64,000 nt of DNA from an uncultured bacterium (GTDB taxonomy: Bacteria > Chloroflexota > UBA5177 > JANWHV01), in NCBI GenBank assembly GCA_963827235.1, contig CAWHAE010000018.1, forward strand, positions 128,001-192,000, given 5' to 3'. Under the pieces are notes generated by a model. The model was not told the DNA's origin. It did not search any database and saw nothing but the letters and a program-made list of their open reading frames with translations. Each line of letters opens with the position of its first letter. Position 1 is the stretch's first letter. Made by a program: the position numbers and the translations under genes. Positions 1 to 64,000 of the stretch are shown in pieces.

Positions 1-345
1 GCGCTTGCCCTGCTTGTCGTGTGCACGAGCGTGGCCGCCACAGGATTGAGCATGGTGCTCGCGTGTGTGGTCAAGACACAGCGGCAGCTGCGCCCGATCA
101 GCACGCTGATCGTGCTTGGCTTCTCGGCCGTGGGCGGCTCCTGGGTGCCGCTGTGGCTGGAGCCACAGTGGCTGCAAAGCCTTTCCAAGATCTCCATCAC
201 GGCCTGGGCAATGCAGGCGTTCAACGGCTTGATGATCTTCGACAAAGGGTTCATCGACGTGCTGCCCGATATCGCGGCCCTGCTCATCTACGGCATCGTG
301 TGCTTGGCCGTCGCCGGACGCCTCTTTCGCTTCCGTGAAGCCTGA
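1..345 (+). CDS. ABC-2 type transporter permease, C-terminal part (truncated at window start)
   Basis: Open frame from base 1; hydrophobic helices with SAVGGSWVP..PQWLQSLSKISITAWAMQAF, typical of ABC-2 permease C-termini. Confidence 0.85.
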   Translation, partial: ALALLVVCTSVAATGLSMVLACVVKTQRQLRPISTLIVLGFSAVGGSWVPLWLEPQWLQSLSKISITAWAMQAFNGLMIFDKGFIDVLPDIAALLIYGIVCLAVAGRLFRFREA

Positions 346-372
346 GCGGCGACCGCGTTTTCAGCCAGAACG

Positions 373-1863
373 TTGGGGCCTTCGCTGCCACGCCTTTCAG
401 CGGACGCAAGCTTGGCACCGAAGGACCCCGCCGCGCGGACTGCTGCGGATGGCAAAGAGTATCTTATGTTTGATAGAGACACACCGGACCAATCGAGCCT
501 GCAACGAGCGGTCAGAATACGGAATGTGGCCCCAATGGTAGCGACCGATCCCGATTCGACAAGCAGCGAAGCTCGATCCTACGGTCGGGAGTCCTCCAGA
601 GTACCCCCGCGTGTCGACGAATCCACGGAGGTGCCCCGCCCAGACTTCACTCTTGTCGGGCGGCTCAACTTTATCTGGCTGGGGACCCTCGTGGTCATCG
701 TGGTCTCCGGCGACGCGACGGCGACAAGCCGCGATCCGGGGCTGTGGTCGTCCTGGCGAGGTCCGGCGATAGCGGTCCTGTCCCTCACAATGGTGGCGTG
801 GTATCTCCCGGTGCTGTTGCGCGTCCTGCAGCCACGGGGGAACGGCAGGCGCTATGCGTGGCAGCTGGACGACCGGGGCATGGTCTATTGGCTTGGGGTG
901 GGCTTCGTTCTGGTCGCGCTGCTGCTGATCTTCAATCGAAGCTTTGTTGGCCTGACGTATGCGCTGATGGGTGCAAGCGTGTTCCTGCCGTTGCCGCGGG
1001 CGCTCCTGCCTGTCGGTGCTGCCGTGCTCATGAACATGTGGGCGCTGGGGCTCCTTCCGCCTCCAGCCGGGCAGTCGTGGAGCGACACGGCCGGCGGGCT
1101 CTTCACCACGGTGATGAGCATCGTGCTGGTCTACGCTCTTTCCACGCTCATCCGCGAGCGGGTGCGACGTGAGCAGCTCTTCGCCGAGCTCAGCGATGCC
1201 CACCGCCGCCTGCGCCTGGCGGCAGCACGCGAATCAGACGCGGCGACCCTGCGGGAGCGCAACCGTCTGGCGCGCGAGATGCACGATAGCCTGGGGCACG
1301 CGCTCGTCTCCATCGCCATCAAGCTGGAAGGCGTGCGGCTCCTCTACCCGGTCAACGCGCAGCGCGCCGAGACACAGCTTGAGGAGACGACACAGCTGGT
1401 ACGCGCCACGATGACCGACTTGCGCCATTCGCTGGCGGGGCTGCGACCGCCCGCGCTGGAAGAGCGATCGCTGCCCTGCGCGCTCGCGGAGCTGGCCGAG
1501 CAGTTGAATCGTACCGACGGCCTCACCGCCGACTGCTCGATCGACGCCGATGCCGCGACGCTCGACCGGCGCGTGCAGGAGACGCTGTATCGCATTGGGC
1601 AGGAAGCGCTCACCAACGTAGCCAAGCACGCGCGAGCGACGCGCGTCTCTCTCTCGCTCAAGGTCAGCAGTGCCGACGCGCTGCTGGAGGTTGGCGATAA
1701 TGGCGTTGGGCTGGAGACCGCTCCTCGCCACGGTCCCGGCCAATTCGGCGTGCGGGGCATGCGCGAGCGCGTTGAGGCCCTGGGCGGCGCGTTCACCCTT
1801 GGTCCGCGGCCTGAAGGGGGAACCCTCCTGCGCGCGAGAGTTCCTCTGGCGGCAGATGTATGA
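373..1863 (+). CDS. Membrane sensor histidine kinase (HisKA_3, DesK/NarX-like); true start probably downstream (466 or 535)
   Basis: Several TM segments; ERNRLAREMHDSLGH H-box, QEALTNVAKHA N-box, DNGVG and GVRGMRER G-boxes. Confidence 0.93.
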   Translation: MGPSLPRLSADASLAPKDPAARTAADGKEYLMFDRDTPDQSSLQRAVRIRNVAPMVATDPDSTSSEARSYGRESSRVPPRVDESTEVPRPDFTLVGRLNFIWLGTLVVIVVSGDATATSRDPGLWSSWRGPAIAVLSLTMVAWYLPVLLRVLQPRGNGRRYAWQLDDRGMVYWLGVGFVLVALLLIFNRSFVGLTYALMGASVFLPLPRALLPVGAAVLMNMWALGLLPPPAGQSWSDTAGGLFTTVMSIVLVYALSTLIRERVRREQLFAELSDAHRRLRLAAARESDAATLRERNRLAREMHDSLGHALVSIAIKLEGVRLLYPVNAQRAETQLEETTQLVRATMTDLRHSLAGLRPPALEERSLPCALAELAEQLNRTDGLTADCSIDADAATLDRRVQETLYRIGQEALTNVAKHARATRVSLSLKVSSADALLEVGDNGVGLETAPRHGPGQFGVRGMRERVEALGGAFTLGPRPEGGTLLRARVPLAADV

Positions 1864-2495
1864 GCGCCATCCGCATCGTGCTCTGCGAGGACCAAACCAT
1901 CGTCCGTGAGGGACTGCGCACCATCCTGGACTTGCAGCCGGACATGCTCGTGGTGGGCGAGGCAGCCAACGGCGAGGAAGCGATACGTCGCACGCTCGAG
2001 GTGCGCCCCGACATTGTGCTGATGGACATCCAGATGCCCCGGCGCAGCGGCGTGGAAGCCACGGCGCTGGTGACGGCGTCATGCCCGGAGTGCCGCGTGA
2101 TCGTGCTGACGACCTTCGACTATGAAGAGTACGTGTTTGATGCGGTCAAAGCCGGTGCTATGGGCTACCTCCTCAAGGACGTGCCGGCCCGCGAGCTGGT
2201 CGACACCATCCGGCGTGTGCATGCCGGAGAATCGTTCATTCAACCCCAGGTAGCGAGCAAGCTGCTCCTGGAATTCGGCAGGCGATCGCGATCGCCGCAA
2301 GAGGAAGAGCTGACCGAGCGAGAGCGTGAGGTACTGCAGCACCTCGCCGCGGGCGACAGCAACCGCGACATAGGGGCGGCGCTGTTCCTGGCTGAAGGCA
2401 CTGTCAAGAATCATGTCTCGAACATCATGGGCAAGCTCCACGCCGCTAACCGCACCCACGCCGTGAGTCTCGCACGCGAGCAAGGCCTGCTCTGA
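1860..2495 (+). CDS. NarL/LuxR-family response regulator
   Basis: Receiver (EDQ, LMDIQMP, GYLLKD) plus LuxR HTH (LTEREREVL..EGTVKNHVSNI); ATGA overlap with the kinase. Confidence 0.96.
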   Translation: MSAIRIVLCEDQTIVREGLRTILDLQPDMLVVGEAANGEEAIRRTLEVRPDIVLMDIQMPRRSGVEATALVTASCPECRVIVLTTFDYEEYVFDAVKAGAMGYLLKDVPARELVDTIRRVHAGESFIQPQVASKLLLEFGRRSRSPQEEELTEREREVLQHLAAGDSNRDIGAALFLAEGTVKNHVSNIMGKLHAANRTHAVSLAREQGLL

Positions 2496-2603
2496 CCACT
2501 ACCGCTCATGGCAACCGTGCCGATGAAGACGCACCGTAGTCAGGCCAGGGTGGTACCCGCGGGGGCGGAGTGAGCTCCGCGCATGGCCCGGCATGGCTTG
2601 CCT

Positions 2604-3452
2604 TTAGTATCGCGGCGGGCCCTGCACGATGCGGGCACGCATGTCGGCGAGCGATCCGCGCCGGCTGGTCAGCTCCTCCTGCCACCACGTCAGTCCGGCC
2701 GCGGCGTAGGAAGCAACGATCTCGGTCGCCCGCCCCGGATCGTCTCCCGGCGTGGAGCCCGCCAACACGACGTCGAAAGGCCCGTCGCCGGTGCGCTCCG
2801 CCATCGCACAGGCGACGATAGCGCGCAGCTCGTCCGGCGTTGGCAGTGCGAACTCGCCGGAGATGAAGGGGAAGACGCCATCCCATCGCCCGGCACGCCG
2901 CATTGGCTTGCGGTGGGGCCAGGTACCCGCAACCCAGATCGGAATGCGCGGCTGCTGTACCGGCGTCGGCAGAAATACCGCATCGTGCACCTGGAAGTAC
3001 TCGCCCTCATAGCTGAAGGGTTGGGTGGACCAAAGACCCGTCAGCACGTCGAGGCCCTCGTCGAGCTTGCGCGCGCGCACACTCGGTGCCGGATCCTCGC
3101 CAAACGCCGCGAAGTCGGCCCCCGGCGGCTCGCCCAGCCCAACCCCGAGCGTGAGACGACCGCCGGAGAGGTGGTCGAGGGCGACGGTTTCTCGGGCGAG
3201 CTTCCAGGGGCGACGGCGCGCGATAGGCGTAATCATCGGACCGATGCGCAACCGGTGCGTGGATACCGCGATTGCCGACAGCGCCACAAAGGCATCCGTG
3301 AACGGGATGTGCATCGGCGGATCGAAGCATTGCAGGTGATCCCATACGAAGAAGCCGTCCCAGCCGGCGCTCTCGGCGTCGCGGGCCAGAGCACACAAGA
3401 CTCGCGCGTCTCCGTACTCGCCGAAAACAGGCACGTTGATCGCGTACTTCAT
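2604..3452 (-). CDS. LLM-class flavin-dependent oxidoreductase
   Basis: AESAGWDGFFVWDH, LDHLSGGRLTLGVGLG and PVQQPRIPIWVAG luciferase-like motifs. Confidence 0.92.
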   Translation of the reverse strand: MKYAINVPVFGEYGDARVLCALARDAESAGWDGFFVWDHLQCFDPPMHIPFTDAFVALSAIAVSTHRLRIGPMITPIARRRPWKLARETVALDHLSGGRLTLGVGLGEPPGADFAAFGEDPAPSVRARKLDEGLDVLTGLWSTQPFSYEGEYFQVHDAVFLPTPVQQPRIPIWVAGTWPHRKPMRRAGRWDGVFPFISGEFALPTPDELRAIVACAMAERTGDGPFDVVLAGSTPGDDPGRATEIVASYAAAGLTWWQEELTSRRGSLADMRARIVQGPPRY

Positions 3453-3782
3453 TCGTCACTCCCTTCGCCCGCCATTCAGTCGGTCCCGGCGGGGGGCACT
3501 GCCATTGTACAGCCGTGCACCACGGCAGCCGATATGGCGAATTGGTGAAAATAAGTGGAGTATAAGTATGGTAAACTTGGCTTGCGCGTAGTCCACAACC
3601 GGTGGCGGATCCTCCGCCGCGCGGGATAGAGCACGTTGCCGCCTTCAGTCGTGACCGGAGCAGTATCCGGACCATCCTGCGCGCAGCCCTTGCTCATGGC
3701 GATTACCAGGGCTGGCAGCCAGTCCATCCCGGGAGTGAGTTGCACCGCAAGCAGCGTGTAGTGAACAGGAGGGCACAAGGAC

Positions 3783-4949
3783 GTGGCCAAGGTGTTGTGT
3801 GTTCTCTACGACGATCCGATAGATGGGTATCCGCCGTCGTACGCTCGCGATTCGGTCCCTGCACTCGAGCACTACCCCGGCGGCCAGACCGTGCCCAGCC
3901 CGGAACGGATCGACTTCCGCCCGGGAGCGCTGCTGGGCTGCGTGTCGGGCGCGCTCGGCTTGCGGCGCTTTCTGGAAGATCAGGGACACTCGCTGATCGT
4001 AACCGCGGACAAAGATGGTCCGGGCTCGGTATTCGAGCGCGAGCTTCCCGATGCCGACGTGGTGATCTCGCAGCCGTTCTGGCCGGCTTACCTCACCCGG
4101 GAGCGTATCGCGCGGGCGCCGAGGCTCAAGCTCGCCATCACGGCCGGCATCGGATCGGACCACGTGGACCTGCAGGCGGCCATCGAACGCGGCATCACCG
4201 TGGCCGAGGTCACGTACAGCAACAGCATCAGTGTGGCCGAGCACGTCGTGATGCTGATCCTCTCACTCGTGCGCAACTACCTGCCGTCCCACCAGTGGGT
4301 GCTCGACAAGGGCTGGAACATCGCCGATTGTGTCGCGCGCTCCTACGACCTGGAAGGCATGGACGTCGGATCCGTGGCGGCCGGACGCATCGGCACGGCC
4401 GTGCTGCGGCGCCTGCAGCCCTTCGATGTCAGGCTGCACTACACGGATCGGCATCGGTTGCCCGAGGAGACGGAGCGCACGCTCGGTGTGACCTTCCATC
4501 CCGACGTGGAATCGCTGGTCCGCGCCTGCGACGTGGTGACGATCAACTGCCCGCTGCATCCGGAAACAGAGCACATGTTTGACGACACGCTGATCGCCAA
4601 GATGAAACGCGGCGCCTATATCGTCAACACCGCCCGAGGCAAGATCTGCGATCGCGATGCCATCGTGCGGGCGCTCGAGAGCGGGCAGCTGGCCGGGTAT
4701 GCCGGCGATGTCTGGTACCCGCAGCCGGCTCCGCCGGATCACCCGTGGCGTACGATGCCCCACCAGGGCATGACGCCGCACGTGTCCGGTTCGTCGTTGT
4801 CGGCACAGGCACGCTACGCGGCAGGCACGCGCGAGATTCTGGAGTGCTGGCTCGAAGGCCGGCCGATTCGCGAAGAGTACCTGATTGTCGATGGAGGAAA
4901 GCTCGCTGGTAGCGGCGCCCACTCGTACAGCACGCGCCCGGGCGGCTGA
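3783..4949 (+). CDS. fdh: NAD-dependent formate dehydrogenase
   Basis: AKVLCVLYDDP start, ISQPFWPAY, AGIGSDHVD, AAGRIG, YTDRH, NTARG, GDVWYPQPAP, MTPHVSG; GTG start after AGGAGG. Confidence 0.97.
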   Translation: MAKVLCVLYDDPIDGYPPSYARDSVPALEHYPGGQTVPSPERIDFRPGALLGCVSGALGLRRFLEDQGHSLIVTADKDGPGSVFERELPDADVVISQPFWPAYLTRERIARAPRLKLAITAGIGSDHVDLQAAIERGITVAEVTYSNSISVAEHVVMLILSLVRNYLPSHQWVLDKGWNIADCVARSYDLEGMDVGSVAAGRIGTAVLRRLQPFDVRLHYTDRHRLPEETERTLGVTFHPDVESLVRACDVVTINCPLHPETEHMFDDTLIAKMKRGAYIVNTARGKICDRDAIVRALESGQLAGYAGDVWYPQPAPPDHPWRTMPHQGMTPHVSGSSLSAQARYAAGTREILECWLEGRPIREEYLIVDGGKLAGSGAHSYSTRPGG

Positions 4950-5337
4950 GTCGGCACGGCACGGAGAAGCGAGGGCCGCGCAACTCGGTCGCCCGGCCCT
5001 CGCCCGCCAACGCGCCGTTCGCGCGGCCGGCCAGCGTGCTGCCAGGACGCCGGCAACCCATAGAGCACGTTGATATCGGTCGCCGGGGCCCGTCTGGCCC
5101 GGCATTACCGGCGCCTGGTGCGCCGGCCATGGGTGCGGCCGGCTTCCTTCCCACCATCGTAGTCGTCTCCCTGGGATCACGATCCGGTCCCAAAGCTGCC
5201 TCGGCCTTGACTTCCCGGTCCGACCCCACTCGCATGTAGTAGGCTTCATACCGACGGCGTTCTGCACGGATGATGTGCATGGAGTGGGCAGAGTCTCTTC
5301 TCCAACAGATGACGCCTCCAGATCACGGGAGAGGAAT

Positions 5338-6939
5338 ATGGACCGAAGCGAAGCCGCAATCGCAATTGAAAGCGGCAAGTCCACCCTCGGCGTCGAGTTC
5401 GGCTCGACACGCATCAAGGCGGTGCTGATCGGTGACGATCATGCGCCGCTCGCCTCGGGAAGCTATGAGTGGGAAAACCGATTCGAGAATGGGGTCTGGA
5501 CCTACCACCTCGACGACGTGTGGACCGGCTTGCAGGCCAGCTACCGCCAGCTGAGCGACGAAGTCTTTGCAACATACAAAGTCCGGCTCCAGACCGTTGG
5601 CGCCATCGGTTTCAGCGCCATGATGCACGGGTATCTGGCCTTCGATCAGGACGACCACCTGCTGGCACCGTTCCGGACCTGGCGGAACACTATGACCGGA
5701 CAGGCGGCCGAGCAGCTGACCGAGCTGTTCCAGTTCAATATTCCCCACCGGTGGAGCATTGCCCACCTCTACCAGGCGATATTGAACCAGGAACCCCACG
5801 TTCGAGACATTCACTACTTGACCACGCTGGCCGGCTATGTCCACTGGCGGCTGACGGGGCACAAGGTCCTGGGCGTCGGCGACGCCTCGGGCATGTTTCC
5901 CATCGATAGCACGACCAACACCTACGACGTGCGCATGATGGAACAGTTCCATGAACGGGTCGCGGCGGCCCAGCTGCCCTGGACCCTTGAGCGTATCCTG
6001 CCCGCGGTCCTGGTGGCCGGACAGTCTGCCGGCCTGCTCACCGCGGAAGGCGCCGGGCTCATCGACTCCACGGGACAACTGCAGGCGGGTATCCCGCTCT
6101 GCCCGCCCGAGGGTGACGCGGGCACGGGCATGGTGGCGACCAACAGCATTGCGGAGCGCACGGGCAACGTGTCCGCGGGCACGTCGATCTTCGCCATGAT
6201 TGTGTTGGAAAAAGCCCTCTCCCGCCTGCACCCCGAGATCGACATGGTGACGACGCCGACAGGGCGGCCGGTAGCCATGGTCCACTGCAACAACGGCACA
6301 TCCGACCTCAACGCCTGGGTCAACCTGTTCCGGGACTTCACTGCGGCGCTCGGGGTGGAGATCAGTCAAGCCCGGCTGTTTGAGTTGCTCTATCAACAGG
6401 CCCTCGCGGGCGATGCCGATGGTGGCGGCCTTCTCGCCTACAACTACTATGCGGGTGAGCCTATCACACAAGTGGAAGCGGGGCGTGCCCTGTTTGTCCG
6501 CACGCCCGAGAGCCATTTCACGCTGCCGAATTTCATGCGCGTGCATCTGTTTTCCGCGCTCGGCACGCTCAAGATCGGTCTGGACATCCTCTTCGACCAG
6601 GAGCAGGTCAAGCTTGACCAGATTCTCGGCCACGGTGGCTTCTTCAAGACGGCGGAGGTGGGTCAGAAAGTCATGGCAGCGGCAATGCATGTTCCGGTGT
6701 CCGTGATGGAGACCGCGGGTGAGGGCGGCGCCTGGGGCATTGCGCTGCTGGCCTCCTACTTGCTCCATAAGCAAGCAAATGAACCGCTGGACGCCTATCT
6801 CTCCACGAAGGTCTTTGCCGAGGGACGCAGCACGACCATCGCTCCCGATCCACGGGATGTCGATGGCTTTAGAGCTTTCATGGAACGCTACCAACGAGGG
6901 CTGGTCATCGAAAAAGCTGCCGTGGATGGACTGCTCTAG
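5338..6939 (+). CDS. FGGY-family carbohydrate kinase (ribulokinase/xylulokinase-like)
   Basis: [46 protein letters not shown]; ATG at 5338 after GAGAGG. Confidence 0.92.
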
Positions 6940-7064
6940 TCGGCCGACACGATCAGAAAGGGAGAGTGATGCGGCGGCCGTGTGCAGCGGCGGCACGCAC
7001 ACGTTGATCCGCAGGGCGTGTCTGAGTCGCCGCTTCGCAACTCGCACAGGTATTCCGGCACCCA

Positions 7065-7112
7065 TACCCCTGGCCGGGAGACGCGGTACGCTGCGTCTCC
7101 CGGCCAGGGGTA
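7065..7112. repeat. Perfect 20-bp inverted repeat (stem-loop) between convergent genes
   Basis: tacccctggccgggagacgc (7065-7084) is the exact reverse complement of 7093-7112; 8-nt loop. Confidence 0.85.
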
Positions 7113-7440
7113 GGGCGACCCACGAGTGCGGCACGGATCGGCGCCGGGGGAACGCAGCCCAGCGCATGGCAGGCTGCAGCGAGCCCAGCGAAGACCTCGG
7201 TGCAGGGAGATTTGCGTGCGCTGGCACCGCCTCACGTCCGGGGCCGCGCCGGCGCTCAACGTAGCGCATTCACCGCGTCACCGCGGAGCCAGGCTAGATC
7301 GCGTTCAGAAAAATCGCAAGTGCCCAAGCGGAGCACCTTCGCTGCCACCTGAGTCCCTCGAACTGGAGCTGCGACTCGGTCAATGCGCCTGCGCATGCGC
7401 TGGAGTAGCGAGTTCAGCAGGCCACCCATCGACGATCCTG

Positions 7441-7974
7441 CTATGGCTTGCTGGGGCCGGTGAAGCGGGCCAGCAGCGGGACGAGCACCTGCGCGTTGGG
7501 GGTTCCCAGGCCCGTTACCGGGTCCCATCCGCGAGCGGCCTGGTAGCCGTTGTAACCGGCCGTAATGTCGTGAAATGCCTTGGGGTAGCGCGAGCTACGG
7601 GCGATGCGGTAGAGGACGGGATTCACGGAGCCAAGGTCGCGAGGGGCGTACTGGTCCGCCAAGGCCACGAGTCCTCCCCACAGCGGCGCGGAGTTGCTGG
7701 TGCCAGCGGCCGTTTCGAGGTATCCCTGGCCACCGGCGGCGTCGACCCGCGCCATTTCGCCGACCTCATCAGCGCTACCGGCCACGTCGGGCACGCCCCT
7801 CGTCTTGGAGATTCCGGGGACGTCATCCTGATAGGCGGGACGGGCGTACAGGCGGCTGGAGCCGCCACCCGATTCGGGTCAGGCGATCTCGCCCATGTAC
7901 GCGCCGGTCGAAGGAAGTGCTGCGACGACGAGCAGGTGTGCTCGCCATGAGCGGATCAGCCGCTGCCGCCGCAT
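7441..7974 (-). pseudogene. S53 (sedolisin/kumamolisin) peptidase remnant with internal deletion and in-frame stop
   Basis: One frame reads MRRQRLIRSWRAHLLVVAALPSTGAYMGEIA*PESGGGSSRLYARPAYQ..RGVPDVA..AGTSNSAPLW..FHDITAG..GWDPVTGLGTP; TGA at 7879-7881; prodomain and front of catalytic domain absent. Confidence 0.85.
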
Positions 7975-8219
7975 GCTGGTCTCCCTCTGATCTTCTCCCG
8001 ACCTGCACATTGCTTCTACGCCACGTGCGGTTTCGCTGATCAGGTACGGTGCCGCCGCGCCAGAAAGTCGCACACGGTCAGGTACAGTGAGCCAGCGTCA
8101 ATCGTAGCACACGTCTGCCCGGGCCGGCTGCCATGGCAGAGCCCGTAGCCCGGTTGGTAGAGCGATGAGGATACTCGGGCAGCAGGGTCGTTTGCCACTT
8201 GCCGGCGCTGCGCAGCACG

Positions 8220-9479
8220 CTACGCCCGCCGGACAGTACTGCGCCGTCCCGGGAAGCCGGTTCGCAGCGTCGCGATCACCGCGAGCGCAGCCTGGGGCAC
8301 GGTGAGGATCAGTATCGTCGCAGTGCCGCCCAGTGACTGCAGGAGCACACCGGCAATTGCCAGTGCAACCGGCTCGCAGCCCACGGTGATGAGCTGGAAC
8401 ACGCTGTTGACGCGACCCAGCAGGTCCTCGGGAATGAGCTGGAGACGGTAGCTGTACTGGGTGACCCAGAAGATGGTCACCGGCAGCCAGCCGACCACGT
8501 CTGCCAGGAACAGCGCGGGCAGATTTGGTGCGAGGGCGAAGGGAAACCAGGTGATCACCCAAGCCCAGGTGACGGCGATCATGATCTGACCCACTGTGAA
8601 TCGTCTGCGCAGCCGAGCGGCAAGCAGCGCTCCGATCATGCCGCCAACGCCGCCGGCGCAGAAGAGCAGACCGGTCAGGAAGGCATCCGCGTGCATCTCG
8701 TGGGCGCGCACGATCAGGATCAACGGGTAGCCGAAACTGCACACATTGAGTCCACCGATCAACAACGCCAGGAAGCGCAGCCGGGCGTGGCCCCAGAGCC
8801 AGCGGAGCCCTTCGCGCATCTCCGCCCACAGTCCAGCCGGCACAGCGGCGCGGTCGCCCTGGAAGTCCGTCTTGATGCAGAGCAGTGATACCACGGAAAC
8901 GGCGTACGAGAGCGCGTCCGCCAGGAATGGCAGTGCCCGGCTCGCCGAGTAGAGCAGGCCGGCCAGCGATGGGCCGGCAAGGCGGGCGGCGGAGTCACTC
9001 GCGGAGCCGAGACTAACCGCGACGGGCACGTCTTCCCGGCACACCATCTGGGTGAGGCAGCTGCTCCCCGCCGCGGTGTAGAAGCTCGCGAAGGTGGCTT
9101 CCAGCAGCGATGCCAGCACGAGCTGCGCGAGCGTCAAGTGCCCGAGCAGCAACGCTATTGGGATACTGGACAGTGCCAGTCCGCGGACGGCGTCCGAGAC
9201 GAGCATCAAGCGTTTGCGATCACATCGGTCCGCCAACACTCCCGCCGGCAGGGGAAGCAGTGTCCAGGGCAGGCTGGCAAGCGCACTCAACAGACCGGTT
9301 TCCGCCGGAGATCGAGTGATAGCCAGCGTCAGCAATGGGAACGCAAGCTGCGATACCTGCGAGCCTACTCCGGACAGGGTCTGCCCGCACCACAGCAACA
9401 CGAAGTCACGATTCCTCCGGATGGAGGCCAGGGTTCCTAGTCCGGCTTGTTCAATCCTGTCAATCTGCTCCGCCACCAT
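8220..9479 (-). CDS. MFS transporter (MFS_3/DHA3-like efflux)
   Basis: RNRDFVLLWCGQTLS, motif A AGVLADRCDRKRLM, about 12 TM, LLGRVNS; ATG at 9479 after GAGGAG. Confidence 0.93.
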   Translation of the reverse strand: MVAEQIDRIEQAGLGTLASIRRNRDFVLLWCGQTLSGVGSQVSQLAFPLLTLAITRSPAETGLLSALASLPWTLLPLPAGVLADRCDRKRLMLVSDAVRGLALSSIPIALLLGHLTLAQLVLASLLEATFASFYTAAGSSCLTQMVCREDVPVAVSLGSASDSAARLAGPSLAGLLYSASRALPFLADALSYAVSVVSLLCIKTDFQGDRAAVPAGLWAEMREGLRWLWGHARLRFLALLIGGLNVCSFGYPLILIVRAHEMHADAFLTGLLFCAGGVGGMIGALLAARLRRRFTVGQIMIAVTWAWVITWFPFALAPNLPALFLADVVGWLPVTIFWVTQYSYRLQLIPEDLLGRVNSVFQLITVGCEPVALAIAGVLLQSLGGTATILILTVPQAALAVIATLRTGFPGRRSTVRRA

Positions 9480-10030
9480 CGATCGCTCCTCTTCGCACAC
9501 ACCAACGCCGTGTGGCCGCAGGTCGCGGCCACACAGTTGTGCCCGGCGTGGGAATAGGAGAAGGAGAACGACGCGGAACCGAAGGGGATGGCTCGTCATG
9601 GGGTGCGGCCTCGACTCGGCATGGCCGGCGAGGACGACGAACGAGCGGCGCCACCTCTAGCCGCGTAGACCCAGCGCCGGGCCTACGCGGCGAAGCGGCT
9701 TGTCTGAATGAACGGCAAGGTGTTCAGGTGCGATAGCCGATGCCTCATGCAGCCCATCCTAGCGGCCCGCTTGGCGTTACGTCAACAATGTGAAGCGAAC
9801 TATACTGTGCTCCTCCCGAGGAGAGCGTCGCCTTGTGCTCGCGCGAGACGAAGGTGAGCCTGCTCGTGAAACGCTCCAGAAACGGCAGTGGCCTAGAGTA
9901 CGTCCAGGTGCGAGCGCGGCCACGATGCAGCCGATCGTCACACGGCAGCAACGCTGCCAGAAGGAGGGTTTCGGCGGTAAGGGAAGGGCGTGAGCAAGTT
10001 GGAGATGATGTAGAAGATAAGGAGTCAATC

Positions 10031-10612
10031 ATGCGGCGGACCATCGTATTGCTCAGGGTCGTCTTGCTGCTCGTGCTGACCGCCTGCGCCGGCGGGCAGC
10101 CAGGCACGTTACCGGCACGCGCGCAAGGACCGGCAGCCACGCGGCCGGCGTTGCCCGCACAGCTGCTGATCATCAAGCGTTTTGGCGCGGCGCTACGCAG
10201 CCAACCTTCCAGCAGCGCCGCCATCGTCATGGTGATGGAGTGTGGCTCGCGGGTAAACGTGTCCGGCGCCAGCGCAGGCTGGTACCGCGTGTTCGCTGGC
10301 CGCTACGCGGGGTGGGTCGGCGGCGCGCGGGTAGCGGACGCACAGAATCCTCCCGCCTACGACTGCACGGACTCGTACACGTTCCAGATGGGAGAGCACG
10401 CATATAGCTTCGTCAGGACCGGTTGCCTGAGCCTGCGTGCCCAGCCCTCGCGGCATGCTGCCTACCACTATTGCGTCTCGAATCACCACGACTATGTGGT
10501 GACCAATGGGCCGATCGAGGTAGCAGGGGAGGACTGGTTGGGCGTCACGAGCCCGTCGACGGGAGGCGGCTGGTCGCTCGCGCAATATCTGTATCCCTAC
10601 TTTCGAAACTGA
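10031..10612 (+). CDS. Lipoprotein with two SH3b-like domains
   Basis: Lipobox LTAC after hydrophobic stretch; ALRSQPS..GWYRV..GWV and LSLRAQPS..DWLGV..GWSLAQYL; AAGGAG RBS. Confidence 0.75.
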   Translation: MRRTIVLLRVVLLLVLTACAGGQPGTLPARAQGPAATRPALPAQLLIIKRFGAALRSQPSSSAAIVMVMECGSRVNVSGASAGWYRVFAGRYAGWVGGARVADAQNPPAYDCTDSYTFQMGEHAYSFVRTGCLSLRAQPSRHAAYHYCVSNHHDYVVTNGPIEVAGEDWLGVTSPSTGGGWSLAQYLYPYFRN

Positions 10613-10769
10613 CGCGCGAGCGACCAGCCGCACGCAAACTGGAGCGCCTCACCAGCGGTCACCGGCCCGCTCGCCCTTCCGGCCGTCGAACACAGCGGCG
10701 CAGCGATCCGCGACAACATCGAAGGCGCCTTCGGCGAGCTGCGCGGCTACCCGCGGCAGCGGCCGGTGT

Positions 10770-11780
10770 TTATCGCCAATCGACGATCACGCCGAGATGC
10801 TCGTCCGGGTGGTCCAGCAGGCCGGCGTATGCCGACGCCACGTCCTCCGGTCGAACCCGATCCGTCACCAGCTCCGCCATGTGGAGCAGGCCGTCGCGCA
10901 GGCAATCCAGCAGCCATGCGGTGATCCGGGCGATCGATTCGGTCTGACCGTCCGCGTAGCGCGGCACCTGCCACTCCCAGCCACTGCGCAGCGCCAGGTA
11001 CTTGTCGAAGACCGGCCGGATGATCTGGGCGGCCATCACGCCCGTGTCGGGTTTCCACGCTGCTCCGACCAGGAAGATCTCGCCATGCGGCGCGGCGAGC
11101 GATAGAGCGGTAAGCACGCCGCGCTCGCGGCCCGAGCACTCCAGCACAACCGGGCAGCTGTTCTGCGGTCCCACCCGTGGGTCGTTCTCAGGCTGCAGCT
11201 CGCCGGGATCCAGGACGTCGGCAACACCGCATCGCTGCGCCAGGGCGCGCCGGGCGGGCAACGGCTCGACGCCGACCACGTGCATGCCGGCGATGCCGGC
11301 AAGCTGCGCCGCCAGATTGCCGACCAGTCCCAGCCCGACCACTGCCACCCGGTTGCCCGGATGGGCGGTCATCAGCCGTATGCTCACCGCGCCCACCTGA
11401 GCCAGCCGGGCCAGCGGTGCCAGGTCCAGAGACAGGCCGTCCGGCAGGCGAACGCACACGGTGCGGCGGCTGTCGAAGCGCACGAGATCCTGGTGGGGCG
11501 TGTGCGCGAGCACCCGATCTCCCGCCGAGACCCGAGCCTCGGGTCCAGCCGCGATCACCTCCCCGACCGCCGCATAGCCGGAATGGAACGGGTAGGGCAC
11601 CGGCCGGTGACCGAGACTCTGGTCCCCGGCATAGTAAGCAAGCTCAGTGCCGGTGCTCAGGGCGCTGTAGTACGCCCTGAGCAGCACTTCGTGCGGTTCC
11701 AACGGCGTGTCCGGCAGCTCTGCCTCTTCCAGGGCTGCCTGGCGTGGGCCGCCAATCACCGCGCGCCGGATACGCGTCAC
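10770..11780 (-). CDS. MDR-superfamily (zinc-binding alcohol dehydrogenase-like) oxidoreductase
   Basis: SALSTGTEL, GYAAVGEV, VVGLGLVG Rossmann motif, VLECSG; GTG start overlapping the upstream stop (GTGA). Confidence 0.88.
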   Translation of the reverse strand: MTRIRRAVIGGPRQAALEEAELPDTPLEPHEVLLRAYYSALSTGTELAYYAGDQSLGHRPVPYPFHSGYAAVGEVIAAGPEARVSAGDRVLAHTPHQDLVRFDSRRTVCVRLPDGLSLDLAPLARLAQVGAVSIRLMTAHPGNRVAVVGLGLVGNLAAQLAGIAGMHVVGVEPLPARRALAQRCGVADVLDPGELQPENDPRVGPQNSCPVVLECSGRERGVLTALSLAAPHGEIFLVGAAWKPDTGVMAAQIIRPVFDKYLALRSGWEWQVPRYADGQTESIARITAWLLDCLRDGLLHMAELVTDRVRPEDVASAYAGLLDHPDEHLGVIVDWR

Positions 11781-12925
11781 GCCTCCAGCCAGTCCGGATC
11801 GACCTCGATGCCCAGGCCCGGCCGGTCCGGCGGCACCAGAAAGCCTCCTTCCGGCTGGGGCACGCCGCGGAAGTACGGGAACAGCGGGCGCAGCTCGCCA
11901 TCCACCTCCGACGCGATCACCACGTACTCCGCCCAGGGCATGTTGGCCTGGGCCGCCAGCCAGTGGATGCCCCAGGGCTGCAAGCCGCCCGCGTGCGGAA
12001 TGACCTGCACGCCGCGAGCGCTCGCCAGGGCGGCGATGTGGCATGCCTCGGTGATACCGCCGCACCAGGAGAGATCGGGCTGCACGATGTGGCAGCACCG
12101 GCGCGACAGCAGCTCCGCAAAACCCCAGCGCGTGTACTCGTGCTCGCCCGTCGCCACGGCAACGCCCTCGGCCCTGCGCGTCAGCTCGGCATACCCTTCG
12201 TAGTCGTCCGGCGGCAGGCACTCCTCGATCCAGCGCACGTTGTACGGGCGCACGGCCTCGGCCATGCGCAGGGAGAACTCCAGGTTCCACGCCATGTAGC
12301 AGTCCAGCATGATCTCGGCCGCCGGTCCGGCGGTCTCACGTGTGCGCTCGACCAGGGCGACGTTGCCTTCGATGCCGGCTGAGCCATCGATTGGCCCGTA
12401 CGGCATGGCCAGCTTGAAGCGCGTGAAACCGAACTGCTTGTACCAGCCCACCTCGTTGCCCGTGACGTAGACCGGCAGCTTGTCCTGGAACTTGCCGCCG
12501 AGCAGCTGAAAGAGGGGCAGGCCGCGCGCCTTGCCCAGCAGATCCCAAAGCGCGATATCGACCGCGCTGATCGCCATGATCGGCAGGCCCTTGCGACCGT
12601 AGGGCAGGGAGGCACGGAACATCTGATCCCAGATCCGCTCCACGTTGGTGGGATCCCCGCCGATCAGCAGGTGCGCCAGGTGTCCCTCGACGATCATCCC
12701 GGCCGGGGCGGGCGCGGTGCCGCCGATGCCCACCAGGCCGTCGTCGGTCTCCACCCTGACGAGCACGTCGTGACCCCAGCGCGGGCTCCATGAGGAGCGA
12801 CGCTCCTTGTACGAGGGGTAAATGGACATCGGATTGGCTACCAGGGATTCGGAGAGCCAGGACGCCGGGGGCTCGAAGCCGGCCGGCGGCCGCATCGGCG
12901 TCGCCCAGACACGCTTGATCTTCAT
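11777..12925 (-). CDS. rhmD: L-rhamnonate dehydratase-like enolase-superfamily enzyme
   Basis: VANPMSIYP, YGRKGL..AISAVDIALWDL, KLAMPYGP, MLDCYM, WIEE, TGEHEYTRWGF, QPDLSWCGG. Confidence 0.8.
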   Translation of the reverse strand: MKIKRVWATPMRPPAGFEPPASWLSESLVANPMSIYPSYKERRSSWSPRWGHDVLVRVETDDGLVGIGGTAPAPAGMIVEGHLAHLLIGGDPTNVERIWDQMFRASLPYGRKGLPIMAISAVDIALWDLLGKARGLPLFQLLGGKFQDKLPVYVTGNEVGWYKQFGFTRFKLAMPYGPIDGSAGIEGNVALVERTRETAGPAAEIMLDCYMAWNLEFSLRMAEAVRPYNVRWIEECLPPDDYEGYAELTRRAEGVAVATGEHEYTRWGFAELLSRRCCHIVQPDLSWCGGITEACHIAALASARGVQVIPHAGGLQPWGIHWLAAQANMPWAEYVVIASEVDGELRPLFPYFRGVPQPEGGFLVPPDRPGLGIEVDPDWLEA

Positions 12926-12958
12926 TCAGCGCTCACTTCATTCACAATCACAGCCAAC

Positions 12959-15238
12959 CTACCACGCACAGGTAATCTGCATCTGCCCGCTCCGGCTGGG
13001 CTTGACGAGGCGGCACGCGGGCTCCTCCAGCCACCGATGGCCGGCGTCCACGGCGTCGAGATCCACCGCTTCGGTCAGGATACTGCCGTCGACGGCCACG
13101 TGCTGGGCACGCTCGAGCCCGGGACCGCTCAGGAGCACCGTGCCGCCCGCGTCGGGCGCCTGCAACGTCACCGCGAGCGATCGGTCCGACAGCGTGAGGT
13201 CGCTCAGCGAGTCGGCCGCGGTGACGTGGTAGCGGCCGGCGGCCGTTCGCGCCACGAGCGTGCAAGGATCGACGGGCTCGCCATCCAGCGCGAAAAGCGC
13301 GTGGCCGAGCAGGGTTGGCGTGAGCCACCAGGTATATTCCTCGTCACCCCTGGGAGCGCTGAAGGCGTCGGGATACATGCCGGCCAGCGGGCCGTCTGGA
13401 GCCTGCTGCTGCACGCCGTTCGCGATCACGCCCTCGGCCACGGACCGCCAGCGGGTGTGCGGACGCGCCGCCGCGAGATCGAGCAGGGCCCGGGCGTACA
13501 CGAGGCCGTTCCACTGCACCAATACGCCAAACCACGATTGAGCGTCGAAGAAGGTCGCACCGAAGACCGGGATCGTGCCGTAGCGCATGATCGGACGGAA
13601 CATGGGATTCCAGAGATAGACGAACGGCAGTCCTGCCAGTGCCCAGCGTTCCGCCTCGTCCAGGTACGACGGGTCCCCGGTGAGGTGGTGCGCCTCCATG
13701 GCGGCACCTACGCCGTAGGCGGCGGCCAGCACGTCCGGCACGTGCACCTGCAGCTCCCAGGTCTGCGCCCCTTCGGGACGCGGCTGACTGCGCAAGTACG
13801 CGGCACCGCGCAAGCCGGCTGTCTCGGCGGCAGGATCACCGGTCATGCGAGCAAAGCGCAGGAAGCGCAGCGCTGCTTCGGCAGTGATGCCGCTGGACGA
13901 GTCATCTTGCCGCCCAAGCTGCTGCTGGCGTTCCTCCTTCGGCTGGAAGGGAAAGGCGCCGTCCGGCCGCTGCCGCCGCGCAAGCTCGGCGAGCGAGCGC
14001 GCGGCATCCTGCAGCGCCGGTGCCAGCCCTCCGTAGGAGAAAGCAAGGTCGAGATGGGTGACCGCGTTGTGGGACTGGCGCGCGCGTCCGGCATCGACCC
14101 CCGCTCTCACGATGGCGCGCGGCAGCTCCGCCTCGCCCAGCAGTCCGCGGCGAGCCGCCTGCCACAATTGCAACGCCACGCCGGGCTCGTAACGCGGACC
14201 CGAGGTATCCGCGAGCGTGTGATGCCAGGCCCTGGCCTCCGGGTCCCAGGACTGCGCCGTGTAGCTGTGCAAACAGAGTGCCAGGGCAGCGGACCAGTCG
14301 CGCGGCAGAGGAGGAGGCGCAATGCTGCCCTGCGCTGCCAGCCAGCGTTCGAGCACCACGAGCGAGCCGTGGGCGCGCGGCGGTTGCCCGGCTCCCTCCT
14401 GCGGTCCGGCGAAGACTGGCGCCGGGCCAGCGCACAGCGTGGCCGCGATCGCCAGGCGCGCGCCGGCCGGCACGGAATACGGGTGATGCGCGGCAGTGCT
14501 GTTTTCCGCGGTCCAGGCCGATCCGGCCGGAGGAACGAAGAGCCCGATGCGATTCGGCCGCGTGGCTCCGTCCTGCACATCCGCTTGGAGATCGGGCAGC
14601 GCATACTCGGCGCCGACGTACGCGTGTGCGTTGCACCAGAGCTGGTTGGGGTCCCACCACAGACCGGCAGCAATGCCGCCCGAGGAGAGCGCCATCAGGG
14701 GAACAGTGACCTTGTAGGGATGCGGCGCGTTGCGGCGAGCGAAGACCGGAGCCGCGTTCGCCGTGTCCGATGCTTGCTCGCCGGCAAGCAGCCACTCCAA
14801 CCCCGGAAAGAGGGCATCGTCCCTCGACTGGAACAGCTGGTCGTCGAAGCTCAGACTCGGGCCACCAAAGTGAACCAGCCGGCAGTCGCGCGACGGGATC
14901 GCCCAGTAGACGACCGATATCTCGCGCGTGCCCGTGCGCCGCAGTTCGACTCCGAATCGGCAGGAGCCGAGCGTGCCATCGTCGATCAGCCCGCTCAGGC
15001 TGACTCCGTCCTGCAGGGCAGCGCCGTCGGTAGGCGCCAGGTCGAAGCTTGCCCTCTGAGCCTGCAGTTCTGCCGATGCAGGCTCAACCGCCACCACCAG
15101 CCGTCCCCACGTGAGGGTCCCGATCGATCGCCAGACGCCGTCGACCGGCACCGAGAGACGCATGCCCCGAGTGCCGGGCTCGGTGCTCAGACGGAACGAG
15201 TCGGTAGCCAGCTCCTGCCGGCTCAGCTGCACAGTCAT
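12959..15238 (-). CDS. Large hypothetical protein, possibly carbohydrate-active (beta-rich N-terminus, helical-repeat C-terminus)
   Basis: 759-aa ORF with GC3-rich codons in operon; helical units such as QRPDGAFP and YLDEAERWA resemble an (alpha/alpha) toroid. Fold is inference. Confidence 0.7.
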   Translation of the reverse strand: MTVQLSRQELATDSFRLSTEPGTRGMRLSVPVDGVWRSIGTLTWGRLVVAVEPASAELQAQRASFDLAPTDGAALQDGVSLSGLIDDGTLGSCRFGVELRRTGTREISVVYWAIPSRDCRLVHFGGPSLSFDDQLFQSRDDALFPGLEWLLAGEQASDTANAAPVFARRNAPHPYKVTVPLMALSSGGIAAGLWWDPNQLWCNAHAYVGAEYALPDLQADVQDGATRPNRIGLFVPPAGSAWTAENSTAAHHPYSVPAGARLAIAATLCAGPAPVFAGPQEGAGQPPRAHGSLVVLERWLAAQGSIAPPPLPRDWSAALALCLHSYTAQSWDPEARAWHHTLADTSGPRYEPGVALQLWQAARRGLLGEAELPRAIVRAGVDAGRARQSHNAVTHLDLAFSYGGLAPALQDAARSLAELARRQRPDGAFPFQPKEERQQQLGRQDDSSSGITAEAALRFLRFARMTGDPAAETAGLRGAAYLRSQPRPEGAQTWELQVHVPDVLAAAYGVGAAMEAHHLTGDPSYLDEAERWALAGLPFVYLWNPMFRPIMRYGTIPVFGATFFDAQSWFGVLVQWNGLVYARALLDLAAARPHTRWRSVAEGVIANGVQQQAPDGPLAGMYPDAFSAPRGDEEYTWWLTPTLLGHALFALDGEPVDPCTLVARTAAGRYHVTAADSLSDLTLSDRSLAVTLQAPDAGGTVLLSGPGLERAQHVAVDGSILTEAVDLDAVDAGHRWLEEPACRLVKPSRSGQMQITCAW

Positions 15239-15255
15239 CGCGAGTGGATCTCCTT

Positions 15256-18168
15256 TCAGGTGTTCAGAGCGTAGAGCCAGCGGCCGGAGAGAGCCGCGGT
15301 CACGTCGAAGGTCAGCACACCGCCGTCGATCGAGCACGGAACTGACTCGCCGCGGCTGCCGGGCTTCGCGCCTTCCGCCACCAACGCGAGGCTCTCCGGC
15401 AGATCGGGGATCGGTATGTGAATGCGGCCCTCGCCTCGAATGCGTATCTGCAGCACGGCGCCGCCGGGAACGCGGCGTGCGTCACTCACCGGCGCCCAGG
15501 CCGCGTCGACGTCCAGGCCTTTCGCGAAGACAGCCTGCTGCCCGTCGACGGTAATGGACGTCGATCCGCTGCCCGCGAACGCGATCAGCTCGTCGTGGTC
15601 ATTCAGGCGGAACGTCATCGCGCCCAGGCCCTCGTAGTCGACTCGGTGCCCGCTGATGCGGGCATCCTGGAGCGCTATGGTGCGCGAAGGCAGCACGACT
15701 CCGGCCAGCGCCGCCGTGTCCGCCGCTTCGTCGCGGGCGAATCCGCCCGGCCAGCACTCCTCCACCTCGCGCAGATGCGGGGCCACGGCGATCGCGCCGT
15801 TGGGGAAGCGGCAAGCCAGGTAGGGGCCGGTGCGCGAAAGGTACTCGGTATTGTCGTTGCCCGTGCCGGAGGCGCCGGTGGGCGGATAGGCTCCCAGTGC
15901 ATGCAGGATCTCAAAGAACGTGCGCTGATCGTGCCCCAGGCTCCGCGATTGGTCGTCGCGGGCGCGGAAGCCGAGGAAGGTCGCGCTGCCTCCACCGGGC
16001 ATTATGCGGCGCACGCCGACCACCCGGTGCTTGACGCGGGCCACGACCTCCGAGCCGGCCGTGGCCGTCACCGGGTAGATCCGGTCGGGCAGCAGGTGAG
16101 TCAGTATCGTCTGTGAGGCGATGTCGCCCAACGCCCCTTCAAACACCACGTCCATGCCGGCAGCCATCTTGCCCGGCTCCTGCGAGGGTGCAGTCCGGCA
16201 GCCGAAGAGCGATTGCCAGGACTCCAGGATTCGCCGGCCGCTCGCATCGAGCAGCGGCGGCGGGCCGCTCCAGATCGCGCGCCCGCCGCTCTGCGCCAGG
16301 CCGGCAAGCATCGCCAACAGTCGGGAGTCTGGAAACGGTTCAAAGGTGATCACCAGAGTGGTGAAGCGCCTGCCGCGAATCCAGATTGCGCCGTCGCGCA
16401 CCGTGCCCAGCTCCAGCAGCTTAGTCTGGCTGATTACGTTGGCGTAGCCGTACTGCACGGTCCAGCTTCCGAAGCGCGGATCGGCGGCTACCAGATCCAG
16501 CGGATAGACCATGAGGACGTCGACGTCGCGGTGTTGCATCTCCTGCACCATGCCGAACCAGGGCTCTCCGGCGGTACCGTAGGCGTTCATCAGGTCCATT
16601 CGCCGCCTGCCGATCACCTCGGGCATGCCCCAGTGATAGGCGTAGGAATACGGCACGTCGTTGACGATCCCGGTCGAGCAGGCCAGGGCAAGGCCGAGGT
16701 AGTCGCGGTCCAGCCAGCCGCACTCCGCGTGATCGTTGCCGCCGCCGGTCAGGAACTCGCCCCACTTGAAGTAGTCGAAGCAGGCAGCCGCGGCCTGGTG
16801 CACGGTGTTGGACCACACGAATTGGCTGGTGTACTCGTACTGGCGCGCGTACTGGTTCTCCTGTCCGTGCTCCCAGCTATCGATGGTCGGGCTCTCGGCC
16901 CAGGTCGCGTGTGCACGTGCCTCCAGGCTGTAGCCGAGCCGCGTCTCCAGATGCCGCTTGGCACCCAGGAACAAGTCGACTACCTCGTCCTGCAGGAGGT
17001 GGTAGTACCGCGCGCGAAACAGAGCGGTCTGGGCAATCTCCTCCGGCGTGTCGCCGAAGACGTGCGAGAGATCTCGCTTGGCTGTCAGATCGGGCGCGGA
17101 GTCCTCCTGACCGGAAACAAAATAGAGCATGAACGGCGCGAAATCGGCGTATCGGTCGCCATAGTGCTCGGCGAAGCACCGTGCCAGGCCCGGGCTGGCG
17201 TAGCGCAGCGTGAACTCACCGTGATCGTGGTGGGTGAAGTAGCCCCAGTCCTGCTGGATGTGCAGCTCATCGGAGTAGAGCGCGTTGAGCCGCACGCCGG
17301 CGTCGATATAACGGCCGGCCAGATCGCGCAGGAACGGCGCTGCATCGGGACTGAAGTAGTCCATCTCGGGGCTGCGGTAGGACTGCACAACCAGCACGCG
17401 GTCGAGCGGGCCGGCGTCGGTGTCGCCCGACCCGTGGACGCGGACTCGCATGGCACTGTACCCGTCCGTAGCTACCCCTGCCCCGTTGCCGGGCTGAGAC
17501 TTCTGCCCGGCCCAGCGCTCCACGCCGCGTACGGTGACTTCGCGTATCGAGTCGGGCGCCACGACCAGGTAGGGCGTGCCGGGTATCGCACGCTCGCGGA
17601 ATGCGAATGCGCGCACGCCGGCGTCCTCCAGCTGCACGACACCCTTATTGTTCACCCACCGCTGCTGCTGCCAGAGCTCCACGCTGAACGCGCCGTTAAT
17701 CGGATCCCGGCGACCCTTGCGTGCCTGCAGCCACACGCCGCTCTCACCCTTCTGGCGGCGGAAGGCCGGGCCTATTTCCAGCGGGCTGAGCAGGCTCAGC
17801 TCCAGTGCCAGCCCGTAGCCGGCCGCGAAGCGAGAGAGGGCGGCTATGCGCTCAATGTATTCCGGCGCGTCCGGAGTCAAGCTGCGCGGCGCATGCTGGC
17901 CCGGCCTGTACTGGCCGAAGAAGTGGTCGTACGCGACGATCAGCGTGCGCTGTCCCCTGGACTGAGCGCGCTCGCAGACCTGGCGCAGGCTCTCCACGCG
18001 CCGCTCGTAGGTCAGCGACAGGTCGATCTGTCGATCGGGATCGGCCAGGTTGATCAAGTCTTGATCGCTGACCAGAATGAGCTGGGCCTTCTCCATGCCG
18101 AGGCCCCAGGGACCGGGATAGGTCAGCAACTCACCCCGGTACGTGTTTTCCTGCACCGTGTGCTCCAT
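15256..18168 (-). CDS. Large hypothetical protein, distant glycoside-hydrolase-like
   Basis: 970 aa with AAGGAG RBS; MDYFS..LYSDEL and FRARYY loosely parallel ADLMD..IFTDEP and RTDYY of the GH106-like neighbour. Confidence 0.7.
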   Translation of the reverse strand: MEHTVQENTYRGELLTYPGPWGLGMEKAQLILVSDQDLINLADPDRQIDLSLTYERRVESLRQVCERAQSRGQRTLIVAYDHFFGQYRPGQHAPRSLTPDAPEYIERIAALSRFAAGYGLALELSLLSPLEIGPAFRRQKGESGVWLQARKGRRDPINGAFSVELWQQQRWVNNKGVVQLEDAGVRAFAFRERAIPGTPYLVVAPDSIREVTVRGVERWAGQKSQPGNGAGVATDGYSAMRVRVHGSGDTDAGPLDRVLVVQSYRSPEMDYFSPDAAPFLRDLAGRYIDAGVRLNALYSDELHIQQDWGYFTHHDHGEFTLRYASPGLARCFAEHYGDRYADFAPFMLYFVSGQEDSAPDLTAKRDLSHVFGDTPEEIAQTALFRARYYHLLQDEVVDLFLGAKRHLETRLGYSLEARAHATWAESPTIDSWEHGQENQYARQYEYTSQFVWSNTVHQAAAACFDYFKWGEFLTGGGNDHAECGWLDRDYLGLALACSTGIVNDVPYSYAYHWGMPEVIGRRRMDLMNAYGTAGEPWFGMVQEMQHRDVDVLMVYPLDLVAADPRFGSWTVQYGYANVISQTKLLELGTVRDGAIWIRGRRFTTLVITFEPFPDSRLLAMLAGLAQSGGRAIWSGPPPLLDASGRRILESWQSLFGCRTAPSQEPGKMAAGMDVVFEGALGDIASQTILTHLLPDRIYPVTATAGSEVVARVKHRVVGVRRIMPGGGSATFLGFRARDDQSRSLGHDQRTFFEILHALGAYPPTGASGTGNDNTEYLSRTGPYLACRFPNGAIAVAPHLREVEECWPGGFARDEAADTAALAGVVLPSRTIALQDARISGHRVDYEGLGAMTFRLNDHDELIAFAGSGSTSITVDGQQAVFAKGLDVDAAWAPVSDARRVPGGAVLQIRIRGEGRIHIPIPDLPESLALVAEGAKPGSRGESVPCSIDGGVLTFDVTAALSGRWLYALNT

Positions 18169-18240
18169 GCGCGGCTTGCTCCTTTCGCCCGCGCCTCCCC
18201 TGCGGCGGTCGCACGGCGCGGCAGTGTGGAATCGACAGTG

Positions 18241-19131
18241 TCACGCCTTGATTGCGCCGCTGGTGATACCCGCGATGAAGTACTTCATACCGAAGAGGAA
18301 CAGCACGAGCAGCGGCACCGCTGAAATCGCGCAGGAAGCCATCAACGGCCCGTAGTCGGTAATACCGTGGGAGCCGGTGAACTGGTAGAGACCCACACTG
18401 ACTACCTGCTTGCTGTCGTCGCCGATGATCAGCAGGGGCCAGATGAAGTCGTTGTAGTCGGCCACCATGGTGAGGATGGCGATAGTCATCAGGATCGGCC
18501 AGCAGAGCGGCACGGCGATCCGGTACCAGAGCTGCAGCTCGCTGGCGCCGTCGATACGCGCCGCTTCAAAGAGCTCTTGCGGCAGGTTGGCCACGAAGCT
18601 CCGGCACAGGAAGATGCCCAACACCTGGCCGCCGGCTGCCCAGGGCAATATCAGGGCCAGAGGCGTGTTGGCGAGACCGACCTGGTGCACCAGCACGAAC
18701 AACGGCGTCAGCGTGAGAATGCCGGGAATGGCCAGCAGCCCCAGGATCAACACGAAGAGCACTTCCTTGCCGGGAAAGCGATGCCGGGCAAACACGTAGC
18801 CGGAGAGCGAGGACAGCAGTACCGTCAACACCACCGCGACCAGCGCATCGAGCGTCGTGTTGACCGCGTAGTGAATGATCTTGTGGTAGCTGTCCGCGTA
18901 GTTGCTCGGTAGCCACGGGTCGGGCAGTCCCCAGAAGTTGCTGTAGATCTGGCCGTTGTTGCGCACGGACATGGTGAGCATGATCAGGAGTGGCACGAAC
19001 GTGAGCAGGATGAAGACGCCCACTACGAGATACAGCCCGCCTTGCTGCAGCCATGCCTTGCTGCGCTGCCAGAGACGTGCCGGACCGATGTCGCCCGTGG
19101 CGGTACGCATGGATGCGTTCGGTGCAGCCAT
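18241..19131 (-). CDS. Carbohydrate ABC transporter permease (MalG-like)
   Basis: EAA loop ELFEAARIDGASE; GYVFARHRFPGK; NDFIWPL. Confidence 0.95.
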   Translation of the reverse strand: MAAPNASMRTATGDIGPARLWQRSKAWLQQGGLYLVVGVFILLTFVPLLIMLTMSVRNNGQIYSNFWGLPDPWLPSNYADSYHKIIHYAVNTTLDALVAVVLTVLLSSLSGYVFARHRFPGKEVLFVLILGLLAIPGILTLTPLFVLVHQVGLANTPLALILPWAAGGQVLGIFLCRSFVANLPQELFEAARIDGASELQLWYRIAVPLCWPILMTIAILTMVADYNDFIWPLLIIGDDSKQVVSVGLYQFTGSHGITDYGPLMASCAISAVPLLVLFLFGMKYFIAGITSGAIKA

Positions 19132-19141
19132 CCTACCTCCT

Positions 19142-21169
19142 TTACACCTCGTACTCGGTCGCGGTCCGCACGAATCGCAACTGAATCAGCGTGACCACGA
19201 GAATAGCGGCAAACAGGGTCACGCCGATCGCCGCCGCGAAGCCTTTGTCCGAGAATCGCGTGATGTTGTAGTACATCTCGAGGCTGGGCACGTAGGTGCT
19301 GTCCAGCGGGCCGCCGCCGGTCAGGATCAGAATGCCCGTGAAGTCCTGTATGCCGCCGATGAACGTCAGGATCATCAGCAGCTTGATCTGGCCCATCAGA
19401 AGAGGCAGGTGCATGGACGTGATGCGCCGCAGAGCGCCGGCGCCGTCTACCGTCGCGGACTCGAGCACCTCGCCCGGGATCGCCAGCAGCCCGGCGTACA
19501 GCACGAGAAGCGGAAGCGCCGTGATCCACGGGAAGCCGACGAAGATGACGGAGCCCAGGGCAGTACCCGTCTCGCCCAGCCAACTGTGTTTCCAGGAGGA
19601 GAGGCCCACCGAACCCAGGAAGTTGTTCAGCAGGCCCAGATTCGGGTCGTAGATGAAGCGCCACACCAGAATCGTGGCCACCGCCGGCACGATAGTAGGC
19701 ACGATGAAGGCAGTGCGGATCCAGTACTGCGCCCGCGTCGAACGGAGATGATAGATGATCTCCGCCACGATCAGCGGGAAGACGACAGTCTTGATGAGGC
19801 CGGTGATCAGCAGGATGGTCAGATTGGAGAAGCCGTTGGTCAGATAATGGTCCTGGCCCATAGCCTGGAAATTGTCGAATCCGACGAAGTGCGAGCTACC
19901 GTCGTCGTTCCACACAGTCAGCGAATGGTAGAGGCCGGACACGGCAGGATAGTAATTGAAGAGGGCGAGTATGGCAAAAGTGGGCAACAGCATCAAGTAC
20001 GACAGGCGCGCGCGCCAGAGCTGCCGTCCGGACCGGCGCAGCCACGTTCCCTGACTGTGCGCGAGTATCCTGCCGCGCGGCGTGGCGCGCAGATAGAGCG
20101 CGTAGAGCGACGCCAGCACGATGGCGATCGCCGCTCCTATTGCAAGACGCAGATAGAAGTCGCGCTGCGCCGCCTGGGACGCCGCCAGCTCGCCGCCGGA
20201 GCTGATCGCCGCCGCCGTGCCGTTGTCAAGCCCGTAGATCAGGGTATGGGCGTCGCCGGAGAGCGCTACCGAGTATCCCAGGTGACCGGTGGACTTGCTG
20301 AACACGACGCCGCCGTTGCCGTTCAGCAGGCTGATGTTCCCATCTTCGGAAGCGTAGGCAATGCGAGTGGCGTCGGCGGTCATGGCCACGGCATGAATCT
20401 TGTCGCCCGCGCCATGCGTCCAGAGCTGCTTGCCCGTGCCGTCGAAGACGTAGAGCGTGTGATCGTCGGAGCCTGCCGCCACCCGGCTGCCGTCCCGCGA
20501 TATCGCCACGCCATCCATGCGGTCGTTGCCGCCCTGCTGCCAGACCTGGCTGCCGCTGCCGTCGAAGTAGGTCACGCTGTCGTCGTCGGCGCCTACCACG
20601 ATGTGCTTGGCGTCGGCGGTCACGGCGACCGAGAGGGCGCTGCCGGACAACTGGGCGCGCCAGAGCAGCTTTCCTCCGTGATCGAGCTCGTAGAGGTGCT
20701 CGTCTTTCGTCAGCGACGTGGTGTCGTTCACGCCGTAGACGATGCGCTGCGCTCCCGGCGTGAGGGCCACGGAGCCGAGCGGCCCGTTGACCGTCTGTTT
20801 CCACACCAGGTGCCCGCTGGGCGTGAACAAGCTAAGGGTACTGTCGGCCGATCCGATAGCCACGTAGGTCGCGTCGGGCGCCACCGCGACCGCGGTCACC
20901 GCATTGCCGGTGGTGTATTTCCACAGCAGCTTGCCGGCGCCGTCGAACACATAGGCGGTTGAATCTCTCGAACCTATTGCCGTCAACGAGGCGTCGGACG
21001 ACGTGCTGATCGAGTAGACGATGTCTTTGGTCGCGAAGCTCCAGAGCTGGACGTTGTCCGCCCGGGCGGTCGCCGGCATGAGCCAGCAAGCAAGCACCGC
21101 TACGAGAGGCACCAGCCAGAGCAACCAACGCGTCGTGCCCCAGTGCTTCACCTTGAGCCGCCGTTTCAT
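19142..21169 (-). CDS. Fusion of WD40/PQQ-like beta-propeller and carbohydrate ABC permease (MalF-like)
   Basis: Signal peptide; about seven 40-aa repeats (W......V.SVA.T.D...IA.GS.D....FD..GK.LW); then permease with EVLESATVDGA. Confidence 0.9.
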   Translation of the reverse strand: MKRRLKVKHWGTTRWLLWLVPLVAVLACWLMPATARADNVQLWSFATKDIVYSISTSSDASLTAIGSRDSTAYVFDGAGKLLWKYTTGNAVTAVAVAPDATYVAIGSADSTLSLFTPSGHLVWKQTVNGPLGSVALTPGAQRIVYGVNDTTSLTKDEHLYELDHGGKLLWRAQLSGSALSVAVTADAKHIVVGADDDSVTYFDGSGSQVWQQGGNDRMDGVAISRDGSRVAAGSDDHTLYVFDGTGKQLWTHGAGDKIHAVAMTADATRIAYASEDGNISLLNGNGGVVFSKSTGHLGYSVALSGDAHTLIYGLDNGTAAAISSGGELAASQAAQRDFYLRLAIGAAIAIVLASLYALYLRATPRGRILAHSQGTWLRRSGRQLWRARLSYLMLLPTFAILALFNYYPAVSGLYHSLTVWNDDGSSHFVGFDNFQAMGQDHYLTNGFSNLTILLITGLIKTVVFPLIVAEIIYHLRSTRAQYWIRTAFIVPTIVPAVATILVWRFIYDPNLGLLNNFLGSVGLSSWKHSWLGETGTALGSVIFVGFPWITALPLLVLYAGLLAIPGEVLESATVDGAGALRRITSMHLPLLMGQIKLLMILTFIGGIQDFTGILILTGGGPLDSTYVPSLEMYYNITRFSDKGFAAAIGVTLFAAILVVTLIQLRFVRTATEYEV

Positions 21170-21257
21170 GGCTCAGCTATGCCAGTAGCCATAAGCCCAT
21201 CAGGCCCTTCATTATTCGGCTCGGGACTCGTCCCTAACGGGAAGCGTGCTCAACCCC

Positions 21258-21340
21258 GGCCGCGGAGGCGGTCGCCGGCGGATCCGAAGGACATGCTCGG
21301 TCGTATCGGTCACATTCCGCCGGCGTCCACCGCCGTGGTC
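21258..21340. repeat. Imperfect inverted repeat just downstream of the solute-binding protein gene (probable mRNA-stabilising hairpin)
   Basis: 26-nt arms cggccgcggaggcggtcgccggcgga / tccgccggcgtccaccgccgtggtcg, about 21 of 26 complementary. Confidence 0.55.
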
Positions 21341-21352
21341 GGAAGGGGCGAG

Positions 21353-22969
21353 CTACTGGCGCGTAGGCGGCTGTTTGGCCGGCGTCAGCAAGTCGCTATC
21401 GGCGTACTTCTGGAACTTGAGCACGTTCTCGAAGTTGCTTTGCACGTTGTTCTCTTCGGCCGTGGCAAACTGCGGGGTCGTGACCTTGTTGGCGAGGTAC
21501 TCCTGCATGAGATTCACCCAGGCGCGCACGCTCGACTGATAGTCGTCGAAACCACGAGCGCCTACCCCGGACGTACCCTGCTTCTCGGTGTTGCCAACGA
21601 ACTTGATCGCCGAATAGCGCGCGGCGAGAGAGGAAGGAAGCTGCACGTTCTTGATGATCGGCGGCCCGGTCAGCGAGCCGTCGGGGCTGTTCACGCTGTA
21701 CTGCATGAATTTGCCGTAGCCCGCGGGGCTCGTGAACCACTCGAGGAAGTCGATGTTGAGCTTGTTCTGCGCGAAGCTCTTCTTGGGCACGCCGTAGAAG
21801 TCGATCGCCACCTCGATGGTGCGGGCCGGAGCCTGTACGTACTGTCCGGTCATCGAGGGATTGTTGAAGGTGCCAAGGCTGAACGCCTGCAGCGCGCTCT
21901 TGGTCTTCGTCACCTTCACATCCTGAAGATCCTTCTCGAAGGAGCTGAGTCGCCAGCCGCCGTCGAGCAGGATGCCTGCCTTCTGCTGCAGGAAGAGCGC
22001 ATAGGCCGTGTCCTGCGTCATGCCATACCAGCCGGGCGGCGTGTAGTTCGACAGCAGGTCGTGTAGGTTCTGATCCACTGCCTGGATGGGCAGGCTATCG
22101 TCACGCCAGCGGTCCATCTGTGCCTGCGCGGCGGTATCCGAGAAGGACTTCTGGATCGCGATCAGGCGGCGCAGCGGATTGGTGGTGACCTTGTCGTTGT
22201 CGTCGTTGAAGGGATCGGCCGGGTTGTACTTCCAGGTCGGATCGATCGTCTTGTCGTACGTATAGTCGCCCGGCTGCGAGCGCTCGTCGTTGATCAGACT
22301 GCGGGTGTACTGGTCGGCGTACATGCGGAAGAGCCAACCGCCGTTGGCCGCCCACAACGAGTTGTAGTCGCCGGCCAGGGCCAGAGGTATGAGGCCCGCT
22401 GCCTTGAGCTTGGCGCAGTCCGCCAGCAGCTGCGGCCATGTCGTCGGAATGCCGCTGATGCCGGCCTTCTGGAAGAGCGCCTTGTTATAGAACCAGAGGA
22501 CCTGCACCGTCTCGAGATTCAGGTTCCAGATGTGGCTGTTGCTGCCATTGGAGGCCAGCATGGCCCGCAGGTCGATGGCATCCTTCCAGGGCTTGCCGCC
22601 GATGTACGGATCGGGCTGGTTCAGGTACGGACCGAAGTCCAGGAATTTCCCTGCGTTGTAGAGCGAGGCGTTCTGATTGTTATAGACGATGTCGAAGCTC
22701 GGGGTACCGGCCGCGAACCCTGCACTGATGTAATCGGCATAGTGCGAATCGGCGGGCTTGATGTCGACCACAACCTTGACCTTGGGATGCAGCGCCTCGT
22801 AGTCGAGGGCCAGCCGCTGCCATACGTCCTGATTGTTGCCCGAAAGATTGATGTTGATCGTCCCGCTCAGCGTGTCTGTCGCCGCCAGCGTCCGTGACGA
22901 GCTTTGCAGGGGCCCAACCAGCCCGATCAGGACGAGTAGCGCGACGACAACACGGATGTGTCTGGACAT
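21353..22969 (-). CDS. Carbohydrate ABC transporter extracellular solute-binding protein
   Basis: Signal peptide; YEALHPKVKV, WFYNKALFQKAGI..PTTWPQLL..LKAAG, FLQQKAGILLDGGW. Confidence 0.92.
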   Translation of the reverse strand: MSRHIRVVVALLVLIGLVGPLQSSSRTLAATDTLSGTININLSGNNQDVWQRLALDYEALHPKVKVVVDIKPADSHYADYISAGFAAGTPSFDIVYNNQNASLYNAGKFLDFGPYLNQPDPYIGGKPWKDAIDLRAMLASNGSNSHIWNLNLETVQVLWFYNKALFQKAGISGIPTTWPQLLADCAKLKAAGLIPLALAGDYNSLWAANGGWLFRMYADQYTRSLINDERSQPGDYTYDKTIDPTWKYNPADPFNDDNDKVTTNPLRRLIAIQKSFSDTAAQAQMDRWRDDSLPIQAVDQNLHDLLSNYTPPGWYGMTQDTAYALFLQQKAGILLDGGWRLSSFEKDLQDVKVTKTKSALQAFSLGTFNNPSMTGQYVQAPARTIEVAIDFYGVPKKSFAQNKLNIDFLEWFTSPAGYGKFMQYSVNSPDGSLTGPPIIKNVQLPSSLAARYSAIKFVGNTEKQGTSGVGARGFDDYQSSVRAWVNLMQEYLANKVTTPQFATAEENNVQSNFENVLKFQKYADSDLLTPAKQPPTRQ

Positions 22970-23087
22970 TGCGCGTTTCTCCCTCGTGTGTACATGGCCA
23001 CCTTGCCGGTGACTGCAGGCTTACCGCCCGCTCAGGGCGGGCAAAGAATCCCGATGAGCGGCGTCCCTCCTTTCTCCTCACGTACCG

Positions 23088-24110
23088 CTAGAGCTGCCTC
23101 GCGGCACACGTCGAAGCCCGCACGACCAGGTGTGAAACGACTTCCCTGCGCGCGGGCATACGGTCGGGCGCCGCCAGTCGCTCGAGGGTGACGTGAGCAA
23201 TCTGTTCACCCATCTGCCGCGATTCGAGGTCGACGCTGGTGAGCGGTGGTACGCAGTAGCGCGCCAGATACGTGTTGTCGAACGCGGCAACGCTCATCTG
23301 TCGCGGAACGGTGATATCGTTGGCGTGCAGCGCGGCGAGCACGCCCATGGCCAGCAGATCGTTGACCACGATCAGCGCCGTCGGAAGGTCGTCGGAGGCA
23401 CAATCGGAGAGGAGCGCCTGAGTGGCCCGATAGCCCTCCTCGATCGTGGGCCCGCAGTGGCGCACCCAGCGATCGAGAATCGGCAGGTCGAGCGAGCGCT
23501 GGATTTCCAGACAGCTCTGCAGGCGCGATCCCAGCAGGTTCTCGTCGACGACGCCGTAGATGTAGCCGATGCGGCGGTGTCCGAGGTTGGCGAGATGCTC
23601 CAGCAGCTCCCGCTCACCGCTCTTCCACTCCAGCAAGACATCACTGAAGAACGTGGACACCAGATAGCCCTGAGCACGGGCGGCGCTGATCTCTTGCTCG
23701 ATCTCCTCGCCGCTGCTGGAGCACACGATCAGCGCGTCCATGCGCCGCTGCTTGAGCCATTGCAGGCAGCGGCGCTCGCGCTTGACGTCGAACTTGGTGA
23801 TGATCACGACCACGCTGTAGCCGCGCTGCTCGGCCAGCGCTTCGATGGCGTCCGCGAGCTCCAGATAGTGCGGATTGCCGGCCTCGGGAATTGCCACGCC
23901 GAGAGTGTGCGTCGCTTTGCGGCTCAGGCTTCTGGCAGCCTCATGGGGATGGTAATCAAGCGCCGCGACGGCTTCATGCACGCGGGCGCGGGTCTCAGGC
24001 GTGATGGCAACGGCTTGAACGTCGTTGATGACGAGCGATACTGTCGTTTGCGAAACGCCGGCTAGACGCGCTACGTCGCGACTGGTGGCCCGCTTGGCCG
24101 GCGTTCTCAT
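23088..24110 (-). CDS. LacI-family transcriptional regulator
   Basis: TSRDVARLAGVSQTTVSLVIN HTH; NDLLAMG, VPRQMSVAAFDN, PPLTSV. Confidence 0.96.
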   Translation of the reverse strand: MRTPAKRATSRDVARLAGVSQTTVSLVINDVQAVAITPETRARVHEAVAALDYHPHEAARSLSRKATHTLGVAIPEAGNPHYLELADAIEALAEQRGYSVVVIITKFDVKRERRCLQWLKQRRMDALIVCSSSGEEIEQEISAARAQGYLVSTFFSDVLLEWKSGERELLEHLANLGHRRIGYIYGVVDENLLGSRLQSCLEIQRSLDLPILDRWVRHCGPTIEEGYRATQALLSDCASDDLPTALIVVNDLLAMGVLAALHANDITVPRQMSVAAFDNTYLARYCVPPLTSVDLESRQMGEQIAHVTLERLAAPDRMPARREVVSHLVVRASTCAARQL

Positions 24111-24133
24111 CGGTGAGAAACCTCCTCCCGTTA

Positions 24134-24160
24134 CTGTTCCGTATTACTAATACGGAACAG
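24134..24160. promoter_or_regulatory. Perfect 27-bp palindrome upstream of lacI (candidate operator)
   Basis: ctgttccgtatta-c-taatacggaacag: 13-bp perfect arms, just 5' of the lacI RBS. Confidence 0.7.
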
Positions 24161-24242
24161 CGCAATCATAGGAGCTTTTGTCCTGCCTGTCAAGACGCCT
24201 GGACAATCTCGCTTATCGACCGCGAACGCGTACTTTCACGAA

Positions 24243-24278
24243 TTGACAAACCCCGGGCACCGCTGTACCGTAGCGCTA
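24243..24278 (+). promoter_or_regulatory. Sigma70-type promoter for the GH106-like gene with adjacent LacI-like core
   Basis: TTGACA (24243) - 17 bp - TACCGT (24266), overlapping the palindrome TAGCGCTA (24271-24278). Confidence 0.55.
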
Positions 24279-24444
24279 GCGTGGTGGCACGGAGCGCCGC
24301 TGGCCTCGCCGATGAGCGCAGGGGCCATGGTTGGTGCTGAGCCGTCGTGGCCAGCGGGCCGACACCATTGCACTCCACACAGGCACCGTGTCCGAGGTCG
24401 ACGCATGGACCGCGAATACCCGTTGCCCAGAAATGAGATACAGA

Positions 24445-27400
24445 ATGGCCACACAATCGCAATCGACGACCGTCCTCGATCTGCAGCAGGTCGCTCGTCC
24501 GGCGGCGCGCTTCCGGCCTGCCCCGTTCTGGGCTTGGAACGAGGTGATGGAGCCGGACGAGGTCCGCCGCCAGGTACGCGAAATGGCCCGCGGCGGCCTG
24601 GGCGGCGCCTTCATGCACGTACGCGTGGGACTGCTCACCCCGTATATGAGCGAGGAGTTCTTCGCGGCCATGGCCGCCGCACTTGAGGAGGCCCGCGGAT
24701 TAGGCCTGCACCTCTACCTGTACGACGAGGACCGCTGGCCCAGCGGTTGGGGAGCCGGGGCAGTGCCGCTGGCCGATCCCTCCTTCCGCACCAAGTGGCT
24801 GCTGCGCGTGCCCGCCGGCGAGCAGCTTCCACTCGAGGGCGAGGCAGCGTTGCTCGCCACCGGTCCGGACGGCGTGCGCTACTACCGCTATCTCAGCCCC
24901 CTCAACCAGGCCTGGTTCTCCGGCGCCACGTACGCCGATCTGATGGATCGGCGGGCCATGCAGACCTTCCTGAAGGCGGCCTACGAACCGTACGCGGCCC
25001 GCTTCGGCGCCGACTTCGGCGGCCTCATCCCCGCCATCTTCACCGACGAGCCCGCCATTACCTTCCTTCCAGCCTACGTGGCCGTGCCCAGGGGAATGCT
25101 CTTCTGGACCGACGAGCTGCCTGCATGCTTCCTGGCCCAGCACGGCTACGACATACTGCCACGTCTGCAGGAGCTGTTCGAGGACCGCGGCTCCTTCACC
25201 GCCACTCGCACCGACTATTACCGCACCTGCGCCTGGCTCTTTGAGGAGCACTTCAGCAAGCAGCTCGGGGCCTGGTGCCGCGCCCACGGCATCGCTTTCA
25301 CCGGCCACTACATGCTCGAGGGCAGCCTCACCGCCAATCTGGCCTGGGACGTCTGCACGCTGCCCCATTACCGGCACATGGACTGGCCCGGCATCGATCA
25401 CCTGGGACTGCAGATTCACGAGGTGATCACCGGCCTGGGCTGCCGTAGCGTGGTGAATCAGTATGGCAAGCAGCGTATGGTGAGCGAGCTCTACGGCTGC
25501 TGCGGGCAGCACCTCTCGTTCGAGGACCGCAAGTGGATTGGCGAGCAGCAGATCATCCTGGGCGTCAACCTGCTGGTCCACCACCTTCTCCTCTATACCA
25601 TGGTCGGAGAGCGCAAGCGCGACTTCCCCTGCAACATGTGGTACCAGCAGCCCTGGTGGCCGCTCAATCAGGTCGTCGACGACTACCTTGGCCGGCTCTG
25701 CGCATTGCTCACCCAGGGCTCGATGGTGCCTGAGTTCCTGGTCCTGCACCCCATCGAGAGCCTATACGCCCTCCGCCGCCCTCCTTCGAGCGAGCAGGGT
25801 GCCTGGGCCACTCATCACACTGATGATGCGGCACGGTTGACTCCGCTCGATGAGGGCTTCCAGGCCCTCAGCCACTACTTGCTCGGCCATCAGCGCCAGT
25901 TCGACTACGGCGACGAGACCGTGCTCGCCGACTGCGGCACGGTCGAGAACGACGGCGATGCACCGCTGCTGCGGGTCGGGGCGATGACCTATCCCCTTGT
26001 GCTGCTGCCGGATCTGGCGAGCATACGTGCCGGCACGCTTGCCCTGCTCGAGCGGTTTGCCGCCGCGGGAGGACCGGTGCTCTCCACGGGCAGCCTGCCG
26101 TGGATGCTGGACGGCCGCGCTGACCGCACCGGACGGCTGGTCCGGTTCCTGGAGCAACACGTGCGACGAGTCGATATGCAAGGCGAAAACGATCTCGCCT
26201 CGCTGCTCGATCGCCGTCTGCTCCCGCTGGTCTCCGTCGAAGTCGAGGGGCCACGGCAGTGGCTGTGGCACCATACCAGGCGCGCCGGTGATGCGCACAT
26301 CATACTGCTGGCCAACCTGCACCGTGCGGCGTGCGTAACCGGCACACTGCACCTGGGGCCGGATCTGCGCGGCCCACTGTTTCGTCTGGATCTGGTGAAC
26401 AACACGGCGATCACCCTGTATGCCGCCGAGGGCCCGTTGCCGGCGATGCCCCTGCTCCTGGATCCCGGAGAGTCGCTGGTGCTAGTGGCCGGCGATGCCG
26501 TCCTCGCCGGCTTCTCCAGCGGCTCGCGGCCTTCACCGTCCGACGATACGGCGACCCTGGCGACCGTGCGCGAATGGAGCGTCGAACGACTGGACGACAA
26601 CGCGCTGACCCTGGACATGGCCGGCTTCCGGCGGCGCGACGAGCCGTTCGGCACCCCGTGCCCGGTGATCGCCATCCAGGAGGTGCTCAACGATACGCAC
26701 TACGACGGCCCGCTCACGCTGCGCTACGCGCTCGTCAGCGAGCTCGCACCGGCAAGCGCGGGGACCGTCCGCCTGGTTCTGGAGCATCCCGAGCAGTGCA
26801 CGGTCCGCATCAACGGACAGATCGTCGAAGAAGACGGCCTGCCTCCCTGGCGCGACATGCGCTGGCGGCAGCTGGCAATCGGGCACTCCCTGCGCCAGGG
26901 CGAGAACTGCATCGAGGTGGAGTATCCGACGTTCCAGCACGGAGACCCGAACAGCACCTACGACCAGTCGCGCCGCTATGGCACCGAGATCGAGTCGATC
27001 TATGTGGTGGGCGAGTTCGGCGTGCGTAGCCGGCCCGCCGGCGACCTGAGCCTCACTGAGCCGCCGGAACCCACCCCGCCGTGGGCACTGTGCGCCGTGG
27101 ACGGCCCGTTTGCACTGGAGGCGTCGCGCTCGCTCGCCGTGGGTAACCTCGTCGAGCAGGGATTGCCCTTCTATGCCGGCCGCATTTCCTGCCGGGCGAG
27201 TCTTTCACTGGACGACCTGCCGGCCGGACCGGTCTGGCTCGCGCTCGAGCGCCTCAGCGTGCCGGTCGTCGAGGTCCTGGTCAACGGTCGGCCGGCAGGT
27301 ACGTTTGCCTGGCGCCCGTACCGGGTGGCCATCGACTCCTTCCTGGTACGGGGCGAGAATCGCATTGAGCTCGTGCTCTACCACAGCCTGCGTAACCTGC

Positions 27401-27627
27401 TCGGTCCGCATCACTTTCCCGCCGGCGAGGAGTACGGGACTGGCCCGCACAGCTTCAGGGGGCAGGATGCGGATTGGGCCGACCTGCTGGTGCGTGGCGA
27501 GGAAGGTGCAGGCTGGCGCCCCTCCTACGCGCTTACCGAGTTCGGCCTGTTCGGCACGGTCCGGGTGCTCGTCGCCGGTGGCGGCGCGGAACCCGGGCCG
27601 CACTCTGGAAGCACGGGAGAGGCGTGA
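24445..27627 (+). CDS. Glycoside hydrolase, GH106 (alpha-L-rhamnosidase)-like
   Basis: PAPFWAWN, GGAFMH, YLYDEDRWPSG.GAG, IFTDEP, FTGH..E, PGIDHL, SELYG, GLPFYAG; no signal peptide. Confidence 0.85.
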   Translation: MATQSQSTTVLDLQQVARPAARFRPAPFWAWNEVMEPDEVRRQVREMARGGLGGAFMHVRVGLLTPYMSEEFFAAMAAALEEARGLGLHLYLYDEDRWPSGWGAGAVPLADPSFRTKWLLRVPAGEQLPLEGEAALLATGPDGVRYYRYLSPLNQAWFSGATYADLMDRRAMQTFLKAAYEPYAARFGADFGGLIPAIFTDEPAITFLPAYVAVPRGMLFWTDELPACFLAQHGYDILPRLQELFEDRGSFTATRTDYYRTCAWLFEEHFSKQLGAWCRAHGIAFTGHYMLEGSLTANLAWDVCTLPHYRHMDWPGIDHLGLQIHEVITGLGCRSVVNQYGKQRMVSELYGCCGQHLSFEDRKWIGEQQIILGVNLLVHHLLLYTMVGERKRDFPCNMWYQQPWWPLNQVVDDYLGRLCALLTQGSMVPEFLVLHPIESLYALRRPPSSEQGAWATHHTDDAARLTPLDEGFQALSHYLLGHQRQFDYGDETVLADCGTVENDGDAPLLRVGAMTYPLVLLPDLASIRAGTLALLERFAAAGGPVLSTGSLPWMLDGRADRTGRLVRFLEQHVRRVDMQGENDLASLLDRRLLPLVSVEVEGPRQWLWHHTRRAGDAHIILLANLHRAACVTGTLHLGPDLRGPLFRLDLVNNTAITLYAAEGPLPAMPLLLDPGESLVLVAGDAVLAGFSSGSRPSPSDDTATLATVREWSVERLDDNALTLDMAGFRRRDEPFGTPCPVIAIQEVLNDTHYDGPLTLRYALVSELAPASAGTVRLVLEHPEQCTVRINGQIVEEDGLPPWRDMRWRQLAIGHSLRQGENCIEVEYPTFQHGDPNSTYDQSRRYGTEIESIYVVGEFGVRSRPAGDLSLTEPPEPTPPWALCAVDGPFALEASRSLAVGNLVEQGLPFYAGRISCRASLSLDDLPAGPVWLALERLSVPVVEVLVNGRPAGTFAWRPYRVAIDSFLVRGENRIELVLYHSLRNLLGPHHFPAGEEYGTGPHSFRGQDADWADLLVRGEEGAGWRPSYALTEFGLFGTVRVLVAGGGAEPGPHSGSTGEA

Positions 27628-27787
27628 GATCGCTCTGCGCGAACGTCGAGTAGATTGGACCGTGGCAGAGCACGACGGGGGGCACGCCGGCCGTTGCAGT
27701 GCGACTCGTTTCTCGGACGGACAAGCTACCGGCAGGAACCGGTGGCCTGTCCGTGCCGCCGCGTGGTGACGCTGTCTCGACCCAGGC

Positions 27788-27815
27788 CATTTCTCTGACT
27801 ATAATCAGAGAAATG
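27788..27815 (+). promoter_or_regulatory. Palindromic operator enclosing a TATAAT -10 box and the start codon of the MarR-GNAT gene
   Basis: catttctctga-ctataa-tcagagaaatg (11-bp arms); TATAAT 27800-27805; ATG at 27813. Confidence 0.7.
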
Positions 27816-28697
27816 GATGCCGCGGCAGTACAGCAGGTACGCAGCTTCAACCGCACGGTCGCCGAACGGATCGGTGCCCTCGAGGACCGTTTCCTTGGAC
27901 GCGCCCGTCCCATGGCCGAGGCGCGAACGCTATGGGAGATTGGTCCTTCCGGCACCGACGTGCGGGCCCTGCGCGCCCGCCTGAGTCTCGATTCGGGCTA
28001 CATGAGTCGCCTGCTGCGGTCCCTGGAGCGCCAGGGCCTGGTCGCGCTCACCACGAGTGCCGCTGACCGCCGGGTGCGGCGCGTGCAGCTCACCACGGCC
28101 GGGCTCGCCGAGCGAGCCGAGCTGGACCGGCGTTCCGATGAGGTCGCCGAGGGCATGCTGGAGCCGCTCAGCACGAGCCAGCGGGTCAGGTTGCTGGCGG
28201 CCATGCGGGAGGTCGAGCGGCTGCTCGCCGCCACTCTGGTGCGCTTCGCCGTCGAGGTTCCGTCGTCGCCCGATGCCCTGTATTGCCTGCAGCAGTACTT
28301 CGACGAGCTGAGCACGCGCTTCGAGGCAGGCTTCGACCCGTCGCGCAGCATCTCTGCCGGCGCACACGAGCTGGCACCGCCGGCCGGCGTGCTGTTGGTG
28401 GCGCGGCTGCGGGCCCGGCCCGTCGGCTGCGGCGCACTCAAGCTTCATCAGGACGCCCCGGCCGAGCTGAAGAGGATGTGGGTGGCACCGGAAGCGCGCG
28501 GACTCGGGGTCGGCCGGAGGCTGCTGCACGAGCTGGAGCGGTATGCGCGGCAGGCGGGCGCGCGGGTGATACATCTGGAGACCAATCGAGCCTTAAGCGA
28601 GGCCATCGCGCTCTACCGCGGCAACGGCTACCGGGAAGTACCGGCATTCAACGACGAGCCCTACGCCCATCACTGGTTTGAGAAGCTGCTGTCCTGA
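27813..28697 (+). CDS. MarR-HTH / GNAT acetyltransferase fusion
   Basis: VRSFNR, LDSGYMSRLLRSLE..DRRVR winged helix; ELKRMWV..RGLGVGRRLL, LETN..AIALY GNAT motifs. Confidence 0.92.
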   Translation: MDAAAVQQVRSFNRTVAERIGALEDRFLGRARPMAEARTLWEIGPSGTDVRALRARLSLDSGYMSRLLRSLERQGLVALTTSAADRRVRRVQLTTAGLAERAELDRRSDEVAEGMLEPLSTSQRVRLLAAMREVERLLAATLVRFAVEVPSSPDALYCLQQYFDELSTRFEAGFDPSRSISAGAHELAPPAGVLLVARLRARPVGCGALKLHQDAPAELKRMWVAPEARGLGVGRRLLHELERYARQAGARVIHLETNRALSEAIALYRGNGYREVPAFNDEPYAHHWFEKLLS

Positions 28698-28886
28698 GTC
28701 GCGCCGTCGCTCGCTCATACGGCATGTAGACATGTAATTCTCAGGAGCCGGCTACGGAGCGCCATAGTACACTACAGGTAACCCGCGTGAGCACGCGCTT
28801 GGCGTTGGCTCCCCTGGATGTAGTAGCCGATCGATCAGGACGCGGGACGCCACGGCTTGGCCTGTGCCGCGAGGGAGTATCGGAGC

Positions 28887-29243
28887 ATGGGCTTGTCGCG
28901 CGCGCCCGCTCTCTACGAGCAGATCTACGGGCTCGTCGCCATGGTGCCAGCCGGGAAGGTCGCCACCTACGGTGACATCGCCGGCATTCTGGGTACCTGC
29001 GAGGCGCGTACCGTCGGCTATGCGCTCAATGCCCTGCCTCCGGGTCGCGATCGCGAGGTTCCCTGGCAGCGCATCGTCAACAGCAGGGGTGGTGTCAGCA
29101 CGCCCGGCCCCGATCAGCGCGCTCTGCTGGAAGCTGAAGGCGTCGTCTTCGACGAGCGCGGCTACATTCCCCTGAGCCGCTATCGCTGGCAGGGCCCGGT
29201 GGACGACGACGCGGGCGGCGAGCAGCAACTGGCGCTGTTTTGA
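28887..29243 (+). CDS. Alkyltransferase-like protein (MGMT family, Atl/YbaZ type)
   Basis: VPAGKVATYGDIA, ARTVGYAL, PWQRIV (Trp in place of catalytic Cys of PCHRV), QRALLEAEGV. Confidence 0.9.
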   Translation: MGLSRAPALYEQIYGLVAMVPAGKVATYGDIAGILGTCEARTVGYALNALPPGRDREVPWQRIVNSRGGVSTPGPDQRALLEAEGVVFDERGYIPLSRYRWQGPVDDDAGGEQQLALF

Positions 29244-29360
29244 CCGGCGGGTCTTTGCCTATTGGAACGCGGCCTTGAACAGCAATGGACAACACGGCGC
29301 GGTATGCCGGTGCCCGGCCAGGCCGGCGGGGAGAAGTGCCAAGCCGAATCGAGTGGTGAG

Positions 29361-29783
29361 ATGAAGTCGCATACCGAGTACCTGACGCTCAACATCCCGG
29401 CCCGTGTTGCCTTCGAGAACATCACCCCGCTGGTCGACGCCATCGTGCGCAAGAGCGGCGTCAAGGAGGGCCTCGTGCTCTGCAACGCCATGCACATCAC
29501 CGCCAGCATATTCATCAACGACGACGAGCCCGGTCTGCATGAAGACTACGCGCGCTGGCTGGACACCATCGCACCCTTCGATCCATCGCCCACGCGCTAT
29601 CACCACAACCGCACCGGCGAGGACAACGCGGATGCCCACATGAAGCGGCAGGTCATGGGCCGCGAGGTGGTGGTTGCGATCACGAACGGCAAGCTGGATT
29701 TCGGCCCGTGGGAGCAGATCTTCTACGGTGAGTTCGACGGCCGGCGGCCCAAGCGGGTGCTCGTCAAGGTGATCGGAGAATAG
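29361..29783 (+). CDS. yjbQ: YjbQ/UPF0047 family protein
   Basis: [36 protein letters not shown]. Confidence 0.93.
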
Positions 29784-30010
29784 CCAAGCGGCGCCGTCGA
29801 GAGCCAGGACCGGATTCCGGATCGCGGTCTGGTGCAGGTCGCTGCCCAGGACGCCATCTTCTGCGTCGTTGGTTGGCCGGGGCGCCGCCTGGTCGGGCGG
29901 CGGGCCAGGAGCCCGTATTCCGTTTCCATCGTCCTGCCTCTTGGTGCCATTCTATCGTCGGCATGCGGATCGGAGCGGACTCGAGGGGAGGCGTGGACGA
30001 GGCGCCGATC

Positions 30011-30282
30011 TGCTATCATCAGTTGCGGCGACGGGGCCAGCGACATCGGCAATGATCCGCCGAACGACGTTCAGCGCGTGGCGATGGTGGAGCCCGCCGC
30101 AGGGCATCGTCCCTTGCCTGGCGGTTGCCCGCAGCATCCGCTCCCTCAGACCCTGCAGCTCGACGTTGCGATTCGGCGACTGGCGCCTCAGGCGCCGCGG
30201 ACGCTGCGGATGTCGTTGCCGCGAATGGGGCAAAGTGCCGGCGGCGCCCGCGTTTGCGGGCGTTCGTGGCAAGGGGGGTGGT
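30011..30282 (+). promoter_or_regulatory. Extended -10 promoter and long structured leader of the hisD-like operon
   Basis: TGcTATCAT at 30011-30019; nested pairings at 30048-30129; hairpin 30245-30262 before the RBS. Confidence 0.4.
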
Positions 30283-31602
30283 ATGCGCGTTTACGACTAT
30301 GCGTCCATGACAGCCGGCGAGCTGCGTACCGTGCTGCGCCGCTCCACGGCCGACATCTTCAAGCCGGAGCACATGAACGCCGTCCGCTCCATCTTCGAGC
30401 GCGTGCGCGAGTCCGGCGACGCGGCGCTCGTCGATGCGTTGAAGGAGTTCGACGGCGTGAGCCTGGGGGCCTCCGATCTGCCTATCTCTGCGCGCGAGAT
30501 AGACGAAGCCAAACGGCAGGTCTCGCCGACCGTGCAGCGTGCGATCTCGGCGTCGATCGATGCGGTGCGCCGCTACAATGAGCGGCTGCTGCAGGGCAGC
30601 TCCTGGCTGGAGACCTTCGCGCCCGGCGTGGTGCTCGGCGAGAAGAGCACGCCTATCGATCGCGTCGGACTGTACGTACCCTGCGGCAAGGGCTCGTTCC
30701 CCTCCGTGCTGGTGCAGATCGCCACGCCGGCCGTCGTCGCCGGGGTGCCCGAGATCGCCGTCGTCCTGCCTCCCATGAAGGGTCGCGGCAAGGCCGTCGA
30801 TCCCGCCGTGCTGGTCGCCGCGGATCAGTTGGGGCTGCGGGAGATCTATCGCGTGAACGGACCCTCCGGCGTGGCCGCGCTGGCAATCGGCACCGCCACC
30901 ATCCCGCGCGTGCGCAAGATCGCCGGCCCGGGCTCGCCGGCGGTAACCGCCGCGCAGATCCTGGCTCAGCTGGAGGGCGTCGAAGTGTCGCTGCTCTTTG
31001 GTCCGTCCGAGAGCCTGATGCTGGCCGACGATTCCGCCGATCCGCGTATTCTGGCAGCAGACTACCTCAACGAGGCGGAGCACGGCCACGACTCGGCGTC
31101 GCTGCTCGTCACACCATCCCAAGCCCTCGTGGAAGCGGTGGAGCGCGAGGTGGAGATTCAGCTGGCAGCGCTGCCGGAATGGAGGCGAGAGTTCGCCGTC
31201 TCCGCCACGACGAAGTTCGGCGGCGCCATCATCGTGCGCGATCTGGACGAGGGAATCGCGTTTGCCAATGACTACGCGGCCGAGCACATGCAGATCGCCA
31301 CGCGCGACCCGCTCTTTGTGCTCGCCAAGCTGAACAACGCCGGCGAAATGCTGCTGGGCCAGCACACGCCGGTCTCGGCGGCCAATTTCGCCATTGGAGT
31401 GCCGGCTACCCTGCCGACGGGTGGATTCGCGCACGTGAGCTCTGCCGTGACCGCGCACAGCTTCCGCAAGCGCAGCTCCGTGGCCTACCTCAGTGAAGAG
31501 GGCCTGGCACCGATGGCGGACACAATTCTCGCCCTGGCCGACCATGAGGGGTTTCCCCAACATGCGGCCAGTATTCGTATTCGCGGCCTGGGATCCCTGT
31601 AG
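30283..31602 (+). CDS. Histidinol dehydrogenase-family paralogue (divergent)
   Basis: GDAAL, PIDRVGLYVP.G, KIAGPGS, GPSE..LAD, EAEHG, YAAEHM, NAGE, LPTGG.A, EGFPQHA. Confidence 0.9.
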   Translation: MRVYDYASMTAGELRTVLRRSTADIFKPEHMNAVRSIFERVRESGDAALVDALKEFDGVSLGASDLPISAREIDEAKRQVSPTVQRAISASIDAVRRYNERLLQGSSWLETFAPGVVLGEKSTPIDRVGLYVPCGKGSFPSVLVQIATPAVVAGVPEIAVVLPPMKGRGKAVDPAVLVAADQLGLREIYRVNGPSGVAALAIGTATIPRVRKIAGPGSPAVTAAQILAQLEGVEVSLLFGPSESLMLADDSADPRILAADYLNEAEHGHDSASLLVTPSQALVEAVEREVEIQLAALPEWRREFAVSATTKFGGAIIVRDLDEGIAFANDYAAEHMQIATRDPLFVLAKLNNAGEMLLGQHTPVSAANFAIGVPATLPTGGFAHVSSAVTAHSFRKRSSVAYLSEEGLAPMADTILALADHEGFPQHAASIRIRGLGSL

Positions 31603-31710
31603 CCTGCCGCGCGTGGGTGTCGCGGCGGGTACCGTCCGCTGATGCACGGCTGACATCTCTCGCCTGCCAGGCAGTGGCGGCGAGCCGAAGCATAATGTAG
31701 GGAGGCGGTA

Positions 31711-32715
31711 ATGGCTCGACAATCGATCCGGGCACTGGTAGTTCGCGCACTGGCTTCGACTGTGCTCCTCACCGGCATGCTTGGCGGTGCCTTGCACGGT
31801 GCCGGCACGGTGTCGGCGCAGCACGCGGGACTTGCCTCGCTGGCAATGGGCACCGAGCCGTGGATCGGCTACGGGCCGTGGTGGATCGCCAAGGCAAAGG
31901 GATTCTTCCAGAAGGAAGGGCTCAACGTCCAGCTGATTACCTTCGAACAGGACGCCGATCTTGACGCCGCTCTGGCCTCCGGCCACACCCAGGTGGCCAA
32001 TATCGCCACCCATACCTCGATCAAGCTGATCCTCAACAGCCACGTGGCGATCACGCCGGTGCTCATTCTCGACGACTCGGAGGGCGCGGACGCTATTCTC
32101 GGCGGCGCCTCGATAAAGTCGCTCTCGGACCTGCGCGGCAAGACCGTCGCCTACGAGTACGGCACGACCAGTGACCTCCTCATTCACTACGCCTTGCTCC
32201 ACGCCAATATCCCGTTCTCCGCGATCAAGACGCAGAATATCCCGGCCGCCGATGCCGCCACGGCGCTGGTCGCCGGGCGCATAGATGCCGCCGTCACCTA
32301 TGAGCCCTACATCAGCGCGGTCGCGGGCAAGGGCAGGGGCGTGCACGTGCTCTACAGCAGCAAGGCGGCGCCTGGTCTGATCGGCGACTTCATGGTGGCC
32401 AGCAACAGTCTGATCAAGGACCACCCGGACGAGGTTCGGGCGTTGCTGCGGGCCTGGAACGATTCCATGACCTACTGGGCGCAGAACTACAAGGACGGCG
32501 TGGCGATCATGGCGAAGGGTGTCGGCAGCTCGCCGTCCGACCTGACCTCCACGCTGGCGGGCGCCGTGATCTATTCCATCCCGCAGAACAAGGTCCTGGC
32601 CAAGGGGCTGATTCAGAAGCGCTACAGCATGGTCAACGAGGTGCTGCGAGCGACCGGTGTGGTCAAGGGCACCCTCGACCCGGCAAAGACCCTCAACTTC
32701 TCGTTCCTGCCCTGA
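31711..32715 (+). CDS. ABC transporter substrate-binding protein, SsuA/TauA/NMT1 family
   Basis: Signal peptide; PWIGYGPWWIAKAKGFF, DDSEGADAI, DLRGKTVA, DAAVTYEPY. Confidence 0.9.
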   Translation: MARQSIRALVVRALASTVLLTGMLGGALHGAGTVSAQHAGLASLAMGTEPWIGYGPWWIAKAKGFFQKEGLNVQLITFEQDADLDAALASGHTQVANIATHTSIKLILNSHVAITPVLILDDSEGADAILGGASIKSLSDLRGKTVAYEYGTTSDLLIHYALLHANIPFSAIKTQNIPAADAATALVAGRIDAAVTYEPYISAVAGKGRGVHVLYSSKAAPGLIGDFMVASNSLIKDHPDEVRALLRAWNDSMTYWAQNYKDGVAIMAKGVGSSPSDLTSTLAGAVIYSIPQNKVLAKGLIQKRYSMVNEVLRATGVVKGTLDPAKTLNFSFLP

Positions 32716-32718
32716 GCG

Positions 32719-33519
32719 ATGTCCATGAAGCGCCTGTTCCGCATTCGCGAGGAGATCCCGCCTTCCGTCTACGCGGGCGTGGCGCTGTTTTCTCTGCTGC
32801 TCGTCGTCGGGATATGGTCCGCCCTGAGCTATGGCGGGGTGGTCGATTCGCTCTTCCTGTCTACCCCCACCGACGTGCTGGGCAAGGCCGGGAACGAGAT
32901 CCAGGACGGCACGCTCTGGTCCGACATCGGGGCCAGCGTCTATCGCATCACGCTGGGCTTTCTGGTGTCGACCGTGTTCGCCGTGCCGATCGGCGTGATC
33001 ATGGGTACGTACAAGATCGGCGAGAGCTTCTTCGAGCCGCCGATCGACCTCGTGCGCTACATGCCAGCGGTAGCTTTCGTGCCGCTGGTCATCGTGTGGT
33101 TCGGCACCGGCGACGAGGAGAAGCTGGTCATTCTCTTCATCGGCATCTTCTTCCAGGAGGTGCTGCTGATCATGGACAACGTGAAGTCCGTGCCGCGCAC
33201 GCTGATCAACGTCGCCTACACGTTCGGCCTCAAGCAATGGGAAGTGCTGCTCCGCGTGATCGTGCCGGCAGCACTTCCCGGCATGGTCGATACGCTGCGT
33301 ATCACCATGGGCTGGGCCTGGACGTACCTGGTGGTGGCGGAGCTCGTGGCCGCGGATTCCGGACTGGGCTTCCGCATCATGCAGGCCGAGCGCTATCTCG
33401 ACACGGCCACCATGATCCTCGGCATTCTGGTTATCGGCATACTAGGTCTGATCATCGACTTCGCGTTCAAGATCGCATATAGCAAGTTCTTCCCCTATAT
33501 GAAGGCTCACGGCGCATGA
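32719..33519 (+). CDS. ABC transporter permease, NitT/TauT family
   Basis: [43 protein letters not shown]. Confidence 0.94.
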
Positions 33520-34319
33520 ACGGCTTCGACAAGCTGAGAGCGGAAGGCGTGCGCAAGGCGTTCGGCAGCGGCACGAAACAGGTCTTGGCCGTGGAGGATG
33601 TAACGCTCTCGATAGCGGACAACGAGTTCATCAGTATTGTCGGCACCTCGGGCTGCGGAAAGTCCACATTTCTCAACATGGTCGCCGGCCTGATCGAGCC
33701 CAGTGGCGGGCGCCTGACCATCGACGGCCACCCCGTCAAGGGTCCCGGCCTCGACCGGGGCATGGTGTTCCAGAGCTACACGCTGTTTCCGTGGCAGACG
33801 GTACTCAGAAACGTCGAGTTCGGCCTCAGCAAGAAGCCGTTCAGCCGTGCCGAGCGGCGCGAGATCGCGCTGCGGCACATCGCCATGGTCGGCCTGACAG
33901 GGTTCGAACAGTCCTATCCCACGCAGCTCTCCGGAGGCATGCAGCAGCGCGTGGCAATCGCGCGCGCACTGGCCTACAATCCATCCATCCTGCTCATGGA
34001 CGAGCCGTTCGGGGCTCTAGACGCGCAGACGCGGGGGCTGATGCAGGAGCTCCTGCTGAAGGTCTGGGAGAAGCACAAGGTGACCGTCGTCTTCATCACA
34101 CACGACGTTGATGAGGCCATATTCCTCTCCGATCGCGTCTACGTGATGACCGCGCGGCCCGGCCGCATCAAGGCGGAGATAGAGGTTGACCTGCCGCGCC
34201 CCCGACACTACGACATGCAGATCACACCGCCGTTCATCGCGTTCAAGCGGCAGATCATGGCCCTGATCCGCGAGGAGAGCCTGCGGAGCATTGCCCACGA
34301 CGAGCACCTCGATGCATAA
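33516..34319 (+). CDS. ABC transporter ATP-binding protein, NitT/TauT family
   Basis: [42 protein letters not shown]. Confidence 0.96.
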
Positions 34320-34338
34320 ACATGCCGGAGGATCCCCG

Positions 34339-34995
34339 ATGAGCGACCAGACACAGACCACGCTTGGCGTACGAGAGATCAGCTGCGGACCGGAGCGAGT
34401 GGCTCTGGTGCGCGAGACGCGCGAGTCGTTCGTCGAGGCATCGCTGGACGTCACCGCCCGGCGCGACTCCCTGGTGACCACCGGACTTGCCTTCTTCGAC
34501 CACATGCTCGAGCAGATAGCCTGGAACGCCTGCCTGAACGTCGAGGTACGCTTCACCGCCAAGCGCTACCGCCTGACGCACGTGATCACGGAAGACGTTG
34601 GGCTCACGCTTGGCCGGGCGGCCGGCCGGCTCGCGCAGGAGCGCCTCGCAGCGGGCGTCGACGCGGCCGGCTCCAGTACGATGGCGATCGACGAGGCCAT
34701 TGCCCTTGCGCTGATCAGCTTTGAAGGGCGAGCGAACTGCTTCTTCGATCTCGCCACGGAGGGCGCTCGCATGGAGCGGGTCGAGGACATGCTGTCGGCC
34801 GACCTGCGCGCCTTCTTCGACGGCTTCGCGCAGGGTGCACGGGCGACGATTCACCTGCGATCGCTGCAGGCTGTCGACCCGCACCATGCCTGGGAAAGCA
34901 TGTTCAGAGCGTTCGGCGTGGCGCTCAGGAACGCCCTCAGGCCCAACCCGTGGCGCGCGGGCCTCACCGCGGGCCTCAAAGGAACGCTTGAGTAG
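34339..34995 (+). CDS. Imidazoleglycerol-phosphate dehydratase (HisB)-family paralogue (divergent)
   Basis: RETRES, TGLAFFDHML, THVITEDVG, MAIDEA, DPHHAWESMFRAFG.ALR.A, KGTL; GGAGG RBS. Confidence 0.88.
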   Translation: MSDQTQTTLGVREISCGPERVALVRETRESFVEASLDVTARRDSLVTTGLAFFDHMLEQIAWNACLNVEVRFTAKRYRLTHVITEDVGLTLGRAAGRLAQERLAAGVDAAGSSTMAIDEAIALALISFEGRANCFFDLATEGARMERVEDMLSADLRAFFDGFAQGARATIHLRSLQAVDPHHAWESMFRAFGVALRNALRPNPWRAGLTAGLKGTLE

Positions 34996-35002
34996 ACCGG
35001 TG

Positions 35003-35752
35003 ATGCGTTTCCAGGGGCGGACCGCGCTGATCACCGGCGGCACCAGCGGTATCGGGCTGGCGACTGCTCGGCGGTTGCTGTCCGAGGGCGCCCGCGTGGT
35101 CGTCAACGGTCGCGATTCGGCACGTCTGCAGGCCGCGCTGACCCTCCTGAACGGGTTGGGCGAGGCCGCCGGAGTCTGTGCCGATATCTCCGACGAGCGA
35201 CAGGTGTCGCGCCTGTTCGCCGAGACCATGGACGTGCTCGGGCGTCTGGACGTAGTCGTTCACAGCGCCGGCATCGACGGAGCCGGTGTGAACGTGCTCG
35301 ATCTGGACCCGGGCGACTGGCGGCGCGTGCTGGACGTCAATCTGACCGGCCCGTTCCTGGTTGCGCGCGCCGCGGCGCAGTCCATGCGCGGTTCCGGGGG
35401 TGCCATCGTCTGCGTCGCCTCGCTGAACGGGTTGGCTGCCGAGCCGAGCTTCGCCGACTACAACAGCGCCAAGGGTGGGCTCGTCATGCTGACCAGGTCG
35501 CTGGCCGTCGACCTTGTAGACAGCAGAATTCGCGTCAACGCCGTGTGTCCGGGCTACGTGCTGACGCCTATGACGGAGCCGTACGCCGGCAACCCGGAGA
35601 CGGCCTCCGCCATTACGGCGGCAATTCCCATGCGCCGGCTCGGCAAGCCCGAGGAAGTAGCGTCGGCAATCGCCTTCCTGGCCTCGGACGATGCCTCATA
35701 TATCACGGGAACGGTGCTCGTGGTCGACGGCGGCCGGCACGCTCGGCAATAG
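35003..35752 (+). CDS. SDR-family oxidoreductase
   Basis: TGGTSGIG, VNLTG, YNSAK catalytic motif, IRVNAVCPG, VDGG. Confidence 0.95.
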   Translation: MRFQGRTALITGGTSGIGLATARRLLSEGARVVVNGRDSARLQAALTLLNGLGEAAGVCADISDERQVSRLFAETMDVLGRLDVVVHSAGIDGAGVNVLDLDPGDWRRVLDVNLTGPFLVARAAAQSMRGSGGAIVCVASLNGLAAEPSFADYNSAKGGLVMLTRSLAVDLVDSRIRVNAVCPGYVLTPMTEPYAGNPETASAITAAIPMRRLGKPEEVASAIAFLASDDASYITGTVLVVDGGRHARQ

Positions 35753-35816
35753 CCGGCAGCCTCGAGCGCTCCGCTCCCCGGGTCAGGCGGCCGGGAGGTC
35801 GCCGGAAGGATGAAAC

Positions 35817-36902
35817 GTGACAGACCTGCTCGTCGATGCCGGGGCGCTGAGGGGATTCGTCTCCTTGGTGCTCCAGGCGATCTCCGTGGCACCCGAGGAC
35901 GCCGACACCGTGGCCGACGTGCTCGTAACGGCGGATCTGCGCGGTCACGAGTCGCACGGCGTGGCACGCCTCGACGGATTTTACGTGCGCCGCATACACT
36001 CCGGGCAGATCGATCCGCGAGCGACGACCACGGTGCTCCGCGAGAGCGCGGCCACGGCGGTGTTGGACGCCGGACACGGACTGGGGCACCCGGCCGGCAA
36101 ACGAGCCATGGCGCTGTGCATCGACAAGGCCAGGCAGGCAGGCACGTGCGTCGTCACGGTGCGGCGTAGCAATCACTATGGCATTGCCGGCTACTACGCC
36201 ATGATGGCCCTTCCACACGACATGATCGGCGTCTCCTGCACCAATTCGCTGGCCATGCTCGTGCCTACGCGCGGTCGATCGCCGGCCCTGGGCACCAACC
36301 CGATCGCCCTCGCCGCCCCCGCCGGCCGCCGGCCGCCCTTCGTGCTGGACATGGCGACGAGCGTGGTGCCGATGGGCAAGGTGGAGGCAAAGGCCCGGCG
36401 CGACGAGCCGCTGCCGCCCGGCTGGGCCGTCGACGCGGCGGGTCTGCCCGCGCGCGACGCACAGGCGGTGCTCGATGCATCCGACGCCCACCAGGCAGGC
36501 GGCCTCATGCCGCTCGGGGGCCTGGAAGCCGGCCACAAAGGGTACGGCCTAGCGGCCATGGTAGACGTCCTGTGCGGCGCGCTGGCAGGGGCGCGCGCCG
36601 GAGTGGCCGTTTACGGCGAAAAGTACGACCGCGGCGAGCCCGCCGACGTGGGGCACATCTTTGCCGCCATCAATCTGCAAGCCTTTGGCCCCGTGGAAGA
36701 GTTCAAGCGGTCCATGGACGACTACATCGACGCGCTGCACGCCACGCCGCTCGCCGACCAGTCCTTGCCCGTTCTGGTGGCCGGCGAGCCGGAAATGGAG
36801 CACGAGCGGAACCGTATGCTGCACGGCATCCCGTTGCACGATCGCGTGGCAGAGAACCTGCGAGACCTGGCTCGCCGTACCGGCGTGCCCGTCCCGTTCT
36901 AG
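35817..36902 (+). CDS. Ldh_2-family oxidoreductase (malate/lactate/sulfolactate/ureidoglycolate dehydrogenase family)
   Basis: ADLRGHESHGVARL, SNHYG, GTNPIA, LDMATS, HKGYGLA, AGEPE. Confidence 0.94.
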   Translation: MTDLLVDAGALRGFVSLVLQAISVAPEDADTVADVLVTADLRGHESHGVARLDGFYVRRIHSGQIDPRATTTVLRESAATAVLDAGHGLGHPAGKRAMALCIDKARQAGTCVVTVRRSNHYGIAGYYAMMALPHDMIGVSCTNSLAMLVPTRGRSPALGTNPIALAAPAGRRPPFVLDMATSVVPMGKVEAKARRDEPLPPGWAVDAAGLPARDAQAVLDASDAHQAGGLMPLGGLEAGHKGYGLAAMVDVLCGALAGARAGVAVYGEKYDRGEPADVGHIFAAINLQAFGPVEEFKRSMDDYIDALHATPLADQSLPVLVAGEPEMEHERNRMLHGIPLHDRVAENLRDLARRTGVPVPF

Positions 36903-36929
36903 AGGCAAGCTTCGCTAGGACGCCCCCGG

Positions 36930-37181
36930 TCAGAGGGGCATGCCCTCGTCGCCTGCGCTCCCGCCCTTCCGCCTGAACACGTAGGTCAGATAGTCTTCAA
37001 CCTCGCGCTGCTCGTCCACGCCATCCAGCAGCATGGCCTCGAGCACCTCCACGACCTGGGGGGCTATGTCCTCCAGCGCCTCGATGACCGGATAGGCGCT
37101 TCGCGATGGGTGAGGATCCGTCACATAGGTAAAGCAGATGTCTGCAAGTCCTTCGAGATCGGTGAGATCGAGCGTGTACAT
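36930..37181 (-). CDS. Small acidic hypothetical protein (83 aa)
   Basis: ATG with AAGGA RBS; composition is protein-like, not the Arg/Ala/Pro-rich pattern of shadow ORFs. Confidence 0.6.
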   Translation of the reverse strand: MYTLDLTDLEGLADICFTYVTDPHPSRSAYPVIEALEDIAPQVVEVLEAMLLDGVDEQREVEDYLTYVFRRKGGSAGDEGMPL

Positions 37182-37512
37182 AGTACATCCTTGCCTGCGC
37201 CGGCCCTCTCGTTGTATGGGCCCGTGTCAGTCAGCATGCCACATTGAGCGTCTCTCGACCACCTCGGAGCAACCTCACTGCCGCGGAGCGGAGCTGCAAC
37301 CGCTCATTCGGGCGTTCGCCTCGGCAGTTCCGGGATCGCGGCCGCACCATTACAGGCCGGAGATCGTATCGTACGGGACCGCGCCATGCAGATGTGCCGT
37401 GCCACGCCTGTCTTTCTGCCTGTCACTGTTGGCGCCCACCCGGTCCATCTGCTACACCCACTGTAAGGGGACCTTCCTGACAGCGCTGGTGAATCGCCTG
37501 GGGAGATAGAGC

Positions 37513-37959
37513 ATGGGCGAGCCAGGTTACTCTCTCTTGGACGAGACGGTACTCGCCTACCGGCGATACTGGACCGCGCTGCTTCAGGCGGCGGAGCCCG
37601 TCTGGTCCGGCCTGGACCTGACCATCTCGCAGCTCAAGGGGCTGATTCTCCTCGAGGCCCGCGGTGAGCATTCGGTGAGCGGCATCGCCACAGCCCTTGG
37701 CATGGGCCGGCCGTCGGCGAGCATCCTGGTCGAGCAGCTTGTTCAGCTCGGACTCGTGCAACGCACCGAGGATAGCGAAGATCGCCGTCGCGCGGTGGTC
37801 GTGCTCACCCCGGAAGGACAAGAGCTGACGGCCCGGTTCCATCGCGGCGACGAGCAATTCATGCGCGACAGGTTCGTGCGGATGACCGATGACGATCTCC
37901 GGGCGCTCAAGCAGGGACTGCACGCGCTTGCCGAGTTCCTGATCCCCGCCGATTCCTGA
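37513..37959 (+). CDS. MarR-family transcriptional regulator
   Basis: LTISQLKGL, SASILVEQLVQLGLVQR..EDRR...VVLTPEG; GGGAG RBS; imperfect inverted repeat ctgtaagg..cctgacag at 37461-37483. Confidence 0.93.
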   Translation: MGEPGYSLLDETVLAYRRYWTALLQAAEPVWSGLDLTISQLKGLILLEARGEHSVSGIATALGMGRPSASILVEQLVQLGLVQRTEDSEDRRRAVVVLTPEGQELTARFHRGDEQFMRDRFVRMTDDDLRALKQGLHALAEFLIPADS

Positions 37960-38100
37960 GCGTCCGCGGTAGTCCCGTTCCAGCGCTGCCTGCGCCGCCG
38001 GGCGCGTGAGCATGTGCCTGGTATTATGCAAGTGTTCCCGTTCTGCGACGGGTTTCCGCCTCCCCCAAGCACTGCGCCTATATGCGGAGCCGAACACCAG

Positions 38101-39128
<1,028 letters not shown>

Positions 39129-39132
<4 letters not shown>

Positions 39133-40091
39133 AGGCGTGGCAGTCCCTGCGAGCACGTCGCAAGGCTCCTCTGGCGGGCGATCGGCGAGTTACAAGCGGC
39201 CGGCCGCCGTCCCCGCTGCTCGACGAGACCGCACTTCGCCAGCTGATGCGCCTGCGCCTGGAGAGCGGTCGTGCGATCACGGGCTGGTTTACAGGAGAAC
39301 ATGATGGCCAGCGCAGGACCCAGGCTCTGGAGTTCGAGGACTACCGCGGCTACGTGCCCGGCGACGACTTTCGCCTGATCGACTGGAACGCGTACGGCCG
39401 CCTCGGCGAGCTGTTTGCGAAAACGTCGCGCGCCGAGGAGACCCTCCAGGTCTCGTTGCTGGTCGACTGCAGCCGATCGATGGATTGGGGCACTCCCAGC
39501 AAGCTCCGCTATGCCAAGCAAGTAGCGGCTGCCCTGGGTGCCCTCGCGCTGCTGCACGGCGATCCCGTACGTGTCTACGCGCTCGGAGACGGCAGGGCCG
39601 TCCCCGGCGCGCCGCTGTACAATCCGACCGACCTCCCGGCCTTGATTGCCGGACTGGAAAGCCTGCCGCAGCTCTCGGCAACCGACTTCGCGGGTTCCGC
39701 CTCCGAGTTCCAGCGCACCGCCCAGCCGGGCGGCGCCATCTTCGTGCTCAGCGACCTGCTCTCGTCGATGGCAGACGTGGCCATGCTGGGCTTCCTGGCG
39801 CTCCCGGGCACCTCGCTCGTCGTCGTGCACGTCTATGATCCGGCGGAGGCGCGGCCCGAGCTGGGCGGAACGGTTGAGCTGCGCGACCGCGAGTCCGGTG
39901 CCACGGCCGTGCTCTCGGTAACACCCAACCTGCGCCGGCTCTATGCGATCCGGTTTCAGGAGCGTTCGCTTGAGATCCGCGACCGCCTCGCTGCCGCAGA
40001 CGCCGGCTATGTCACCGCTCCTACCTCGGTGACTTCGGTCGACCTGGTCGCCGGCGGTCTGCATACCGAAGGCATGGTCGCGCGCGGCTGA
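39129..40091 (+). CDS. DUF58 domain protein (MoxR partner)
   Basis: EFEDYRGYVPGDDFRLIDWN, LVDCSRSM, VLSDLL, DPAE; GTGA overlap with moxR. Confidence 0.93.
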
Positions 40092-40166
40092 GCGGCCGCT
40101 CGCAGCGGCAGCCGGGTGACTCCGCGCTGCCGCCGTGCCGGATCGGTTGAGCCGCTCAGGGCATGG

Positions 40167-40694
40167 TCATGGATGCGGATTCGAGCTGAACCGGGTGAAG
40201 TGCAGCGAAATGACCGCGGCCTGTCCCAGCACGAAGCCCGTCACCAGCTCGGCCCCCGCGTGCTGCTGCACGTGGAGCACGCCGATCTTTGGCCCGGTGA
40301 ACAAGCCTGCGTTCACCTGCGCCGAGAGCGCCTTGCCCAGATGCACGAACTGTGTGAGATAGAGCACGGTCGTACCGGTCTTCGCGTAGAGCGATAGTAT
40401 GCCGCTCATCACCGGATGGGGTTGGCGCGGTACCACGCGGCCGAATATGGTGAGCGTACCCGATGTGGCGAAGCTCGAGCTGCTCGATGCCGTCAGGTGA
40501 TAGCGGCCCTGAAACGCCGCCAGGCCCCCGGGCCAGCCGGCCGCGGTCGCAGCCGTGGCCGCCGAAGCGGTCGGCGCGGCGACAGCAACGCCTCCGCCGG
40601 CCGGGGCAACGGCACCAAGACAGAGAGCCACTGCCAGTACAATGATCGTCCTCAGGCCGCGGCGGCGCGATCGCCGTGCGTAGTTGGGTACCAT
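40167..40694 (-). CDS. Small secreted beta-rich hypothetical protein, paralogue of 49190-49693
   Basis: AAGGAGG RBS; Arg-rich n-region and signal peptide; alternating beta-strand pattern; directly downstream of the PQQ-type gene. Confidence 0.75.
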   Translation of the reverse strand: MVPNYARRSRRRGLRTIIVLAVALCLGAVAPAGGGVAVAAPTASAATAATAAGWPGGLAAFQGRYHLTASSSSSFATSGTLTIFGRVVPRQPHPVMSGILSLYAKTGTTVLYLTQFVHLGKALSAQVNAGLFTGPKIGVLHVQQHAGAELVTGFVLGQAAVISLHFTRFSSNPHP

Positions 40695-40729
40695 GTGACG
40701 CCTCCTTCTCGTGGCTGTCTGCAGGAAGC

Positions 40730-42376
40730 TCAGCCGCCAACCGCCGGCAACGGCTTGATCGGGGCTCCTCCGAGCTTTAGTACCAGAACGCTTGCACCCA
40801 GCTTGCCGAGCTGCTGTGCGCCGGTGACTGCCGATCCGCCGAGCACGATGGCGACGTACTCCGTGCCCTTGACCTCGTACAAGACGGGCGCGGACCCCGT
40901 CGCCAGGCCCACGTCGGCAGTCCACACCACTTTGCCGGTGCGGTCGTCAAAGGCATAGAAGGTACCGTCTTGACCGGACGAGAGCACGAGGTGGCTCGCC
41001 GTCACGCTGGCGCCGCCGATCATCGGCGTTGGGAGTTTGAGCTTCCAGAGGAACTTGCCGGTGTTCACGTCGACCGCCGAAAAGGTGCCGCTGGCTTTGC
41101 CCACCGGGCTGCGTGTGCCGGCGAAATCGCGCTCTCCGCCCGTTGCGGCGCCCGTGATCTTGATGCGGAAGCACTGATCGATGCCCGGCACGTAGACCGC
41201 GTGGGTCAGAGGGCTGTAGGCAACCGGCGAATAGGGCGAGCCGCCGATCGTGCCCGGGCACGACACGACACCCTTGGTGGTCGGCGCCGGATGGTTGACG
41301 CGCACGTACTGCAAGGGAGCAAAGAGCAGTTTGCCGGTCGCGGCGTTCAGGAGGTACACGAGGCCGTTCTTGCCGGCTTCCGCGACCCCGCGCACCTTCT
41401 TGCCGGCGATCTGAGCGTCGAAGAGCACGACGGGAGAGGCGGCGCCGTAGCTCCATTGATCGTGCGGCGTCTCCTGGTAGTACCAGACGAGCTTACCCGT
41501 GCGAGCCTGCAGAGCGAGAATCGAATCAGTGTAGAGGTCGGGGCCTTCCCGGCCGGTGCCCAGCAGCACGGGCGAGGGTGTGCCGGTGCCGATGTAGACC
41601 AGGCCGGTGGTGGTGTCGACCGTGGGTGGCATGTATGTGCCGCCGCCTCCGTGATTGCCCTTCGGCACCCAACCGTGACCGGGCGCCGGAACGGTATAGA
41701 ATCGCCACAGGAGTTTGCCCGTGTTGGCATCGTAGGCGGCAACAAACCCGCGCACGCCGTCCTGACTGCCCGACGACCCGACAAAGACGATACCATTCCA
41801 GATCGTCGGCGCCATCGTCTCGTAATAGCCCGCATGTGGATCGGCTGCCTGCGCCTGCCACAGCCGCTCTCCGGTGTCCTCGGTAATCGCCTGCAACCGG
41901 CCATCAAAGGTCACAATGTATACCTTGCCGTTCGAGACGGCAACGCCGCGGTTGACCGAGACGCCGTAGCCGCCCACGCCGGTCGACAACGAGAAATCCA
42001 CCGGCGATGCGTAGCGCCAGGTCTCCTGCCCGGTGACCGCGTTCAGGGCGATGATCTCGTCCGTGTTGGTGGTGACAAACATGGTGCTGCCGATCACCTG
42101 CGGGAAGCTCTCCGACAGTACCTGGTAAGGACCGAGACCGGCGGTCCAGGCCACTCCCAGCTTCTTGATGTTGCCGGGATTCACCTGGGTGAGCGGTGAG
42201 AATCGAGTGTTGTCGCGGTCGCCGCCGAAATACGGCCAGTCGGCGCCGGCTACCGCCGCGGTCGCCGTGGCTCGTGCCGGGCCGGCTGCCAGGCTCGGGT
42301 AGGATAAGACCCCGGCTCCAACCAGGACGAATGTCGCGGCCCACCGCCATCGTTTCCCAGACCACCAAAGCGCCAT
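40730..42376 (-). CDS. Secreted PQQ-dependent dehydrogenase-like beta-propeller lacking canonical metal ligands
   Basis: DWPYFGG..RFSPLTQVN..L.VAW, VNRGVA, GVRGFVAAYDANTGKLLWRF, TGKLVWYYQETPHD, GKNG, CPG; GGAGG RBS. Confidence 0.9.
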   Translation of the reverse strand: MALWWSGKRWRWAATFVLVGAGVLSYPSLAAGPARATATAAVAGADWPYFGGDRDNTRFSPLTQVNPGNIKKLGVAWTAGLGPYQVLSESFPQVIGSTMFVTTNTDEIIALNAVTGQETWRYASPVDFSLSTGVGGYGVSVNRGVAVSNGKVYIVTFDGRLQAITEDTGERLWQAQAADPHAGYYETMAPTIWNGIVFVGSSGSQDGVRGFVAAYDANTGKLLWRFYTVPAPGHGWVPKGNHGGGGTYMPPTVDTTTGLVYIGTGTPSPVLLGTGREGPDLYTDSILALQARTGKLVWYYQETPHDQWSYGAASPVVLFDAQIAGKKVRGVAEAGKNGLVYLLNAATGKLLFAPLQYVRVNHPAPTTKGVVSCPGTIGGSPYSPVAYSPLTHAVYVPGIDQCFRIKITGAATGGERDFAGTRSPVGKASGTFSAVDVNTGKFLWKLKLPTPMIGGASVTASHLVLSSGQDGTFYAFDDRTGKVVWTADVGLATGSAPVLYEVKGTEYVAIVLGGSAVTGAQQLGKLGASVLVLKLGGAPIKPLPAVGG

Positions 42377-42613
42377 TGCCGTGCTGCCCCTCCTCCACGT
42401 CTCGTAGCATGAAGCGACTTCAACCACACCCGTACGATCGGCGGCTGCCGGCGCCCATCCTCCTCATGCGAACCTTTGCCGTCAATTGGTTGCGTTCAAG
42501 CCACCTATTCTACAGTATGCACATGTTTTATATGTTGGTACTATGTGAACTGAATACCCCCCGTCGAGGCCGGAGGCACTCCGGTATCGTCACAACGTCG
42601 AGAGGATCAATCG

Positions 42614-44395
42614 GTGCTGTTTCCGGCCACGCTGGAATCGCCAAGGGCAACGCCCGCAGGGCGTCACCGGTCGCCCACACCTATCCGCTACGAGCGCGTA
42701 CTGGCGCTCTGCATCTCCGGATGGCGGGCCGGTCCCAGGGTCGCGGCGGGCTGGTTTGCGCCTTCCCTGGATGCTGCACTGCGCATGGCTCCCCGCCTGG
42801 CGCCGGAGACGCAGCCATGCGCGGCTCTATTCGTGTCGGCCGCCGAGACTGGCGGCCCACGCTCCGGCCGTGCCTCCGGAGACAGGACCGGTTCGTTGAC
42901 ACCGGCCGGGAAGGCCGAGTTTCGGCCGGCGGCAAGCCATATTTCGGTTCGCGCAGCCTTGGCGCGCATCCACGCCTGTATCCGGCGTGCCTGGCTCGTG
43001 GCCGCCTGCCTGCGCGCGTTGCAAGCGGGCTTGTTCGCCGGACTCGTCATGGCCCTCGCCGTGTTCTGGCAAGGCTGGAGCCCCATGGTCGTGCCGCTCG
43101 CCGTGCTCGCCACGACCGCGATCCTATTCTCGATTGCTGCCCGCAGGCAGCCCGACATGGATGCGACGGCACGATACCTCGACCGGAAGCTCGGCCTGAA
43201 GGAAGCGCTGGCCACCGCCCTCGATCTGGAGTCGGCCGGCAGACGGTCGAGCCTGAGCCTGCTGCAGAGGCAGGCCGCGGCCGACCTTGCCGGCACGATA
43301 GCTGCCCGCCAAATCACCACACCGTCAGTCACCATCGGTGCGTGGGCGATCTCTACCCTGCTGCTCTGCACGACGGCGGCTGTACTGCTCGTACCGCACG
43401 CCGACCAGGCTACGGTGCGAATGGCGGCCATGGCCGGGCGACAACCCGCAAACCCGGCAGCCACCTTCCCCAGCACCGCGGCGGTCGCGACGAGCAGCTC
43501 TATCGTGGTGCGCGTTGCCGTGGTCGGCACGACGCGCGACACTGCCGCGCCGGGCCGGCGCGCCGTGCGGCCGTCGGGCGCCCAGCGAGCGACAGTGATC
43601 AGGTCGGCGAGCAAGGCGCAACCCGCGGGCAGGCAGTCCGCGACTACAGGCAGTACCGGCAAGTCCGGCACCGCAGGCACGGTCAAGGGGCAGACGCCGG
43701 GGAGCGGCGCTCAGCGCACCCTGCCGTTCCTCCAGGGCAGCCAGAGTTTTCTGCCTACGTCACCGTCCGCCTCCGGACGGGCAGGAACGGTCCTGCCGGG
43801 CTCGCAGGCACGACCTGCCGGCGCGAGCGCCGGGACAAGGGGGAGCGCGAGCGGGGCGGCAACGGGCACCGGTGCAGCGGCCAGGAGCAGCACCGCCAAG
43901 CCAACGGGCAAGAGCGCAGGGCAGAACGGCCAGGGATCCGCGAGCCATGCCGGAGGGTTGGCGGGCAAGCAGGGCAACGGCGCCGCCTCGACAGGCCAGT
44001 GCTTGTACGGGTGCCTGCAAATCACCAAAGCTCAGCTCGCAACGCCAGGTCTGATTACCGGGAAAGGCCAGTTCAGCGGGAGCGGCACTCCAGGCGGTTC
44101 GACGGCAGGGCACTCGGCCGGCAGTGCGCCGAAATCCGGCAGCGCGGTGGCTTCCAGCTCCCCAAAAGGGCGCCAGCTCAATCTCACCAGTCCGTACAAT
44201 GCATCGCAGTCGGGGTCCAGCAGCTCCAGCCAGGCAAACGGCCACAACGGAGCCGGATCGGCGAAACAGTCGGTCGTGTCGGCCGGCGCCGCGGTAGCCC
44301 AGTCGTTCCAGTATGTGCCGCCCGACGCCAATCTGCGGCAGCCTGGCGATGCGAGCCTGGTCGCGCGGTACTTCCGGCATGGGTCGGCGGCGTAG
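42614..44395 (+). CDS. Membrane protein with long Gly/Ser/Ala-rich linker, MoxR/vWA-cluster associated; start uncertain (possibly 42785 or later)
   Basis: TM helices, ARYLDRKLGLKEALATAL, low-complexity region, C-terminal LVARYF as in MoxR-operon partners. Confidence 0.7.
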   Translation: MLFPATLESPRATPAGRHRSPTPIRYERVLALCISGWRAGPRVAAGWFAPSLDAALRMAPRLAPETQPCAALFVSAAETGGPRSGRASGDRTGSLTPAGKAEFRPAASHISVRAALARIHACIRRAWLVAACLRALQAGLFAGLVMALAVFWQGWSPMVVPLAVLATTAILFSIAARRQPDMDATARYLDRKLGLKEALATALDLESAGRRSSLSLLQRQAAADLAGTIAARQITTPSVTIGAWAISTLLLCTTAAVLLVPHADQATVRMAAMAGRQPANPAATFPSTAAVATSSSIVVRVAVVGTTRDTAAPGRRAVRPSGAQRATVIRSASKAQPAGRQSATTGSTGKSGTAGTVKGQTPGSGAQRTLPFLQGSQSFLPTSPSASGRAGTVLPGSQARPAGASAGTRGSASGAATGTGAAARSSTAKPTGKSAGQNGQGSASHAGGLAGKQGNGAASTGQCLYGCLQITKAQLATPGLITGKGQFSGSGTPGGSTAGHSAGSAPKSGSAVASSSPKGRQLNLTSPYNASQSGSSSSSQANGHNGAGSAKQSVVSAGAAVAQSFQYVPPDANLRQPGDASLVARYFRHGSAA

Positions 44396-44416
44396 TCGGG
44401 GCGGTAGCCGGCGCTC

Positions 44417-46279
44417 ATGACGCTGCTCAGTCCCCTTGCCCTGCTCGGATTGGTCCTGGTGCCAGCTCTTGTGAGCCTGCATCTCCGGCGCCGCCAGGCC
44501 CGTCCGGTCGAGATCCCCAGCCTGATCCTGTGGATCGACCTGGGAGCAATGGCAGCCTCGTCCGGCAGGCGTTGGCGCATCGAGCAAGCACTCTTGCTCC
44601 TGCTTCAGATCCTTGCCGTCGTTTCGCTCACAGTCGTGCTGGCTCAACCGAGCGGCAGCGCGACCGTGTTGGGCACGCGCGTCTACGTGATCGACGACGG
44701 GATGCTCATGCGCGTTGCCGATCCGGCGCCGTCCCGGCTGCAGGCGGCCAAGACGCTCATCGCCGGGGACATCCAGTCCGCGCCGGCCGGCACGAGCCTG
44801 GCAATAGTCGCCGCGGGGGCAGTGCCGCGTCTGCTGATCGCGACGACCGATCGGGCATCGGCCCTGACGGCATTGAGAAGACTGCAGCCGGTGCCTGCAA
44901 CACCCGATTTCGAAGCAGCGCTGCGCCTTGCCGCCGGCCTCCTTTCCTCACGAAACGCCCGCCTGCGGATCGCCTATTCTGCCGGCGAGCAGTTGCCGCC
45001 GGTCGGCGTCGCGGCGGGTATGCTCTCACGCGATGCTATCGGCGACGATCGCGGCAACCAAGCAGTCGCCGGCCTGGCCGTTCGCTGCGCCGGCGGCAGC
45101 TCTTGCAACGCCTTCGCGGCCATTCAGAACAGCGCTGCCTCCGGGCTCCAGGATACCGTGCTGATTGAAGCCGACGGCCGGCTGCTCGGTGAGAAGCAGC
45201 TGGATCTGCCGGCCCTCTCGAGCACGAACCTCAGCTTCGCGGTGCCCGCGGCGCGGCACGTGCTTCAGGTCACGCTGGCGCGGCAGGATCTTGCCGCCGC
45301 CGACAACGCCGCTTTCGCGGTCATTCCCGGGCAGCGGAACTCTACTGCCACCGTCGTGGGCACCGCGACGCTTGCTGCTGCCGTGGCCAGGGCGCTGAGT
45401 GCCGTGCCGGGCGTTCGCGTGGTCACGCTGCCGCCGAGCAAATATGGAACCGTGGCGCGCGGCAGGGCAGGGCTTCTGGTACTTGCCGGCTGGATGCCAG
45501 CCGGGTCGCTGCCGCCGACGCCGAGTCTGCTGATCGTGGATCCACCGCGCTTTCCCGGGGGGTCCGCGCCCGCGCCGCTGGCTGATACCACGATCAGCGG
45601 CGAGGATCTCGCGAATCCGCTGCTCTCCGGCGTCGACCTGACGTCACTCAGCATCCCGCCCGGCAGCGCCTGGCAGCTAGCCCTGCCGGCAGGATTGCAG
45701 CCGGCAGTGTGGACCAGCGCCGGACCGCTCATCTCGGCTGGATTGCTCGACGGACGGCGTGTCGTCGTCCTGGGTTTCGACCCCACGGCGTCCAATCTCG
45801 CCCAGCTTCCCGCTTTTCCCTTGCTCGCCGCGAACGTGGTGCAGTGGACAGGCGGATGGCTGCCCCAGTCGGCCGTGCCTGGTTCCGGCCTCTCGGTGGC
45901 CGTTCCGCCTGCCACCACCTCGATCGAGGTATCAACTCAGGCAGCGCTGGGCGCCGCGGCCGTCTCCTCTCGCCTCGTCGCCAGTGGAAGCAACGCGTAC
46001 CTGACCGTGCCGTCGCCCGGTATCTATACGGTGACCGAGCGCGGCGCGTGGGGCAGCCGCGAGGCACAGATCGCGGTCAGTGCCGGCCCTCCCGTGCAGA
46101 CCCTGCCGGCCGCGGCGATCGCAGCAGGCTCGAACAGCGCGGCCACGGTGCCGCTCGAGAAGCCGGCAACCCTCTTGGTCTGGCCATGGCTGGCAGTCCT
46201 GGCAGCGCTGCTGATCGCCGTGGAGTGGCTGGCGCTTCTGTCTCGTTATCGCTCGGCCGCCAGGCCCGCGGCGATGTGA
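44417..46279 (+). CDS. BatA-domain / vWA-like membrane protein
   Basis: LLSPLALLGL..LHL...EIPSLILW..LLLLQIL..LAQP BatA N-terminus; degenerate MIDAS VIDDGMLM; DNAA; C-terminal WPWL..EW. Confidence 0.85.
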   Translation: MTLLSPLALLGLVLVPALVSLHLRRRQARPVEIPSLILWIDLGAMAASSGRRWRIEQALLLLLQILAVVSLTVVLAQPSGSATVLGTRVYVIDDGMLMRVADPAPSRLQAAKTLIAGDIQSAPAGTSLAIVAAGAVPRLLIATTDRASALTALRRLQPVPATPDFEAALRLAAGLLSSRNARLRIAYSAGEQLPPVGVAAGMLSRDAIGDDRGNQAVAGLAVRCAGGSSCNAFAAIQNSAASGLQDTVLIEADGRLLGEKQLDLPALSSTNLSFAVPAARHVLQVTLARQDLAAADNAAFAVIPGQRNSTATVVGTATLAAAVARALSAVPGVRVVTLPPSKYGTVARGRAGLLVLAGWMPAGSLPPTPSLLIVDPPRFPGGSAPAPLADTTISGEDLANPLLSGVDLTSLSIPPGSAWQLALPAGLQPAVWTSAGPLISAGLLDGRRVVVLGFDPTASNLAQLPAFPLLAANVVQWTGGWLPQSAVPGSGLSVAVPPATTSIEVSTQAALGAAAVSSRLVASGSNAYLTVPSPGIYTVTERGAWGSREAQIAVSAGPPVQTLPAAAIAAGSNSAATVPLEKPATLLVWPWLAVLAALLIAVEWLALLSRYRSAARPAAM

Positions 46280-46295
46280 AGGACGGCTAGCCAGA

Positions 46296-48902
46296 ATGAC
46301 GCATGCCGTGATCGCTGCCGCGTTCGTCCTTCAATCGCCGCGCGCGCTCTGGCTCTTGCTCCTGCCCATCGCCCTGGTCGCGCTGACCGCGGCACGCCTT
46401 CGCCAGAGTCGAGGCGAGCGCGGCAACGCCGTGGCGACGAGCCTTCGCGGCATTGCTCTCTGTGTTCTCGTGGTGGCGCTGGCACAGCCTACCTGGCAGG
46501 TGACCCAGACGTCGATGGGCCTCACCCTCGTGCTCGATAATTCCGCGAGCATCTCGCCCACGGGCCGCGCCACGGAAGCACACTGGCTCCTAGACGGCGC
46601 CGCCGCTGCGTCCAGTGCGTCGCCGCTACGCGTCGTCACCTTTGCCGGCAGCGGGTCGGCGCTCACCGTGGAAGGCCCGTTGAGCCGAAGCACCGTCGAC
46701 GGCCTGTTGCGGCCCGCCGGCGATGCATCGCAGACCGACCTCGCCGGTGCCCTCGAGCTGGCCGCCGGTATCGCACCGTCGCATTCTCGGGTCGTCGTGC
46801 TGACGGACGGGCTTCAAACCACGGGCGACGCCGGCTCGGCCCTATCCAGTCTGGTCGCCGGGCACCTGACCGTCGACACGGTAGCGCTGTCCGAACCACT
46901 GCAACCGGACGAGGCTGTGACCCGAGTGGCGCTGCCGCCGTCGGCACCGGAGGGCGCGGCACAGGTGGTCCAGGTGACGATCAACTCCACCGAGGCCCAG
47001 ACATCGACCCTGAGAGTACGGATCGATGGGCGGACCATCGGAAGCCAGTCGCTAGCCCTGCCCGCAGGCACGAGCTCGTATCTCGTCAACCTACCCGGTC
47101 AGGCTGCCGGATGGCACACGGTGCAGGTCACCGCGCGGGCGAGCGCGGACGTGGTGCCGCAGAACAACAGCCTATCCGCGGTGGTCGACGTAGTGCCGCC
47201 GCCAAGCGTGCTCCTCGTCGACCGGCAAGCGCCAAGCAGTGAGGCCCGGACCGTGCTCGGCGCTGCTCCCGTCTCCATCGTGGAGACGCTCCCGCGAGCC
47301 GTGCCCACATCTCCCGCTCGGCTTGCCCAATACAGCTCCGTCGTGTTGGACAATCTGCCTGCATCAGCCTTTTCTGCCGCGCAGGTAGCGGCACTGGACA
47401 CGGCGGTGCAGAAGCAGGGCGTGGGGCTCTTCGTACTGGGTGGCTCGCACAGCCTGACTCTTGGCCACTATAGCGAGACCGCGCTCGAGCGTCTACTGCC
47501 CCTGCAGAGCGAGACGCCCGCCAGCCTGCAGAACGGGAACGTCGCCCTGCAGCTCGTGCTCGACCGATCGGGAAGCATGGACGACCTCGCCGGCGGTGAC
47601 GTGCCCAAGATTCAGATGTCTCGCTCGGCCGCGCGCCTTGCCGCCGGCTTCGCCATGCAGCACACCGACGACTTTGGCATTCTCGCCTTCGACCAGGTCT
47701 CGCACATTCTCGTGCCCATGGGCAAGGTGACCTCGGCCGACGCGGCTCGCCTGAATCGCGCCATCAACGGCATGTTCAGCGACGGCGGCACCAACATCTA
47801 CCAGGCCCTGCAGCAGGGCATCCAACAGGTGAGCCGGAGCGCGGCGCCGTATCGCCACATCATCCTGATGACGGACGGCAGGAGCGACCCGGCAAACTAC
47901 CAGCCGTTGTTCCGCGAAGCGGCGGCCGATAGGGTCACTATTTCAACGGTAGGCCTCGGCCTGGATGCCGACACACAGCTGCTGCGGTACATGGCCGCCC
48001 AGGGTAAAGGGCGCTTCTACTTCACGAACAACGGCGCCGACCTGCCGCGCATATTCGCGGAGGAGGCGCGCTTATCGGCCGGGTCGGCGGCGGTCACCGG
48101 CACGATCGCCGTGCAGATGGCGCACAGCAGCCCGCTGACTCGAGATCTCCCCAGTGGGCGGCTCCCGAATCTCGCCGGGTATGTCGCCACGGTACTGAAG
48201 CCCGATGCCTCCGCCGATCTGGTGACCAGCATCCGGAACCGCCGGCCCGATCCGCTGCTTGCCCACTGGCAGTACGGTCTGGGCAGGGTGGCCGTCTGGA
48301 CGCCCGGGCTGGAAGGCTCGTGGCCGGCACCATGGCGTCCGGCGCAGGACGAATTTTGGTCGGACGTGCTCCAGTGGTCGTTGCGCGGCCCCTCGACGCC
48401 GGCCTACGCGGCTTCGATTGTGCCGTCCCCGGCCGGCTACTCAATCCAGATCGATACGCTGACCAACACCGGCGCCGCCCAGGACCTGCAGCAGATCGAC
48501 GTCGATGTCCGCGCTCCCGACGGCAGGACGTCCAATCTACTGGCGATACAGACCGAGCCGGGGCTCTATCGAGTGCCGCTGGCGCTGACCGCGCCAGGTG
48601 CCTATGTGGTGACCGCCAGGCCGGTCTTCGGCGGCGCTGCAGCCCAGACCACCACCGTGCTCGCGGTGCCCTATGCGACCGAATACCGGCCCGCGGCAGC
48701 GAACGTCGCCCTGCTCGAGACAATCGCGGGCTCCACCGGAGGTGCTGTCCTGTCTGCTGCCGGCGCGCCGCCCTCCGCGCGACCGCCTGCTGGACAGACG
48801 GAGAACCTGGCCTGGCCGCTCGCGCTGGCCGCTCTCCTCCTCTTTTTCGCCGCAGTCGGTGCGGAGCGGCTGGCGACCGACATGGAGCCGGCAGGCCCGT
48901 GA
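46296..48902 (+). CDS. Double vWA-domain membrane protein with GATase-like middle region
   Basis: LDNSAS/TDL/LTDG and LDRSGSM/GGTNI/MTDG MIDAS sets; LGGSHS..LERLLP; PLLAHWQYGLGRVAVWT; C-terminal TM. Confidence 0.9.
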   Translation: MTHAVIAAAFVLQSPRALWLLLLPIALVALTAARLRQSRGERGNAVATSLRGIALCVLVVALAQPTWQVTQTSMGLTLVLDNSASISPTGRATEAHWLLDGAAAASSASPLRVVTFAGSGSALTVEGPLSRSTVDGLLRPAGDASQTDLAGALELAAGIAPSHSRVVVLTDGLQTTGDAGSALSSLVAGHLTVDTVALSEPLQPDEAVTRVALPPSAPEGAAQVVQVTINSTEAQTSTLRVRIDGRTIGSQSLALPAGTSSYLVNLPGQAAGWHTVQVTARASADVVPQNNSLSAVVDVVPPPSVLLVDRQAPSSEARTVLGAAPVSIVETLPRAVPTSPARLAQYSSVVLDNLPASAFSAAQVAALDTAVQKQGVGLFVLGGSHSLTLGHYSETALERLLPLQSETPASLQNGNVALQLVLDRSGSMDDLAGGDVPKIQMSRSAARLAAGFAMQHTDDFGILAFDQVSHILVPMGKVTSADAARLNRAINGMFSDGGTNIYQALQQGIQQVSRSAAPYRHIILMTDGRSDPANYQPLFREAAADRVTISTVGLGLDADTQLLRYMAAQGKGRFYFTNNGADLPRIFAEEARLSAGSAAVTGTIAVQMAHSSPLTRDLPSGRLPNLAGYVATVLKPDASADLVTSIRNRRPDPLLAHWQYGLGRVAVWTPGLEGSWPAPWRPAQDEFWSDVLQWSLRGPSTPAYAASIVPSPAGYSIQIDTLTNTGAAQDLQQIDVDVRAPDGRTSNLLAIQTEPGLYRVPLALTAPGAYVVTARPVFGGAAAQTTTVLAVPYATEYRPAAANVALLETIAGSTGGAVLSAAGAPPSARPPAGQTENLAWPLALAALLLFFAAVGAERLATDMEPAGP

Positions 48903-49016
48903 GTCTTACCGGCACACGGCTGTGCCGGCCGCATAGCGAGCCGCGCAACGGTCGGCGACGCGCACTCAATTGCCACCGCTCATCCTGGTCGCAAGCACAG
49001 AGCAATGAAGCAATTA

Positions 49017-49057
49017 TTGACAGTATAAGTTTGCTAATCTATTATCGAAGTAGCAAA
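49017..49057 (+). promoter_or_regulatory. Near-consensus sigma70 promoter with overlapping inverted repeat
   Basis: TTGACA 49017-49022, 17 bp, TATTAT 49040-49045; tttgcta (49030) / tagcaaa (49051) flank the -10; AT-rich island. Confidence 0.75.
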
Positions 49058-49189
49058 GATTACAGGTTTCTCCCCGAGCCAGGGCGCCATTTCTGTCGGC
49101 TGGGAAATCCCCACCCGCTGGGGATGAGGCATGCCTGGCGAACGACGCAGGCATCTCACAGGAGAAGCCGTCCCACTGTGGGGGAAAGG

Positions 49190-49693
49190 ATGGCAATGAC
49201 GGCAGTCCCGCGCAGATCCATGTTGTTCGCCGCGTGTGCGCTCCTGGTATCGGCCCTGCTGTTGGCCGGCACGAGCACGGCGGTCGTCCGCGCAACGACC
49301 GGGCCGTCGGCGAATCACCCGCCTACGTTCAAGGTGAACAACAAGTTCGCTGCGCTCTTCACGGGTGAATTTACGCTCAAGTCCGTGCCCGCGTCGGCGC
49401 GCATTCAATCGGCGGCGCTCGGCATCGAAGTCGACGACAACGGTAACCTCTACGGGATTGCCCAGTTCTACGGGTACGACGCGTCTGGATTCCAGACGAG
49501 CTGGGTAGCTTCCCTCTACCACTTCCGGCAGACGGCCAAGACCCAGATGTCGCTGGATCTGCTGACCTCGTCGCTCTCCGTCGTGCTCGGGCGCATGGTA
49601 GTTGCCCCTCCAAGCCACGGCAGCATGACCGGCAGTCTCATCCTGAGCGGCCACACATACCCCGTCGTGTTCCACAAGATCTCCAACGCCTGA
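49190..49693 (+). CDS. Small secreted beta-rich hypothetical protein, paralogue of 40167-40694
   Basis: Signal peptide beginning PRRSML (possible Tat); beta-strand pattern; lies between the promoter and the PQQ-cupredoxin gene. Confidence 0.8.
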   Translation: MAMTAVPRRSMLFAACALLVSALLLAGTSTAVVRATTGPSANHPPTFKVNNKFAALFTGEFTLKSVPASARIQSAALGIEVDDNGNLYGIAQFYGYDASGFQTSWVASLYHFRQTAKTQMSLDLLTSSLSVVLGRMVVAPPSHGSMTGSLILSGHTYPVVFHKISNA

Positions 49694-49921
49694 TAGCTCC
49701 TCGCTATCCATCCTTGCGCGCCGTCCACCTGCAGCCACGTGAGCGGAGTGACGGCGCGCGCACCGACGAAGGGAGGGATGGCTCAAAGCGCCCGTGCGCG
49801 AAGGCCAGCCGTGTGTGCCGGTCCAGGACGCGCGCAGCTCGATTGACGTCGGCTGCTACGGGCCACGTGAGTAGAGTCCGCGGATATCCCATATCGAGAC
49901 GTGAATGTAGGGGGGACAGAC

Positions 49922-52060
49922 ATGCACGTATCCATGCGGCGAGGCGCTGCCATGGTGGCAATCGCTTCGCTTCTGGTAGCCGGACTGGCGGGGGTCAGCG
50001 AGGCGCAGGAGCAGGCATCGGCGGCCAAGGCGGCTGCCGGCGGCAACGTGGATTGGGCACTCTTTGGCGGCAATGCCGATAATACCCGGTACTCCACGCT
50101 CACGCAGATCGACGCGAGCACCGTCGGCAAGCTTGGCATCGCCTGGACGGCGTCCGAAGGCAACGGTTTGTCCGAGTTCGAGACCGTGCCCGTAGTGGTC
50201 AACGGCGTCATGTATTACACCACCAACAGCGACCAGGTCCGCGCCGTCAACGCGGCCACCGGGCAGCTCATGTGGCAGTACACGCCGAAGGTCGACTTCT
50301 ATAAGTCGGTTGCCGGCGGAGGCGGCGGCCTGCCGACCAATCGCGGCGTCACGATCGCCAACGGAACTGTATACTTGACCACCTTCGACGCGCGGCTAAT
50401 CGCCCTGCAGGCGTCCACCGGCGAGCAGCTCTGGTCCAGCAACATCGCCAGTCCCGCCGAAAACTACTCCGAGTCTTCGCCGGCCACCTACTGGAACGGC
50501 ATGCTGTTCGTAGGCAGCGAGGAAGGCGATGCCGGACTGCGCGGCTTCGAGGCGGCTTTCGATGCCAAGACCGGCAAGCAGATCTGGAAGTTCTACACCG
50601 TGCCCGCGCCAGGCCAGGGCTGGATGCCCGCGGTCGGCGACCACGGCGGCGGCGATGTCTGGATGCCTGCCACCGTCGATCCCACGACCGGCTTGGTCTA
50701 TTTCGGCACCGGCAATCCCAGCCCGGACTTCAACAACGTGCAGCGGCCCGGCTGCAACCAGTGGGCCAACGCGGTCGTGGCGCTCGACGCCAAGACCGGC
50801 AAGCTGGCATGGGCGCATACCGAGTTCTGCAACGACGAGTGGGACTACGATTCGCACCAGGAGCCGATGCTGTTCAACATGACCATCAAGGGCCAGATGG
50901 TTCGCGTGCTCGGCCACGGCAACAAGGCCGGCCAGTACTTCTTCTACAACGCCAAGACCGGTGCCGTGATCAGCAAGACGGCGTTCCTGGGAGGCTTCAG
51001 CGTGCCGCATCTCAAGCCCAACGCGGCAGGCGTCAAGGTCTGCCCCGGCGCTTCGGGCGGCATCGAGTACGGACCTCCGGCCTTCAGCCCGCAGACGAGC
51101 CTGGTTTACCAGGGCTCCAACGTCGAATGCGAGATCTTCAAGACGCTGCCCATGGCAGACACGAACTCGCACAGTAAGGGGCAGGTTGACACCGGCGGCT
51201 CCGCCGCGGGTGCTGGAACCATCAACGGCGCCATGAATGCCATCGACCCGGCCACCGGCAAGGTTGTCTGGAAGGATACGCTTGGCAAGCCGATGAACGC
51301 CGGGGCGCTTACCACGGCCGGCGGCCTGGTCTTCGCCGGCGCCGACACGGGCAAGCTCTATGCATTCGACGCAGCCACGGGCAAGATCCTCTGGCAGCCC
51401 GATCTAGGTCTCGGCTTCGGCGCACCGCCAATTGCCTATCAGGTGAACGGCACGGAGTACATTGCCGTGGCGGCCGGCGGAAACGCTATCTCAGCCGGCG
51501 ACGCCGTGCCGCTTGGCGGCACCCTGGTCGTCTTCAAGCTGGGCGGCAAGCCGATCGCGAAGCTTCCGTCGGTCACTAACGGTTCCATGGTGCAGGTCAC
51601 GCTGCCCTCGCTCGCCGGCTATAAGCAGGTGGACAAGTTTGCCTATGTCAACGCGGCGCAGCACACCGTGGTTCTGCAGATCACCGCGGCGCTCAACGGC
51701 AACAATGCCGGCTTCAACTACGACGGCTACGCCAAGGGTCAGGCTACCTTCACCGTGCCGGCGCACTGGAACGTCGACATCGAGTACCGCAATCTGGGCG
51801 CCCTTCCGCACAGTCTTGCCATCGCCGACGGCATCACGCAGCCGGTGAAGTTCGAGACGTTCGGCTTCGCGCCGGTGTTGAGCCCGTCCGTGACTACCGG
51901 CACGACGAACAAGACGTATACGCTCCTCGGCTTCGACGCCGACCACGCGGGCAAGTTCTACCTGATTTGCGACGTGCCTGGACACCTGGCCAGCGGCATG
52001 TGGGACACGTTCGTGGTCTCCTCGACGGCAACCACGCCGTCGATTACCACGACCTCCTAG
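49922..52060 (+). CDS. Secreted PQQ-dependent dehydrogenase fused to a C-terminal sulfocyanin/rusticyanin-type cupredoxin
   Basis: DW..FGG..RYSTLTQID, ETVPVVVNGVMY, TNRGV, GGDVW, GTGNPSP, DEWDYD, NKAG; C-terminal FNYDG..VPAHWNV..N..LPHS..CDVPGHLASGM. Confidence 0.92.
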   Translation: MHVSMRRGAAMVAIASLLVAGLAGVSEAQEQASAAKAAAGGNVDWALFGGNADNTRYSTLTQIDASTVGKLGIAWTASEGNGLSEFETVPVVVNGVMYYTTNSDQVRAVNAATGQLMWQYTPKVDFYKSVAGGGGGLPTNRGVTIANGTVYLTTFDARLIALQASTGEQLWSSNIASPAENYSESSPATYWNGMLFVGSEEGDAGLRGFEAAFDAKTGKQIWKFYTVPAPGQGWMPAVGDHGGGDVWMPATVDPTTGLVYFGTGNPSPDFNNVQRPGCNQWANAVVALDAKTGKLAWAHTEFCNDEWDYDSHQEPMLFNMTIKGQMVRVLGHGNKAGQYFFYNAKTGAVISKTAFLGGFSVPHLKPNAAGVKVCPGASGGIEYGPPAFSPQTSLVYQGSNVECEIFKTLPMADTNSHSKGQVDTGGSAAGAGTINGAMNAIDPATGKVVWKDTLGKPMNAGALTTAGGLVFAGADTGKLYAFDAATGKILWQPDLGLGFGAPPIAYQVNGTEYIAVAAGGNAISAGDAVPLGGTLVVFKLGGKPIAKLPSVTNGSMVQVTLPSLAGYKQVDKFAYVNAAQHTVVLQITAALNGNNAGFNYDGYAKGQATFTVPAHWNVDIEYRNLGALPHSLAIADGITQPVKFETFGFAPVLSPSVTTGTTNKTYTLLGFDADHAGKFYLICDVPGHLASGMWDTFVVSSTATTPSITTTS

Positions 52061-52219
52061 AGTTCACCGGCGAAGGCCGGAAACGTTGAGCCGGCGGCGA
52101 ACGGGACACCGTCGCGGTGACGGTGTCCCGTGCGCTTGTCGGCAGGAGCTGGAAGACACGTGCCGGCTGATGCCTGCGTGCCCGCGGCAGCATGCCCGTC
52201 CGTTTGCCGAGCACCCGGC

Positions 52220-53188
52220 TCAGCTCTCGACGAACACCGCTCCCTCCAGGTTGTAGCTCTTCGCCGAGAGGTTAGTGGGTAGCCTGATGGCCTGGAAGGT
52301 ACTGCCGCTGGGACGTATGACCCAGAAATACGCGTGCAGCTCGCTCCCGACCAGCACGTCGCCGGAGTATGCGGCCAGGCCGGCGGCGGGAGCAAAGAAC
52401 ACATCGCGAGAGAGCGTATCGGTGACATAGAGGCCCGCTTGAGCCCCGGCACCCGCAGCGGCCTGCCGGCGCGGCACTACCGCGATCGGGTTCGGACCAT
52501 CCGGGAGGTCGACCAGCGTTCTCGCCCGGCCGTGCGCGTCCATCGCCACCAGCGTGCCGCTCTTGCCGGCATCAACTGTGAGCAATGCCTGTCCCGACGC
52601 GGCGCCGAACTGAGGGGATGCAATCGCTACCTCGTCGGCGCCGCCTGGATCGTTGTACGTGCCGACCAGTGCCACTTTGCCCGCGGCATCCACCGTGAAC
52701 ACGCTACCGCCGCGCGGCGTGGCTCCGCCCGAGCGGCCGGTTGCCGCCACCAGTCTGTAGCCGAAATCTCCCACGGTGTCGAAGGCAAGTGCGCCGTCGG
52801 AGCGAGGCACGTGCGGCAGCGCGGCAAACACCGAGACGCTCTTGTCGCCGGCACCGATGCGGTAGATCTTGTTGTCGGGCGAGTGGCAGAAGATGTCGCC
52901 GCTCGCAAAGCCGTGCGAGCCGGGCGACGGGACGCAGCGCGTCTCCTCAACCTGCCTCGGCATAGCCGCGAACGGCGTCATCTTCTGCCCGGTGGGCGCG
53001 GCGGCGAAGACACGATTGGTGGTGTTGTCGACGTAGAGAAACTGATCGCCCGTCCATACCACGTCGGTGAGCCGCAGATCGGTACGAGCGAAGACGCTGA
53101 ACTGGATCGCGGGCGTGGCAGGACTCGCCGCCGTGAGTGGAAATAGCGTCACAGCCAGGGCGAGGCCCAGGACTTTCGGTGATTTCAT
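52220..53188 (-). CDS. Secreted hypothetical protein, probable beta-propeller
   Basis: Signal peptide; beta-repeat pattern (GALAFD, LPDGPNPIAV, LYVTD); GAGG RBS. Confidence 0.7.
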   Translation of the reverse strand: MKSPKVLGLALAVTLFPLTAASPATPAIQFSVFARTDLRLTDVVWTGDQFLYVDNTTNRVFAAAPTGQKMTPFAAMPRQVEETRCVPSPGSHGFASGDIFCHSPDNKIYRIGAGDKSVSVFAALPHVPRSDGALAFDTVGDFGYRLVAATGRSGGATPRGGSVFTVDAAGKVALVGTYNDPGGADEVAIASPQFGAASGQALLTVDAGKSGTLVAMDAHGRARTLVDLPDGPNPIAVVPRRQAAAGAGAQAGLYVTDTLSRDVFFAPAAGLAAYSGDVLVGSELHAYFWVIRPSGSTFQAIRLPTNLSAKSYNLEGAVFVES

Positions 53189-53294
53189 GCGCTACCTCGG
53201 GATCGCTTGCTGCCGGCGGAAGAAACCGGCCATGCCTACAGTGATCGTACGGCGCCGCCGGATAGCGCAAGCCGTTCGTAGCCGGTGTGCCGGT

Positions 53295-55928
53295 CTAGCT
53301 CGGCTCCGCGGCCCTATCCCAGAAGGTGCGCACGCTGCCGGCCAGCAAGGCGTAGCGCGGCTCGGCCAGGGCGGGATCTTCCTGCAAGATCGTCTCGGCA
53401 ACGCGGCGTGCCAGGGCAAGCGTCGGCATGTCGGTGACCTGGGCTACCTGCAGGGCCGGCAGGCCGCTCTGCCGCGTGCCCCAGAACTCCCCAGGGCCGC
53501 GCAGCCGGAGGTCCTCCTCGGCCAGCTTGAAGCCGTCGTCGGTCATGGTCAGCGCCTGCAGCCGCTCTCGAGCCCCGGGACTGTTCGGATCCGCGAGCAG
53601 CACGCAGTATGATTTGTCGCCGCCGCGGCCCACCCGGCCGCGGAACTGGTGGAGCTGCGCCAGGCCGAACCGCTGCGCGTCCTGCACGACCATGGCCGTG
53701 GCGTTCGGCACGTCGATCCCGACCTCGACCACCGACGTCGCCACCAGCACGTCGATCTCGCCGTCGCGGAAGCGGCTCAACACGGCGTCCTTGTCCTGCG
53801 CCTTCATTTTGCCGTGCAGCACGTCCAGTCGCATGTCGGGAAATACTTTCTCCTGGAGCCGCTTTCCTTCGGCCACCGCCGCCTTGGCCTCCAGGTTCTC
53901 GGACTCCTCGACCAGCGGGCAGATGATGTACGCCTGGTGGCTGGCTTGTACCTGCTCACGCACCAGCGTATACGCCTGCTGCTCCACCGGTGTCCATCTC
54001 GTTTCCACGGGCTGCCTGGCCGGCGGCCGCTCGTCGATCACCGAGACGTCGAGATCACCGTACAGTGTGAGGGTCAGCGTGCGCGGTATTGGCGTCGCAG
54101 TCATCACGAGTAGGTGCGGGTTGTAGCCCTTCCCTTTGAGCGCGGCGCGCTGCACCACGCCGAACCGGTGCTGCTCGTCGACTATAGCCAGGCCGAGCCT
54201 ACCGAAACGGAAGCCCTCCTGGATGAGCGCATGAGTGCCGACCAGAACATGGATCGTGCCCTGCAGCGCGTCGAGGTAGATGCGGGCCCGCTGAGCCTTG
54301 GGCACGCTGCCGGTCAGCATGGCCACCCGCACCCCGAAAGGCTCGAGCAACGCGGTGAGCGTGCGCGCGTGCTGCTCGACCAGTATCTCGGTCGGCGCCA
54401 TAATCGCGCCCTGGTAGCCCGCGCGCGCGCACATGAGCAGCGCTGCCGCGGCCACCACCGTCTTGCCGGACCCCACGTCGCCCTGCAGCAAGCGGCTCAT
54501 GGGCACCGGGCGAGACATGTCGGCCAGGATCTCCGCCAGCGATCGTTCCTGCGCGCCCGTCAGAGTGAACGGCAGGCCGGCGCGGAACTGCGCCATGAGG
54601 CTGTCGTCCGAAGGAATGCTCACACCATCCTCATCGCCCTGCCAGTGCCGCTTCCTTTGCAGCATGCCGATCTGAATGAGCAAGAGCTCGTCCAGGGCCA
54701 GGCGATTTCGGGCCAGGTCCCTGCTCTGCATGCTGTCGGGAAAGTGGAACTGCCGCACGGCACCACGTCGATCGGCAAGCTCGAACTGGCGGCGGAGCGG
54801 CTCGGGCAGCGGATCTTCGATCAGATCCGCTCCCACGGCCAGGGCCCGGCTGACCAGTCTGCGGATCCAGCGCTGGGCAATGCCTTCACTCGACGGGTAG
54901 ACTGGCACGATGCGTCGCGTGTTGGTGCCGTCCTCGTCGTCGGACGGGAATTCCACGTCTCGAGGTGCCAGTTGCAGGCGGCCGTTATACATCTCCACCT
55001 TGCCGCTGATCGCCACCTCTTCGCCGACCCGTCGCTGGAGCTGTTTAAGCATGAACACCTGATTGAACCAGGTAACGGCCATCATGCCCGTGGGATCGGC
55101 GACCTTGGCCTCCACGACCTGCACGTTGCGATTCGGCGTCCGGCGTGTGTCCACCGAGCGCAGCGTGCCCACAAGCGTTACCTGCATGTCGGGGCGCATC
55201 TGGTTGATGCGCACGGGTGCGCTGTAATCGTAGTGGTCGCGCGGCCAGTACTCGATCGCCGACTTCAAGTCGGAGATGCCCAGTTGCTGCAGCCGGGGCT
55301 GCTCTTGCGTGCGCACATGCAGGGCCTCTGCGGCCGCTGCGTCCAGCGATTCCACTGCCTCTTTCGCGTCCCTGGACGGTGGGCCGCTCGCGCGGGCCGC
55401 GGGCCGGACTTGCTGTCCGCTAGCGGCAGGCAGTTCGCTCGCCGCCTTTGCCCGATCGGCCGGCATCGCACTCTCGGCCGGGGCGATTACTCCGGTCGCT
55501 GCCTCGGGCTTTGGCGCCCCGGCTCCCGGCACCTCCGTGCGCGCCACGTGCGGGCTTACTGCGACGGAAGGCGGCTGGGCTCGCCTGGCGGGGCCTTGCC
55601 GGCTATCCGGAGCGATGCTCTCCGAAGCGGACCCTGTCGCAGTGGGTTCATATCGCCGCAGCGTCGCATCCAGCCGCTTCAGCACGATCTGAGCCACGCG
55701 CTCGCGTTCCTCGATGGTATCCGCCTTCTCGTAGCGCCGAAGGTAGGCCAGGATACTCTCGACGGCCGCCCACATAGCCTCGTCGCATTCGTACTTCTCG
55801 AACTGCTGGCGGAAGTACGTTTGTATGCCCATGCCGCTGGTAGAACGGTTCTGGTAGCCCTGCTTGATCTCGAGGCTCAGCACCTTGCGAAGCAGCACCA
55901 GGCTCGGGAAGAGCGTCTCCAGGCTCAT
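53295..55928 (-). CDS. recG: ATP-dependent DNA helicase RecG
   Basis: RLLQGDVGSGKT, MAPTEIL, VDEQHRFGV.QR, MTATPIPRTL, FGLAQLHQFRGRVGRG, RGPGE..GTRQSG; N-terminal extension. Confidence 0.97.
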   Translation of the reverse strand: MSLETLFPSLVLLRKVLSLEIKQGYQNRSTSGMGIQTYFRQQFEKYECDEAMWAAVESILAYLRRYEKADTIEERERVAQIVLKRLDATLRRYEPTATGSASESIAPDSRQGPARRAQPPSVAVSPHVARTEVPGAGAPKPEAATGVIAPAESAMPADRAKAASELPAASGQQVRPAARASGPPSRDAKEAVESLDAAAAEALHVRTQEQPRLQQLGISDLKSAIEYWPRDHYDYSAPVRINQMRPDMQVTLVGTLRSVDTRRTPNRNVQVVEAKVADPTGMMAVTWFNQVFMLKQLQRRVGEEVAISGKVEMYNGRLQLAPRDVEFPSDDEDGTNTRRIVPVYPSSEGIAQRWIRRLVSRALAVGADLIEDPLPEPLRRQFELADRRGAVRQFHFPDSMQSRDLARNRLALDELLLIQIGMLQRKRHWQGDEDGVSIPSDDSLMAQFRAGLPFTLTGAQERSLAEILADMSRPVPMSRLLQGDVGSGKTVVAAAALLMCARAGYQGAIMAPTEILVEQHARTLTALLEPFGVRVAMLTGSVPKAQRARIYLDALQGTIHVLVGTHALIQEGFRFGRLGLAIVDEQHRFGVVQRAALKGKGYNPHLLVMTATPIPRTLTLTLYGDLDVSVIDERPPARQPVETRWTPVEQQAYTLVREQVQASHQAYIICPLVEESENLEAKAAVAEGKRLQEKVFPDMRLDVLHGKMKAQDKDAVLSRFRDGEIDVLVATSVVEVGIDVPNATAMVVQDAQRFGLAQLHQFRGRVGRGGDKSYCVLLADPNSPGARERLQALTMTDDGFKLAEEDLRLRGPGEFWGTRQSGLPALQVAQVTDMPTLALARRVAETILQEDPALAEPRYALLAGSVRTFWDRAAEPS

Positions 55929-57381
55929 GGCCCGCGGTCTCCGGCAGGCCATCCGTAGCGAATGGCAAGGAAAGCGCGCGCCAGCGCCTCGCCCGTGACG
56001 ACGTCGTCCATCTGCAGATCGCCGTCCAGGACCAGATCCAGCAGATAGTCCTTGACGCGAGCGATCCAGCGCCCGGGCATGCCGCCGGTAAGGTCCATCA
56101 GGGCAACGCCGTCCAGCGGCGAGTGCATCTTCGCGATTTCCGCCTGCGCCTCGAGATCCCTGCAGCGCGACTCCAGGTTGTCCACGGTCTTGAGCACCGC
56201 GCGCACGCGCTCGTGACGATGGCTGGTGATGTCGGCCTTCGACAGAGCGAACAGATTGCCGAGCTGCGGCCCGGCGTCACGCATGAACCGCCGCACCGCG
56301 CCGTCCGTCCAGTCGCTGTAGGTATTGATGCGCATGTGCTGCGCCACGAGAGTGGTAACCGTCTCGATGAACACGTGATCGAACTTCAGTCGGGACAGCA
56401 CCTTCTCCGCCGTACGCGCCCCGATGATCTCGTGACCGAAGAAATGCACCTCGCCGTCGACGAATCGCATGGTCTCGGGTTTGGCGATGTCGTGCAGCAG
56501 GGCGGCCCAGCGCAGCTCACGCGTGGCAGGCGTCTTGTCCAGCACTTGCATGACGTGCGCGAAGATGTCCTTGTGCCGGCGTCCGGGCTGCTGTTGCATT
56601 TCGACCATCGGGAGCAGCTCGGGAATCGTGTAGGGAAGGAGGCCGAGGTCCGCCAGGAGGCGGATGCCGTACGATGGCCCGTTGGCCAGCAGCATCTTGT
56701 CCATCTCCTGCCCGATGCGCTCGTGGCTAATCGTCTCCAGGCTCTGTGCACGCTCGACGATCGCCGCTGCGGTGCCGGACTCGATAGTGAAGTCGAGCTG
56801 CGTGGCCTGGCGCACGGCGCGCAGCAGGCGCAACGGATCCTCGGCGAAGCGCTCGGCCGGATCGCCCACGGCACGGATCAGTCGTCGTTCCAGATCTTCG
56901 CGCCCCCCGAAGGGGTCGACGAATCTCGCCGTTCACCGCCTCGTCCGGCTCCGGATACGGCGTACCGCTGTCCGGCGCTAAGACGCAGCGCCATGGCGTT
57001 GATCGTGAAGTCCCGCCTGGCCAGGTCCTCCTCGAGCGAGACGCCGAACCAGACTTCCGGCTTGCGCGATCCGGGCGCATAACGATCGCCCCGGAAGGTG
57101 GTCACCTGGATCTCGTGGCCCTCGAGCTCAGCGGAAATCGTGCCGTACTTCTCCCCGGGCTGGAACACGTTCTGGCTCACCTCGCGAAGAATACGCTTGC
57201 TATCCGACGGCTCGGCGTCGGTCGTAAAATCGTAGTCCGCAGAGGGGCGCGCGAGGAAGCGGTCGCGCACGATGCCGCCCACCAGGTAGATGCTCTTGCC
57301 GTGCCGCGCGAAGGCATCGGATAGTGCCAGCAAGGCTTGCCGGCTCAGAGGCTGCTGAGAATCGTCAATCGGACTCGTCAT
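55925..57381 (-). CDS. cca: CCA-adding tRNA nucleotidyltransferase with HD domain; frame broken near 56910-56985
   Basis: LVGGIVRD..DYDF and EDLARRDFTINAMA in one frame; VDPFGG..IRAVGDP..FAEDPLRLLRA, ERI, ALLHDIAKP in another. Confidence 0.88.
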
Positions 57382-57569
57382 GAAGTCTAGCATCCGCGAT
57401 GCACGGGTATCGCGGCAACTCCTCTGCCGTTTCCGCACCGTTTGCCGCGCCCTGCCGGCCGTCTCCGCCGCGCCGCTTGTCGCGTTGCCGCTAACGCGAG
57501 TTCTGTACCCCGACCGGATCACGTATAATGGCGTCACAAGACCTTTCGACCATCCGAGGACGTTATCAC

Positions 57570-58253
57570 ATGCACGAGGACAGAGCGAGTCGGGGAGATG
57601 CCTCCGCCCCTCCGCTCCGTGAGCGAGTTGCGGGCCGCTCGCGCCATTGCTGGGAAATCATTCGCACCCTGCCGGGTGTGCAGTTTAACTGTGACGAATG
57701 CTACGCCTATTTTGTGCAGCAGGATTGCTGGACTCTCTGGGCTCTCCGCCGCCCCGGATTCAAGCCCTGCTGTCAGAAGCACGGCGACTGCGCCGAATGC
57801 GCCGTGCTCACCGAGCGTCTGCGTCCGGCGGACAACGAGCTAATCCAGATTCAGCCCGGCCGGCCGATCAGGCCGGTACCGTCCTCTTCCAAGCGCGTTT
57901 GCAGCTATCTCCAGCTCTTCCAGGGCCTGGAGGAAGTCGAGGAGGAGCGCAGGACGTCGTCGATCGCACGCGCCCTGCAAGTGCGGAATGCCGATCTTCG
58001 CTGCCGGCTGCGCGGTGTACATCTGGATATTGGCTACGTCAACGACATATGCGTCTCCCGCCATGTGGACGAGTGCGTATTTCTGGATGAAATCCGGCCC
58101 GAAGTACGCGTCGCTCCGGCGAGTGCGCTCAAGCAATCGGGCCAGAACAATGAAAAGCCTGTCCTGGATAAGGGCGGGATGAAGAGATCGGAAACACACG
58201 GCGGGGAGGCCATCGCTCAACAGTCGCCGGTAGGCGAGCAAAGGCTTCGCTAG
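57570..58253 (+). CDS. Cys-rich hypothetical protein (two-CW-like domain plus a second four-Cys domain)
   Basis: HCWE..CDEC..DCW..CC..CAEC then VC..RC..IC..EC (12 Cys); GAGG RBS; TATAAT at 57524. Confidence 0.75.
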   Translation: MHEDRASRGDASAPPLRERVAGRSRHCWEIIRTLPGVQFNCDECYAYFVQQDCWTLWALRRPGFKPCCQKHGDCAECAVLTERLRPADNELIQIQPGRPIRPVPSSSKRVCSYLQLFQGLEEVEEERRTSSIARALQVRNADLRCRLRGVHLDIGYVNDICVSRHVDECVFLDEIRPEVRVAPASALKQSGQNNEKPVLDKGGMKRSETHGGEAIAQQSPVGEQRLR

Positions 58254-58285
58254 GCGCACGAGGCGCGCCGCGAAAGCACTCGCCC

Positions 58286-61267
58286 TTACAACGTGGTGCG
58301 GCTGACCTGGAGCGCCTTGCGGAACTCCTCTGCTGCCTCGCTCGTCTTTCCTTGCCGTGCAAGCAGGAAGCCGAGCTTCCTGTGCAGGTCAGCGCGACTC
58401 GGATCGGCAGCGACCGCGCGTTGCGCGGCGAGAGTCTCGGCAGCCAGCTCGACAGTTGCCGCGCTCTGCGCTTCCGTTCGGACACGCGGTGCGGGAGCAG
58501 GCCTGGGCTGCGCGCCAGCAGATCTCGGCTGCGCCTGAGCCGGCTCAGCAGCAGCTCTACCCGGCACGGATTCCGGCTCTGCCGGCGCAGTCTCGGCTGT
58601 CACCTCCGGCCTTCGGGGACGTGGCACCTCGGGCTCGGCCGCTTGCGACCATGCTGCGGCTGCCCTGTCAACGTAATGGACGGCCGCTGGAGGCAATTCC
58701 TGTTCCGCCTGGTCGCCATGCGTCGAGCTGGGCGTCGCGGCCCTCACCTGAGGTCCCACAGGGGCAGCGGGTGGCGCGTCCACGTCCCGCGAAGGCCCCC
58801 AATCCGGCATCAGCGCCGCGGACCAGGAGAGGTGCTGCGCCCGCGGCTCGCCCGATTCCGTTTGTGCCGCGGCCGGCTGTGGCGGATAGGCAGCACCCAT
58901 TGCAGGCGCGTCGTCCAGGTCGAGCTCCACCGGAGGCGTATTGAGGCTCTGGGTAATCGGCCGCCTGTTGAAGACCTGTGATGCAGGACGCAACGCTTGC
59001 GACGGGGGACGCAACACCTGTGAGGGGGGACGGGACGGCTGCGCAACTGGACGCAGTACCTGCGATGGCGGCCGCGACGTCTGCGACGGCGGGCGTAGGC
59101 CCTCCGAGGGGGGCCGCAATACCTGTGACAGGGGCCGCAGTCCCTGCGAAGGAGGCCGCGATACCGGTGAAGGGGAACGCAAGCCCTGCGAGGGAGGGCG
59201 TGCTCCTTCCTCTTCGGACGGTGATGCCGGGTACGAGGAGAGCTGATCGTCCGGCGCTGGATAGGGTGCCTGCGGCGCTGCCCGAGGCGCTTCCGGCGTG
59301 GCATGGGACACCGGCGCCGGTGCTCGCGGCGTTTCCAGCGCCAGGTACGGCACCTGCGCCGGGCCGCGCGGTGCCTCGGGCGCGGAATACGCCCGCGCCT
59401 GCTCGTACGGTGCTTCCTGCGCCGCGTGGGACGACGGCGCAGAACTGTACGGTGCTTCCTGTGCCGCATGCGATATCGGCACCGCTGCCTGCGGCGCTTC
59501 CGGCGCCAGGTGCGGCATCTGCGCCGGGACGCGAAGCGGCTCGGACGCGGTATAGGCTGCCTGCGACGGTGCGCGGGGCGGATCTGCTGCCGGATAGGCT
59601 GCCTGCGACGGCGCGCGAAGAGGTTCGGGCCCGGGAGAGTGCGCCTGCGACGGCGCGCGCGGCGGCTCTGCCGCTGGATGCTGCACATGCGGCCCTGGGC
59701 GCGGCTCTTCCGGCGCAGGGTACGGCATCGGCACGGGCTGACGCGGTGCTTCGGACACGGGATAGTGCACCTGTAGTTCCGGACGAGACTCTTCCGCCGC
59801 GGGATACGCGGGCGGCAAATGCGCGCGCTGCGCCTCCTGCCCCTGGTACGGCGCGTCCGCGGAGTCGCGGAATGGTGCCTCCCGGGCCAGCTTGAGCCGC
59901 TGTTCGAGGCTGAGGGCCGTGCCCAGCTCCTGCGCCACGGGAGCCACGGGCGCCTGTGGCGGCAATCCGGCTTCCGGGAATGGGGTCAGGTGCGGCATGG
60001 CCGCCTGCTCGGTGGACGCAGGGCCCGGCCGGCTCTCCGCGGCACCCGCCGGTGGCCAGGCGCTCAGGCCCGGCTCGAACGTCGTCGTCAGGGTCGGAGT
60101 CGCGAGAGTGGGCACCGGCATCGCCGGCACGGCGATGCTCGGCACCGAGGCTTGCTCCAGCGCCACGACCTCGTCGGGTGCCGGCGGAAGCATGGCGGAC
60201 TCGGAGGGCAGCCTCTCCGACATCGGTGCCGCCGTTGCCGGACGAATCTCGATTTCCTCGATATCTTCCTGCACCATATCCCAGGCCGGAGCGGCGAGCT
60301 GAACCGTGCTCAGCTGCATTTCCATCTCCGCCTCTTCCCGCTGCCCGAGAGACTCGTAGACCTTGGCAAGGTGATAGTGGTGAATTCCGTTATCGGGGTC
60401 CAGGGAGATGGCCCGCTGTAATGCAGCCACCGCCTCCTTGCCCTTGTTGGAGCGGTGCAGTGCGCGGCCCAGCAGATTGGCCACGCCCGGATCACCCGGC
60501 TGCAATGCGGCGGCCTTCTTCGCCGCGGTAAGGGCGCCGTGCCGGTCTCCACGCGCCAGGGCAAGCCTGCCAATGTGATAGTGGGCCTCCGGGTGCTGTG
60601 GTACCGCGGAGACTATACGCGCCAGCAGTGCCTCGGCCTCGCGGTAATTGCCGTCGTGTTCCAGGAGCGTTGCCGCCTCGAGCATAGCGATATGGTCGTG
60701 CTGGTTGATCCTGAGGCCCTTCTCATGCCGTGTCATCTCCTGTGCCTGCGATTCCGCCGTGGACTTCAGCAGCTGCTGCACTCCCGCCGCGTCGTACGTC
60801 TCGAGCTGCAGAGATGACACCGGCTTTCTGCGTCCATCACGGACCACGAACGTGGCTTTGTCGACCCAGTAACCGACATAGATGAGCTGGCCGATGTCGC
60901 AGATGGTGATGCCGACCGCACCCCGCCGCTGCAAGCGCAGGCCCAGCGCGCGGAAAAACACGTCGAAGCCCATCGGGCAGACGGCGTGCTTCTTGTCTCG
61001 CTTGTCCCCGCCACGCAGCAGGACGCCCGCCTTGCCGGAAGTAGTACCCTCGAAAGCGCCTTGCAAGCCGAGCAGATCGGCATGGTGAACGGTCAGAGTG
61101 ACGGGGCTGTTCCAGCGGTTCTCAGTAAAGTAGATGATCAGGAAGCCTGTCTCCACCTCGGCGATGATCGCACGCGATGCCCGCTGCTGGTTGAGATACT
61201 CGCCCAGCACCGGAAGGCACTGCTGATACGATGGGATCGATCCAGCGATCCGGGCCGCATCTACCAT
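58286..61267 (-). CDS. TPR protein with long Pro/Ala-rich repeat linker
   Basis: TPRs (PQHPEAHYHIGRL, ALQRAISLDPDN..HYHLAKVY, C-terminal LHRKLGFLL..EAAEEFRKAL); GGGAGG RBS. Confidence 0.85.
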   Translation of the reverse strand: MVDAARIAGSIPSYQQCLPVLGEYLNQQRASRAIIAEVETGFLIIYFTENRWNSPVTLTVHHADLLGLQGAFEGTTSGKAGVLLRGGDKRDKKHAVCPMGFDVFFRALGLRLQRRGAVGITICDIGQLIYVGYWVDKATFVVRDGRRKPVSSLQLETYDAAGVQQLLKSTAESQAQEMTRHEKGLRINQHDHIAMLEAATLLEHDGNYREAEALLARIVSAVPQHPEAHYHIGRLALARGDRHGALTAAKKAAALQPGDPGVANLLGRALHRSNKGKEAVAALQRAISLDPDNGIHHYHLAKVYESLGQREEAEMEMQLSTVQLAAPAWDMVQEDIEEIEIRPATAAPMSERLPSESAMLPPAPDEVVALEQASVPSIAVPAMPVPTLATPTLTTTFEPGLSAWPPAGAAESRPGPASTEQAAMPHLTPFPEAGLPPQAPVAPVAQELGTALSLEQRLKLAREAPFRDSADAPYQGQEAQRAHLPPAYPAAEESRPELQVHYPVSEAPRQPVPMPYPAPEEPRPGPHVQHPAAEPPRAPSQAHSPGPEPLRAPSQAAYPAADPPRAPSQAAYTASEPLRVPAQMPHLAPEAPQAAVPISHAAQEAPYSSAPSSHAAQEAPYEQARAYSAPEAPRGPAQVPYLALETPRAPAPVSHATPEAPRAAPQAPYPAPDDQLSSYPASPSEEEGARPPSQGLRSPSPVSRPPSQGLRPLSQVLRPPSEGLRPPSQTSRPPSQVLRPVAQPSRPPSQVLRPPSQALRPASQVFNRRPITQSLNTPPVELDLDDAPAMGAAYPPQPAAAQTESGEPRAQHLSWSAALMPDWGPSRDVDAPPAAPVGPQVRAATPSSTHGDQAEQELPPAAVHYVDRAAAAWSQAAEPEVPRPRRPEVTAETAPAEPESVPGRAAAEPAQAQPRSAGAQPRPAPAPRVRTEAQSAATVELAAETLAAQRAVAADPSRADLHRKLGFLLARQGKTSEAAEEFRKALQVSRTTL
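58970..59200 (-). repeat. Eleven tandem 21-bp coding repeats (RPPSQxL)
   Basis: RPPSQGL RSPSPVS RPPSQGL RPLSQVL RPPSEGL RPPSQTS RPPSQVL RPVAQPS RPPSQVL RPPSQAL RPASQVF. Confidence 0.9.
59250..59810 (-). repeat. Degenerate ~42-bp coding repeats (about 14 aa, EAPRAPSQAxYPAx); boundaries approximate
   Basis: EPPRAPSQAHSPGP, EPLRAPSQAAYPAA, DPPRAPSQAAYTAS, ETPRAPAPVSHATP and similar units. Confidence 0.75.
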
Positions 61268-61657
61268 TGGGCTTCCCTCCCGCCGCGTGCTGCCGCGTGG
61301 CCGTCGCGTGCGAAGTGACTCGACTGTAGACACCGTATTGCTCCAGGTACGCCCTGTCAATAGCAGGGGCGATGCAGGACCCCCGGGGGCAGGCGCCCCA
61401 CCTGAGGACTAGCCCGAATGACCCATATCTCCAGCCGGGACCACCTCCTACAATCAGGGTTGTCCAGACTTTGCTGTCGGCCACGGCGTTGCCTTGACGG
61501 CATATTGAATGCCATGATGCCCCAGGCTCGCGGTGCTCGATCAGCCGATCAGAAGCAGTGGGACAACCTAGTTGGTTGGGCCTCTATCCGCGCCGGAAGC
61601 GGGAAGCCTCGGGAATATGATCGTGCAAGCACAGCCCTGTTGCGGAGGCCGCCGCCG

Positions 61658-62131
61658 ATGACCGACACAGCCGCCGACCAGGCCGCGCCGGCAGTCATCT
61701 TTACCCTCCGCACCCGGCTGTTCGCACTCGAGCAGCACGGTACTGCCACGCTGCTTCCCTGGCTTCAGCGCTACACGGCAGCAAGCCCCATTCCCGGTCT
61801 GCCCCCATGGTCGCTTGGACTGCTCAACGTTCGCGGCACGGTGCAAATGGCCGTGGATCTCGGTTGTCTGCTCGGTTTTGAACAGTCGGCCCCAGGCCCC
61901 GAAAACCGACTGATCTTCGTCGAGCTCGGTCCGGTTCAGCTGGGACTGCTCGTCGATTCGGAGATTGGAGTCCGCTATCTGCAGGCGGCCGACGAGCCCC
62001 CTCCCGACCAGAACATACCATTTGTGAGCAGGGCCGCGACCCTCGACGGGCAGCCGCTCCTGGTGCTGGACGGTGCCGCCATGATCCGGCACGTTGCGGA
62101 CCAGCTCAGCGCGCCGGCGCACGTCTCATGA
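61658..62131 (+). CDS. cheW: CheW-family chemosensory adaptor
   Basis: PIPGLPPWSLGLLNVRG...AVDL..LLG, GLLVD, LLVLD; GGAGG RBS. Confidence 0.92.
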   Translation: MTDTAADQAAPAVIFTLRTRLFALEQHGTATLLPWLQRYTAASPIPGLPPWSLGLLNVRGTVQMAVDLGCLLGFEQSAPGPENRLIFVELGPVQLGLLVDSEIGVRYLQAADEPPPDQNIPFVSRAATLDGQPLLVLDGAAMIRHVADQLSAPAHVS

Positions 62132-64000
62132 CCGGCGACCAGAACGACGGCAGTGTGACTGGACCTCTCTTCGACCGCCGGCCGGTATCGGGGCAGGATG
62201 AGCAGCGGATGCAGCACCTGGCGGACGACGCTCTGGCGCAGGCGGCCGCCAGGAGACAGCTGCTCGAGCAGTGGCTGCTGCCGCGCAACTGGCCGTTTCG
62301 CTTCAAGGCGAACGCGGGCATGATCCTGCTCGGTCTCGTGCCGCTCCTGCTGGCTACGGTGCTCATTGCCGGCCACGCCGATAGCGTGATTAATGGTGAC
62401 CAGACGAGGGCGCTTCAGAACCAGACCGCAGCAACGGCGGCGGTAGTCGGCGACGTGATCGGCGGCGACGTGATTGCCATGCAGGCCGTGGCTACCAGCA
62501 GCACGGTCGTGAGGATCGCCGGTGCGGCACAGAGTCAGGCTGCCCGTACCCTGCCCGCGCTGTCGCCGACCCAGGATGAGGCACTGTACGTCGTGGCTCC
62601 CGCCGGCAACGTTATCGCCTCTAGCCGGCCGGCGCTGGTCGGGCATGCCGCGCGCGGCGTCCCGGCGGCGCGGCAAGCCATGGACGGACGGCAGCCCGTG
62701 GCAGTGCTCGGAAAGCCGTTGGCCGGGGACGCGCCGACGCTCTCCGTGGCCGTGCCGATCATGCGCGGATCGACCCTCCTCGGTGCCGCGGTCGGCGAGT
62801 TCAATCCCTCGAGCCTGTTGCTGGCGCTGAACAAGGGCAGCGGCAGCAGCACGGTCGCCGACACCTTGCTTGCCGCCGATGGCCGGGCGGTCGTGGGCGG
62901 CACGCTGCCCCAAGGTGGGCCCGTCACGCTGATGGGCGGCAACGAGCCGGTCTCCGTGAAGGCAGAAGCGGCGTTCGCCGCTCTCAAGTCCGGCCAGCCT
63001 GTCCAGCTTGCCGACGGCTCCTGGGCCGCGGGCGTGATCCCGGGTGACTCCCGAGCGGGTGGCGACGTCGTGCTCGTGGCGCCCAACTACTATTTGCCGG
63101 AAGCTAGCCTGGATAGCCCGTGGCTGAAAGCGGCTCTTGCCGTCCTCGCTCTTCTCCTGGTTGCCGCGACTGTGTGGTTCACTCGCCAGCTCGCACGACC
63201 CTTGGAGAGCGTGGCGCGCGTGCTGGCCATGGTGCGCGCCGGCAACTTCGGGGTGCGCACGGACGTTGATCAGCACGACGAGATCGGGCAGATCGCCTCC
63301 ACGGTCGATCTGCTGATTGGCCGCACGCAGACCATGGTACGGAATCTTGACAACCAGCGCGCCGAGCTCGAGAACGGCGTCATCCAGCTCTTCACCGAGC
63401 TGTCGGAAGCGGCGAGCGGCGATCTGACCGTCAAGCCGACCATGAGCGAGGGCTCGCTCGGCGCCGTAGCCGATTCGGTCAGCATTCTGCTCGAACGCTT
63501 CAAGAGCACGGTCAAGAGTATCCAGGCAACCGCCAACACCGTGAGCGCCCGCACCTCGACCATCGCGCAGACAATTGGTCAGGTGTCGCAGGAAGCGAGC
63601 CGCCAGGCCGAGCAGTTGACCGCCAGCGCTGAAGCAATTGCCGAGATGGCCGAGTCCGCCGAGACCGTCAGCCAGCGGACCCGTTCGGCCAACGACGTCG
63701 CCGGGCAAGCAGTGGAAGCGGTGAACAGCGGAAACAGTGCCGTGACGGTCGCGCGTGACGCGGTCCGGCGGACGTCGGAGACGTCGAAGAAGGCCGCGCG
63801 CGAGGTGAAGAGCCTGGGAGAGAGCGCCCAGCTGATGGGCAATGCCTTGCTCCTCGTCCAGCACAACACCGAAGAGCTGCACATGATCGCCGGCAACGCC
63901 TCGATCGAGGCCGCTCGCTTTGCCGACAGCGGCGGCGTGTTCCGCACGGTGGCCGATTCGATCGAGCAGCTTGCCCAGCAGTCTCAGGAAGCGCTACGCC
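62128..64000 (+). CDS. Methyl-accepting chemotaxis protein (PilJ-like), runs off the window end
   Basis: Missing from the ORF track (no stop in window). ATGA overlap with cheW; two TMs, HAMP (RPLE..DEIGQIA), second HAMP-like GDLTV, signalling tip NASIEAAR. Confidence 0.9.
   Translation, partial: MTGDQNDGSVTGPLFDRRPVSGQDEQRMQHLADDALAQAAARRQLLEQWLLPRNWPFRFKANAGMILLGLVPLLLATVLIAGHADSVINGDQTRALQNQTAATAAVVGDVIGGDVIAMQAVATSSTVVRIAGAAQSQAARTLPALSPTQDEALYVVAPAGNVIASSRPALVGHAARGVPAARQAMDGRQPVAVLGKPLAGDAPTLSVAVPIMRGSTLLGAAVGEFNPSSLLLALNKGSGSSTVADTLLAADGRAVVGGTLPQGGPVTLMGGNEPVSVKAEAAFAALKSGQPVQLADGSWAAGVIPGDSRAGGDVVLVAPNYYLPEASLDSPWLKAALAVLALLLVAATVWFTRQLARPLESVARVLAMVRAGNFGVRTDVDQHDEIGQIASTVDLLIGRTQTMVRNLDNQRAELENGVIQLFTELSEAASGDLTVKPTMSEGSLGAVADSVSILLERFKSTVKSIQATANTVSARTSTIAQTIGQVSQEASRQAEQLTASAEAIAEMAESAETVSQRTRSANDVAGQAVEAVNSGNSAVTVARDAVRRTSETSKKAAREVKSLGESAQLMGNALLLVQHNTEELHMIAGNASIEAARFADSGGVFRTVADSIEQLAQQSQEALR

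Follow-up and report, generated by a model that had tools for sequence, protein, structure and literature searches.

Introduction

Type II quinohaemoprotein alcohol dehydrogenases (ADHs), such as those of Comamonas testosteroni (1kb0) and Pseudomonas putida HK5 (1kv9, 1yiq), are soluble, exported enzymes in which a one-electron domain, a haem c cytochrome, is tethered through a linker to the C-terminus of a PQQ-binding propeller, and they pass their electrons to free azurin. Their active sites carry a vicinal Cys-Cys, a Glu metal ligand and, at the position corresponding to D317 below, the Thr of the calcium type. Quinohaemoproteins are valued for biosensors and biofuel cells for their direct electron transfer to electrodes and, to our knowledge, PQQ dehydrogenases with a built-in redox domain have so far been known with haem only. 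The enzymes XoxF, PedH and ExaF (6dam, 4mae, 6zcv) share the propeller fold and likewise have the Cys-Cys and the Glu ligand, but their redox partner is a separate cytochrome c instead of a fused domain; work on them established that an extra Asp is needed for lanthanide use. Sulfocyanin (SoxE), rusticyanin and auracyanin (1a8z, 1rcy, 6kol, 1qhq) combine a cupredoxin fold bearing an N-terminal extension with the ligand pattern His...Cys-x4-His-x4-Met, and act as carriers that either stand alone or are anchored in the membrane. That a cupredoxin can be joined to a redox enzyme as a built-in relay has a precedent in the three-domain copper nitrite reductase of Hyphomicrobium denitrificans (6tfd, 2dv6), a different catalytic enzyme into which the cupredoxin feeds electrons.

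Here we analysed a gene in a 64-kb window (the whole stretch of DNA under study, 64,000 nt, from an uncultured Chloroflexota bacterium). Sequence and structural models support its product being a quinoprotein dehydrogenase with a predicted type-1 copper domain, from which we infer binding of copper and of PQQ. Like the type II quinohaemoprotein ADHs, it would be a soluble, exported protein with a one-electron domain tethered by a linker to the propeller C-terminus; in contrast to them, this domain is a type-1 copper cupredoxin, so that the acceptor which is a separate azurin in the type II enzymes is here part of the enzyme itself. With XoxF, PedH and ExaF, to which it is about 30% identical, it shares the extra Asp. 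Its copper domain resembles SoxE, rusticyanin and auracyanin in fold, ligand pattern and N-terminal extension but forms the C-terminal module of a dehydrogenase, and, contrary to the nitrite reductase cupredoxin, we propose that it takes electrons out.

Results

A single gene encodes the PQQ-cupredoxin fusion

The fusion gene (49922..52060, + strand) encodes 712 amino acids from the ATG at 49922, and its stop codon ends at 52060. This ATG is the probable start; a Shine-Dalgarno-like run (AGGGGGGA) lies 6-8 nt 5' of it and, consistently, the aligned Met is the first residue in most homologues. Residue numbers are counted here from a GTG at 49901 (translation 49901-52057), and are thus seven higher than when counted from the ATG. 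The first coding stretch (MHVSMRRGAAMVAIASLLVAGLAGVSEA, 49922..50005, +) reads by eye as a putative signal peptide, with a basic n-region, a hydrophobic core and an S-E-A end, a layout kept in the homologues; in the full-length model (pLDDT 88.2, pTM 0.87), this region is a helix at residues 11-29 with pLDDT below 50.

That assembly or gene calling had artificially united two adjacent genes is refuted, and we leave this explanation practically no probability. The reading frame is unbroken and without a stop, the same single-ORF architecture recurs in 104 of the 120 best independent database clusters, from several sources, and single-ORF fusions are present in 16 genes at 15 loci as well as in three congeners; nothing in favour of an artefact was found except one relative (L039), whose gene is split into two ORFs.

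On sequence grounds, the PQQ-cupredoxin fusion is a real and conserved family. The search for a combined PQQ and SoxE architecture that the first-pass annotation had proposed found PF01011 and PF06525 together in 104 of the best 120 database matches; with the domain HMM of this analysis, both domains were present in 105 of 121 sequences, query included, and upon clustering at 50%, about six full-length and four fragment representatives among the best 150 extended into the copper domain. The fused genes belong to a single genus of uncultured Chloroflexota, whose genomes contain up to six or more copies, and to a small number of Solirubrobacterales. Since the names of these relatives are those of soil-type MAGs of Chloroflexota and Solirubrobacterales, an earlier remark that SoxE and rusticyanin are typical of acidophiles has no bearing on this protein. 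The quino-cuproprotein reading had also been made to depend on the architecture not being already characterised, and a full-text literature search found no description of a PQQ-cupredoxin fusion.

The tree and the clade counts took in 17 fused and 38 unfused rows. ORFs that scored below 300 on the propeller HMM, or matched fewer than 400 of its profile positions, were left out: the split gene of L039, those of L047 and L075, which contig ends truncate, and the short or distant ones of L076, L078 and L079. On this tree, the fused state requires at least three to four changes, and kin are not independent.

The propeller keeps a dehydrogenase active site without the Cys-Cys ring

Residues 47-548 (50039..51544, +) are predicted to form an eight-bladed PQQ-dehydrogenase propeller, matched by PF01011 over residues 52-357 and further (263.7 bits against a cut-off of 26.7, E 4.9e-78). 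The NCBIfam model of the methanol/ethanol-family PQQ dehydrogenases (TIGR03075) scored 357 bits, under its curated cut-off of 480.05, and the second-best model, TIGR04528 ("acido-empty-quinoprotein group A"), scored 325 bits, under its cut-off of 650. The best solved relatives were the type II quinohaemoprotein ADHs, both by sequence (1kb0 and 1kv9, E 6e-66) and by fold, Foldseek matching the propeller model to 1kv9, 1yiq and 1kb0 at E ~1e-43 and 28-30% identity, with a probability of 1.00 for 1kv9, 1kb0, 6zcv and 6dam.

The PQQ-contacting and catalytic positions (Glu, Arg, the stacking Trp, Asn, the catalytic Asp and Lys/Arg) align to those of the solved enzymes, and individual PQQ-site residues presumably have the roles that we take from the MDH/XoxF literature. 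Among 47 homologues, E94, R148, W254, N272, D312, D317 and K342 never vary, and at least 90% keep D315. Asn272, the putative metal-ligand Asn of a GTGN motif (50714..50716, +), aligns to the GTGN or GSGN of the solved enzymes and is invariant in 47 of 47 homologues. W314-D315-Y316-D317 (50840..50851, +) contains the predicted catalytic Asp and the extra Asp of lanthanide-type enzymes; in the HMMER alignment, the surrounding D-E-W-D-Y-D is letter-for-letter identical to that of XoxF 6dam, whereas the second Asp is replaced by Thr in the calcium-type quinohaemoproteins 1kb0, 1kv9, 1yiq and 8gy2.

Two hallmarks are altered. The vicinal Cys-Cys of other PQQ ADHs aligns (to 1kb0, 1kv9 and 6dam) with Gly-Gly in a loop spanning Gly139-Gly143 (50315..50329, +), and the five cysteines of the protein lie at 285, 310, 381, 410 and 690. 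At the position of the metal-ligand Glu, in the GxE[YF]GVRG motif (GAEYGVRG or GGEFGVRG), stands Asp210 (50528..50530, +), invariant in 47 of 47 homologues. These features characterise the clade as a whole: a vicinal Cys-Cys occurs in none of the 55 clade rows and in the outgroup paralogue alone, the XoxF-type W-D-Y-D is kept, and the Glu-ligand position holds Asp, with Asn, Ala or Ser in 7 of the 25 unfused sisters. The alignments thereby bear out what the first-pass annotation had read from the translation, in which all of its strings are present: the loss of Cys-Cys (SVAGGGGGLPTNRG), Asp in place of Glu (SEEGDAG), and retention of Asn (GNPSP) and D-Y-D (WDYDS). Its caution that the D-x-D is compatible with lanthanide binding yet not diagnostic was appropriate.

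The C-terminal domain is a predicted type-1 copper cupredoxin

A linker with a conserved L-P-S-L-x-G (51545..51646, +; alignment consensus) runs into an additional hairpin at the N-terminus of the copper domain, with strands at 575-578 and 581-584 in the full-length model. It is followed by a SoxE-type cupredoxin domain (PF06525, residues 583-715; 51647..52045, +), in good agreement with the region of about 51640-52060 previously indicated as copper-binding. With 62.2 bits for PF06525, whose gathering score is 21, and coverage of profile positions 8-147 of 149, the match is, at the level of sequence, not due to chance; the sulfocyanin equivalog TIGR03094 reached 63.9 bits, under its cut-off of 168.4.

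The predicted type-1 copper ligands (51809..52000, +; codons checked) are His637 (51809-51811), Cys690 (51968-51970), His695 (51983-51985) and Met700 (51998-52000). None of the four varies in any of the 47 homologues (47-85% identity), and all align with the ligands of 6kol; across 25 copper-domain sequences, free-standing paralogues included, the His, Cys and His ligands do not vary either, and Met is kept in at least 90%. The FNYDG, VPAHWNV, NLGALPHS and CDVPGHLASGM strings from which a complete His/Cys/His/Met set had been proposed are all in the translation, and a CxxCH haem motif is absent from the whole fusion protein, as also claimed.

Modelling, named beforehand as the step at which the cupredoxin assignment could fail, returned a cupredoxin (pLDDT 87.2), with rusticyanin (E 3e-7) and auracyanin as best Foldseek matches and cupredoxin-fold chains in all 50 rows listed by VIA-align. 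VIA-align placed first, at the highest Z of 10.5, the tethered domain of the H. denitrificans nitrite reductase, which was also the second-best match of the copper-domain profile in the PDB (6tfd, 1.2e-11), between the auracyanin-like 6kol (6.5e-12) and rusticyanin (2.5e-11). Besides rusticyanin and auracyanin, the fold and profile matches include CuA domains.

Most unfused sisters adjoin a cytochrome c gene

The unfused Solirubrobacterales sisters (e.g., L048 and L066), which are uncharacterised, belong to the same propeller clade at 45-49% identity and share with the fusion protein the absence of Cys-Cys, the W-D-Y-D and, apart from the seven exceptions given above, the Asp at the Glu position, but they lack a copper domain and their loop at residues 139-143 differs. 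Next to 18 of the 25 sister genes lies a class-I-type cytochrome c gene transcribed divergently, its haem motif 216-426 nt upstream, and three further sister genes have another CxxCH ORF within 2.5 kb; by comparison, a cytochrome c gene adjoins 1 of 17 fused genes. No free SoxE gene was present in the examined flanks of the unfused genes (up to 10 kb per side). Furthermore, at least four Gly over residues 139-143 were found in 17 of 17 fused versus 1 of 38 unfused rows, although correlated evolution of the Gly loop and the fusion could be assessed from three independent contrasts only (sign test p 0.25), too few for significance.

This distribution of adjoining cytochrome c genes and of the Gly loop suggests that the copper domain stands in for a cytochrome c partner, and the sister enzymes appear to have exchanged the copper domain for an adjoining cytochrome c gene.

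PQQ supply, copper carriers and haem c in the genome

In the genome carrying the window (95.9% complete, 9.06% contamination), pqqC was not found by HMM, the only pqqE-like matches were of a general radical-SAM kind (77.6 bits, where the cut-off is 381), and tblastn with the PqqB, PqqC and PqqD of congeners returned no match. In contrast, pqqB, C, D and E are present in two of four congeners (G002 and G004), which are those with most fused copies. The PQQ would thus be scavenged, as is well known for non-producers, or its genes would lie in the unassembled remainder of the genome.

The same genome has four more genes of SoxE type, of which one immediately follows a Rieske gene, as well as an independent second PQQ-cupredoxin fusion. 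The idea that copper is used for inability to make cytochrome c was rejected; CcsA is present and COX2 carries a CxxCH, so the genome can make c-type cytochromes and copper is not forced by missing haem c.

Discussion

Proposed mechanism and alternative readings

Together, the sequence and model data make it probable that the gene product is a "quino-cuproprotein", an exported dehydrogenase from the methanol/ethanol (PQQ-ADH) superfamily into which the electron acceptor, a type-1 copper domain, is built. In this enzyme, a substrate (alcohol, aldehyde or sugar) would be oxidised at PQQ and its metal ion, and the resulting PQQH2 would give up its electrons one at a time, in two steps, to the tethered Cu(II) domain, which may dock above the PQQ funnel at the side-chain-free Gly5 loop that replaces the Cys-Cys ring. 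The copper domain would thereby take over the task that falls to the haem c domain in type II quinohaemoprotein ADHs and to a separate cytochrome c in the unfused sisters, and, once reduced, could deliver electrons to the respiratory chain through one of the genome's free sulfocyanin-like proteins, such as that encoded at C16:267375-268043, or through its only caa3-like oxidase. A candidate for an accessory subunit or a maturation factor is the small secreted protein whose gene lies immediately upstream. A passage of PMC6657660, citing Toyama 2004, describes PQQ dehydrogenases as reducing cupredoxins or quinones.

A propeller devoid of PQQ, with another cofactor or a binding role, and a copper domain serving some other redox task, seems unlikely to us. 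The lack of any detected pqqB, C, D or E in the genome, the second rank of TIGR04528 among the NCBIfam models and the loss of both Cys-Cys and the Glu ligand would fit such an "empty" quinoprotein, and part of PMC6315138 raises the same idea for the PQQ-domain proteins of a methanogen without PQQ synthesis. However, the aligned PQQ-contacting and catalytic positions are invariant or nearly so in the 47 homologues, TIGR04528 stays well under its cut-off, and the full pqqBCDE cluster accompanies the highest numbers of fused copies in two of the four congeners. Scavenging by non-producers, noted above, also weakens the argument from the missing biosynthesis genes. As for the direction of transfer, electrons pass downhill from PQQH2 to copper at typical potentials; this, the full dehydrogenase catalytic set kept in the propeller and the association of the unfused sisters with cytochrome c, like ordinary PQQ-ADH/cytochrome pairs, make it very improbable that the copper domain is instead a rusticyanin-like point of electron entry from Fe(II), Mn(II) or another cupredoxin, with the propeller as scaffold or reductase. 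Rusticyanin is indeed among the nearest solved relatives of the domain, and PQQ-domain proteins and rusticyanin or sulfocyanin are tied to metal oxidation in a portion of PMC6315138, but the scanned neighbours included no genes for iron or manganese oxidation.

Within the quino-cuproprotein reading, the extra Asp of the lanthanide enzymes in the metal site somewhat favours a lanthanide over calcium, with about an even chance or marginally better: D317, present in all 47 homologues, aligns exactly with the lanthanide-ligand Asp of 6dam, where four calcium-type enzymes have Thr. An enzyme that works as proposed but with calcium is nonetheless a serious contender, at a little under an even chance, given that the nearest solved relatives by sequence are calcium-type quinohaemoproteins, that the D-x-D signature by itself is no proof, and that the shorter Asp in place of the Glu ligand, which renders the metal prediction unsafe, creates a site unlike that of every characterised lanthanide enzyme.

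Significance

A natural blue-copper counterpart of the quinohaemoproteins would offer a second design, with another potential and no need for haem maturation. Lacking the ring, with one metal ligand changed and the lanthanide Asp kept, the family would also be a natural experiment on two long-debated questions of quinoprotein chemistry, the purpose of the Cys-Cys ring and the choice between calcium and lanthanide, while its fused and unfused sisters would provide matched pairs for studying how the electron-exit surface co-evolves with its partner. Finally, it could widen lanthanide- and PQQ-dependent metabolism, together with PQQ cross-feeding, to little-known soil Chloroflexota and Solirubrobacterales.

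Neighbouring genes

The candidate accessory subunit is a small secreted protein of 167 aa and unknown family (49190..49693, +), whose predicted mature end begins with an invariant A-T-T-G-P. It had no Pfam match; its homologues form 22 clusters, all unnamed or "hypothetical", and the ESM Atlas gave best scores of 0.87 to unnamed clusters and nothing usable. In 10 of the 16 related fused loci, the HMM of this small family has a match next to the fusion gene, and a second copy in the same genome (contig C14) is located directly upstream of another PQQ-cupredoxin fusion. A small ORF 3' of the second propeller (~40167-40700, -) was considered as a further A-T-T-G-P relative and rejected, the HMM finding no kinship.

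A broader reading, which we regard as tentative and rather doubtful, would make the protein the founding member of an undescribed class of lanthanide-type PQQ dehydrogenases without Cys-Cys or haem c, equipped with a new A-T-T-G-P subunit, using scavenged PQQ and feeding an extracytoplasmic, copper-based chain of free sulfocyanin-like carriers and the Rieske-linked SoxE. As part of it, the same genome would also pair the A-T-T-G-P family with an independently evolved PQQ-amicyanin-like fusion.

Downstream, a secreted 322-aa protein without family (52220..53188, -; no Pfam match above threshold) is a possible conserved neighbour, 61% identical to the product of L041:12175-13197, which adjoins a fused gene at the sole related locus with a counterpart. 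The small protein aside, the neighbours of fused genes are not constant between loci and include sugar ABC transporters, short-chain dehydrogenases, GH65 and regulators, so that no substrate can be inferred from the neighbourhood. Rfam gave no match across the whole window, and a terminator scan of 48800-52400 found none. A search of sequencing runs listed a single DNA run, sharing 0.09 of the words, and no RNA run. A putative sigma-70-like promoter, TTGACA-17-TATTAT (49017..49045, +), matches 11 of 12 consensus positions 5' of the small partner gene; it is a consensus match only, one of two in 3.6 kb versus 0.6 expected from shuffles.

The fused gene joins a PQQ-type propeller to a predicted cupredoxin

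The open reading frame of the fused gene spans 49901–52060 on the forward strand; because a AGGGGGGA run precedes ATG 49922 and the homologues start at the aligned Met, ATG 49922, proposed in the first-pass annotation, is favoured over 49901 as the start. Residue numbers here count from 49901, the position in the real protein being that number minus 7. All sequence strings quoted in the first-pass annotation were found in the translated frame, and its claim that the protein bears no CxxCH holds for the full sequence, which has five cysteines (285, 310, 381, 410, and 690). Pfam matched PF01011 (PQQ propeller, E 4.9e-78) and, at residues 583–715, PF06525 (SoxE, 62.2 bits versus a gathering score of 21). 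Scores fell below the curated NCBIfam cut-offs of the PQQ methanol/ethanol family TIGR03075 (357 bits, cut-off 480), of TIGR04528 (“acido-empty-quinoprotein group A”; 325 bits, cut-off 650), and of sulfocyanin TIGR03094 (64 bits, cut-off 168), which together with the Pfam matches places the fused protein in both superfamilies and in no curated subfamily.

The solved structures closest to the propeller by sequence were 1kb0 and 1kv9 (E 6e-66), both type II quinohaemoprotein alcohol dehydrogenases, ahead of 8gy2, 1yiq, and the XoxF structures 6dam and 4mae. Foldseek with a full-length AlphaFold2 model (47 homologues in the alignment, mean pLDDT 88.2, pTM 0.87) again retrieved these enzymes (E about 1e-43 to 1e-41; query-normalised TM-scores of about 0.63), over aligned spans, given as lengths, of 555–595 columns, about the size of the propeller. 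HMMER alignments to the solved enzymes bore out the earlier remarks on the active site: the Cys-Cys of the haem enzymes and XoxF is aligned with Gly-Gly of the G139–G143 run, Asp210 occupies the Glu position of GxE[YF]GVRG, and the D-E-W-D-Y-D stretch is the same as in XoxF 6dam, its second Asp being replaced by Thr in 1kb0, 1kv9, 1yiq, and 8gy2. From the methanol dehydrogenase and XoxF literature, we take the Glu, Asn, and Asp positions to be metal ligands, the first Asp of D-x-D to be the base, and the second to be a lanthanide ligand.

Modelling of the C-terminal domain as a cupredoxin had been set beforehand as a refuting test, and the domain passed it, since model, fold searches, and profile all point to cupredoxins. 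The model of residues 560–719 (25 sequences including free-standing paralogues, pLDDT 87.2) retrieved rusticyanins at the top in Foldseek (E 3e-7), then auracyanins and CuA domains, and in a VIA-align comparison with 48,161 chains the best 50 rows were all of cupredoxin fold (the nitrite reductase 6tfd, which bears a cupredoxin, at Z 10.5; auracyanin B at 9.4; rusticyanin at 9.1). The domain profile matched auracyanin-like 6kol (E 6.5e-12), 6tfd (1.2e-11), and rusticyanin (2.5e-11), and the His and C-x4-H-x4-M ligands line up between the profile and 6kol.

These data support the assignment of the fused protein as a quinohaemoprotein-alcohol-dehydrogenase-like enzyme with a putative type-1 copper domain. 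It would work like a type II quinohaemoprotein alcohol dehydrogenase in which a copper domain has taken the place of the haem domain, and lies outside that family because it has no haem site. The reading of the gene as a putative quino-cuproprotein, a PQQ dehydrogenase with a sulfocyanin-type domain, is thus upheld by sequence, fold, and comparative genomics. The first-pass annotation would have given it up for an architecture already characterised; the full-text literature searched, which does not extend to subscription journals, yielded no account of such a fusion between PQQ dehydrogenase and cupredoxin. What would be new is the fusion of PQQ propeller and SoxE cupredoxin itself, both tethered and free cupredoxin partners being already known: nitrite reductases such as 6tfd are a precedent for tethering, PQQ enzymes are known to use free cupredoxins as acceptors (PMC6657660, in an excerpt citing Toyama 2004), and the TTQ enzyme methylamine dehydrogenase donates electrons to free amicyanin (abstract of PMC12723479).

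A compact family with invariant copper ligands

PF01011 and PF06525 occurred together in one protein of ~700 residues in 104 of the 120 matches listed for the full-length query (47–85% identity), among which the named carriers were “Chloroflexi/Chloroflexota bacterium”; a purpose-built domain HMM found the copper domain in 105 of 121 sequences, query included. Across 47 aligned full-length members, H637, C690, H695, and M700 were invariant, as were E94, R148, D210, W254, N272, D312, D317, K342, and three of the five G139–G143 glycines, while D315 was at least 90% conserved. As sampled by the best 150 matches in 1.84 billion 50%-identity representatives, the fusion family is compact in sequence space, comprising about six representatives of full length plus four fragments.

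In a sample of 41 genomes around the window’s own, fused-gene matches at E 1e-30 or better were confined to its genus (G000, two copies; G002 and G004, at least six each; G003, one; G001, none). The 36 genomes from elsewhere in the class and phylum had none. Species-representative genomes yielded 49 loci with relatives: 16 fused genes in 15 loci (11 named Chloroflexota, and the Actinomycetota loci L043, L044, L046, and L072), a truncated gene in L047, and about 30 unfused relatives, lacking the copper domain, in Solirubrobacterales and other Actinomycetota. At L039:1903-4035 the fused gene is split into two ORFs (395 and 290 aa), which either a frameshift or an error in sequencing would explain. 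In L046, the gene immediately downstream of the fused one (L046:12072-13724, +) encodes 550 aa and includes a SCO1/SenC copper-chaperone domain.

The copper domain and a cytochrome c partner

A maximum-likelihood tree limited to the propeller (LG+G4, quick search, 56 rows), with an own-genome paralogue that bears Cys-Cys as its root, placed fused genes basally in three subclades, and the fused/unfused label needs at least four changes on it, three of them forced by well-supported branches. With its root imposed rather than inferred, the tree is compatible with a single gain and several losses of the copper domain. Twenty-five unfused Solirubrobacterales rows form the sister clade of fused L043 and L044. 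In 18 of these 25, a divergent ORF with the class-I cytochrome c motif F[TS]xxCxxCHTL[KQ]xAG has its haem site 216–426 nt upstream of the dehydrogenase start; of the other seven, three have a different CxxCH ORF no more than 2.5 kb away and four lack one. A CxxCH ORF was found near one of 17 fused genes (L044, 2.2 kb off), and the sole CxxCH of the window sits antisense to the small gene upstream of the fused gene. No free SoxE gene was detected within the fetched flanks of unfused genes. This distribution is evidence that the copper domain would take the place of a cytochrome c partner.

Throughout the clade, fused and unfused alike, Cys-Cys is absent and W-D-Y-D is kept; the Glu position is occupied by Asp in every one of the 17 fused rows and in most of the unfused, with Asn, Ala, or Ser in 7 of the 25 sister-clade rows. 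The 139–143 loop reads [AS]GGG[GA]G in 17/17 fused rows versus 1/38 unfused. In solved enzymes this loop bears the Cys-Cys ring, placed above PQQ and, in 1kb0, turned towards the haem domain. A side-chain-free loop where the partner would dock fits a remodelled electron-exit surface, a suggestive association over three independent contrasts (sign test p 0.25).

PQQ supply and candidate electron acceptors

In the own genome (7.98 Mb, 21 contigs, 95.9% complete, 9.06% contamination), pqqC was not found and pqqE gave sub-threshold radical-SAM matches only. The pqqC search is valid, because it detected the gene in two of the four congeners concerned, G002 and G004 (325 bits, cut-off 240), with pqqB, D, and E alongside; tblastn with PqqB, PqqC, and PqqD of these two gave no match in the own genome. 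The pqqB-C-D-E cluster (loci L081 and L082) belongs to the congeners with most fused copies and was not found in the assemblies of G000, G001, and G003. The own organism would therefore scavenge PQQ or keep the operon in the unassembled remainder.

The own genome has one haem-copper oxidase operon, whose 353-aa COX2 bears CxxCH, making the oxidase caa3-like, and a CcsA-type cytochrome c assembly gene. Besides the fused gene it holds four genes of SoxE type, encoding a free protein of 222 aa; a 382-aa tandem double sulfocyanin-like protein (C15:67267-68415, −); a 403-aa protein in which SoxE is joined to a CarboxypepD_reg-like domain (C10:69118-70329, +); and a SoxE-like 192-aa protein (C12:1041950-1042528 = L086:8951-9529, +) that immediately follows a Rieske gene (L086:8013-8954) and carries His at the axial Met position (CPVHNHVKFGH). 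A DoxD-Rieske fusion lies near the last. Electrons from the fused enzyme may pass to these SoxE-type proteins or to the caa3-like oxidase, the choice of acceptor being inferred.

A small secreted protein accompanies two kinds of fusion

The gene at 49190–49693 (+), which precedes the fused gene by 228 nt on the shared strand, encodes a small candidate partner protein with a signal peptide followed by an invariant A-T-T-G-P; a sigma-70-like match (11/12 positions, 49017–49045) lies ahead of it. No Pfam family matched, and its 22 homologous clusters are all unnamed or “hypothetical”. Of 16 related fused loci, 10 have a match to its HMM next to the fused gene (L032, L036 twice, L038, L040, L042, L043, L044, L046, L047, and L072), and L033, L034, L035, L037, L039, and L041 gave no match. 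The HMM also matched near the unfused relatives L062, L069, L070, L071, and L074. At the closest orthologue, L032:606-7653, a tandem array runs from the small gene through two successive fused genes to a third propeller gene that is truncated at the contig end.

In the own genome the small gene is present in exactly two copies, the second (L088:13127-13747, −) directly upstream of a different 710-aa PQQ-cupredoxin fusion (C14:102802-104934 = L088:10803-12935, −). The latter has the canonical Cys-Cys, the Glu ligand, and W-D-F-D in its propeller and ends in a domain of plastocyanin/amicyanin type (PF00127, 28.8 bits versus 21.2; amicyanin E about 1e-5). By these features, the own genome carries two independent kinds of PQQ-cupredoxin fusion.

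Neighbouring genes in the window

A second PQQ-type propeller, of 565 aa and without copper domain (40730–42427, −), shows Gln, Thr, Ser, and Gly where the metal ligands and the catalytic Asp (base) would be, substitutions that make it probably a non-working dehydrogenase; its clade-mates adjoin fused genes in L043, L044, and L046. Near it lie MoxR AAA+ (38014–39132) and DUF58 (39129–40091) genes, and between the two propeller genes are a 593-aa protein of no named family (42614–44395), BatA/VWA (44417–46279), and VWA (46296–48902), these three sharing synteny with L040:3327-9469, which lies ahead of the fused gene of that locus. The MoxR/DUF58/VWA set (38014–48902) may resemble the mxaRSACKL metal-insertion genes. 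On the other side, a secreted 322-aa protein without family (52220–53188, −) is 61% identical to L041:12175-13197, the neighbour of the fused gene there, and 44% identical to L041:8755-9846, a second copy at this locus.
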